Shown: one piece after another, positions 1 to 64,000 of the stretch
Layout: the number at the start of each line of letters is the position of its first letter
Numbering within the stretch: the stretch's first letter is position 1
Origin: Eledone cirrhosa
Taxonomy: Eukaryota
Length of the DNA stretch: 64,000 nt
NCBI GenBank assembly: GCA_964016885.1
Contig: OZ024750.1
Span: forward strand, 44,144,001 to 44,208,000
Direction of reading: 5' to 3'
The notes under the pieces: model-generated
Told to the model about the DNA's origin: nothing
The model's input: the letters and a program-made list of their open reading frames with translations, nothing else
The model's database searches: none
Position numbers and translations under genes: made by a program

Positions 1-9
1 TCATAGAAT

Positions 10-201
10 AATAATTGTTTCTACTTTAGGCAAAAGGTCATCAAATTACCCAGTTCATTACTGGTACTTTATTTTATCGACCCCGTAAGGATGAAAGGCA
101 AAGTCAACCTCGGCGGGATTTAAACTCAGATCGTAAAGGGACGTAACTATGCTGGAAAGCATGGCGTCCGACCCTCCACCGATACTGCCAATTCACCGCC
201 C
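10..201 (-). mobile_element. tRNA-derived SINE, family 1
   Basis: Minus strand has A box TGGCAGTATCGG, a B-box-like segment, central GCCTTTCATCCTTACGGGGTCGATAAAATAAAGTACCAG and tail TAGAAACAATTATT. TSD TCATAGAATAATAAT at 1-15 and 206-220. Confidence 0.9.
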
Positions 202-225
202 TTTATCATAGAATAATAATAATAA

Positions 226-421
226 CAATAATTGTTTCTACTTTTGGCACAAGGCCAGCAATTATTCCAGTGTATTACTGGTACTTTGTTTTATCGACCC
301 CGTAAGGATGAAAAACAAAGTTAATCTCGGCGGGATTTGAACTTACAATGTCAAGGGCTGTAACTCTTTGCTTGCAAAGCATGGCGTCCGACACTCTATC
401 GATACCGCCAATCCACCGCCC
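226..421 (-). mobile_element. tRNA-derived SINE, family 1
   Basis: Full-length copy of the same ~190-nt consensus, head GGGCGGTGGATTGG at 421. Confidence 0.9.
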
Positions 422-437
422 TAAAATGAAGGTCTTT

Positions 438-496
438 CGAGCTTGCCAGGAGTCGAACCTGGAATCTCCTGATCCGTAGTCAGGCGCGTTATCCAT
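438..496 (-). pseudogene. 5'-truncated tRNA-Arg(ACG) fragment
   Basis: Minus strand ATGGATAACGCGCCTGACTACGGATCAGGAGATTCCAGGTTCGACTCCTGGCAAGCTCG. Anticodon arm CTGA-CTACGGA-TCAG and T arm CCAGG-TTCGACT-CCTGG are present. First ~14 nt missing; no CCA; trailer ends in TTTT. Confidence 0.85.
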
Positions 497-516
497 AATG
501 ATAGTATCAATTGTAA

Positions 517-692
517 TAATTGTTTCTACTTTTAGCACAAGGCCAGCAATTACCCCAGTGTATTACTGGTACTTTATTTTATCGACCCTGTAAGGATGAA
601 AGGCAAAGTTAACCTCCGCGGGATTTGAACTCAGATCATAAAGGGCCGTAACTCTATGCTGAAATGCATGGCGTCCGACCCTCTACCGATAC
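517..692 (-). mobile_element. SINE family 1, slightly 5'-truncated
   Basis: Consensus match; 17-bp TSD CAATTGTAATAATTGTT at 508-524 and 696-712. Confidence 0.9.
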
Positions 693-889
693 AGACAATT
701 GTAATAATTGTTATCAGACATTATAAATCCTATTTCCACTGATATTTAAATGTTATTTGCTAGGAATTGGTTCATATTCATAGAGATCGATAACTTTTAA
801 TATTTACTGCGAATCTATAATATATTGATTGCTTTTGACAAAATAATATATCAAAGTTTGTGAAGAGAGTTATGAAGTATATAATGAAG

Positions 890-1440
890 GGGGTGGTGTG
901 GTGGTGGTGGTGGTGGTGGTGTGGTGGTGATGTGGTGGTGATGTGGTGGTGGTGGTGGTGGAGAGGTGGTGTGGTGGTGATGGGGTGGTGGTGGTGGTGG
1001 TGGTGGTGTAATGGTGGTGTGGTGGTGATGTGGTGGTGGTGGTGGTTGTGGTGGTGGTGGTGGTGGTGTAGAGATGGTGTAGTGGTGATGTGGTGGTGGT
1101 GGTGGTGGTAGTGGTGGTGATGTGGTGGTGGTGGTGGTGGTGGTGTAGATGTGGTGGTGATGTGGTGGTGGTGGTGGTGATGGTGTAGATGTGGTGCGGT
1201 GTTGGTGGTGGTGGTAGTGTGGTGGTGTGGGGTGGTGGTGTTTGAGGTGTGGTGGTGGTGTGGTGGTGTGGTGGTGGTGTGGTGGTGTGGTGGTGTGGTG
1301 GTGGTCGTGTGGTGGTGTAGTGATGGTGTGTTGGTGTGGTAATAATGTGGCGGTGATGTTGTGGTGATGTAGTGGTTAGGTGGTGGTGAGGCTGTTGTGA
1401 GGTGGCGGTAAGGTGTTGGTGAGGTGGTAGTACAGTGCTG
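890..1440. repeat. degenerate (GGT)n/(GTG)n microsatellite
   Basis: Direct inspection. Confidence 0.9.
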
Positions 1441-2072
1441 GTGCAGTGATGATCACGTAGTGGTATTTTGGGAAGTAGACGGGTGTGTTATGGGGGAGGT
1501 GCACTCAAATAAAATCTGATATATTTTACTATTATTTACTAAATCGATTTCATTGAAAATATGCAATATAAGAAGCAAATTCGATCTCCAGCAACATTTA
1601 AAAAATTGTACAATATGGCGTTGATCTTAAGATACTGTAAATTATCTATGTCTGTAGACGTCTGTTATTTCCAATCTGATTGATATCGATCTTTGTTGTC
1701 TGTTGTATGTCGTTCTCTTTTTCTCTCTCTCTCTCTCTTCCCCCTCTCTCACTCCCACGCCTCTCTCTTCCCCCTCTATATGTGCATCTCCCTCTTCTCT
1801 CCTTCCATTCTCTCCCACCCTTCTTTCTATTAATTTAAGAGTTTCAGAAAGATCATCTCTGATCAAGTAGATCTAAGATCAAAGACATTCCAGCCGTGAC
1901 CACCCTGCGTTTATTTTATATTTCAAGTAAACAGGGTCCACTCATTCAACGCATTCCTTCTATGATGTAATTATGTGATTTGAGAGATATTAAGCAGGTA
2001 TTTCTAGCATGTTGAGAGACCATATAAAGGCATTTTGCCTAAATAAAGAAACCTTATTATTGAAAAAAAAAA

Positions 2073-2260
2073 GCGGTGGATTGGCAGTATCGGTAGAGGG
2101 TCGGATGCCATGCTTTCCAGCATAGTTACGTCCCTTTACGATCTGAGTTCAAATCCCGCCGAGGTTGACTTTGCTTTTCATCCTACGGGGTCGATAAAAT
2201 AAAGTACCAGTAATGCACTGGGTAATTGCTGGCCTTGTGCCTAAAGTAGAAACAATTATT
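2073..2260 (+). mobile_element. SINE family 1
   Basis: A box TGGCAGTATCGG, B box GAGTTCAAATCC, central domain, tail AAACAATTATT. Confidence 0.92.
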
Positions 2261-2660
2261 TAAAAAAAACAAACTTTGTGAATGTTTGTGTGATCTCTCC
2301 GGTAGTAGATAAGGCTTCGACATCAAATTGCTGAGCAGAGTCTAACTTATTAAAGGCATAAAACTTCCAGTAACAACAGCTCATATATATATATATGGGT
2401 GGGTATTTCACAGTAAATGGTCGCAGTATCCAACAGTTGAATTTACAGCAGGTTTCTAACAGTTTTGTGAATATGATTTGATACAGCATACATCAACTAA
2501 TATAATTATTCTTATTTGAAGAAAGACTTTTTTCCCAGCAGAGAAAACATATAGTTAGAAAGAGTCAGGTGATAAACATAGAAACAAGCAAACAGAGACG
2601 GATAAACAGAGATGGTGAGAGAAACACAGAGATAACTGGATAAGGAGATAGATAGATATA

Positions 2661-3307
2661 TTTCTTTATTTGCCACAAGGGCGCACAAGAAAAGGGGACA
2701 ATACAAATACACATGACAGGGATTTTACATACAGTCGCGTAAAAATATTATTAAAACAAACAAATTTAACAATCGAAATCCCCAATAGGGGGGTGGCGTT
2801 ACAAATGGGTTGTTTTATACCTCGTGAATAGAACAACCCTCAACTTCAGGAGCATGTTGTGCAAGTACTCCCTTCTTCATTTTGCTCTCTTCTTCAACCT
2901 ACAAGTTTATATACAGAGAAGGCTCAATCACTCGGGCCATTTTTGCCACATTAACCCACCTTTCAGTAAATTTACTGGGGTGCAGTGCCCCTCTCTCCAC
3001 TCTGATTCTCCTTCTAAAGTGGTACCTAAAGAAGAGAATGAGTTGTTGTCCGGAGAGAAAGGCATCTGTCCTCAGTCCTCTCAACCTGGTCCACCATATA
3101 ACCTCTTTTACCATAGCCACTGTACAGAGGAAAACCAGCTCTCTTTCGTTTTTAAATGAAGGTGGCAGTTTGATCCTTACTATGGACTCGGCAGTCAATT
3201 GGATTTGTCCACACGCGACAGCAGTTGTTCTGCGTAGTTCCATAGGTCTGTTACGCCCGGGCAGCGTACAATTGCGTGCAGGACGGTTTCAATGTCCCGC
3301 TCGCATC
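2661..3307 (-). mobile_element. 3' fragment of Tx1/L1-clade non-LTR retrotransposon (ORF2 C-terminus + 3' UTR)
   Basis: Minus frames give CERDIETVLHAIVRCPGVTDLW (CCHC knuckle remnant), then after a frameshift FFRYHFRRRIRVERGALHPSKFTERW. 3' UTR ends AATAAAGAAA; TATC/GATA repeats flank both sides. Confidence 0.75.
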
Positions 3308-3335
3308 AATATATAGATAGATTCAAACACACATG

Positions 3336-3450
<115 letters not shown>

Positions 3451-3541
3451 ACATACATATATATATATATATAGAGAGAGAGATATAGAGAGAGAGAGAT
3501 AGATCGATAGATAGATGGATAGATAGATTCATATATAGATA

Positions 3542-3600
<59 letters not shown>

Positions 3601-3617
3601 ATGTATATATAGAGAGG

Positions 3618-3682
<65 letters not shown>

Positions 3683-3879
3683 AGTGTGGAATTTAGAATG
3701 ACTTTGTTTTTTGAGTGAAGATAGGTCATTAAGAATTTTCAGTGGTATTGGAGGGACATAAATATTAACTGGAGCCAACATATCTAGAGTGTTGTTCTGA
3801 AACTGACTGTGACCAGGTCGCAAATAGTGCTACGAAATAGTTTCCACCAATAAATATATGATAAGGGTAAAGAGAAATA

Positions 3880-4332
3880 GTGGTTTCTGGTTTAGGTAGA
3901 GTACTAACAATATTTGGGGGAGGGGAAATTTGATGAAATTGACATCACTGCATTATTAGGGCTTATTATATCGACGCCGTCGGGACGAAAGCCAAAGCTA
4001 ACCTCGGCGGAATTTGAACTCAGAACGTAAAGGGTCGTAACTCTATGCTGCAAAGCATGTTCTACGACGTTCTACCGTTACTGCTAATCCACCGCCCTGT
4101 AGTTTAGAAGTAATGATTTTTACTATAGGCGCAAGGCCTGCAATTTTGGGGGAGGGGAAAGTCGATTAAATTGACCCCAGTACATTACTAGTGCTTTATT
4201 TTATCAATCCCCGTAAGGATGACAGGCAAAGTTAACCTCGGTGGAATTTGAACTCAGAACTTAAAGGGCCGTAACTCTATGCTGCAAAGCATGGTGTCCG
4301 ACGTTCTACCGATACTGCTAATCCACTACCCT
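3880..4332 (-). mobile_element. two tandem SINE family 1 variants (longer 3' part with GGGGAGGGGAAA)
   Basis: Two diverged copies at ~3880-4098 and ~4113-4332, each followed by CCTGTAGTTTAGAA. Confidence 0.8.
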
Positions 4333-4734
4333 GTAGTTTAGAAATAATAAAATCACTCTTCCGCGGTAAAATTGCTTTAGTTTCAACACACGGACTCAAA
4401 TCAAGTCATTTGCCAGATAAAATCTGGCTAAAATGATTCTTCCACAATGAAATTGCTTTTGATGCAGCAAAGTTTCAGATCAAATCATCTGCCAGATAAG
4501 TATATCTGTGGCTAAAATAACTGTACCACAATGAAATTGCTTTCAATTCAGTACACAATCTCAGATCAAATCACTTGCCACAAAAATACAACTGCAACAT
4601 TTCCGTTCAGTTAGAAAAAGCGTTAGTATCGATATATGATTAGGTTTGAAAATGTGACAGTTTCCAATGAAACCACCAAAGTTTAGAACCTGTAATGCCG
4701 GAACAAACTTATCTAAATAACTGATACTATTTAT

Positions 4735-5110
4735 TGGTGGATTGGCAGTATCGGTAGAGGGTCGGACGCCATGCTTTCCAGCATAGTTACGTCCCTTTTC
4801 GATCTGAGTTCAAATCCCGCCGAGGATGACTTTGCCTTTCATCCTTACGGGGTCGATAAAATAAAGTACCAGTAATGCACTGGGTATTTGCTGGCCTTGT
4901 ACCTAAAGTAGAAACAACTATTTATTCAAAGTAGTATCGGTAAAGGGGCGGACGCCGTGATGTGACGCATGGAGTTACAGCCCTTTCCATTCTGAGTTCA
5001 AATCGCGCCGAGGTTAACTTTGCTTTTCATCCTTACTGGGTCGATGAAATAAAGTACCAGTAATGCACTGGGTAATTGATGGCCTTGTGCCAAACGTAGA
5101 AACAATTATT
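4735..5110 (+). mobile_element. two tandem SINE family 1 copies
   Basis: 4735-4922 and ~4930-5110, both with B box, central domain and tail. Confidence 0.88.
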
Positions 5111-5256
5111 TACTCAGATATTCAGCAAAACATCATTTTGTACAGATGTTTATAGCCAAGCACGCATACGATCTACCTACACATATCTACACAGAGAAAG
5201 AGTGAGAAAATGAGAGGAGGGGAGAGTTATGCACTCTCAAACACATATCTATCTAT

Positions 5257-6382
<1,126 letters not shown>

Positions 6383-6664
6383 AAGTTCAATATCTATACA
6401 TAGTTCAATATCTGAAGTGCAACCACGCTGCAAAAGGCAGATCAGTACATCAGTACATAACATAGTGGATAGTAAACAGCTTTAATTTGTCATATTGTTT
6501 ATATGTGCTTACATCTTAAACAATATACAAATATCGGTACACAAACCTGTACCACGAAAAACAAATAAGAATTGCTCCAGTCGTTGTTTAAATCACACAG
6601 AGTTTCACTCACACACATATATACTCTTGTCCAACAACACTAACATACTAGTGTATATATAAAT

Positions 6665-6740
<76 letters not shown>

Positions 6741-7104
6741 AAATACCACTTTGGAAGAAGAATCAGGATGGAGAGAGAGGTGCTGTACCCCAGCAAGTTT
6801 TATGAAAGGTGGGTGAAAGTGGCGAGAATGGCCCGAGTGAATGGGCCTTCTCTCTATATCAGCCTGTAGGTTGAGGAAAAAGGAGGAGGAGAGGAAAGGA
6901 GTACAAACTCTTCGTACTCCTGGAGATGAGGGTTGCACATTTGTTTCGGGGGTATGTGTTACCCATATGAACTGTCTCCCCCTATTGGGGAAAATCGACT
7001 AATTTTTAAATTGCATTTGTGATATTTTACACGTTTTTATTGTATGTAAACTTCCCCCTTTGTATTTGTCTCCTTCTTTTCTGCCCCTGTGGCTAATAAA
7101 GAAA
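6741..7104 (+). mobile_element. second 3' fragment of the Tx1/L1-clade element
   Basis: KYHFGRRIRMEREVLYPSKFYERWVKVARMARVNGPSLYISL* is homologous to the 2899-3243 frame. Same 3' UTR end; preceded by (TATC)n at 6667-6740. Confidence 0.8.
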
Positions 7105-7112
7105 CATATCTC

Positions 7113-7146
<34 letters not shown>

Positions 7147-7363
7147 ATATACGTACATACATATAGAATTTTTGATGGAAATACAGAGGTATATGTATAT
7201 ATTTCCTTGGGATTGAAAATCTAAGTTCACTGCGTATAACAGCACTCATTAATGTTATCATAACTAATTGGTTATATATATATATTCGGAACATTATGTA
7301 TCTAACCCGTTTGCTTTAATTTAAATGTAAGGATTTCCAGCTGTGTCTTATCCCCTGAGTTAA

Positions 7364-7394
<31 letters not shown>

Positions 7395-7936
7395 TGTATG
7401 TATGTATGTATGTATGTATGTATGTATGTATGCATGTTTGTATGCATGTTCGTATGTATGTATGTGTGTATGTTTGTATGTATGTATGCATGTTTGTATG
7501 TATGTATGCATGTATGTATGTATGCATGTATGTATGCATGTATATATGTATGTATATATGTATATATCTATGTATGCATGTTTGTATGTATGTATGTACT
7601 CATGTGTGTATGTATGTATCTATATCTGTATGTATATATGTATATATGTTTGTATGTATGTATGCATGTGTGTATGTATGTGTGTATGTGTGTATGTATG
7701 TATGTATGTATGTATGTATGTGTGTATATATGTATGTATGCATGTATGTATGTTTGTGTGTATGTGTGTATGCATGGATGTGTGTAGGTATGTATGTGTG
7801 TATATATATATACACATAGATGGATGTAGGGATGGACAGATGTGTGTATATAAATATGTATGCATCTATGTATATATGTATGAATTCATGTTTATATATA
7901 TGGAGGTATGTATGCATGTATGTATGTAAACATGTA

Positions 7937-7970
<34 letters not shown>

Positions 7971-7973
<3 letters not shown>

Positions 7974-8090
7974 GTCTTTCATATAATTGTTCTGCATCCT
8001 CCTGCATTGAACCACCTAGGTACTATGACATAACTTATGTATTTGCTAGCATTAGTGTACATCTATACGCATATGTTGGTAAATATACTA

Positions 8091-8095
<5 letters not shown>
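7971..8095 (+). mobile_element. TA-flanked tail fragment of hammerhead family D
   Basis: Begins TACGTCTTTCATAT and ends TGGTAAATATACTAATTCT, matching both ends seen at 14634-14740 and the end of the 25668-25795 copy. Confidence 0.55.
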
Positions 8096-8159
<64 letters not shown>

Positions 8160-8386
8160 TGTGTATATAAACATACATGGAGAAAGAGGGAGAGAGGAGA
8201 GGAGGAGAGAGATACATAGATATATGGCTAAATATATATCTCTTGATATATTCATGCAATGAACCACACATACATGCATACATATACATCCGTTGAGCAG
8301 TTTTCCAAATATAACAAGTTAAGCTATTTCATAATTTCATGTACATATATACTCTTAAAAAACGTTGCTAATGGTGCGCACAGACG

Positions 8387-8448
<62 letters not shown>

Positions 8449-8454
8449 ATAATA

Positions 8455-8643
8455 ATAATTGTTTCTACTTTTGGCACAAGGCCAGCAATTATCCAGTGCA
8501 TTACTGGTACTTTATTTTATCGACCCCGTAAGGATGAAAGGCAAAGTTAACCTCGGCGGGATTTGAACTCAGATCGTAAAGGGACGTAGCTATGCTGGAA
8601 AGCATGGCGTCCGACCCTCTACCGATACTGCCAATCCACCACC
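8455..8643 (-). mobile_element. SINE family 1
   Basis: Near-consensus copy. Confidence 0.92.
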
Positions 8644-8925
8644 ATATATATATAATAATTATTATTATTTCATTTATTAGCCACTAGGGCCGACATGTAT
8701 AATAATAATAATACTATTTATAGTTATGTATATAGTATAAACAACTATAAACAGGAAGGTCAGTAATTTCTTAATTACCTTATTATCAGTAAGAGAAATA
8801 GCACAATGTATGAACATCAGTTGTTTTACAGAGCAGTTAAATAAATAAATAAATATATATACTCATACACACATACTCACCCACATATACATACACACAC
8901 ACTGAAGTTAATCTACATATGAAAG

Positions 8926-9018
8926 CACATATCTGAGAAGCTTTCGATTCCTCAGTCAGGAACGAACATAATCGATTCTTCCTGGAGCTGATCGGCAGTG
9001 AAACATATGTAATATGTG
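8926..9018 (+). ncRNA. degenerate type I hammerhead ribozyme motif (Penelope-like, family F)
   Basis: Stem I CACATAT/ATATGTG, core CTGAGA (one nt short of CUGANGA), long imperfect stem II, GAAA, palindromic helix III A-CATATG-T, GUA site. Confidence 0.6.
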
Positions 9019-9116
9019 ATCAAATATATATATATGATGCAACAATGATTCTTTGTTTCCTAATTATATACATATATATATATACACACTCATATATATA
9101 CATATATATATATATT

Positions 9117-9806
<690 letters not shown>

Positions 9807-10244
9807 GTAGTAAGACACACAGTAAATCGAGTGTCTAATATTACGAGGGTTGAAGAACCACATTTGTTTGTAATATTTAATCATGAAGTCATGAAGCAGA
9901 CAGAATGATAAAATAAAATTAAATTATATTATACAAACCGCCTCAATAACAATTATATCTCTCGGGCAGATTAGGGATTAAAAGAAGCCTCATTTTTAAA
10001 GCCATGTCAGTAGAATGAACCCCTCATTCTTGCTCTTCTGTTGGCATGTAAACAAAATGAGGCTTTTTTGCATAATTGCAAATGAATCGAATCTTATTAT
10101 TAATATTCGAAAAGCTCAGATTACATTTATTGTATTCAGCCGTGTAGAGCGAATATATATATATGTGTGGGGGTGGGGCGTGTAGGTGTGTGTGTATGTG
10201 TGTGTGTGTGTGTGTGTGTATGTATATATATATATATATAAGGA

Positions 10245-11945
10245 GTAAAGAGCACCCTTCGGTTTCGAATGATCATGTGTTCTGCACCTAGAAAATTCCT
10301 CTCAGAAGCACAAGGCCTGGCAAGGTATGTTTGTGGAAGACCGCCAATCGCCCATGCATACCTCCTTCCATACCTCATTCCATACCTCCTTCCATACCTA
10401 CTTCCATACCTGCCTCCATACCTGCCTCCATACCTGCTTCCATACCTCCTTCCATACCTGCTTCCATACCTGCTTCCATACCTGCTTCCATACCTGCTTG
10501 CATACCTTCTTCCATACCTGCCTTCATACCTGCTTCCATACCTGCTTCCATACCTCCTTCCATACCTGCTTCCATACCTCCTTCCATACCTGCCTCCATA
10601 CCTGCCTCCACACCTGCTTGCATACCTTCTTCCATACCTGCTTCCATACCTGCTTCCATACCTGCTTGCATACCTTCTTCCATACCTGCTTCCATACCTG
10701 CCTCCATACCTGCCTCCATACCTTCTTCCATACCTGCCTCCATACCTGCCTCCATACCTTCTTCCATACCTGCCTCCATACCTTCTTCCATACCTGCCTC
10801 CATACCTGCTTCCATACCTTCTTCCATACCTGCTTCCATACCTGCCTCCATACCTGCCTCCATGCCTTCTTCCATACCTGCCTCCATACCTGCCTCCATA
10901 CCTGCTTCCATACCTGCCTCCATACCTGCCTCCATACCTGCCTCCATACTTGCCTCCATACCTGCCTCCATACCTTCTTCCATACCTGCCTCCATACCTG
11001 CCTCCATACCTGCTTCCATACCTTCCTCCATACCTGCCTCCATACCTGCTTCCATACCTTCTTCCATACCTGCTTCCATACCTGCCTCCATACCTGCCTC
11101 CATACCTGCCTCCATACTTGCCTCCATACCTGCCTCCATACCTTCTTCCATACCTGCCTCCATACCTGCCTCCATACCTGCTTCCATACCTTCCTCCATA
11201 CCTGCCTCCATACCTGCTTCCATACCTTCTTCCATACCTGCTTCCATACCTGCCTCCATACCTGCCTCCATACCTTCTTCCATACCTGCCTCCATACCTT
11301 CTTCCATACCTGCCTCCATACCTGCCTCCATACCTGCTTCCATACCTGCCTCCATACCTGCTTCCATACCTGCCTCCATACCTGCCTCCATACCTGCCTC
11401 CATACCTGCCTCCATACCTTCCTCCATACCTGCCTCCATACCTGCCTCCATACCTGCCTCCATACCTGCCTCCATACCTGCCTCCATACCTGCCTCCATA
11501 CCTGCCTCCATACCTGCCTCCATACCTGCTTCCATACCTGCCTCCATACCTGCCTCCATACCTTCTTCCATACCTGCCTCCATACCTGCCTCCATACCTG
11601 CTTCCATACCTGCCTCCATACCTGCCTCCATACCTGCCTCCATACCTGCCTCCATACCTGGCTCCATACCTGCCTCCATACCTGCCTCCATACCTGCCTC
11701 CATACCTGCCTCCATACCTGCTTCCATACCTGCCTCCATACCTGCCTCCATACCTGCCTCCATACCTGCCTCCATACCTGGCTCCATACCTGCCTCCATA
11801 CCTGCCTCCATACCTGCCTCCATACCTGCTTCCATACCTGCCTCCATACCTGCCTCCATACCTGCCTCCATACCTGCCTCCCCTCTACACGCCACCGATG
11901 TTGTCCAAGTGAAAGCCAAATGTCGACACAGCTTAGCACCAGTGA
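10245..11945 (+). mobile_element. RTE/BovB-like 5'-UTR-derived repeat split by a minisatellite
   Basis: Flanks join as GGAAGACC..TCGCCCATGCATACC[..]CTCCCCTCTACACGCCACCGATGTTGTCCAAG..GCACCAG, recalled as resembling the RTE-BovB 5' region. Confidence 0.5.
10357..11880. repeat. 12-bp minisatellite (CATACCTGCCTC)n, ~127 units
   Basis: Strict 12-nt period with C/T variants; source of the LPPY/IPAS/MEAG ORFs. Confidence 0.97.
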
Positions 11946-12073
11946 GGGGGGGGGATAGAGAAAGGATAGCAGAGATTGAAGATAACTTCAATTGCACATT
12001 TATCCAGTTCGATATTGTAGATTTCTATCCAACCATCTTTAAATGTTTCTTCTTGAAATGTCTACAACTTGGA

Positions 12074-12279
12074 CAAACACCCCCACCATAACCGAGAAAA
12101 ACACCCCACCATAACCGAGACAAACACCCCCACCATAACCGAGACAAACACCCCACCATAACCGAGACAAACACCCCACCATAAACGAGACAAACACCCC
12201 ACCGTAACCGAGACAAGCAGCCCACCATAACCGAGACAAACAGCCCACCATAACCGAGACAAACACCCACCATAACCGA
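12074..12279. repeat. 22-23-bp minisatellite (AAACACCCCACCATAACCGAGAC), ~9 units
   Basis: Direct inspection; lies inside the PLE RT fragment. Confidence 0.93.
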
Positions 12280-12296
12280 TATCCTTATACATCGTA

Positions 12297-12499
12297 TAAT
12301 TGTTTCTACTTTTGGCACAAGGTCAGCAATTATCCCAGTGTATTACTGGTTCTTTATTTTATCGAACCCGTAAGGATGAAACGCAAAGTTAACCTCGGCG
12401 GGATTTAACTTTGCCTTTCATCCTTACGGGCTCGATAAAATAAAGCACCAGTAATACACTGGGATGATTTCTAGCCTTGTACCAAAAGTAGAAACAATT
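12297..12499. mobile_element. head-to-head pair of 5'-truncated family 1 SINEs inside one TSD
   Basis: Minus copy 12297-12406, plus copy 12405-12499; TSD TTATACATCGTATAAT at 12285-12300 and 12498-12513. Confidence 0.88.
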
Positions 12500-13077
12500 A
12501 TACATCGTATAATGAATGTAATTAATTAGTATTTCATAATAATTCCTTCTGGGTTGAGAACTACAGGAAGTAGCTATATAACAATTTCTTGTGGGTTAAG
12601 AATCATGGGACCTAGCTATATAACATACCTCATGGGTTTAGAAAAACCTCAAAATCCTGATTCGATCTGGCTGCATCTTGAGCAAGTGTAACGAAAGTCC
12701 ATAGTGTAGACGAAAGCTAACAATTTTTGTATGTATAATACCTATTCTGCTTTACGCCATAATCTGGTTGGGAGAAGCAGTGACGTTTGTAATGCCACAG
12801 GAAGTTGTGACATATAAGGAGATCACCCAACTCAGTGCAACCGACGGACCTGCCGCTGGCAGTGCTTGGTTTGACTCGAGACCTTGGTAGAAATATCTTG
12901 CTCAACATGACAAGCTACGAGAGCAAACACCAAAGTACGGGATTACTTAACCACTCAGCTAGAGATGCACACTCTAACAAAAGAAAAAATAAATTTAAAT
13001 AATTTAAAAAACCATACAATGCATTAGAAAATTAAAGGTGACAAGAACGTGATAGAATCTTACCTTTGCAAATTTAA

Positions 13078-13278
13078 TGATTTCTACTATAAGCACAAGG
13101 CCAGCAATTTTGAGAGAGAGGAAATTCGATTAAATCGATCTCAGTACTTACTCGTTCTTTATTTTATTGATCCCGTAAGGATGAAAGGCGGAATTTGAAC
13201 TCAGGACGTAAATGGCCATAACTCTATGCTGCAAAGCATAGTGTCCGACGCCTTACCGATACTGCCAATCCACCACCA
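13078..13278 (-). mobile_element. SINE family 1 variant
   Basis: Diverged copy with internal deletion. Confidence 0.8.
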
Positions 13279-14105
13279 CAAAAGAAATAATACACTATTG
13301 CATTATAATGTATATTCAATTATGACCGCCAACGCAGTTTACTTAAAGAATTCGTAAAGAATCTATTGTTTTAAAGATGTTTCTATATATCTTCAGGGTA
13401 CTACGTAGATATTCGGTTGGGTAATCAAATGTAGCAATAATTAACTACATAATTATAAACATGTAATCAGTGTACAAATGAAACTCTTACTTTATCAGCT
13501 AACTAGCAGCATGAATCTCTTCCTTCTAATTAGTAATATTCAATACAAGATTCAGAGTCTCTCCGACAACTGATATTGACGAGAAATTTGTACGAACGGC
13601 GATGAATTTATTTTGCAAGGTTTTTTTCATATGAAATACTGTGTTGAAACAAATATTGTTATATTTGAGGATGGTCATGTTGTTATAATATTGCCAGAAA
13701 TATATAATAAAACACACTCACAATTTAGTTTGGGTTGGTTTAGTGTTGGTTTTCGCTTCAGTATATTTTATATTTCTATAATTAATTTAGTTGGAAATCA
13801 ATGTTTATCATTGATTGACCAACAGTTAGAAATATAGGTATAAATATAATTTCTCAGAGTTCTTTTGTCACACGACTGCGACACCAAGAACGATAGTTTA
13901 TTTACCTTTTTACTGGCTGCTGCTGCATAAAATGTAGCGATGCAAGGACCATCACTATAGAATTATTGAAATAAATAGTGATCGTCAGAAATGAGAAAGT
14001 GTGCGCACACCAGGAAAATTTGGCTGTTATCCGAACACAGTACTATACGACCATCATGTTGGCTTAAAGTGGGACGGACACATTAAATCCCTGAATAAAT
14101 ACATT

Positions 14106-14322
14106 GGCGGCGGATTGGCAGTAACGGTAGGGCCTCGGATAACATGTTTAGCAGCATATAGTTACTGCTCTTTAAGTTCTGAGTCCAAATCCTGTCGAGG
14201 ATAACTTTGCCTTTCAACCTTACAAGACCGATAACATAAAGTACCAGTCACACACTGGGGTGGATTTAATCGAATTTTCTCCCCACAAAATTGCTGGTCT
14301 TGTGCCTAAAGTAGAAACAATT
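14106..14322 (+). mobile_element. SINE family 1 variant
   Basis: GGCGGCGGATTGGCAG head to AGTAGAAACAATTA tail. Confidence 0.82.
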
Positions 14323-14472
14323 ATAGGTGAGATAGGTGAGATAGCTACTGATCATAAATCTACAGGGAAAGGGTTAAACTGGATCTATTCCAGTACGTAA
14401 GATTTTCGATACGTTTATTAAAAGAGAAATTAATCAATATTACCTATAGAATTACATATATATATATGTATG

Positions 14473-14585
14473 TAGGAAAATGATTGACCCCGACGGCAGA
14501 GCTCAAGCCGTTTCGACGGCTATTTCAGAAATAGCCGTCGAAACGGTGCATCTGGTCCATCTGGTTTCTTACCACAACTCCTCCT

Positions 14586-14587
<2 letters not shown>
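14473..14587 (+). mobile_element. fold-back element family B (internally deleted)
   Basis: CCGTTTCGACGGCTATTTC/GAAATAGCCGTCGAAACGG palindrome plus family tail; TA-flanked. Confidence 0.75.
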
Positions 14588-14633
<46 letters not shown>

Positions 14634-14637
<4 letters not shown>

Positions 14638-14735
14638 GACGTAAAATAAGAAAATTTAGAAATTAAAAATTAACTTACTTACTAAAATGTTCACTCCAAC
14701 TAATTAGTTTCTGACGAATATTTGGTAGATGTACT

Positions 14736-14740
<5 letters not shown>
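14634..14740 (-). mobile_element. hammerhead family D fragment with inversion
   Basis: Reverse complement of 25720-25795 (GAAACTAATTAGTTGG...) joined to forward tail TGGTAGATGTACTAATTC. Confidence 0.65.
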
Positions 14741-14823
<83 letters not shown>

Positions 14824-14833
14824 ATATATATAT

Positions 14834-15035
14834 AACGAAGGACATGTGGGAAGGAACCAGGTGGACCACAATGCACCAAAGTACTCAATACTTAGGGTAG
14901 TAGAGTGGGTAATAGGAACGAGTAGGACCCCGACGGCTGAGCTGAAGCCGTTTCGACGGCTAATTCTGGACTCGATCAGTCCAGTATTAGCCGTCGAAAC
15001 GGCTTCAGCTCAGCCGTCGGGGTCCTACTCGTTCC
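14834..15035 (-). mobile_element. fold-back element family B
   Basis: ~60-bp near-perfect inverted arms (14913-15037) plus ~80-nt one-sided tail; in (TA)n. Confidence 0.85.
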
Positions 15036-15258
<223 letters not shown>

Positions 15259-15469
15259 GTATGTGTATGTATTTTTTTCTCACGATTCAGTTCTTACTTT
15301 GCTACGGACCCCGGCTGAATTAATGGTCACTATCTTCATTTTGCAAAGCCCTTTAAACTGTATGTTATTACTCTGAGGTCCTATACCTTGCCGACTTCTT
15401 GGTTGCACAGCTGAAAGCATTCGTTGGCTTAGCTGTGCGGCTCGAGCTTCGAATATACTCTACTTCATA

Positions 15470-15519
<50 letters not shown>

Positions 15520-15523
<4 letters not shown>

Positions 15524-16000
15524 GCAGTGGTACCCGGCGTTGCACGGGATAAGGTATTGTGAAATATATAACCTCCTTAGCTAATCTTAGTATTGCCACA
15601 ACCACGGCTGGCAAAGAAGTAAGGGTCTGGTGGTACGTAAGTAAGCAACACTGTGGCTTAAAACGTGAAGAAGAAGTTGTGTGCACTTACCAACTGTTTG
15701 TGGAATGAGTGTGAGATTTCTCTTGACCAAGGGTAGCAGAATAACCGGAGGCAGCAGACAGCCAGACATACAGACAGATATTATAAGGGCGCGACGTTAT
15801 ATGTATGTATCTATCAAAAAAGAGAAAGACTAAGAATTATAGAGAGAGATCGCTAAATCGCATAATACGATCCCTAGGGCATCGAAAATTTGAGATTTAC
15901 TTTGCTCAGAACACTCCCTGAAACATAAGTATTACATGTGTAAAGTTTGAAAACAGTCGGTTGGGTGGTTCTCTAGTTTTAGGGATTCAAACTCACACAC
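15520..16000 (+). mobile_element. non-autonomous Helitron/Helentron-like fragments
   Basis: TAGCAG..TACCCGGCGTTGCACGGG subterminal hairpin, CAGACAG-type repeat near 15760-15780, and CATGTGTAAAGTTTGAAA..TCGGTTGGGTGGTT; recalled as typical of such elements. Confidence 0.5.
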
Positions 16001-16101
16001 ACTCAGGGGGTGTATATGTGTGTGTCTTACTCGGGTGCATTTGGGTAAATATGAGTCTGCATGTGCGCATAACTATGTATATATGTATATATATATATAT
16101 T

Positions 16102-16139
<38 letters not shown>

Positions 16140-16216
16140 CGTGTGTATGTGTGCGTGCGTGTTTGTGTACAGGTTAGTGTGTTTCTGGGTGAAATTATTC
16201 ACAATTGTGTATTAGG

Positions 16217-16282
<66 letters not shown>

Positions 16283-16296
16283 GTGTATATATAAAC

Positions 16297-16372
<76 letters not shown>

Positions 16373-16672
16373 ATATATATATATATGAACATATATTTGC
16401 ATATCTGTGTACATTTAAGGGCGTATGTTTTCGTGAGTGCATATGTACATTTGCTTGGATGCGCATGTGTTTGTGTATGTGTGTGTATGTGTGTGTGTGT
16501 GTATGCGTGTATGGCAGTGTGTGTATGTGTGTGTGTGTTTGCTGGTTGGAATATAATGTACGATTCAGGTCTGATCCGCTGTGTTTGACACGGTTGCCTG
16601 AAGGGGAGTCAATTATATATAAGAAAGAAAGAATTATAGTAAGAATGAGAGATATAGAGAAAGAAGGATTGG

Positions 16673-17942
<1,270 letters not shown>

Positions 17943-18164
17943 TCTCGTGCTCAATTCTTCTCTTTTCATTCATTGTAACATACGCCATTTTGATTTCCTT
18001 CTACATCTACAACAACGCCATCTTAAACATCTTAACGTCTTGTGTCACCGACAATAACGACGACGTGACGCTGGCCTGATAGAACGGTGACGTCGATAAC
18101 TAACAGCCTCAACGTCAATGACGTTAACTGCTGCGGCGACGGAATGCGGCCTGATAACAGTATG

Positions 18165-18740
18165 AACGATTTCACATGATAGTGACGGTATAAATGACGT
18201 CACTAAATTATAGTAACGGCATAAATGACGTCATCACATTATAGTAATGGTATAAATGACGTCATTACATAATAGTAACGTTATAAATGACGTCACTACA
18301 TGATAATGACGGTATAAATGACGTCACTACATGATAGTACCAGTATAAATAACATCACTACATAAGAGGAACAGTATAAATGACGTGATTACATAATATT
18401 AACAGTATAAATGACGTCACTGTATGATAGTAACAGTATAAATAACATCACTACGTAAGAGGAACAGTATAACTGACGTGATTACATAATAGTACCAGTA
18501 TAAATGACGTCACTATATGATAGTAACAGTATAAATGACGTCACTACATAAGAGGAACAGTATAAATGACATGATTACATAATAGTAACCGTATAAATGA
18601 CGTCACTATATGATAGTAACGGAATAAATGACGTCACTATATGAGAGTAACGGTATACATGACGTCACAATATGATAGTAACGGTATAAATGACGTCACG
18701 CTATGATAGTAACGGTATACATGACGTCACTACAAGAAAG
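18165..18740. repeat. 31-bp minisatellite, ~18 units, carrying TATAAA-TGACGTCA
   Basis: Consensus AGTAACGGTATAAATGACGTCACTATATGAT; TGACGTCA recurs every 31 nt (e.g. 18598, 18629, 18660). Confidence 0.93.
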
Positions 18741-19011
18741 TAAAGGTAAAATGTCACGGTATACAAATGAGGCTAATCAGCCAATGTATATATTAGAAAG
18801 TACTATATATTTTCCACAGTTCAATCGAGTGGCAGAGAGGTATACAGTCCTGATGGAGAGTAATGACACAGAAACACGTTGATTGTTCCTCAATGCCACT
18901 GTTGAACAAAATGATAGTGATAGCGGTCAAGATACAACATAGCATAGTAAGGCCGTTTTGTTGCAAACGAATCAAATATTATTATAATTATTCAGCACAA
19001 CCCATTTATGT

Positions 19012-19662
19012 ATAACACTACAACGCTACAACACTACAACGCTACAACGCTACAACACTACAACACTACAACGCTACAACGCTACAACGCTACAACACTA
19101 CAACACTACAACGCTACAACACTACAACACTACAACGCTACAACGCTACAACGCTACAACACTACAACGCTACAACACTACAATGCTACAACACTACAAC
19201 ACTACAACACTACAACGCTACAACACTACAACACTACAACTCTACAACGCTACAACACTACAACGCTACAACACTACAACGCTACAACACTACAACACTA
19301 CAACACTACAACGCTACAACACTACAACGCTACAACACTACAACACTACAACACTACAACGCTACAACACTACAATGCTACAACGTTACAACACTACAAC
19401 GCTACAAAACTACAACACTACAACACTACAACACTACAACACTACGACGCTACAACACTACAACACTACAACGCTACAACACTACAACACTACAACACTA
19501 CAACACTACAACACTACAACACTACAACGCTACAACACTACAACGCTACAACGCTACAACACTACAACACTACAACGCTACAAAACTACAACACTACAAC
19601 ACTACAACGCTACAACACTACAACACTACAACATTACAACGCTACAACACTACAACACTACA
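19012..19662. repeat. 8-bp repeat (ACAACACT/ACAACGCT)n
   Basis: Direct inspection. Confidence 0.95.
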
Positions 19663-19812
19663 TGACAATATTACACTATTACAATAAATAACACTACAGT
19701 ACCAAATGTTCTCATTGCCATATAGCTAATAACCAGTTGTAACCAATAAGATTTGTTGACTTTCACCCTGTCGCTCTCTCTCCTTCTTCTCTGTTTCTCA
19801 CCCCCCTCTCTC

Positions 19813-19868
<56 letters not shown>

Positions 19869-19916
19869 TATAGATATATATTTATGTATATATGTATCAG
19901 TGTTCGTATCTTATTG

Positions 19917-19962
<46 letters not shown>

Positions 19963-19964
<2 letters not shown>

Positions 19965-20179
19965 CAAAGGAATTGTGGTAAGGAACCAGTTGGACCATAA
20001 CGCACCAGAGTACTCAATACTTAGAGTAGTAGAGTGGGAATTAGGAAAATGTATGACCCCGACGGCAGAGCTCAAGCCGTTTCGACGGCTATTTCTGGAC
20101 AAAATTAGAATTTTTTCTAATTTAGTCCAGAAATGGCCGTCGAAACGGCTTAAGCTCTGCCGTCGGGGTCATACTTTTT

Positions 20180-20181
<2 letters not shown>
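19963..20181 (-). mobile_element. fold-back element family B
   Basis: ~70-bp inverted arms centred ~20112 plus tail; in (TA)n. Confidence 0.85.
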
Positions 20182-20250
<69 letters not shown>

Positions 20251-20254
20251 CACG

Positions 20255-20441
20255 GTAAAAACCTCCCAGTCCACGCTATAAACGTGGTTGGTGTTAGGAA
20301 GGGCATCCAGCCGTAGAAAACCCGCCAGACAGTACTGAGCAAGACAACCAATCTTGCCTAAAGTGGGACAATTCCCGTCCAGACCCATGCTAGCGTGGAA
20401 GATGGAAGATCGCCGTTAAACGACGATGATAATGATGATGA
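20255..20441 (+). mobile_element. 3' half of a different SINE (V-domain-like)
   Basis: GGTTGGTGTTAGGAAGGGCATCCAGCCGTAGAAA ... CGTTAAACGACGATGAT tail. Confidence 0.6.
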
Positions 20442-20854
20442 TATATATATATACATATATGTGTATGTGTGTATGTATATATATATATATATATATACAC
20501 ACGTGTTTGTTATTAGTGCTGCCCCCTATAATGTTTCATAAACTATTTTCTTTCCTCTTTGACTCAAGGATTTTCTCTTTCCATCTTTCTGTGTGTGCAT
20601 CTATATGTATTTGTGTATGTGTGTGTGTATGTATGTGTGTGTGTGTGCGTGTGTGTCTGTGTGCATGTAAGTCTCTTTTTGTCTTAGTGAGAGAGAGAGG
20701 AAGAAATACAGAAATGGAGAGTGAGGGGGGGGGGGGTATTACGTTCTCAGCTGTTCTCCATCTCATTCTCGTTCCTTCATTGATTCCTTACCAAATTATT
20801 CTTCATCTCTATTTCCTCCCTGAAACCACCCACTTTTTATCCAAGAATCCTTCT

Positions 20855-21830
20855 CCTCCCTCGTTCACCCTCTCCCTCGTTTGCTCTCTCCCTCGTTCAT
20901 TCTCTCCCTCCTTCACTCTGTCCCTCGTTCACTCTCTCCCTCATTCACCCTATCCCTCGTTATTTCTCTCCCTCGTTCACTCTCTCCCTCGTTCCATCTC
21001 TCCCTCCTTCACTCCCTCATTCACGCTCTCCCTCGTTCACTCTCTCCCTCGTTCAGTCTCTCCCTCCTTCACTCCCTCGTTCACCTCTCCCTCGTTCAGT
21101 CTCTCCCTCCTTCACTCCCTCATTCACCCTCTCCCTCGTTCACCTCTCCCTCGTTCACTCTCTCACTCGTTCACTCCCTCATTCACCCTCTCCCTCGTTC
21201 ACTCTCTCTCCCTCGTTCACTCTCTCACTCGTTCACTCCCTCATTCACCCTCTCCCTCGTTCACCTCTCCCTCGTTCACTCCCTCATTCACCCTCTACCT
21301 CGTTCACACTCTCTCTCTCGTTCACTCTCTCACTCTTTCACTCCCTCATTCACTCTCTCTCTCCCTCGTTCACCTCTCCCTCGTTCACTCTCTCACTCGT
21401 TCACTCCCTCATTCACCCTCTCCCTCGTTCACTCTCTCCCTCGTTCACTCTCTCACTCGTTCACTCCCTCATTCACCCTCTCTCCCTCGTTCACTTCTCC
21501 CTCGTTCACTCTCTCACTCGTTCACTCCCTCATTCACCCTCTCCCTCGTTCACTCTCTCCCTCGTTCACTCTCTCACTCGTTCACTCCCTCATTCACCCT
21601 CTCCCTCGTTCACTCTCTCCCTCGTTCAGTCTCTCCCTCCTTCACTCCCTCATTCACCCTCTCCCTCATTCACCTCTCCCTCGTTCACTCTCTCCCTCCT
21701 TCACTCCCTCATTCACCCTCTCCCTCCTTCACTCCCTCATTCACCCTCTCCCTCGTTCACCCTCTCCCTCATTCACCCTCTCACTCGTTCACTCCCTCAC
21801 TCACTCTCTCTCCCTCCTTCACTCTCCTTC
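20855..21830. repeat. pyrimidine-rich variable minisatellite (CTCTCCCTCGTTCA-like)
   Basis: Direct inspection. Confidence 0.9.
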
Positions 21831-21997
21831 TATCCCTCTACCAATACATCCCACCCACCGTTTCCTTTCCATCCAATCCTTCCGGCCACACAACAGCGTC
21901 AGTCCTCCAATAGTTACATGGATATAACAATGACAGAATATGGATCTAGTACACACACACACATAGACACGCACGCACACACTCATACACACACCCC

Positions 21998-22052
<55 letters not shown>

Positions 22053-22054
<2 letters not shown>

Positions 22055-22356
22055 TAATTGTTTCTACTTTAGGCACAAGGCCAGCAATTACCCCAGTGCA
22101 TTACTGGTACTTTAATTTATCAACCCTGTAAGGATGAAAGGCAAAGTTAACCACGACGGGATTTGACCTCAGACAGTAAAGGGACGTAACTATGGGTAAT
22201 AATAATTGTTTCTATTTTTGGCACAAGGCCAGCAATAACCCAGTGTATTACTGGTACTTTATTTTATCGACCCCATAAGGATGAAAGGCAAAGTTAACCT
22301 CGGCGGGATTTGAACTCAGAATGGCAAGGCGTCCGACCCTCTACCGATACTGCCAA
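22053..22356 (-). mobile_element. two tandem family 1 SINEs (one truncated, one internally deleted)
   Basis: 22053-22192 and 22198-22356. Confidence 0.85.
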
Positions 22357-22422
22357 TAATATTATCCAATTATTGATAAAGTATATATATATATACTGTG
22401 TATATATATATGTGTGTGTATG

Positions 22423-22587
<165 letters not shown>

Positions 22588-23041
22588 TTAACATCCCGAA
22601 TGTATGCTGGTATACTTTCAAGTATGTATGTATGTATGTATGTATGTATGTATGTATGTATGTATGTATGTATATGTATGTATGTACGTATGTATATATG
22701 TATGTATATATGTATGTATGTATGTATATGTATGTATGTATGTACGTATGTATATATGTATATGTATGTATGTATGATGTATGTATGTATGTATGTATAT
22801 GTGTATGTATATATATATGTATGTATTTATGTATGTGTGTGTTTGCATATCACTCTCACCTTCCCCCTCTCTCACTCTATATAATATATTCCTCCCACCA
22901 CTTGTTTTCTCTTCCTCCTCCTCCTTACTAATTAATATGGGGGGGGGGGATACAACATTATGCTTCCACCAATAGACAAACAGATAAACATGAGAGAATA
23001 TGTGTGTGTGTATGGGAGAGAGAGAGGGGGAGGGGGGAGAG

Positions 23042-23079
<38 letters not shown>

Positions 23080-24074
23080 CGTGAGAGAGAGAGAGAGAAA
23101 GAAAGAAAGAGATAGAGGGAGGGTGAAAGAGAAAGGGATAGAGAGAGCGGGAGGTATATATATAGAGAGAGAAGCGAGATAGAGATAGATGGAGAGAGAG
23201 TGCGAGAGGTAGAGAGAAACAGAGACATACAGAGAGATGGAGAGAGAGTGAGAGAGAGAGAGGGTGAGCGAGAAAAAAAGAGAGAGAGAGAGAGAGACAG
23301 AGAGAGAAAGACAGTGAGAGGGAGATAGAGAGAGAGAGTGAGACAGAGAGCGAGAGAGAGAAAGAAACGGTACAGATAAGAGAGCGAGAGAGAGAAATAC
23401 AGACTTCTTGGAGAAGAGAAAGATTCATATATTATAATTACTGACAGTGAGGCTACGTCTATTTTTGCCTCCATTGTTTATTTTTTCGCCCTTAGTTTGG
23501 CGTTGTATTCTTCATTCTTCACGCCTCACGCTTCCTCCCCCGTCAATACCTCATACCAGGAAGATTATTGAGAAGCACATTGGAAGATTCTAGAAAACAA
23601 ATCGTCAGCTTAACGAATCATTTTATTGAATTGGTTTACAATATTTTCTTTTGTATAATGATGCTTTCTGGAACTTTCGCCTCCAGAGATTTTCAGCCTC
23701 GGGTCCAAATAGAGAGAGAGAGAAAGGGAGAGAGAGAGAGAAAGAGAGAGAGAGTGTCAGAGAGAGAGAAACAACAATAACTACTACAACAACAACAACA
23801 GAAACGAAAAAATATAATAAAATATTATCAAAATAAAAATACAAAATATTGAGTTCGTTGGTAACAAATTTCCACCATGTCAGATATTTAAATAAGAATG
23901 AGAGGAAAAGAAAGAGAAGGATGATATTGAATGAAAAAGGGCAACACTCTAGGTGGAGGGGAGAGGAGCAGAACTGATAAAGACCATCACGTTGTTGAGG
24001 TTGTTATCTTTTTTATTTTTAATCAACTCGAATTTTCTTTTATTTCCCAATATTTTGTAGCCAGATTGAAAACA

Positions 24075-24179
24075 TACATACACAGCGGAAAATAACGAAA
24101 TTATGTACGACATACAAATATACAAACACACACACACACTCACACTCACTCATACACACACACACACACACACGCACAC

Positions 24180-24269
<90 letters not shown>

Positions 24270-24270
24270 T

Positions 24271-24356
<86 letters not shown>

Positions 24357-24487
24357 CGTACATCCACATATACATACATATATACTTCCGTACGTACAAA
24401 CGGAAAATAATGAAGTCATGTACTGGTCATACATGTATACACGCATACATACACACGCACACACACGCACACACACACACACACACA

Positions 24488-24540
<53 letters not shown>

Positions 24541-24541
24541 T

Positions 24542-24573
<32 letters not shown>

Positions 24574-24674
24574 TATATATATATATATATACGTACATCC
24601 ACACATACATGTATAGGTTCGTACGTACAAAGAAGAAATTAACGAAATTATGAACGCACATACAAGTATACAAG

Positions 24675-24707
<33 letters not shown>

Positions 24708-24949
24708 GTATACCCTCACAAACATACACATAGATATATAGAGAGAAACGTACATATGTTCATATATAAGAGCATACAACATGCACACAGGTATGCATTG
24801 TTGCAAGTATACGGACGTATGCACACTCACACATACATATATATGTAGACACACATATACATGCATCAATACATACATATATACATTCGTACGTACAAAA
24901 CAGAAATTAACGAAGCTATGTACGGACACACAAGTATATAAACAGACAT

Positions 24950-25021
<72 letters not shown>

Positions 25022-25083
25022 GAAAAGTATATACATACATACAAACCAATATGCATTGCTTCCAACAAACGCACCTATGTATA

Positions 25084-25133
<50 letters not shown>

Positions 25134-25225
25134 TACACACATACACATATACATACATTAATACCTACATATATACTTTCGTACGCACAAAACAGATATT
25201 AACGAAGTCAACACACAATTATTCA
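24075..25225. repeat. degenerate ~250-310-bp tandem units with GTACGTACAAA..GAAATTAACGAA anchors between CA/TA tracts
   Basis: Anchors near 24085, 24390, 24620, 24888, 25180. Confidence 0.65.
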
Positions 25226-25226
25226 A

Positions 25227-25290
<64 letters not shown>

Positions 25291-25609
25291 AGAAACTTAT
25301 ATATATTCATACATAAAAGTATACATGCATACACACCTATATGCATTGTTACAAACATACGCACGTATGTATATGCACATATATATACATATATATGTCC
25401 ATACACCTATGCATACATCAATACATACAAATATATGTTCGCGCGTATGTATAAAGCTGATCACAGGTAATACACAGAGTGTGTGTACACATATAGAGAT
25501 GCATTCATGTATACGCTGGGATATATTTCACTAATATACAGTTTCTCACATCGCACCCTCTCACATATCATAGGTATATATCTTTTCTCCAGATTTCCAT
25601 TTCTAGTTT

Positions 25610-25652
<43 letters not shown>

Positions 25653-25667
25653 GAAAGGCTATATATA

Positions 25668-25795
25668 TGATGACGAAAGGCTTCTCCGTGCTCTCTTCGG
25701 ATAGTACGTTTAATCCCTTTCAGAAACTAATTAGTTGGGAGTGAAATTTAAGTAAGTAAGTTAATTTTATAATTTTCTTATTTTACGTCTCTCAT
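25668..25795 (+). ncRNA. hammerhead family D, near-complete core truncated at C3
   Basis: TGATGA (25668-73), stem II GAAAGG/CCTTTC, GAAA (25723-26), palindromic helix III A-CTAATTAG-T, GUU site; 5' stem I lost at TA junction. Confidence 0.65.
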
Positions 25796-25798
25796 ATA

Positions 25799-25865
<67 letters not shown>

Positions 25866-26026
25866 TAAAATAACAGATTAAAGTTTAAGCAAAGTATCGC
25901 TGCTTTCACACTTAACGGGATCTTCTGAAACTAACAAAGTCAATCTGTAAACGCAGAAGTGGATATTTCAAAATACGTTGGATTTTAGTCTTGAAATTTA
26001 TTATTATTACTATATATATATATAAG

Positions 26027-26355
26027 TACAAGTTATACATTAATATATATGATAAACACAAAACGTGTTTGTATTGTAAGAGGTGGGTTCGGATTCTGAA
26101 ATTTAAATTTGTCCAGGAATCACGGCTTTTGCCAATATAAGCTTGTCTTTATTGACTTATATCGAGACAGACAAATTGTATTCACTTTAATTAGTTTATT
26201 TCATGCTAGCTAACTTTGCCTCTTACAATACAAACACGTTTTGTGTTTATCATATATACTAATATATAACTTGTATTTCACTGCTCAGAAATGCCTCTTT
26301 CTTTGAGCTGATTAATTGTAAACGACTATGAGTTTAATCTCTAAATATAATATAG
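26027..26355 (+). mobile_element. fold-back element family C
   Basis: Inverted arms 26027-26083 / 26218-26276 plus tail; homologous to 49662-50038. Confidence 0.8.
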
Positions 26356-26379
26356 TATATATATATATATATATATATA

Positions 26380-26663
26380 CAATGATATTAAATAAATGGA
26401 AATTCAAGGGTGACCAAGACAACATTGGTACACTTTCAACAGATAAAATACAAAGTTCGTTTTATAAATAGAGACATACCGATGAAAATCATAACTTATT
26501 AGTTGGAAATTCACTATCCAGTGAATTAGTGAATTTCCAACTGATAAGATATGATTTTCATGGGTATATCTCTATTTACAAAACGAACTTTCTATTTTAT
26601 CTCATGAAAGCGTACCAATGTTGTCTTGGTCACCCTTGAATTTACATTTATTTAATATCATTG
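26380..26663. mobile_element. fold-back element family A with defective hammerheads
   Basis: ~135-bp inverted arms; both retain TATTTTAT-CT(C/G)(A/T)TGA-stem II-GAA but share a deletion of helix III/stem I'. Confidence 0.8.
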
Positions 26664-26674
26664 AATATATATAT

Positions 26675-26784
<110 letters not shown>

Positions 26785-26834
26785 TGTGTGTGTGTGTGTG
26801 AGTGTTTGCGTGTGTGTGTGTGTGTGTGAGTGTT

Positions 26835-26879
<45 letters not shown>

Positions 26880-27214
26880 GTATGCATGTGTGTTTGTTTC
26901 TGTTTGTATATGTGTATATTTGTCCATATATCTGTGTGTACTTGTGTCAATGAAACAAAAATGGCGGATCAATTATATTTTTAAATTTACATCGTCCGTC
27001 GTTTATGTATTGCAGCTACAGTGACAACCATTGTGAAGACATCACACTGTTAACCGTATATATATACTCGTTAACATATATAGACACAGGCTCATACACA
27101 CACGTGTAAACATATATACATACACACATAGGCATATATATATATATATATATACACACAGAAACCATGTATCTATCTCTTTATCTCTCTTTTATATATG
27201 TAAACGTGTACTGT

Positions 27215-27246
27215 ACCCTCATACACGTCTCCCTACACACCGCCAT

Positions 27247-27280
<34 letters not shown>

Positions 27281-28857
27281 CCTCATACATGTCTATCTAC
27301 ACACCGCCATCAATATATATATACACCCTCATACATGTCTATCTACACACCGCCATCAATATATATATACACACCCTCATACATGTCTATCTACACACCG
27401 CCATCAATATATATACACACCCTCATACATGTCTACCCACACACCGCCATCAATATATATATACACACCCTCATACATGTCTATCTACACACCGCCATCA
27501 ATATATATATACACCCTCATACATGTTTATCTACACACCGCCATCAATATATATATACACCCTCATACATGTCTATCTACACACCGCCATCAATATATAT
27601 ATACACACCCTCATACATGTCTATCTACACACCGCCATCAATATATATACACACCCTCATACATGTCTATCTACACACCGCCATCAATATATATATACAC
27701 CCTCATACATGTCTATCTACACACCGCCATCAATATATATATACACACCCTCATACATGTCTATCTACACACCGCCATCAATATATATACACACCCTCAT
27801 ACATGTCTATCTACACACCGCCATCAATATATATATACACCCTCATACATGTCTACCCACACACCGCCATCAATATATATACACACCCTCATACATGTCT
27901 ATCTACACACCGCCATCAATATATATACACACCCTCATACATGTCTATCTACACACCGCCATCAATATATATATACACCCTCATACATGTCTATCTACAC
28001 ACCGCCATCAATATATATATACACCCTCATACATGTCTATCTACACACCGCCATCAATATATATATACACACCCTCATACATGTCTATCTACACACCGCC
28101 ATCAATATATATACACACCCTCATACATGTCTATCTACACACCGCCATCAATATATATATACACACCCTCATACATGTCTATCTACACACCGCCATCAAT
28201 ATATATATACACCCTCATACATGTCTACCCACACACCGCCATCAATATATATATACACACCCTCATACATGTCTATCTACACACCGCCATCAATATATAT
28301 ACACACCCTCATACATGTCTACCCACACACCGCCATCAATATATATATACACACCCTCATACATGTCTATCTACACACCGCCATCAATATATATATACAC
28401 CCTCATACATGTTTATTTACACACCGCCATCAATATATATATACACCCTCATACATGTCTATCTACACACCGCCATCAATATATATACACACCCTCATAC
28501 ATGTCTATCTACACACCGCCATCAATATATATACACACCCTCATACATGTCTATCTACACACCGCCATCAATATATATATACACCCTCATACATGTCTAT
28601 CTACACACCGCCATCAATATATATACACACCCTCATACATGTCTATCTACACACCGCCATCAATATATATATACACCCTCATACATGTTTATCTACACAC
28701 CGCCATCAATATATATACACACCCTCATACATGTCTATCTACACACCGCCATCAATATATATACACACCCTCATACATGTCTATCTACACACCGCCATCA
28801 ATATATATATACACCCTCATACATGTCTATCTACACACCGCCATCAATATATATATC
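27215..28857. repeat. 46/48-bp minisatellite, ~35 units
   Basis: CACCCTCATACATGTCTATCTACACACCGCCATCAATATATATATA, highly homogeneous. Confidence 0.97.
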
Positions 28858-28991
28858 CACAGGAGGTACAAATCGTCAACAAGTTTTACAGTAGAATCAT
28901 ACGTAAATGAAAACTTCAGAAAACGAATACTTACACACACACAGAGACACACACACACACTCACATACACACATACACATATATATATATG

Positions 28992-29022
<31 letters not shown>

Positions 29023-29101
29023 ATACATATGTATATATATATATTTATATATATATATACATATACATATATATATACATATATATATATATATGTATAT
29101 C

Positions 29102-29156
<55 letters not shown>

Positions 29157-29203
29157 GTATAAATATATACATATACATATATATATACATATATACATAT
29201 GTG

Positions 29204-29320
<117 letters not shown>

Positions 29321-29414
29321 GTATATATATTTATGTGCAAATATGTACGTGTATGTGTATGTTTGTATACGCCAATGTTTATACATGTTTATAGAAGTTT
29401 GTGTAGGTATTATT

Positions 29415-29982
29415 ATGTATGTATATATGAACGTGTATCAGTATGTATATATGAACGTGTATCAGTATGTATATATGAACGTGTATCAGTATGTATATAT
29501 ATATATGAACGTATCAGTATGTATGTATATATGAACGCATCATTATGTATATATATATATGAACGTATCAGTATATATGTACCTCCGAATGCATCGGTAT
29601 GTATGTATATATATATGAAGGTATATATATATGCACGCATCAGTATGTATGTATATATGAACGTATCACTATGTATATATCTCTGAACATATCATTATGT
29701 ATGTATATATATATATGAACGTATCATTATTTATGTATATATGAACGTATCATTATGTATATATATATATATATATATATGAACATATTTCTATGTATGT
29801 ATATATATGAACGTATCATTATGTATGTACCTATGAAGGTATTAATATGTATGTGTGTATGAAGTCCTCACTATGTATGTGTCTATGAAGTCCTCATTAT
29901 ATATGTGTGTATGAAGTCCTAACTATGTATGTGTGTATGAAGTCCTAACTATGTATGTGTGTATGAAGGCACCACTATGTAT
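29415..29982. repeat. degenerate 24-30-bp tandem repeat (TATGTATATATGAACGTATCA)
   Basis: Direct inspection. Confidence 0.8.
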
Positions 29983-30422
29983 GCAAGCACACCAAAACAG
30001 GTTTGAATTAATTTTGACAAACTCAGAATTTTTAGTATTGGAATAAAACGTCAAGAATACTATTATTATTCCTCAATAGAATATATTTTCTTTGCAATCT
30101 GTTTATTCAGGGCTGAAGACAAAAGCTGAATGCCAAAATAATTCAAAGACGGCATTTCAACGCCAAGTCTTCTAGCAAACTGTATTAATTCTATATTGAT
30201 ATTTTCAAAATATATACATATATGTATACACACAAGCCGATACAGACGTATATAGAAATATAGAGATTAACATATGTGTGTATATAGAGATTAACATATG
30301 GTATATATATACACCCGCATAGAGATTTATATTCTAACGCCGTCGGAACATTTGTACGAAACAGTAATACGAAATGAAATTCTTCTCTCCTTCACCATTA
30401 TACATACTATCACCTCTCAGTT

Positions 30423-30556
<134 letters not shown>

Positions 30557-31924
30557 ATAAAATTTATACATATATATGTATAAGATGTATATGTATAAGA
30601 TAAATAATAAATGTGCATACATTCATACATATATGCATACATACATACATATATGCATACATACATACGCACATACATACCTACATACATACAAACGTAC
30701 ATACATACCTACGTACATACAATCGTACGTACATACATATATACATACATATATACATATATACATACATAAAAAATATACATATACATACAGACATACG
30801 TACATACATACATATATACATGCATAAATACATACATACATAAATATATACATACATATACATACGAACCTCCATTCATACATACATACGCACATACATA
30901 CGTACATACATACATATATCATACATACATACGTACATCATACATACGTACATACATACGCACATACATACGTACATATATTCATACATACATACATACC
31001 TACGTACATACGTACTAACATACATACATACATACATACATACATACATACATACATACATACATACATACATACATACATACAAACATATATACATACA
31101 TTATTGAAAGTGTCTTTAAAATGGATGATTTTCAGCCTACAAAACGCGATCTGAAACGAACATTTCTTTTTATTCATTTTGTTTTCTACTTCTATTTATT
31201 ATTTCTAATATTTTTGGTCTTTTCGAGAATAAAACGAAAATTTATATAGAAAAAATGACAACAGAAAATCATCTGTTTTTGAGAGGATCTATAATTCTTC
31301 TTCTTTCTTATTCTCTATCAGTTCTTTCATGGTTTCCTATCTATATTCCTTCAAGAATAATAAAGAAGACTTCGCTTCAGGCGATAATTCCTCATACTGA
31401 TTTTCTAATGATTTTCCTAGAAAACTGATTTGAGCTTAAACAAAAATATGTCACTCAAAATGAAGGCGATGTTTCTATGAATTGATATGCTAATTGCAAA
31501 TAGTAGAAAACATTTGCATAAACCGTATCATAAGTTATACATACAAGCAAACAAAAGACGTTGTATGGTGGTAGGTTGAAGACAGAGCACCGAAATTTAC
31601 TGAATGTTAAAAATAATAAACATAATATTATTCTCTATGTATGATTAACGATTCTTAGATGTCTGTGTGGACTGGGTGTAGAACAATCTGCTTAACAGTC
31701 AGTTGCTGGTTCGACTCCCCTCTCTGGTACTTCTACAATGACTATGTATGATGTGGAACTGTAACTCCTGAATGAGTTGGAGGGTCGCCATATTGACATA
31801 CGGCGTTCCTATGGCACTTTAAAGCCAGGTGGAACCCATCTCCTCTCCAGGTGTGAATACAAAATATTTCTTGCAGAGAAGGATAGAGAGAGAGAGAGAA
31901 ATAAAGTGAGAAAGAGATATAGGG

Positions 31925-32088
31925 GAAGAATCGACCCCTGTTTTAGACGGGTAGACTTTTATCGACCTCGAAAGGATGAAAGGCAAAGTTGATCTCGGCG
32001 GGATTTGAACTACGAGAGCAAAAGAGGTGGAACGAATGCCATAAAGCATTCTATCCGACGTTCTACCGACTCTGACAATTCGCCGCCT
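31925..32088 (-). mobile_element. diverged SINE family 1 relative
   Basis: AAGGATGAAAGGCAAAGTTGATCTCGGCGGGATTTGAAC ... TCGCCGCC. Confidence 0.75.
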
Positions 32089-32433
32089 ACAACCGTACAC
32101 TGTGTAACTTAACGAAAAAGTATGATGGCAAGTCCACTTATAACTTTAAAACCGTATAAACCACATTGCAAGAAGGAAACAGTGATACTCTATTGCTTTA
32201 AAAAAAAAAGAAAAAGAACGTCCTTTGGATTACGTTGTCCTGGCAGATTATAAAGTTATAAAAGGGACAGCTGCTGTATTCAGAGCTGGAGACGACATTA
32301 TAGCAACTGAGGGGTGAATTCAGGCCTGACAGAATATGTTGGCCATATTAGGAATGGTGGACCCCTACATCTCTCTTGAGCTGTATTCAAACACAGCCCA
32401 TTTTTCCAGAGAAGGAGAGAGTGTGAGAGAGAG

Positions 32434-32525
<92 letters not shown>

Positions 32526-32995
32526 AAAATCGACCTCACGACCTCAGTACGAAAGGGTGAACATTAAATCTGACCTCGGTGGCTTTAAATCGCAACTAGA
32601 GCTCCACCAGAAGTCACATGCCCATCCATCCATCCATCCATCCAACATCCATTCTCGCTGAAACCAAACCTTTCCTTCATTTTACAGGCTTCAACGGAAT
32701 AAAGTAAAAGTTAAATACTTGGGGTCTCCATACAAAATCTACGAGGAAAATACTTTCCTCTTTCCATTTTAGGTTTTGAGAACAAATCTGACGTAGGTGT
32801 ACTTAGGCTTTTATCCTTACTGGGGCCGATAAAGCAAAATGAGTGTAACACATGTGTGTGTCGATATTTAACAGATTGCATCCTTCCTCAAAAGCTGTGA
32901 CCGCGTGCTAACAATAGGTGTCCATAATTACGAATAGAAATATCTAGAAAATGGCGAGGAAAAATTCCGACATTACTTACTGTAATATTATAACA

Positions 32996-33185
32996 GGGCG
33001 GTGGACTGGCAATATGGGTAGAGCGTCAGACATCATGTGATTCAGCATAGTGTTACGTCCCTTTACGTTCTGAGTTCAATTTCCACCGAGGTTAACTTTG
33101 CGTTTCATCCTTACGAAGTCGATAAAATAAAGTACCAGTAATACGCTGGGATATAGCTGCCCTTGTGCCAAAAGTAGAAACAGTT
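32996..33185 (+). mobile_element. SINE family 1
   Basis: Head GGGCGGTGGACTGG, B box, central domain, tail. Confidence 0.85.
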
Positions 33186-33287
33186 GTATATTGTAATATT
33201 ATAGAAGGTGCTACGAAGTACTTCCTGATGAAATGATAAAATAAATAGGTAAATCATGAAGGAAAAATAACATTATATAAAGAAATA

Positions 33288-33857
33288 TAATTGTTTCTAC
33301 TTTTTGGCGCAAGGCCAGCAATTACCCAGTACATTAGTGGTACTTTATTTTATCGAAAAAGAGGCGACAAGAAGGCGGCGCGAGACGTTCGGCGAAAACG
33401 CCTCAGACTTTTACGCCGCCCGGGCGGGAAGGCGCTCGTTGTTGGCGTCAACCGAGGAGTAATTTGCGGTGCTCCAGCAAATTAACGTAACGAACGTCTT
33501 CTCTCGTGGGTCCGGTCGGTCGGGCGGCGGCGGCGGTCTTTAAATGCAATAATTCGTCGATGGCGGCGGGTAAGGGCTGTAACGTGCGGGCGGGGCGCGG
33601 ACGAGGACGACGACGCATATAGGGTATCCGAGTACGCCTAACCCGTAACCTACGCAGAAAACCGAAAGCTGCAACGGCTAGCACCCTTCCGTTCACTGAG
33701 CTCGTCCTACCGAGGTTATCCTATATATATATACATACTGGTACTTTATTTTATCGACCCCGTAAGGATGAAAGGCAAAGTTAACCTCGGCGAGATTTGA
33801 ACTCAGAATGTCAAAGCATGGCGTCCGACCCACTACCGATACTGCCAATCCACCGCA
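33288..33857 (-). mobile_element. SINE family 1 interrupted by a 382-bp insertion
   Basis: SINE halves 33288-33356 and 33739-33857. Confidence 0.85.
33357..33738. other. GC/CpG-rich insertion of unknown origin with 19-bp target duplication
   Basis: TGGTACTTTATTTTATCGA duplicated at 33338-33356 and 33739-33757; composition unlike the rest of the window. Confidence 0.85.
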
Positions 33858-33945
33858 ATAGTAATAATGATCATAATATAAGTCTTAATAACAATACTAG
33901 TCATGATAACAAAAATACTAACAAAAATGATAACAACAACAATAT

Positions 33946-34310
33946 CACCTGCAAGCCCAGATTCACTATAAAGGCTGGAGACATGATGTGATAGATAGGG
34001 TGATCCACTGGCATCTATGCAAAGTAAACAATTTACCACACTCCGAGAAGTGGTATGATCATAAGCCAGAGTCGGTGATAGAAAACGATCAGGTGAAGGT
34101 GCTATGGGATTTTAGGATACAGACGGACAAGAAGTTACAACACAATAGGCCTGACCTGGTGGTTTTGGACAAGGAAAAAAGATCGTGCCTGATTGTAGAT
34201 GTAGCCTGCCCAATTAACACGGGAGTGCAAGAAAAGGATAGGGAGAAAATTAACAAATACCAGGACTTAAATTGGGAGGTAAAAAGGATTTGGAACTGCC
34301 ATGAGATGAG
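33946..34310 (+). mobile_element. older fragment of R4/Dong-type element (REL endonuclease region)
   Basis: HYKGWRHDV..VIHWHLC..LWDFRIQTD..NRPDLVVLD..IVDVACP..KINKYQDL, closely matching the 55838-58303 ORF. Confidence 0.92.
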
Positions 34311-34315
34311 GAGCG

Positions 34316-34490
34316 TCTACTTTTGGCACAAGGCCAGCAATTAACCAGTCCATTACTGGTACTTTATTTTATCGACCCCGTAATGATGAAAGGCAAAGTT
34401 AACCTCGGCGGGATTTGAACTCAGTCCGTAAAGGGACGTAACTGTGCTGCAAAGCATGGCGTCCGACCCTCTACCGATACTGCTAATTCA
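34316..34490 (-). mobile_element. SINE family 1
   Basis: Consensus match; abuts the Dong fragment. Confidence 0.88.
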
Positions 34491-34928
34491 ACACAAATAG
34501 TTATAATAAGAATAAATAATAGTAACAGAAAATAAATATCGACAACAATACCATCAATATTGAAAATATTAATAGTAATAATAATAGTAATAATAAAAAA
34601 ATACTAGTCATAATATCAATAATAGTAACACAAAAGCAATAACGACATAAATAATACAATGCTAAGAAATATAGTGTAGCTATATTGGAGTACATGGACT
34701 CGGTTGTTCCGGCCCTAATTGCTAGCTATGGCGCACAATTTTGGCAGTTACATGGAATTCTGGCAAAAATGGATAAGAAAAGAGATTCTAAATGTTTACA
34801 TATATATTAGATAATATTTGGGTCTTGTTTCCTCATGTACACATCAATATTTGGTTGGCCTCTTATTCCATTTGCAGTTCAGTCTATATAATTATATATT
34901 ATACATTATATACATGTATATACACACA

Positions 34929-34978
<50 letters not shown>

Positions 34979-34982
34979 TGTA

Positions 34983-35044
<62 letters not shown>

Positions 35045-35096
35045 TATATATATATTTATATAAAGACACGTATGTACGTATGTATATATGAATGTA

Positions 35097-35440
<344 letters not shown>

Positions 35441-36254
35441 TACATATATATATATATGTATACATATATATATATTTACATATATACATTCATATATACA
35501 TACGTACATACGTACATACGTGTTCTTTATATATATCTATAAATATATATATATACACACACATATACTTCTAACTAATTCACAAATCTCTCTTCTCCTC
35601 TCGTATCTCCACCTCTCTCTGTAAGATTGGTTACCCTTGAACTGGGTATATATAAGTATTTATATGTATATATATGTATATATATGTATATATACGTATA
35701 TATATATGTATATATGTATATATATATATATATATATATTTGTATATATATGTATATATATGTATATATATATGTATATACGTATATATATATATATATA
35801 TATTTGTATATATATTTATATACACACATATATATATAAATGTATGTATATATATATATGTGTGTGTGTGTGTGTATGTGTGTGTGTGTTTGTTTTTTTA
35901 GTGCATGAGTTTGTATTTTGAAGATGCTTTATTTGCTTGTTAGTTTCTATATGAGTATATATAAGTAGGTGTATGGATGGGCATTTTTTTTATGTTTAAG
36001 TGGTACATATGTATTTATACATGAGTATAGATGTGGGTGTATGTGTATTTCTGCGAGTATGTGTGGGCGTGTGTGAGAGAGAGAGTGTGTGTGTGAGAGA
36101 GGGATAGAGATAGAGTTTATGTGTATGTGATAGGGAGCGAGAGAGAGAGTGTGGGCGTGTGTGTATGAGAGAGAGAATGTGAGAGGAAGAGGAATATGTG
36201 TGTGTGTGTGTGTTTATGTGTGTGTGTGTGTGAGACAGATAGAGAGATAGATAT

Positions 36255-36287
<33 letters not shown>

Positions 36288-36401
36288 TAGGGAGAGAGAC
36301 AGAGAGAGAGAGAGGTAGAGGGGGCGGGCGGGGAGAGAGAGAGGAGGGGGCAGGGAGAGAGAGGGGGCAGGGAGAGAGAGAGAGGGGGCAGGGAGAGACA
36401 G

Positions 36402-36595
36402 AGAACGGTGTTGTACAGAAACATGTTTATGTATACAAATATTTGAAACAGAGAGAGAGGGGGGGGGGCAGAGAGAGAGAGAGGGGGAAAGAGAGAGAGA
36501 AAGAGAGAGAGAGAGCAAGAGAGAAAGAGAGAGCGAGAGAGATAACGGTGTTGTACAGAAACATATGTATACAAATATTTGAGACAGAGAGAGGG

Positions 36596-36627
<32 letters not shown>

Positions 36628-36738
36628 GGACTGAGGGAGACAGAGAGAGAGACAGAGAGAGAGAGGGAGAGAGAGATAGAGATAGAGAGAGAGAGAGATA
36701 ACGGTGTTGTACAGAAACATATGTATACAAATATTTGT
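36402..36738. repeat. three copies of AACGGTGTTGTACAGAAACATATGTATACAAATATTTG separated by GA tracts
   Basis: Copies near 36403, 36544, 36700. Confidence 0.85.
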
Positions 36739-36927
36739 CCGAAGGCCAGGGCAGAGTTTCATATTTCTAGGAAGGTTTGTAATTACACCTCTGTTATGGA
36801 AGGTAGCTACTTACCTACTTACTCACACACTAACATATACTTACACACACACGTACATGAGTACACATACATGAGTACACATACATGAGTGTATGTGTAA
36901 AAATATGTAAATATGTATCTGCATTTA

Positions 36928-36990
<63 letters not shown>

Positions 36991-36993
36991 ATA

Positions 36994-37097
<104 letters not shown>

Positions 37098-37098
37098 G

Positions 37099-37157
<59 letters not shown>

Positions 37158-37160
37158 GTA

Positions 37161-37235
<75 letters not shown>

Positions 37236-37422
37236 TGATATGAGCAGAACAAACAATTCTTTTAATCTCTATGGCTACTTAGTACTCAGAGAGATATTTA
37301 CCTCATTTTTTATATATATATATGTATATATATATGTGTATATATATATGTATATATATATGTGTATATATATATATATATGTATATATATATGTGTATA
37401 TATATATGTATATATATATGTG

Positions 37423-37653
<231 letters not shown>

Positions 37654-37831
37654 AGAGACCGATTCAAAGCAAATAACACCATGTTTACATACATGATTAT
37701 TTATAAGTACAAAATAGAAGCTTCAAAATCAAAAGAACATTGGTAACCTCAACAAAAAACTCATATGTATATATATATATATATATAGATATATACATAT
37801 ATATGTATAAATATATATACATATATATATG

Positions 37832-37870
<39 letters not shown>

Positions 37871-37926
37871 TTATATCTGTATATTTATGCTTGATATGCA
37901 TATATATATATGTTTATATGTGGATA

Positions 37927-37988
<62 letters not shown>

Positions 37989-38147
37989 TATAGATATATA
38001 CATATATATATAAATATATATACATATATATATATATATATATTTCTATTTATATATACATATATTTATATATATATATATATATATACATATATATATA
38101 CATATATATATATTTATATATATACATATATATATACATATATATAT

Positions 38148-38178
<31 letters not shown>

Positions 38179-38415
38179 TAAATATATATACACACACATA
38201 TCGGTGATGGTGGTGTATGTATATTTTTCTATGAAAAATAAAATACATGAAATAATGATTTGGAGGTGGTAATCAAAACTGGAAATATGAGAACTGCCAA
38301 ACATTGTTCAGTTTTTTTGTGGTAGGTATATAAACGAGCAAAACAAAACCTCTCTCTTTCCCTCTTAGTTTATGTATAAATATAAATATAAATATAAATG
38401 TCCAAATGTATATAT

Positions 38416-38549
<134 letters not shown>

Positions 38550-38584
38550 TAGATAGATAGATGTAAATATATATATGTGTGTGC

Positions 38585-38629
<45 letters not shown>

Positions 38630-38669
38630 TATTGGTATATATATATGTATATATATATATATGTGTGTA

Positions 38670-38709
<40 letters not shown>

Positions 38710-38824
38710 TGTAATATGCACGGTTTTTTTTTCTACACTGTATAATTCCGAAGACTACATGCTCAGCTTTTTATGTGCCATGTCGACAAATATTTCTCAC
38801 TTTAGGTGTATATGTTGGGGATGT

Positions 38825-38877
<53 letters not shown>

Positions 38878-39269
38878 TGTATGTATATACACGCATGGAC
38901 ACACACTCACACACATATACTCAAACACAGAAGCATATAAAGATATTCACATAACTCTACATATATAACATGTATACATAACTGTTTAGCTACCTACATA
39001 CATACATGCATATATACATACATACATACATACATGTAGACATACATACATAAATATATACATGCATGCATGTATACATACATACATGTTATGTTTGCAT
39101 GTGGTGTATTTGTTGCAAGAATGATGCCCCTAACACATCTCAATCATAAATATTATAAGCTGTAACTATATACCTCTCTCTCCCAGTTGCCTCCTCCTTC
39201 TTCTTCTTCTTCTTCTTCTTCTTCTTCTTCTTCTTCTTCTTCTTCTTCTTCTTCTCTTCTTCTTCTTCT

Positions 39270-39315
<46 letters not shown>

Positions 39316-39377
39316 TTTATTATTCTTTTTCTTCTTCTCCTACTTCTTCTTCTTATTATTATTTTTATTATTATTAT

Positions 39378-39645
39378 TGTTCAACAATCTGGCATGAAGG
39401 TATACGTTGCTGTCGATAGCTAATAAGCTTGAAACTACTACAACGTTCCTCTGTCAGTGTTGAACAAACGAGCAACAATGGTTGCTGGACACTACGGCTT
39501 AATACGGGATGTTTGTTTACAAACACACCGAGCATTATAATAAATGTTCGGTGAATCCCTACGTGCATATATATATGTGTGCATGTATGTATATATACAT
39601 ACTACTGTACGTCTGTATACATATATGTATGTACGTGTACATACT
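39378..39645 (-). mobile_element. unclassified interspersed repeat (same family as 58866-59817)
   Basis: Reverse complement aligns by eye to the 59410-59815 unit. Confidence 0.75.
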
Positions 39646-39822
39646 TATATATATATATACATAATTACATAAACGGAGAAAGCTATTAGCGATACTCCGT
39701 CCAATTTCCAACTCACTCCACAAACATTAGGAAATAGCGGAGTATATTCCCAATTAAACGTTTGGAGTGCAAACTATATTGTATTGTGTGGATAATTGGC
39801 TGTATTATTGTATATGAGATTT

Positions 39823-40001
39823 AGGGCGGTGGATTAGCAGTATCTGTAGCGGGTCTGATGCCATGCTTTGACGCCCGTGCCATTCTGAGTTCAAATCCCG
39901 CCGAGGTAAACTTTGCTTTTCATCCTTACGGGGTCGATAAAATAAAGTACCAGTAATGTACTGGGTAATTGTGGCCTTGTGCCAAAAGTAGAAACAATTA
40001 T
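39823..40001 (+). mobile_element. SINE family 1
   Basis: Consensus match with shortened A-B spacer. Confidence 0.88.
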
Positions 40002-40211
40002 TGTAGATGAGATATATTAAAGATCTAATTTTCCAAACGAATCGTTTCATTATAAGATTTCTACATTATGGGTGAAATTGTACCAAGTGATGTAGAAACT
40101 TGTGTAAGTTCGATGGATTCTTATGCAAGTGGGTTCTTACAAATCTTCAGTGGGTGCCCAAGTACTATTAATATTAATAACTAAATCAACATCAATATTT
40201 AGCGATAATCA

Positions 40212-40300
<89 letters not shown>

Positions 40301-40879
40301 TTTCAACAATGTCAGTATTGCGTGTGTCATAATTCTCGATTATCATTGGTTCATAGGTTTCAAACGACTCCACCCAACTCAATGATGCCAAACTTAAATT
40401 AATATGCATAATGCCAATGAGCGAGTGAGAGGGGAGAGTAAAAAACAGAGAGAAAAAGTGAACGCTGTGTTGGATACACTATGTATATGTGTCAGTGTAG
40501 AGACGTATGAGTGTGATGTGTGTGGAAATAAGAGGGGAAGGAAAGCAATAACTATTAATATGTGTGCGTGTGTATGTACGTGCGCGTATGTTTATGTGTG
40601 TGTGCGTGCAGCGTCCCACAGAAAGTAAAAACTATCAACATGTGTGAGTGTGTGCGTTTGTGGAAGTGCACGGGTACGTGTATAAGTTTGCGTGTGTGTG
40701 CGTGTTTCCATGCGTGTGTGCGTGCGGCGTTCCAACATCACCATGCAGTTTATCTGTCTGTGTGCCTATCTGTCAGTCTAACATACACAGACTTGTGAAG
40801 GCAATACATAGGAACCTTTTTTTACATTGACGGACATCTTTTATATTTATTATTGTATCATTATTTGACAATTGCTCGA

Positions 40880-41150
40880 AATGAATACTGATAATAAAAG
40901 CAATTCGACTTTATCAAACAGTGAACTACAGCGGCGACGGTGTGCAGCCAGGAATGAAGAAAAACGGGCCGAACAGCGCCATCGGAACGCCGAACTTCAG
41001 AGGCGAAGACGCGCCGCCATGAATGAAGAGGAGCTGGCTGAACAACGCCAACGAAACACTGGAGCCAAGCAGCGATGGCGTGCTGCGATGGATGAAGAGC
41101 TGGCTGAACAGCGCCAGCGCAATACAGAATTCCAGAGAATGTGTCGTGTG
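40880..41150 (+). mobile_element. Helitron-like N-terminal fragment with ~23-aa STPR-like repeats
   Basis: NSELQRRRCAARNEEKRAEQRHR / NAELQRRRRAAMNEEELAEQRQR / NTGAKQRWRAAMDEELAEQRQR / NTEFQR; ~69-nt tandem units. Confidence 0.55.
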
Positions 41151-41265
41151 TGTGTGAGGGACTATGTGCGTGTTTGTGTGTGTGTATTTGTGTAAGTGTG
41201 TGTGTGTCGGAGAGAGACAGAGATGGTGTGGGTGTGTTTGTGTGAGTGTGTGAGGGACTATGTAA

Positions 41266-41316
<51 letters not shown>

Positions 41317-41556
41317 TGTGTATGTGTGTATGTATGTATGTGTATATGTGTGTATGTGTGTGAGTGTGTATGTGTGTATATGTGTATGTATACATGTGTG
41401 TATGTGTGTATGCGTGTGAGTATGTATGTGTGTTTCCTTATGTACGAGAAAACGGTCAGATAGATAATTCCCTCCATTAAATACATAACTGGTAACTTAA
41501 CTATTGTTTTTCAAGCAGGTGGCGTCTCACACATATTTATACTTTTTACATAAACA

Positions 41557-41807
<251 letters not shown>

Positions 41808-41866
41808 ATATACACACACACACACATATATATATATAAATACATATATATATATATATATATGAG

Positions 41867-41916
<50 letters not shown>

Positions 41917-41923
41917 TATACAT

Positions 41924-42019
<96 letters not shown>

Positions 42020-42096
42020 TTATATATATATGTGTGTGTGTATATATATATGTGTACATATATATATGTGTATATATATATACAGACACATATATT

Positions 42097-42131
<35 letters not shown>

Positions 42132-42544
42132 TCATATATATATATATACATATATATTTAAATATATATATATACAACTGGCGCCGCCATTACTGTCGGA
42201 CATCTGTAGGTGTAAACATCTTTCTATTAAAGTGTCTTGTTGGGTTGTAGTCTCCCCTTATATTTCTGTAGGATGTAAGCAGTTGTCCATTGAAGATGTT
42301 GGTTTGTCATCGTTCCTATATTTCTGCCACTGCTGAGAGCAATGTCCGCTCTCTGGGATTTCGTTTTGATAACACGAATCAGACAAGCACTTTAATGTCA
42401 TTCGTTTACTTGAATCATATTTATATTAACAATGAGAACTATAGCCGGAAGCTCTGTCACTGGACACGACCAAACACAACGACATGAAGCGAATGAAGTG
42501 CTAAAACATACCTACGTAGAAATATATTTGCATATATACATATA

Positions 42545-42645
<101 letters not shown>

Positions 42646-42695
42646 GCATGCACACATACATACACACGTACATTTGTACGTAGATATATATTTGC

Positions 42696-42756
<61 letters not shown>

Positions 42757-42829
42757 CATACACACATACATATATACATATATACATACACACATACATA
42801 CATACGTAGATATATATTTGCATATATAC

Positions 42830-42937
<108 letters not shown>

Positions 42938-44215
42938 TTCCATATATACATATATATATATATATACAGACCCACATACATATATACATAGCCACATACA
43001 TATATACATATATACATACATACATGTATACATTCAAAGATACATACATACATGAATACACACATACATACATATATACATATATACATTCATACATATA
43101 TACATGCATACATAAATATGGCGTCTACCTAATGGATTGTCTTGGCATTGTGGAAAGCCTATGTGGGGTAGTATGTGTGAAACTGGCTCTAACCGTATAA
43201 TTTTAACATTCCAGACAGACTGGGCAAATGGATGACTATTTGGTTCGTCAATAACCTGAGAAAGAATGACCTCAGACTATCAAAACCTTGCTTAGCAAAG
43301 ATTTAAGATGGAAGCGAACTGAGAGTAAAAAAATCATGCTAATAACAGGTGGATTACTACCTAGTGACCTTAGTGGTTAGGATGTTGTACGAACGGCAGT
43401 AATTTGGTTAGTTCGTTTCCTGGAAGGGGTGAAGAACTGTGTTCTTCAGTCAAACACTGGATTTCAAAGTTGTTCCAATCCTCTCAGTTGAATATTCGTA
43501 CCAGCTTTAATTTGAGTTTAATCCAACGATTGACTGGCTTCCAGTTCAGGGTAAGACTTGTCCTCACAACCACTTTAATCACTCAATGCCAATGAAACCG
43601 GTCTAAGCAACGCCACCAGTATGAGACCCAAGACTGGAGCCAGACTTTAACTTTGTATCAACCACGTGACAATAGAATAATAAATACTTAAAACCAGAAT
43701 TATCTAGAAATATTCCATTGGTCTTTTTGAGATGAATCAAGAAATATGAAATGATACGTGAAGAATGAATAAACGCTGAGATTAAGATAACTGTGAAAAT
43801 GTACAGACATTTTAGTTGGAAACAAACATGGTGGCAATTATTTGAAAGGGAGATAAAAGAAAACCATCTTGGCAAAGACATTTAAAGCAAATCAGTTGTA
43901 ATGAAAGACAAGTAGAAACTACAACATTTAACAAACATATACAACTAGGAATTGGCACAACATTTCAAACATTTCAAAATTACAGACAAAATTATATGTA
44001 GGCGTTATAAACAGAATCGCAAATATCTGCAATATGTATATAATTATAATTATAGATTACATATAGAAATAACAGACGTACAGATATATATATACATGTC
44101 TAAACTAATAAATATGTTGAAACCAATGCATGTATGTATGTATGTATGTATGTATGTATGTATGTATGTATGTATGTATGTATGTATGTATGTATGTATG
44201 TATGTATGTATGTAT

Positions 44216-44553
44216 GCATTGATGGTATCCAATGATGTTGACTTGTTCTTCTTTTTGGTAAATATCATCTTGGTTAAGAGAGTGGGACTGGCTATGTGCA
44301 GTGCCTTTGCTCACTATAAAAGCTTCACGGCACAGGCATTGCTTTATATCTGCAGATCTCTCTGCACTTGTCGTCACATGGTACCATGGGGCCAGCACTA
44401 TGTGTCAATAATTGTCACAAGTGCAGTGTTTGTACCAGAGTTTTCAAGTCTCTGGCTGGACTAAAAAGTCACACTCGTTCAGCGCATCGGTAGGGGTTCT
44501 CCTACATGGATATAAAGTAGTGGCCGTACTCGAAAATGAGTTGGCAGCCACCA
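44216..44553 (+). mobile_element. short non-autonomous RTE-related element
   Basis: Contains HKCSVCTRVFKSLAGLKSHTRSAHR* (C2H2 finger as at RTE C-termini). Tail TGGCCRTACTCGA..GGCAGCCA recurs at 44830-44862 and 63929-63961; in (TATG)n. Confidence 0.65.
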
Positions 44554-45036
44554 TGTATGTATGCATGTATGTATGTGAGCATGTATGTATGTATGTATGT
44601 ATGTATGTATGTATGTATGTATGTATGTATGTATGAATGTATGTGTGCATGTATATATGTATGTATGTATATATGTATGTGGGCATGTATGTATATATGT
44701 ATGAATGTATGTATGTATGTATGTGTGTATGTATGTATGTATGTATGTATGTATGTATGTATGTATGTGTGCATGTATATATGTGTGTATGTATGTATGT
44801 GGGCATGTATGTATATATGTATGTATGTATGGCCATACTCGATAACGAGAGGGCAGCCATCATGTATGTATGTATGTATGTACGTACATATGTATATATG
44901 TATGTGCATATATGTATTCGTGTAAATATGTATGTATATGTGTATATATGTATATGTGTATATATATGTATATATATACATCATGTAAACATTGGATTGT
45001 TGAGTGTGTTTTGTATGTATTTGTGTGACTCCATGA

Positions 45037-45214
<178 letters not shown>

Positions 45215-45242
45215 TATATATATATATATATATATAATATAT

Positions 45243-45316
<74 letters not shown>

Positions 45317-45540
45317 TGAAGGCGTGTGGCTGAGTGGTTAGAGAATTGGATTCACAATCGTAAGGTTGTGAGTTCGATTCCTGGACCAGGCGATGCGTTA
45401 TGTCCTTGAGCAAGACACTTTATTTCACGTTGCTCCTTCTACCTGGAGTTGCGACCGATAGATAGTATTAGCAATTGGAAAGACCAACGGAAACATTGTT
45501 CCCTCGGTCCGATTTGACGAAAGTCGATCGTTCCTAAGAA
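45317..45540 (+). mobile_element. tRNA-derived SINE, family 2
   Basis: A box TGGCTGAGTGG, B box GAGTTCGATTCC, GTCCTTGAGCAAGACACTTTATTTCAC; other copies 60503-60640 and degenerate ~43362-43480. Confidence 0.82.
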
Positions 45541-45694
45541 TATATATATATGTCTGTACTTAGATACGTATAAATCTAAGCAGTCGAGTTTTAGTTCATT
45601 TAAACAGGTGTGTAGAACAATGCAACAGGCACTATGCCATGAACTTATGTTTGTAAATTAAGCAATCGAAATGTCTTCTTTTGAGATAAACAAG

Positions 45695-45840
45695 ATGGCC
45701 GAATGATTAAGGAACCAGCTTCACAACGATGTGGTTTAGTGTTCACTCCCACAATACACTGAGGCCAGTATCTGTTAATGTAGCCTTAGGCTGACTGGCT
45801 CGCTAATGACTCGTGAGCTGAAACTGAAGAAACCCGTTCA
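45695..45840 (+). mobile_element. diverged tRNA-derived SINE, family 3
   Basis: A-box-like TGGCCGAATGATTAAG; tail GAAACTGAAGAAACCC also at 47097-47113. Confidence 0.5.
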
Positions 45841-45864
45841 ATATATATATATATATATATATGC

Positions 45865-45904
<40 letters not shown>

Positions 45905-45949
45905 GCATATATATATATATATATATTATATATATACATGTATATATAA

Positions 45950-46020
<71 letters not shown>

Positions 46021-46022
46021 GT

Positions 46023-46065
<43 letters not shown>

Positions 46066-46084
46066 AGTATGTATGTATGTATAC

Positions 46085-46274
46085 GTACATACAAACAAAC
46101 CGAGCATTATAATAAATGTTAGGTAAACCGATACGTGCATATATATATGTGTGCATGTATGTATATATATACATACTACTGTACGTCTGTATACATATAT
46201 GTATGTACGTATACATACATTTAAGTAACTGCCGTACTAACAGTGAGACATGAAATTTCGTTTCATTCTATTCC

Positions 46275-46275
<1 letters not shown>
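46085..46275 (-). mobile_element. fragment of the 58866-59817 repeat family
   Basis: CATTTAAGTAACTGCCGTACTAACAGTGAGA is the reverse complement of the unit start. Confidence 0.72.
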
Positions 46276-46317
<42 letters not shown>

Positions 46318-46358
46318 CATGTATGTATATGATAGAGGTGTCTGTCTCTCTTACTCTT

Positions 46359-46436
<78 letters not shown>

Positions 46437-46702
46437 GTGTGTGTTTGTGTGTGTCTGTATGTGTGTCTGTATGTCTGTATGTGTGTGTGTGTGTATACGC
46501 ACATATATATGTACATATATATTTTCAAACACAGAAAATTGCCAAACACAGAAATGCACCTATATTCTATATATACTAACATATAAAAAAAGATATATAC
46601 ACTCATAAATTTTAATGTGTATAATCAAACGCTTATACGAACATACACACGTTATAATAAAACGTATCCTTTGTGGGCAATTTCACTGAGACACATGAAC
46701 CT

Positions 46703-46777
<75 letters not shown>

Positions 46778-46976
46778 CACACACACATACACTCACAAAC
46801 ACACACACACACACTCACACACACACACTCACACACACACTACACACACACACTACACACACACACACACACTCACACACACATACACTCACACACACAC
46901 ACACACACGCACACACACTCACACACACATACACTCACTCACACATACACATACACACACACACACTACACATACA

Positions 46977-47018
<42 letters not shown>

Positions 47019-47511
47019 CACACACACACTACACACATATAGCCAAGTGGCTGACTGATGACGCGAGAGTTGAGAGAGAGTGAAATTTATAACATTGAAA
47101 CTGAAGAAACCCATTCAATATATATATGTGTGTGTGTGTTTGCGTGTGTGTGTGTATGTGTGTATGTGTGTGTATGTGTGAGTGTGTTTGCGTGTATATG
47201 TGTATGTGTGTATGTGTGTGTATGTGTATGTGTGTGTGTGTGTGTGTGTGTTTGCGTGCGTATGTGTATGTGTGTATGTGTGTGTATGTGTATGTGTGTG
47301 TGTGTGTGTATGTGTGTTTGCGTGTGTATGTGTATGTGTGTATGTGTGCGGATGTGTATGTGTGTGTGTGTGTGTGAGTGTGTTTGCGTGTGTATGTGTA
47401 TGTGTGTGTGTATGTGTGTGTATGTGTGTTTGCGTGTGTATGTGTATGTGTATGTGTGTGTATGTGTGTGTGTGTTTGCGTGTGTATGTGTATGTGTGTA
47501 TGTGTGTGTAT

Positions 47512-47547
<36 letters not shown>

Positions 47548-47845
47548 GTGTGTATGTGTATGTGTGTATGTGTGTGTATGTGTATGTGTGTATGTGTGTG
47601 TGTGTGTGTGTTTGCGTGTGTATGTGCATGTGTGTGTGTATGCATATATCTATACACACACACATACACATACACACGCAAACACACTCACACACACATA
47701 TATATATATATATATGCATAAAATATTACTAGTTAAGATCAATGAGACCATCTATAGAGTGTACAGTATAGAATCGATAACACGTAAGGCAGAGTATTTT
47801 TAATATATATATATATCTATCTATATATATATATCTATCTATCTA

Positions 47846-47886
<41 letters not shown>

Positions 47887-47949
47887 ATATATATATATCT
47901 ATATATATATATATATATATATATAGATAGATAGATAGATATATATATA

Positions 47950-48312
47950 CGATATTAAAAATGGAAACTATATTTATAAAACCATATTTATTTCATTATA
48001 CTTATTTCAAGGATACCAAGTTAAATTATGGTATGCCTTCATCAGACAAAATACAATATATATCAGTTTTACAAATAAGCATTGACGTGCCCTTTCAAAA
48101 TGCGACCGTTACTTTTGGACGACCTCTGATGAAGGCATACCATAATTTAACTTGGTATCCTTGAAATATGTATAATTAAATAAATATGGTTTTATAAATA
48201 TAGTTTCCATTTGTTAATATCGTATATCTACTCCAAATACATGTCGAGTGCTTTATATCAGTTATAAAAATATTTACTTGTTGTATCCCAACAGTTTAAA
48301 TAGAACTTTTGC
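47950..48312 (+). mobile_element. fold-back element family A
   Basis: Inverted arms 47950-48046 / 48125-48222 plus ~90-nt tail; in (TA)n. Confidence 0.85.
47989..48053 (-). ncRNA. type I hammerhead ribozyme, family A
   Basis: TATTTTGT-CTGATGA-AGGCATACCA(loop)TGGTATCCTT-GAAA-TAAGTATA-ATGAAATA. Confidence 0.75.
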
Positions 48313-48336
48313 ATATATATATATATATATATATAT

Positions 48337-48644
48337 GAAGAATGAATTGTGGTAAGGAACCAGATAGACCATAACGCACTAGCGTACTCAATACTTAGGG
48401 TAGTAGAGTGGGTAATAGGAAAAAGTATGACCCCGACGGCAGAGCTCAAGCCGTTTCGACGGCTATTTCTGGACTAAATTAGAATTTGGGCCCGGTAAAT
48501 AAATAACTGAACTTGTCAAAGGGTACTTCCTTAAATGGGAAGGTTGTAGTTGTTGAGAGGACTTACCAGGCTAAAAATTCTAATTTAGTCCAGAAATAGC
48601 CGTCGAAACGGCTTGAGCTCTGCCGTGGGGGTCCGACTTTTTCC
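48337..48644 (-). mobile_element. fold-back element family B with ~90-nt central spacer
   Basis: Arms 48416-48487 / 48574-48646, tail on left. Confidence 0.85.
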
Positions 48645-48656
48645 TATATATATATA

Positions 48657-48766
48657 TTGTCCATTTATTTTTGAGACTCGAAACCGATTCGGTAAAGGTA
48701 ACCATAGTGAGTACAGTGAATTTTTTGAAATTTATTTTGAAACTTTTTCTTATTTGCTAAACCTTG

Positions 48767-48770
<4 letters not shown>
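48657..48770 (+). mobile_element. TA-flanked fragment with 3' half of a hammerhead
   Basis: CTC-GAAA-CCG-ATT-CGG-TA at 48677-48694. Confidence 0.45.
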
Positions 48771-48823
<53 letters not shown>

Positions 48824-48826
<3 letters not shown>

Positions 48827-48942
48827 AACGAGTAGGACCCAGACGGCTGAGCTCAAGCCGTTTCGACGGCTAATTCTGGCTAATTTAGTCCAGAATTAGC
48901 CGTCGAAACGGCTTGAGCTCTGCCGTCGGCGTCATACTTTTT

Positions 48943-48944
<2 letters not shown>
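48824..48944. mobile_element. fold-back element family B, tail-less, chimeric arms
   Basis: Palindrome whose outer arms match two different subfamilies. Confidence 0.82.
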
Positions 48945-49003
<59 letters not shown>

Positions 49004-49009
<6 letters not shown>

Positions 49010-49199
49010 AAGAAAGTGTGGTAAGGAACCTGGTGGCCCATAACGCATCAGAGTACGCGATACTTAGTGCAGTAGAGTGGGTAATAGAAAAAGCGTCATG
49101 ACCCGACGGCTGAGCACCGGCCGTTTCGACAGCTAGTTCTGAAAGCAGAACTAGCTGTCGAAACAGCTGCAGCTCGGCCTTGGGCGTCCCGACTCGTTT

Positions 49200-49201
<2 letters not shown>
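49004..49201 (-). mobile_element. diverged fold-back element family B
   Basis: GTTTCGACAGCTAGTTCTG-AAAG-CAGAACTAGCTGTCGAAAC core plus tail. Confidence 0.8.
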
Positions 49202-49244
<43 letters not shown>

Positions 49245-49246
<2 letters not shown>

Positions 49247-49513
49247 AAACTTATATTTAAATTGTTGGGTTAACAACGAGTAAATATTTATAACTGATAT
49301 AAAAGCACTCAACAAGTATTTGGAGTATATTTATGATATTAAATAAATGGAAACTATATTTATAAAACCATATTTATTTCGTTATATATATTTCAGGGAT
49401 ATCATAATTGTATTTTGTCTGAAGAAGGCATAACATATTGTTAATATGATATCCATGAAATATATATAACGAAATAAATATGGTTTTATAAATATAGTTT
49501 CCATTTATTTAAT

Positions 49514-49517
<4 letters not shown>
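49245..49517 (-). mobile_element. fold-back element family A
   Basis: Tail on left; arms ~49331-49406 / 49445-49519. Confidence 0.85.
49411..49476 (+). ncRNA. type I hammerhead ribozyme, family A
   Basis: TATTTTGT-CTGAAGA-stem II-GAAA-TATATATA-ACGAAATA; stem I covaries (G-C) relative to the 62533 copy (A-U). Confidence 0.75.
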
Positions 49518-49573
<56 letters not shown>

Positions 49574-49576
49574 TAG

Positions 49577-49661
<85 letters not shown>

Positions 49662-49665
<4 letters not shown>

Positions 49666-50038
49666 AGTTAATATAAATTAATATATATGATAAAACACAA
49701 ATACCAACATATAAGTGTTTGTATTGTAAATGACTAAGTTAGCTAAATTGAAAAATACTAATTATAATAATACAGTTTGCCTGTCTCGATTTAAAATAAT
49801 AAATCAATTTATTATTTTAAATCGAGACAGGCAAACTGTATTATTATAATTAGTATTTTTCAATCTAGCTAACTTAGTCATTTACAATACAAACACTTAT
49901 ATGTAAACACTTATTGGTATTAGTGTTTATCATATATATTAATTCATATTAACTTGTATTACACGGCTCAGAAATACTTCTTTCTTAGAGCTATTTCATT
50001 GTAAAGGACTGCTTGAGTTTAGAACTCATTATTCTTAG
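49662..50038 (+). mobile_element. fold-back element family C
   Basis: ~145-bp arms centred ~49806 plus ~80-nt tail; in (TA)n. Confidence 0.85.
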
Positions 50039-50070
<32 letters not shown>

Positions 50071-50267
50071 CGTGTGTGAGAGAGTGTTTGTGTGTGCATG
50101 TGGTTATGTTATGTATGTATACATATTCTTACATATGTGTGTGTGTCCGTGTGAATGGTTACGTTTATGTATGTCTGTGTTTAGTCTCTTCCATCTAGAG
50201 ATACAACGAAAGAGACAGTGGTAGCATAAGAACATTGTGACATACATATCATTATATCATATATCAA

Positions 50268-50457
50268 GGGCGGTGGATTGGCAGCATCGGTAGAGGGTCG
50301 GACGCCATGCTTTCCAGCATAGTTACGTCCCTTTACGATCTGAGTTCAAATCCCGCCGAGGTTGACTTTGCCTTTCGTCCTTATGGACTCGATAAAATAA
50401 AGTACCAGTAATGCACTGGGTAATTGCTGGCCTTGTGCCTAAAGTAGAAACAATTAT
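50268..50457 (+). mobile_element. SINE family 1
   Basis: Near-consensus; flanked by ATATCATTATATCAT duplication. Confidence 0.92.
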
Positions 50458-50691
50458 ATCATTATATCATTTCAGGGGCAGTCCCACAATGCCGTATTCT
50501 AATCACTTCAACTATTGAAATATCAGGAATAAAAACGAAATTTATTCTACACATCTACACATCGTCAGCCGCTGTTGAACTAAAAATAATTACTTCTTTA
50601 ATCATTCAGATACAATATTAGTATTAATAGCTTACAATACCAATAATACAAACATATATAAAATGCTGTAGTAGTATTAGTATTAGTATTA

Positions 50692-50730
<39 letters not shown>

Positions 50731-50749
50731 ATTGCGGTGGTAGTAATAA

Positions 50750-50805
<56 letters not shown>

Positions 50806-50859
50806 ATAGTAGTAGTGATTGTGGTGGTAGTAATAACAGCAGCAGACGCAGCGAGCCAC

Positions 50860-50890
<31 letters not shown>

Positions 50891-50909
50891 ATTGTGGTGG
50901 TAGTAATAA

Positions 50910-50971
<62 letters not shown>

Positions 50972-51256
50972 ACGATCACGGCCGACACTGGTGATTAAGA
51001 TGAAAACTCGAATAATGAACAAGAAACATCGGTGTGGGGAGAAGGAGGTTGCCTATGGGGAGGGTATGGGGAGGAGGGGGTAGGAGGGGGTTATGGGAGA
51101 AGGAGGATGACTTTGGGGAGGCGTATGGGGAGAAGGAGGAGGATATTTCTACAAGTTAAAACTAAAAAAGACAATTACATGAACGATACACGCCAAAGCA
51201 TCCTTCCTCATCAATATTTGTATAAATGTGTGGGTACACACACATATATATATATA

Positions 51257-51300
<44 letters not shown>

Positions 51301-51317
51301 ATATATATATAGTTTAC

Positions 51318-51367
<50 letters not shown>

Positions 51368-51509
51368 GTATATGATCGAAATTTAAATTATGCCCAGTCT
51401 TTTCAAGATGAGAAAATAATAAACATAAATATATTTATATACATACATATAAACATATATACACATATATATTCGTGTGTGTGTGTATATATACTATATA
51501 CATGCCTGC

Positions 51510-51634
<125 letters not shown>

Positions 51635-52092
51635 CATATATATACGTATTTATGTATATGCATGTTTTCTTTTCGTTTGCATATACATACGTGTCAGATA
51701 TACGTATTTATGTTCATATATGTATCTATGTATATATGTGAATGAATGTATGTATGTATATATATATCTGTATGTAAGTATGCATGCATGTATGTACGCA
51801 TGTATATATCTATGCATCTATGTATGTATGTATGTTTGTATGTATCTATATATGTATGTGATATGTTTGTATGTAAACATTTAAAGATATAAAACTGTTG
51901 TAAAATTTTCAGAATAAAAGAATAACAATTCTCTTGATAGTAATATTTAATCAAAGAATCTCTCCAAGACTGTATATACCTCTCTGTGTATATACCTCTG
52001 TGTATATATCTCTCTTATCCTCACCCTTTCTTTCTCTCTCTGTTTCTCTTTTATATACACACATATATTCACTCATGTTATATCCCTCTCCT

Positions 52093-52162
<70 letters not shown>

Positions 52163-52190
52163 ATGTAACACATATATTTGTGTTTTCATG

Positions 52191-52233
<43 letters not shown>

Positions 52234-52398
52234 TTATATCTCTCTCTCTATATATATATATATACATGAAAACACAAATATATGTGTTACACATGTGTAT
52301 GTATATATACATACACGCACACACCCACAAACACACACATATATATATATATATATATATGTTATTTATATATATATATATATACATTAACCTATACG

Positions 52399-52476
<78 letters not shown>

Positions 52477-52552
52477 CCCTTTCCTTGTAATACAATCGGT
52501 ATGTTGTCATCGTTATTACCGTTTTGTTGTTGTTGTCGTTATTGTTATTGTT

Positions 52553-52594
<42 letters not shown>

Positions 52595-52759
52595 ATTGTT
52601 GTTGTTATTGTTGTTATTGACGGTAGTTTTGTATTAGAATTACACTACATTTGGTTTATCATTAGTGGATCCTGGATATTTCTATGAAGAAGATGCAGGA
52701 TGAAAAATATGTATAGATTAATATTAACGGAAAAAAAACACTAAAAAAAAAAACTGTAG

Positions 52760-54523
52760 AAAAAGAAGAAGAAGAAGAAGAAGAAGAAGAAGAAGAAGAA
52801 GAAGAAGAAGAAGAAGGAGAAGAAGGGAAAGAAGAAAAAGAAGAAGAAGAAGAAGAAGAATGCAAGAAGAAGAATAAGAAAAGAAGAAGAAAAAATAGAT
52901 GAAAAAGTAGAAGGTGGAGGAGAAGAAGAAGAAGAAGAAGAAGAAGAAGAAGAAGAAGAAGAAGAAGAAGAAGAAGAAGAAGAAGAAGAAGAAGGAACAG
53001 AAGAAGAAGAAACAGAAGAAGGTGGTGGAGGAGGAGGAGGAGGAGGAGGAGGAGAAGGAGAAGAAGAAGAAGAAGAAGAAGAGAAAGAAGAAGAACAACA
53101 GAAACAACAATAAAAACAACAACAACAACACCAACAACAACAACACCACAACAACAACACCAACAAACACCACAACACCAACAAGAACAACAACACCACA
53201 ACAACACCACAACAACAACAGTAACAACAACAATAACAACAACAACAACGCCAACAACAACAACAACNNNNNNNNNNNNNNNNNNNNNNNNNNNNNNNNN
53301 NNNNNNNNNNNNNNNNNNNNNNNNNNNNNNNNNNNNNNNNNNNNNNNNNNNNNNNNNNNNNNNNNNNNNNNNNNNNNNNNNNNNNNNNNNNNNNNNNNNN
53401 NNNNNNNNNNNNNNNNNNNNNNNNNNNNNNNNNNNNNNNNNNNNNNNNNNNNNNNNNNNNNNNNNNNCACCAACAACAACACCAACAACAACACCAACAC
53501 CAACAACAACACCAACACCGACAACAACACCACCAACACCAACACCAACACCAACACCAACAACAACACCACCAACACCAACACCAACAACAACAACACC
53601 AACACCAACAACAACACCACCAACAACAACACCAACAACAACAACAACACCACCAACACCAACACCAACAACAACAACACCAACGCCAACAACAACAACA
53701 ACAACACCAACACCAACAACAACACCACCAACAACAACACCAACAACAACACCAACACCAACAACAACACCAACACCAACACCAACAACACCAACACCAA
53801 CACCAACAACAACACCACCAACAACAACACCAACAACAACACCAACACCAACACCAACAACAACACCACCAACAACAACACCAACAACAACACCAACACC
53901 AACACCAACACCAACAACAACACCACCAACACCAACACCAACAACAACAACACCAACACCAACAACAACACCACCAACAACAACACCAACAACAACACCA
54001 ACACCAACAACAACACCAACACCAACACCAACACCCAACAACACCACCAACACCAACACCAACACCAACACCAACAAGAACACCACCAACACCAACACCA
54101 ACAACAACAACACCAACACCAACAACACCAACACCAACAACAACAACAACACCACCAACACCAACACCAACAACAACAACACCAACACCAACAACAACAC
54201 CAACACTAACAACACCAACACCAACACTAACAACACCACCAACACCAACACCAACAACAACAACACCAACACCAACAACAACACCAACACCACCAACAAC
54301 AACAACACCAACAACAACACCAACACTAACAACACCAACACCAACAACACCAACACCAACAACAACACCACCAACACCAACACCAACACCAACACCAACA
54401 ACAACACCACCAACACCAACACCAACAACAACACCACCAACACCAACACCAACAACAACAACACCAACACCAACAACAACACCAACACTAACAACACCAA
54501 CACCAACAACAACAACACCAACA
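52760..54523. repeat. (GAA)n then (AAC/ACC)n compound microsatellite spanning the gap
   Basis: Direct inspection. Confidence 0.92.
53268..53467. other. assembly gap (200 N)
   Basis: Run of N. Confidence 1.
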
Positions 54524-54782
54524 CTTCCAATAAATGTTATTTGTTCCTCATATTTAGTCTATATTCCTCCCTCTTCTGCTGATATTCTGGTGTTGTTCCT
54601 GTGAAATGATTAATACCAACACTCGCTTATCTCCCTTTCCCATCTTCCACAATATTGGAATCTCCGTCTTTGTATTTTAGACATATTTTTCCACTTCTCA
54701 ATCAATCTTTACTGATCGATAAGACTGATAGTTGTTCTCTCTTGCGCTGTTATATAAGAATAAACTACACCACACCTAGTGT

Positions 54783-54845
<63 letters not shown>

Positions 54846-54891
54846 TGTGTGTGTGTATATGTGATAAAAATGTATACGCATATATATATAG

Positions 54892-54931
<40 letters not shown>

Positions 54932-54941
54932 ATATAATATA

Positions 54942-54991
<50 letters not shown>

Positions 54992-55019
54992 GTATATATA
55001 TATATACATATATATATAT

Positions 55020-55095
<76 letters not shown>

Positions 55096-55157
55096 ATATA
55101 TATATATATTACTATATGTATATGCGTATACATTTTTATCACATATACACACACACA

Positions 55158-55237
<80 letters not shown>

Positions 55238-55685
55238 TGTATACATGTATATGCATGCATACACACACAGAGACACACACTCGCACACACACACATGCAC
55301 ACGCACACACACATATATATGAAGCAAACGCAAAAGTGAATATAAAAAAATATATATATATATATACAGGAAATTTGTCTGTACGAAACTACTGGGAGTA
55401 ATTTATATGATTATATCTATTTCTCTCAATCTTCAATACGAAACTAAGGAGGTGATTAATTTCTTAGTTCTAACTTTAAATGTTTTTGACAATACGACAA
55501 TTGTTTCTTCCAATATTTTATTATTTTCAATATATATTATATTATGTTTAATTCTCTCTATTTTTTCTGTTTTTTCAATCTGTCGTGTTTTTTTCTTTTT
55601 TATTTCTATCGTTTTAATTCTTCTTCTTCTTCTTCTTCTTCTTCTTCTTCTTCTTCTTCTTCTTCTTCTTCTTCTTCTTCTTCTT

Positions 55686-55751
<66 letters not shown>

Positions 55752-55764
55752 GTTATTGTTATTC

Positions 55765-58302
55765 CTTGAATCTCAGTCATTGATGTTGGTTAACTGGAAA
55801 GTCCGTTGGATTGAATATCAAGCCACTACCTGCAGCCTCAGATATTCAGGACGTATCGGAGGGTTCTTGCCGTTCCAAGCAAGCATGCCTTTTGAAGCGT
55901 TCCAAAAAGCGTGAAGGGGCCGATTTTCTTTAACCATCCCTGGAACCCTTTGGAGAGAGTCCCCAGTGCGCCTATGACAATCGGGATCACTTTGACTTCA
56001 TGGCAGTTCCAAATCCTTTTCACCTCCCACTTTAGGTCCTGGTATCGGTTAATTTTCTCCCTCTCCTTCTCTTGCACTCTCGTGTCGAACGGGCAGGCCA
56101 CATCCACAATCAGGCACGATCTTTTTTCTTTGTCCACAACCACCAGGTCAGGTCTATTGTGTTCCAGTTTTTTGTCCGTCTGTATCCTAAAATCCCACAG
56201 CACCTTCACCTGACTGTTCTCCATCACCGCCTCTGGCCTATGCTCATACCATTTCTCAGAATGTGGTAGATTGTTTACTTTGCACAGGTGCCAGTGGATC
56301 ACCCTGCCCATCACATCGTGTCTCCAGCCCTTATAGTGGGTCTGGGCTAGGTGTTTACACTCGGACACAATGTGAGCCACAGTCTCCTCTCTCTCTCCAC
56401 AGATCCTGCACAGTGGGCTAGCCTCCTCCTTGTAGATATGGTGCTTCAACCACTTCGTTTTGAGGGCCTGCTCCTGCGCAGCCATTAGCATTCCTTCTGT
56501 AGCCTTTTTGAGGTCTCCTCTTCTCAACCAGTTCCATGTCTGTGGATCTCTAAATTCAGTTTTCTCAAAGAAGGTACTATGAAGGGATTTTCCCTTAAGG
56601 CTGCTCTTCCTCCTTGATGTTATTTCCTCCTTGGGTATCCCCTGGCCTACTGTCCCCTCCTTCAGTACAGCTCTGAGCATTGGCTCCTTACTATAGGTCA
56701 CGTATTTGTATAGGTTGTTTTTCTCCATCTGAACACAGTCCTCTATGTTGATAAGACCTCTTCCACCCTCAGATCTCCTTAGGTAGAGTCTATCGACATC
56801 ACTCCTCTTGTGGAACATGTTGTAGATAGTCAATAGCTTCCTAGTCTTCCTATCCATTTCTTTTTGTTCAGCAACATTCCATCTCAGAATTCCCGCACTG
56901 TACCTAATAATAGACACAGCTCGGGAATTTACTGCGCTTATGGCATTTCTGCTGTTCAGATGTGACTTCAATACGCTCCTTACTCTCCGAATGTATTCAG
57001 TTCTTAACAATTCCTTCATTTTTTTGTTCTTTATGCCATCAGCCTCCAGAACGCCCAAATACTTGTATCCTTCCTCAGAGTCAATTTCCTTTATCATCTC
57101 ACCTGTTGGTATCTGGATCCCGTTACTTCTGCTCAACCTACCCCTCTTCATCACAATGACTCCACATTTACCAATACCAAACTGCATACATATATCACTG
57201 CTGAAAATACGGACAGTGTCAACAAGCACATTCAACTCCTTCTCACTTTTCCCGAAGAGCTTAAGATCGTCCATGAAGAGGAGGTGATTGATGGTAAGCT
57301 CTCCCCTTCCCAACTTGTATCCTGCTCTCACTTTCCGCAGCATAATGGTCAAGGGCATCAGGGCAAGGACAAACAACAGAGGGGACAGGCTATCTCCCTG
57401 GAAGATACCTCTCTTGATCTTCACGCTTCCCAAGGATACTCCAGTTGATGTCAACTCTGTCTCCCAGGACCCCATACTCCTGCCCAGCAACTGTCTGATG
57501 TTATCTGCCACCCCGAAGATCTCCAGGCTTTTGGTGATCCAGGAATGAGGCACCATGTCAAATGCCTTTCTGTAGTCTATCCATCCCATGGCAAGATCAG
57601 TGTGTCTCCTCCTGCAATTCCCCATTACCATCTTATCAATAAGCAACTGGTCCTTTGTACCACGTGACTTCTTTCGGCATCCTTTCTGTTCGTCCGGTAA
57701 CAAGTTGTTTGTGTGGAGGTGATGGTAGATTTCCTCAGACACAATGCTCGTCAACAGTTTCCACATTACGGGCAGACATGTGATAGGTCTATAGTTGGTA
57801 ACATCATTACCCTTGATTCGGTCTTTCATTATCAGAACTGTGGTACCTTTTGTCAACCACTCTGGCACCTCACCCGACACCAAGCAGTCATTGAACATGG
57901 CCGTCAGCTTCGGGTGGAGGGATGTTAAATGTTTAATCCAATAACCCTGCACACCATCTGGGCCTGGTGATTTCCAGTTGGTTAGTTTTTTGGCTTGCCC
58001 CTTAAGAGTTTCAACTGTGATACTCAAATCAGTCTGTTGTTGTGCCTGCTCACCGAACTCCCTCTGTACTGTCTCAATCCACCCTGCCTGGGCATTGTGT
58101 CTAACATCCTGCTCCCATATTCCTCTCCAGAATGTTTTAGCTTGTTCCGCCCCAGGGATCAAGTCGTTGCCTCTTTCTTTCCCCTCAAGCTGTCCAAACA
58201 GCATCTTCTGGCTGTTGTCGAACATGCGGTTCTGTTTATACTGACTGACTCTGTTCTCGTATCGCCTGATTTTGGCACTCTTTGCTACAATGCGTTGCTT
58301 CA

Positions 58303-58303
<1 letters not shown>
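55765..58303 (-). mobile_element. 5'-truncated R4/Dong-clade non-LTR retrotransposon inserted in (TAA)n
   Basis: RT + CCHC + restriction-like endonuclease, ~70-nt 3' UTR, (TAA)n on both sides (55716-55764, 58302-58367). Confidence 0.88.
55838..58303 (-). CDS. uninterrupted but N-terminally truncated retrotransposon polyprotein (RT, zinc knuckle, REL endonuclease)
   Basis: KSPGPDG, YRPITCLP, DYRKAFD, GIFQGDSLSPLLF, FMDDLKL, YKYLG, CRICGEREETVAHIVSEC, RHD, RPDLVVVD..IVDVACP..EKINRYQDL. TTG start is the truncation junction, not a real start. Confidence 0.93.
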
Positions 58304-58370
<67 letters not shown>

Positions 58371-58605
58371 ACTATATTTTTGAAGGGAACTAGTTTCCAT
58401 AAGAGAAGTAATAACAATTTATATCTTTATAAATGATAACATTTAGCAATTTGGCTGATTGGTAAAAATTATACTTAATCTTGTGTACATCTGTAATGAT
58501 AGATCCTCCGTCGGTTTCCAGGATCAGCATTCAGTTTCTCGTTAGAATTATTGAACCAACACAAGATTTTATTGTGTATGTATTTCCATGGGTAGTCCGC
58601 AGTAT

Positions 58606-58722
58606 ATAATTGTTTCCACTTTTGCGACAAGGCCACAATTACCCAGTAAATTACTGGTACTTTATTTTACGACCCTGTAAGAATGAAAGGCAAAGTTTAC
58701 CTCGGCGGGATTTGAACTCAGA
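58606..58722 (-). mobile_element. 5'-truncated SINE family 1
   Basis: Tail, central domain and B box only. Confidence 0.82.
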
Positions 58723-58782
58723 TTGGCATATAATAGTATATAATAAAGGTCAAACACAAATGTAATATCAGAACTTTGTCAT

Positions 58783-59817
<1,035 letters not shown>

Positions 59818-60502
59818 CTACTGATGAGGAAAACTCCCCCCACCGTTCTTGCTTTCTTCGTATTCCCACTGCATTTTAAGTTACCTTAAATAGCAACTAC
59901 ACAGCCATTTCTATTCTCCATATATTTCATCATATATATATACAAGATATATATATATATATAAGAGAGTATTGAAGTTTGCTTGAAGCATTGTGGGTTA
60001 ATAAATTTTTTTGGTGGTCGTTTTGGAAGCCTCAACAATGCAGATGGGTAAATCTCCGGGTAACAGAATCCGGTGGTGAAGAGAGAGATGTAAAGGAATG
60101 TAGAATGAGATGTAGGAAAGAGCGTAAAAAATAAAAATAATGACACGAGATATAATTGGGAGAGATATAATTATCCCTATATTTCGGATTCGCATCCATC
60201 AACTCGGAGGTTTTCCGGCGGGGGGGGGGGGGGGGGGGGGCTTATCTGTCGAAGAAGAAAGGTACGTGGCCTCGGTTGTCCGCTGATAGAACGCTATGTT
60301 CTTTTGTTCTTTATTACTCGTCGACGGCAAATATTCTGATAGGCACAAGAATACACTAGGTGCAAGTTATTCAAGTTGTTTTCTTCGTCAGTAGAAGGGA
60401 CTGACATAGACAAAAGTGTAAATATAGTAAAACCAATATCCAACGCATTGCAGCACAACTTCAGCTCAATCAACATGTATATAATGTTGATTGAACTGAA
60501 GT

Positions 60503-60640
60503 TATGAGTTCGATTACAGGATCGGACGATGCGTTATGTCCTTGAGCAAGACATTTTATTTGACGGTGCTCTTTCTGTATGGACTTGCGACCAACAGGAA
60601 AGACCAATGAAAACATTGTTTCCTCGGTTCAATTTGACGA
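60503..60640 (+). mobile_element. SINE family 2, 5'-truncated
   Basis: Homologous to 45365-45520. Confidence 0.75.
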
Positions 60641-61019
60641 GCTCCACCTAACCATATTAAGTGAACGAGGCCTGGGAACTTGTCGCTCGAATATTTCCTT
60701 TACATTCAGCTGATATATGATATTATTTATTTATGTTCTTATAAGGAATAAAAAGCGCTACGTTCAGAATTAGGCGCTTGATGACTGGGTTGCAAATTTA
60801 AGCGCTCTTCTAATCTGTACCACCGTGCACAATCTCGGGAGATGGTCCTAATTGGACCTTGCGCATCTTGTTACTTGTATGAACATAGATAAATAAATAT
60901 ACATAGATACATATATACATACATATATATATATATACAGATACATCTACCACTCAATGGTAGGGTCTAAACCGTATGAAGAAATCAATGTAATCCGTAT
61001 GTAGAAGATGTTGTGAAGT

Positions 61020-61074
61020 AAAGTTTAAAATACAAAAGTTTTATATATATATATATATAAAGTTTAAAATACAA

Positions 61075-61106
<32 letters not shown>

Positions 61107-61170
61107 AAGTTTAAAATACAAACATTTTATGTATATATATATATATATATATATAAAGTTTAAAATACAA

Positions 61171-61211
<41 letters not shown>

Positions 61212-61221
61212 TAAAATACAA

Positions 61222-61291
<70 letters not shown>

Positions 61292-61304
61292 GTTTAAAAT
61301 ACAA

Positions 61305-61311
<7 letters not shown>
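61020..61311. repeat. six copies of AAGTTTAAAATACAAACATTTT separated by variable (TA)n
   Basis: Copies near 61020, 61059, 61106, 61155, 61205, 61289. Confidence 0.9.
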
Positions 61312-61367
<56 letters not shown>

Positions 61368-61550
61368 AGGAACTGAGGGGTGATTAAAAAGGGAAACAAA
61401 CAAACTAATTCAATACCAGACATTACAAATAATCCCCAACTAAAAACAAATAACAAAAATAACAAATGAAGACGAATAAAAGGAAAAAGAGAGAGATAGT
61501 GAAAGATTGAGAGAGTGAGAGAAAGAGAGAGATAGAGAGATAGATAGATA

Positions 61551-61635
<85 letters not shown>

Positions 61636-62158
61636 ACCAAAGATGGATGCTATTTGATCAATATCTTAATTTCTCGTATAGCATAAAACCTTTAAAAAAC
61701 AAATACGAAAAATTGTAAAAAAAAAAAAAATGGGATATGAAATTGTTTTGTTTTTACAGAAATATTTAGGTTCAATTATTACATATTTACAGAAAAATTA
61801 ATTATGTATTGGAATTTTAGAGATAACTATGTGTGGTTGTTTTATATATTGTATCGATCTTATACAGAATTTAGAATTCCTATTTCTCTATCTCTGTATT
61901 TCTTTGTTTCTTTGTGGTTTTCCCTTTACCGATTTTCTGTACATATATATATATATATATATATATTCAAATATATGCTGGCTAATGGGAAGTAAACTAA
62001 CGATTACCTGTTAATTAATGGATGAGTTATTGATTTATCGATAATTAATGTGTACATATAGGAATGTTTGTATGTATTCAGCTTTTCTCCGTGATCATCT
62101 TACATTTCCACCTTATATTATCTATTCTCGTCTCTCTTTTTATCTCCTATTTTCCCTG

Positions 62159-62213
<55 letters not shown>

Positions 62214-62263
62214 TGATGGTAGCTAAGATGCTTCGATTCGTTTTCTATTCTATATATATATAT

Positions 62264-62452
62264 AACGAAGGAAATGAGGTAAGGAACCAGGTGGACCATA
62301 ACACACCAAAGTACTCAATACTTAGGGTAGTAGAGTGGCTAATAGGAACCAGTAAGACCCCGACGACTGAGCTCAAGCCGTTTCGACGGCTAATTCAGTC
62401 CAGAATTAGCCGCCGATACGGCTTGAGCTCAGCCGTCGGGGTCTTACTGGTT

Positions 62453-62454
<2 letters not shown>
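62264..62454 (-). mobile_element. fold-back element family B
   Basis: Arms centred ~62398, tail on left; in (TA)n. Another copy starts at 63986 and runs off the window. Confidence 0.85.
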
Positions 62455-62494
<40 letters not shown>

Positions 62495-62532
62495 ATATTA
62501 ATAAATGGAAACTATATTTATAAAACCATAAT

Positions 62533-62598
62533 TATTTTATTATATATATTTCAAGGGCAACAAAGACAAATTATGGTGCGCTCTCATCAGATAAAATA
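62533..62598 (-). ncRNA. type I hammerhead ribozyme, family A (best copy)
   Basis: TATTTTAT-CTGATGA-GAGCGCACCA(loop)TGTTGCCCTT-GAAA-TATATATA-ATAAAATA: perfect 8-bp stem I, full core, palindromic helix III, AUA site. Confidence 0.82.
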
Positions 62599-62716
62599 CA
62601 GATTTGTTTTATAAATAAATATTGACATACCCGGAAAAAAGATAACCTTAACGGTTGAAATTCCCTGGATAGTCTTTTTTCCGGGTATGTCAATATTTAT
62701 TTATAAAACAAATCTG

Positions 62717-62782
62717 TATTTTATCTGATGAAAGCGCACCATCATTTGCCTTGGTGGCCCTTGAAATATACATAAAAAAATA
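62717..62782 (+). ncRNA. type I hammerhead ribozyme, family A
   Basis: TATTTTAT-CTGATGA-AAGCGCACCA(loop)TGGTGGCCCTT-GAAA-TATACATA-AAAAAATA. Confidence 0.75.
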
Positions 62783-62913
62783 ATTATGGTTTTATAAATA
62801 TAGTTTCCATTTATTAATATATAGAATATTTACTCCACTAATCAGTTGAGTGCTTTATATCAGTTATAAAAATGTTTAACCTTATTGAATCCCAACAAAT
62901 TAAATATAACCTC

Positions 62914-62969
<56 letters not shown>

Positions 62970-63490
62970 TAATTCACAGGAATCAAAGTTATGTTCAAAC
63001 CATTTATTAGCTTACAATTGTTTCATCCAAACCGAGGTTTGAAGTCTTCGGACCATTTTTCAATGTTTGTATACATACGTGACCTCCTTTCCAACGCAAG
63101 AGACATACAGATACATATGTATGTATTGATGCACAGTGGGGTGACATCTATTATATTATTTCTGAATGGCAATTTAAATTCAAAAATTAAAATCATATTA
63201 AAACAGAATCAAAGCAAAATTAAAATTAGAATACAACATCGGCAGTTAACGTAGATAATGCAAGATGATAGTTTGTTAGTCAGTTATAGTAGTTATTGTA
63301 TGCATTAGTTACACGTGGAGCATGCACGTGTGTCTTGTTTATATATGATTATTGTGCGGCAGGTTGTTATATGCAATACAAGCACTTTAAGCGGGTAATC
63401 AAGAGTATTATGGAGGTTGAAGTGGTAAGGTATTTTCTGTGTATGTTAAAGAAGCTTGTGTGCAGAGAAATAGTATAAATGAGAAGCAAA

Positions 63491-63678
63491 ATAATTGTTT
63501 CTACTTTAGGCACAAGGCCAGCAATTACCTAGTGCATTACTGGTACTTTATCTTATCGACCCTGTAAGGATGAAAGGCAAAGTCAACCTCGGCGGGATTT
63601 GAACTCAGATTGTAAAGGGACGTAACTATGCTGGAAAGCATGACGTCCGACCCTCCATCGATACTGCCAATCCACCGC
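63491..63678 (-). mobile_element. SINE family 1
   Basis: Near-consensus; GCAAAATAAT duplicated at both ends. Confidence 0.92.
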
Positions 63679-63784
63679 AAAATAATGTTATGGTTTTTGT
63701 ATACACCACCATTTTCACAATTGTGAAAATGGTGGTGTATACAAATTGTGAAAATGGTGGTGTATACAAATTGTAAGCTAATAA

Positions 63785-63961
63785 ATGTTGAGTTTTTCTT
63801 CAGATCTTCGCTCGTAGAGTGGGATTGGCTCAGTGCACATTCTTTCCTCACTTTAAAAAAAAATCTTCACGCACAGGCATTGCACGATAGCATTAATTGA
63901 TAATTATTAATAATGTTATATAGTGCAATGGCCATACTCGATAACGAGGGTGGCAGCCATT
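63785..63961 (+). mobile_element. shorter relative of the 44216-44553 RTE-related element
   Basis: Shares AGAGTGGGAYTGGCT..CTCACT..CTTCACG..CACAGGCATTGC head and TGGCCATACTCGATAACGAG..GGCAGCCA tail. Confidence 0.65.
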
Positions 63962-64000
63962 ATATATATATATATATATATATATAACGAAGGAGGTGTG

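What the first reader, a model, noticed from the sequence alone, without database searches (positions are those of the whole stretch)
48337..48644. Family B palindromes look like half-hammerheads folded back through their own stem II
Seen: seven copies (14473, 14834, 19963, 48337, 48824, 49004, 62264). On at least one arm each reads ...AGCYGTC-GAAA-CGGC(loop)GCCG-TC-GG(G)GTC, i.e. GAAA, a 5-bp helix III and a GUC site. None has CUGANGA; the symmetry centre always lies just upstream, where stem II would be. This copy keeps a ~90-nt spacer whose ends still pair imperfectly (GCCCGGTAA/TTACCAGGC), like an original long stem II loop. Inference: cDNA that has copied stem II snaps back and self-primes, or two cDNAs anneal there, replacing the 5' half of the ribozyme with an antisense copy. 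That would be a ribozyme-templated palindrome generator. I am not aware of this mechanism being described.
Basis: partly seen in the sequence, partly recalled or inferred. Interest (0 to 1): 0.75.

Follow-up and report, generated by a model that had tools for sequence, protein, structure and literature searches.

The report
Penelope start site inside its ribozyme
These mirror-image repeats are paired tail ends of a Penelope-type jumping gene, and about four in five sampled arms stop at one spot inside its predicted self-cutting RNA motif, likely because the RNA being copied starts there and not because the motif folds the copy back on itself.

Summary
The palindromes are real but are not ribozyme fold-backs. 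They are head-to-head pairs of 5'-truncated 3' ends of a Penelope-like retroelement (intact 784-aa RT plus GIY-YIG ORF, Hydra-clade motifs, (TA)n target; 68,245 arm matches genome-wide). Parents carry a whole type I hammerhead with a U3-A8 core (UUGANAA), a variant already described; the flagged copy holds one in its 'spacer', on the minus strand. Stem II snap-back fails: its product is 0 of 50 and 0 of 69. The ends instead look like run-off at a capped RNA start: an initiator-like TTAGT/TCAGT, an extra G before its A (5,420 against 890 with A; long parents have G in 0 of 72), both arms sharing one fate (0 mixed pairs of 41), and no stop there on second passage (0 of 30). Likely mechanism: twin internal priming on one RNA that starts inside the ribozyme. 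No RNA data confirm it. The scan found the Penelope identity, U3-A8 core and short/long-end rule before on other DNA; the capped start was not found in its notes.

The parts
48337..48561 (-). Tail-bearing arm: 5'-truncated 3' end of the Penelope-like element, positions -104 to +120 relative to the G of GAAA (48457)
   Evidence: 90-92% identical over about 220 nt to non-inverted parents L042 and L018, 84% to intact unit L067
48430..48524 (-). Complete type I hammerhead fold: stem I 48524-48520 with 48434-48430, core UUGACAA 48519-48513 (U3-A8), G10.1 48512, stem II 48509-48501 with 48468-48460 (one mismatch in this copy), 32-nt loop II, GAAA 48457-48454, helix III, predicted cut after C at 48435
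   Evidence: read from sequence; 93% of cells paired on 17 aligned copies; cleavage untested
48337..48417 (-). About 80-nt tail between the two insertion end sites (+39 and about +120); equals the start of the ORF-bearing body in tandem units
   Evidence: two RT start sites bounding the tail are shown in vitro for another PLE (PMC11167929)
48472..48477 (-). Initiator-like TTAGTC in loop II; its A (48475, position -18) is the inferred transcription start. The same motif is at 48585-48590 on the plus arm
   Evidence: hot spot of 5' ends and extra G genome-wide; initiator consensus recalled
48562..48562 (.). Head-to-head junction, one base not matching either parent continuation
48563..48644 (+). 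Tailless inverted arm, positions -42 to +39 (G of GAAA at 48605); lacks the 5' half of the ribozyme
   Evidence: 94% identical to L018
48313..48336 (.). (TA)n target, left side
48645..48657 (.). (TA)n target, right side
14834..15035 (.). Typical short copy: both arms end at -18; the tail-bearing minus arm has a G directly before the -18 A
14473..14588 (.). Short copy, ends at about -12 and -14; the tail arm has an internal deletion
19963..20181 (.). Copy with ends at about -28 and -33
48824..48944 (.). Copy with two tailless arms of different subfamilies (unusual)
49004..49201 (.). Diverged short copy, both ends at about -14
62264..62454 (.). Short copy, ends at about -12 and -21

Best explanation
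The palindromes are head-to-head pairs of 5'-truncated 3' ends of a Hydra-type Penelope-like retroelement, likely made when its enzyme primes two cDNAs, one from each side of a (TA)n break, on one RNA, and both likely run off a capped RNA start that lies inside loop II of the element's predicted hammerhead. Shown: element identity, one arm ending at +39 and the other at about +120, the 5'-end hot spot, the extra G, the shared fate of both arms. Inferred: that the hot spot is a Pol II start at the A of TTAGT/TCAGT (-18); that the extra G is the copied cap; that the two cDNA ends are joined by short-homology end joining, which trims them to -12..-17 or adds short templated inserts; that long copies come from another template (read-through tandem or circular RNA) with no end at that place. 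A transcript starting there would lack the 5' half of the ribozyme, so its 5' end could not self-cleave.
For: Identity: intact 784-aa frames in 3.54-kb tandem units whose ends are family B. End rule: 65 of 69 short palindromes have one tail and one tailless arm, matching two internal RT starts and extension of both strands in vitro (PMC11167929). Hot spot: 88 of 108 arms end at -10..-30; 16,163 such palindromes genome-wide, control 0. Template end, not random stop: short arms pair with short and long with long, 0 mixed of 41 pairs, about 12 expected, P about 1e-6; 0 of 30 distinct arms that precede an ORF start there. Cap mark: G before the -18 A 5,420 times, A 890 times; long parents have T 67, C 5, G 0 of 72; by eye 14 of 30 fetched G cases are not explained by the partner; arms ending exactly at -18 have G:A 9:2 against 17:32 at other end positions, Fisher p 0.0065. 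Untemplated G is the accepted cap mark in L1 and SVA (PMC4859970). Either arm can be the longer one: tailless 28, tail 25, equal 12. 733 plus 362 copies have a tailless arm reaching -17 or beyond while the tail arm stops short of GAAA.
Against: No RNA data: the start, the cap and cleavage are untested. The modal end is -17 (31 arms), not -18 (11), and ends spread from -11 to -25. In the 100 junctions, counted by eye, inserts before the -18 A ended in G 6, A 5, C 3 times: no clear G excess there. 11 of 30 G cases take the G from the partner arm. A count for C or T at -19 as a further control is confounded by subfamilies and was not made. The initiator consensus is recalled. If a capped full-length mRNA were copied from its 3' tail, full-length copies should end at -18; none of 30 does, so a second template class has to be assumed.
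Confidence: 0.7

Rival explanations
1. One reading: cDNA copies stem II and snaps back, or two cDNAs anneal through stem II, replacing the 5' half of the ribozyme.
For: Junctions cluster just upstream of GAAA. Short local fold-back inserts are common at junctions. In the neighbouring hammerhead family 1 of 14 pairs (L307) has the predicted stem II junction.
Against: Product keeping loop II: 0 of 50, 0 of 69. Either arm can be longer. Many copies have arms that share no stem II sequence. In the neighbouring family 11 of 14 pairs keep both cores, with the centre upstream of the ribozyme.
Confidence: 0.03
2. The hot spot is a reverse-transcriptase block at folded or protein-bound RNA (extended stem II), not an RNA end.
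For: The hot spot lies on the 3' strand of a predicted distal helix in loop II; ends are spread over about 12 nt.
Against: 0 of 30 stops on second passage through the same sequence; 0 mixed pairs of 41; G excess specific to -18.
Confidence: 0.1
3. Short palindromes are themselves a replicating unit: a hairpin RNA is copied whole, so junctions are inherited from a few founders.
For: Arms of one copy share subfamily variants (mean 3.8 differences within, 7.6 between). One junction makes 8 of 69 pairs, 7 in one orientation. An earlier scan note reports RNA-edited hairpin copies (e1-8671701, unchecked).
Against: 50 distinct junctions among 69 pairs; the same junctions recur in both main subfamilies; it does not explain why founders end at -18 with a G.
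Confidence: 0.1
4. The fixed RNA end comes from processing (nuclease cut, lariat branch point or splice acceptor) rather than transcription start.
For: Loop II reads like a branch point and AG acceptor (sequence); Penelope elements have introns near their hammerhead (PMC4209133).
Against: Branch-like A is only 3-9 nt from the AGs; no shared upstream exon at junctions; a cut end would not add G.
Confidence: 0.07

Closest known systems
Hydra-clade Penelope-like elements (Craig et al. 2021, PMC8557442; section 11, passages, supplement part 2 and search hits)
   Same: C-terminal GIY-YIG; RWR (RWK-like), DKT, CxCX5C linker, CxxC and CxH around the EN end, no CCHH; (TA)n target; partial tandems; inverted 5'-truncated copy; tail on one end; hammerhead at the 3' end with the G10.1-C11.1 pair and inner loop seen in Hydra-1_aMil and Penelope-2_NV.
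   Different: Unit 3.54 kb (Hydra generally under 3 kb); tail about 80 nt (30-40 usual); core mostly U3-A8, while all Hydra motifs listed in supplement S2 have CUGANGA; long loop II; a family other than Hydra-1_Obim (different hammerhead, protein start only about half identical by eye).
U3-A8 hammerheads of Schistosoma Cercyon PLEs (Cervera and de la Pena 2014, PMC4209133; parts 1-2 of 4)
   Same: U3-A8 covariation, location in pLTRs, pairs on opposite strands 100-700 bp apart, palindromic loop 3.
   Different: Full 5-bp helix III and 31-33-nt loop II here; no mapping of junctions or start site in the parts read.
Poseidon PAc in vitro mechanism (Frangieh et al. 2024, PMC11167929; parts 1-2 of 4)
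   Same: Two internal RT starts bounding the tail, both strands extended, AT-rich target, uncleaved RNA as main template.
   Different: Does not address head-to-head palindromes, the RNA 5' end in vivo or a cap mark in the parts read.
Adineta vaga Penelope inverted junction palindromes (Arkhipova et al. 2013, PMC3846280; passages and Discussion)
   Same: Head-to-head inverted pLTRs, tail on one arm, initiator-like motif in the pLTR.
   Different: Explained by self-priming on an antisense template; data here favour two cDNAs from one sense RNA ending at a capped start.
L1 twin priming and cap-derived untemplated G (PMC4859970; passages)
   Same: Two primers from one break give an inversion; extra G marks a capped 5' end.
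   Different: L1 inversions are not mirror duplications of the same 3' segment (recalled); here both arms overlap and stop at one site.

Membership tests
EN+ Penelope-like elements | Single ORF with RT and GIY-YIG endonuclease | tested here: met
   784-aa frame with YRDD and VIY..YIG; Pfam gave no RT hit on fragments, so this rests on motifs and homologs
EN+ Penelope-like elements | pLTR or partial tandem, inverted 5'-truncated copy, tail at one end | tested here: met
Hydra clade | RWK-like and DKT motifs, CxCX5C linker | tested here: met
   RWR 104, DKT 184, CNCPDRSIC 639; also in 115, 113 and 114 of 120 homologs
Hydra clade | CCHH absent; CxxC and CxH flank the EN end | tested here: met
   CNLC 737, CKH 765; one Cys only between VIY and YIG, by eye
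Hydra clade | (TA)n insertion | tested here: met
Hydra clade | Canonical CUGANGA hammerhead | tested here: inconclusive
   hammerhead present but core U3-A8 76, C3.A8 22, U3.G8 2, C3-G8 0 of 100; rare C3-G8 copies exist (5 of 12 loci)
Hydra clade | Generally under 3 kb (described as a tendency) | tested here: not met
   unit about 3.54 kb
Hydra clade | Placement in the RT phylogeny | not tested
   reference proteins were seen only cut in the supplement; no tree built, so the clade call rests on motifs
Type I hammerhead ribozyme | Three helices around core N3UGAN7N8A / GAAA / UH with G10.1-C11.1 | tested here: met
   93% of cells paired against 31-55% when slid; position 7 takes all four bases. 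Covariation does not exceed shuffles; Rfam gave no hammerhead hit; the fold is the MFE for L042 (z -2.25) but not for L067 or the flagged copy
Type I hammerhead ribozyme | Self-cleavage | not testable with these tools
   about 11 of 100 partner arms stop at the cut site (by eye), a weak hint; most arms cross it
MITE or foldback DNA transposon | Symmetric terminal inverted repeats with a transposase parent | tested here: not met
   ends are asymmetric and the parent encodes RT
Non-LTR retrozyme | Non-coding tandem hammerhead monomers | tested here: not met
   tandem units carry the ORF; short copies lack a whole ribozyme

The most novel reading that the evidence does not exclude
This Penelope family starts its capped transcript inside loop II of its own hammerhead, so the 5' copy of the ribozyme is split and inert; internal twin priming near that start yields retrovirus-like 'strong-stop' cDNA pairs that make most insertions (over 16,000 palindromes), while full-length copies come from a separate read-through or circular template. 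The genome thus records both the start site and two template classes of a PLE replication cycle.
Probability: 0.55. Interest if true: 0.68.

Novelty: new variant of a known kind. Interest (0 to 1): 0.5.

Why it matters
How Penelope-like elements make their tandem and inverted insertions is named as an open question (PMC8557442), and the published guess is self-priming on antisense RNA (PMC3846280). Here tens of thousands of junctions separate the models: they exclude stem II fold-back and a random enzyme stop, and point to two cDNAs made on one RNA with a fixed capped end. That gives one base to test by 5' RACE and a young, intact family to test in vitro. It also suggests a role for ribozyme placement: only read-through RNA holds a whole hammerhead. 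The element class, inverted anatomy and U3-A8 core are known.

Tried and rejected
Rfam scan of the window gave only microsatellite-driven miRNA hits among the 150 of 369 rows shown; no hammerhead hit on the parent. Pfam found no RT on five ORF fragments. MITE reading rejected (RT parent, asymmetric ends). Single C/G inserts between two -18 ends (5 of 6 single-base inserts) were dropped as cap evidence because a TCAGT subfamily explains them. The by-eye cap count was not supportive. The automatic templated/untemplated classifier was too coarse; counts are by eye. No RNA holder listed; contigs of four runs of unrecorded kind show a depth step at the hot spot and ends at the two sites but cannot show RNA ends, and the best holder may be the assembly's own sample. 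A test whether C3.A8 copies end at -18 when full length was uninformative: none of 20 fetched loci (16 of them C3.A8) reached the upstream arm. Five of the 43 ORF loci gave no row. The subfamily label printed beside junctions used a non-diagnostic position and was ignored. Long-arm 5' ends are lower bounds because UTRs diverge; the cluster at about -340 is probably such an artefact. The arm sample is anchored on -11..+2, so arms that stop earlier are not counted in the 88 of 108.

Full report
Numbering: the G of GAAA is 0; sense is the strand of GAAA..GUC. The genome is about 3.0 Gb and rich in simple repeats; it looks octopus-like (recalled repeats; earlier scan notes say the same).

Observation. 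The seven copies are there, each in (TA)n. A 14-mer of the arm occurs 68,245 times in the genome against 10 for the control. None of the seven has CUGANGA. The flagged copy has a long minus arm (48337-48561, -104 to +120) and a short plus arm (48563-48644, -42 to +39). Its 'spacer' is parent sequence read on the minus strand, 90-92% identical to non-inverted copies.

Parent. A search with the copy returned long non-inverted relatives. Upstream lie about 1.1 kb of UTR and an ORF in the same sense. A protein search found many open frames of 784 aa, some in tandems of about 3.54 kb. The protein has YRDD, a C-terminal VIY..YIG nuclease, RWR, DKT, CNCPDRSIC, CNLC and CKH. These are the Hydra-clade marks of Craig et al. 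2021 (PMC8557442, section 11), with the (TA)n target. The 120 best homologs listed share them (115, 113 and 114 of 120). It is not their Hydra-1_Obim. No tree was built.

Ribozyme. Parents read ACCCC, core, G, inner loop, CGGCTATTT, 31-33-nt loop, AAATAGCCG, TC, GAAA, helix III, GUC, GGGGT. Among the first 100 of 6,662 matches the 3-8 pair is U-A 76, C.A 22, U.G 2, C-G 0. Position 7 takes all four bases. Rare CUGAGGA copies exist (5 of 12 fetched loci). On 17 chosen copies 93% of cells pair, against 31-55% when slid, but covariation does not beat shuffles. Rfam does not detect it and the fold is the minimum-energy one for L042 only. U3-A8 is described for Schistosoma PLEs (PMC4209133). The spread of a C3.A8 subfamily suggests cleavage is not needed to transpose, as found in vitro for Poseidon (PMC11167929).

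Anatomy. In 65 of 69 short palindromes one arm ends at +39 and the other carries an 80-nt tail. This is the known inverted 5'-truncated copy with a tail at one end and fits two internal RT starts with both target strands extended.

The hot spot is real. In a position-unbiased sample from the first 13.3 Mb of one contig, 88 of 108 mapped arms (109 found) end at -10..-30, one at -53, 19 further upstream. Genome-wide, 16,163 palindromes have 4-34 nt between the stem II strands (control 0).

It is not stem II snap-back. That needs the 5' strand of stem II to be copied and keeps loop II in one orientation (gap 37-39). Of 826 copies with gaps of 35-45, none of the 50 listed does; they are short templated inserts and A/T tracts. 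None of 69 short pairs keeps the 5' part of the loop. The longer arm is tailless in 28, tailed in 25, equal in 12. In 733 and 362 copies the tailless arm reaches -17 or beyond while its partner stops short of GAAA, so one arm cannot be a copy of the other. In the neighbouring hammerhead family 11 of 14 pairs keep both cores and are centred upstream of them; 1 of 14 has a stem II junction.

It behaves like an RNA 5' end. (a) Both arms share a fate: about 34 short-short and 7 long-long pairs, no mixed pair, about 12 expected (P about 1e-6). (b) None of 30 distinct arms preceding an ORF starts there, so the enzyme passes the same sequence freely on long templates. (c) The edge sits on TTAGT, TCAGT in one subfamily, which fits an initiator with A as +1 (consensus recalled). 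(d) The base before that A is G 5,420 times and A 890 times, while long parents have T 67, C 5, G 0 of 72. By eye 14 of 30 G cases are untemplated, 11 come from the partner arm, 5 are inserts or unclear; about 13 of 30 A cases are untemplated. Arms ending exactly at -18 have G:A 9:2 against 17:32 elsewhere (p 0.0065). An extra G marks the cap in L1 and SVA insertions (PMC4859970). Against: the mode is -17, ends spread to -25, and the 100 junctions showed G 6, A 5, C 3.

Model. Shown: identity, end rule, hot spot, G excess, shared fate. Inferred: Pol II starts at -18; the enzyme primes twice at the nearby tail sites and both cDNAs run off; end joining trims and joins them. Long copies need another template, read-through tandem RNA or a circle as proposed in PMC4209133. 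A speculative link: cleavage at the 3' hammerhead would remove the 3' priming sites from the linear mRNA, since both lie downstream of the cut. Arms of a copy share subfamily variants, as expected from one RNA; window copy 48824 is an exception.

Literature. Internal Inr/DPE promoters are shown for D. virilis Penelope (PMC2377424, passages), where the start lies upstream of the intron and so of the hammerhead. Self-priming was proposed for junction palindromes (PMC3846280, passages and Discussion). An octopus repeat survey counts Penelope families without this detail in the passages seen (PMC13282606). Searches listed no paper on a capped start inside a PLE hammerhead or on run-off twin cDNAs; only listings were seen for most of them, and subscription papers are missing. 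PMC3088659 and PMC7151607 were seen as listings only. Part 1 of 5 of preprint 10.64898/2026.07.22.740005 was read; its supplements could not be seen, and those of PMC11167929 and PMC4209133 were not read and may bear on junction positions.

Earlier scan notes reached the Penelope identity, U3-A8 core, end rule and circular-template idea on other DNA; a word search for the capped start found nothing.

Verdict. New variant of a known kind; interest 0.5.

Noticed in passing
window 47942-48312, 49245-49525, 62483-62910: A second (TA)n-inserted hammerhead family with canonical CUGAUGA core and minimal helix III, also in head-to-head pairs with one tail; 54 arm rows in the window and fetched loci (some duplicates), 11 of 14 pairs centred upstream of the ribozyme. 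No ORF was looked for.
   Followed up: partly
   Followed up: no
window 48824-48944: Both arms tailless and of different subfamilies, unlike 65 of 69 sampled pairs.
   Followed up: no
G000, one search list (for example L185, L201, L202): A subfamily with a C3.A8 mismatch in the ribozyme core makes 22 of 100 long arms; it is predicted to cleave poorly yet spread.
   Followed up: partly
G000, one search list (for example C1:18731499, C1:20838034): Runs of up to about 20 A added to the cDNA end at -19, possibly slippage on the U run at the RNA start.
   Followed up: no
helix III loop, window 48441-48449 and parents: Loop 3 is palindromic (GAGCTC, or TGAGCTCA in young copies), as in dimer-type PLE hammerheads.
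   Followed up: no
window 55838-58303, minus strand: Open frame of 821 aa with RVT_1 (E 4.6e-23) and zf-RVT: a LINE fragment, probably R4/Dong type (recalled).
   Followed up: partly
window 1-700, 2054-2262, 3877-5114, 8446-8667 and many more: A very abundant 200-nt dispersed repeat, SINE-like.
   Followed up: no
G000:C1:91473600-91488400 (L063, L064) and C2:51276000-51287000 (L065, L066): Tandem arrays of near-identical intact units, so the family was recently active.
   Followed up: partly
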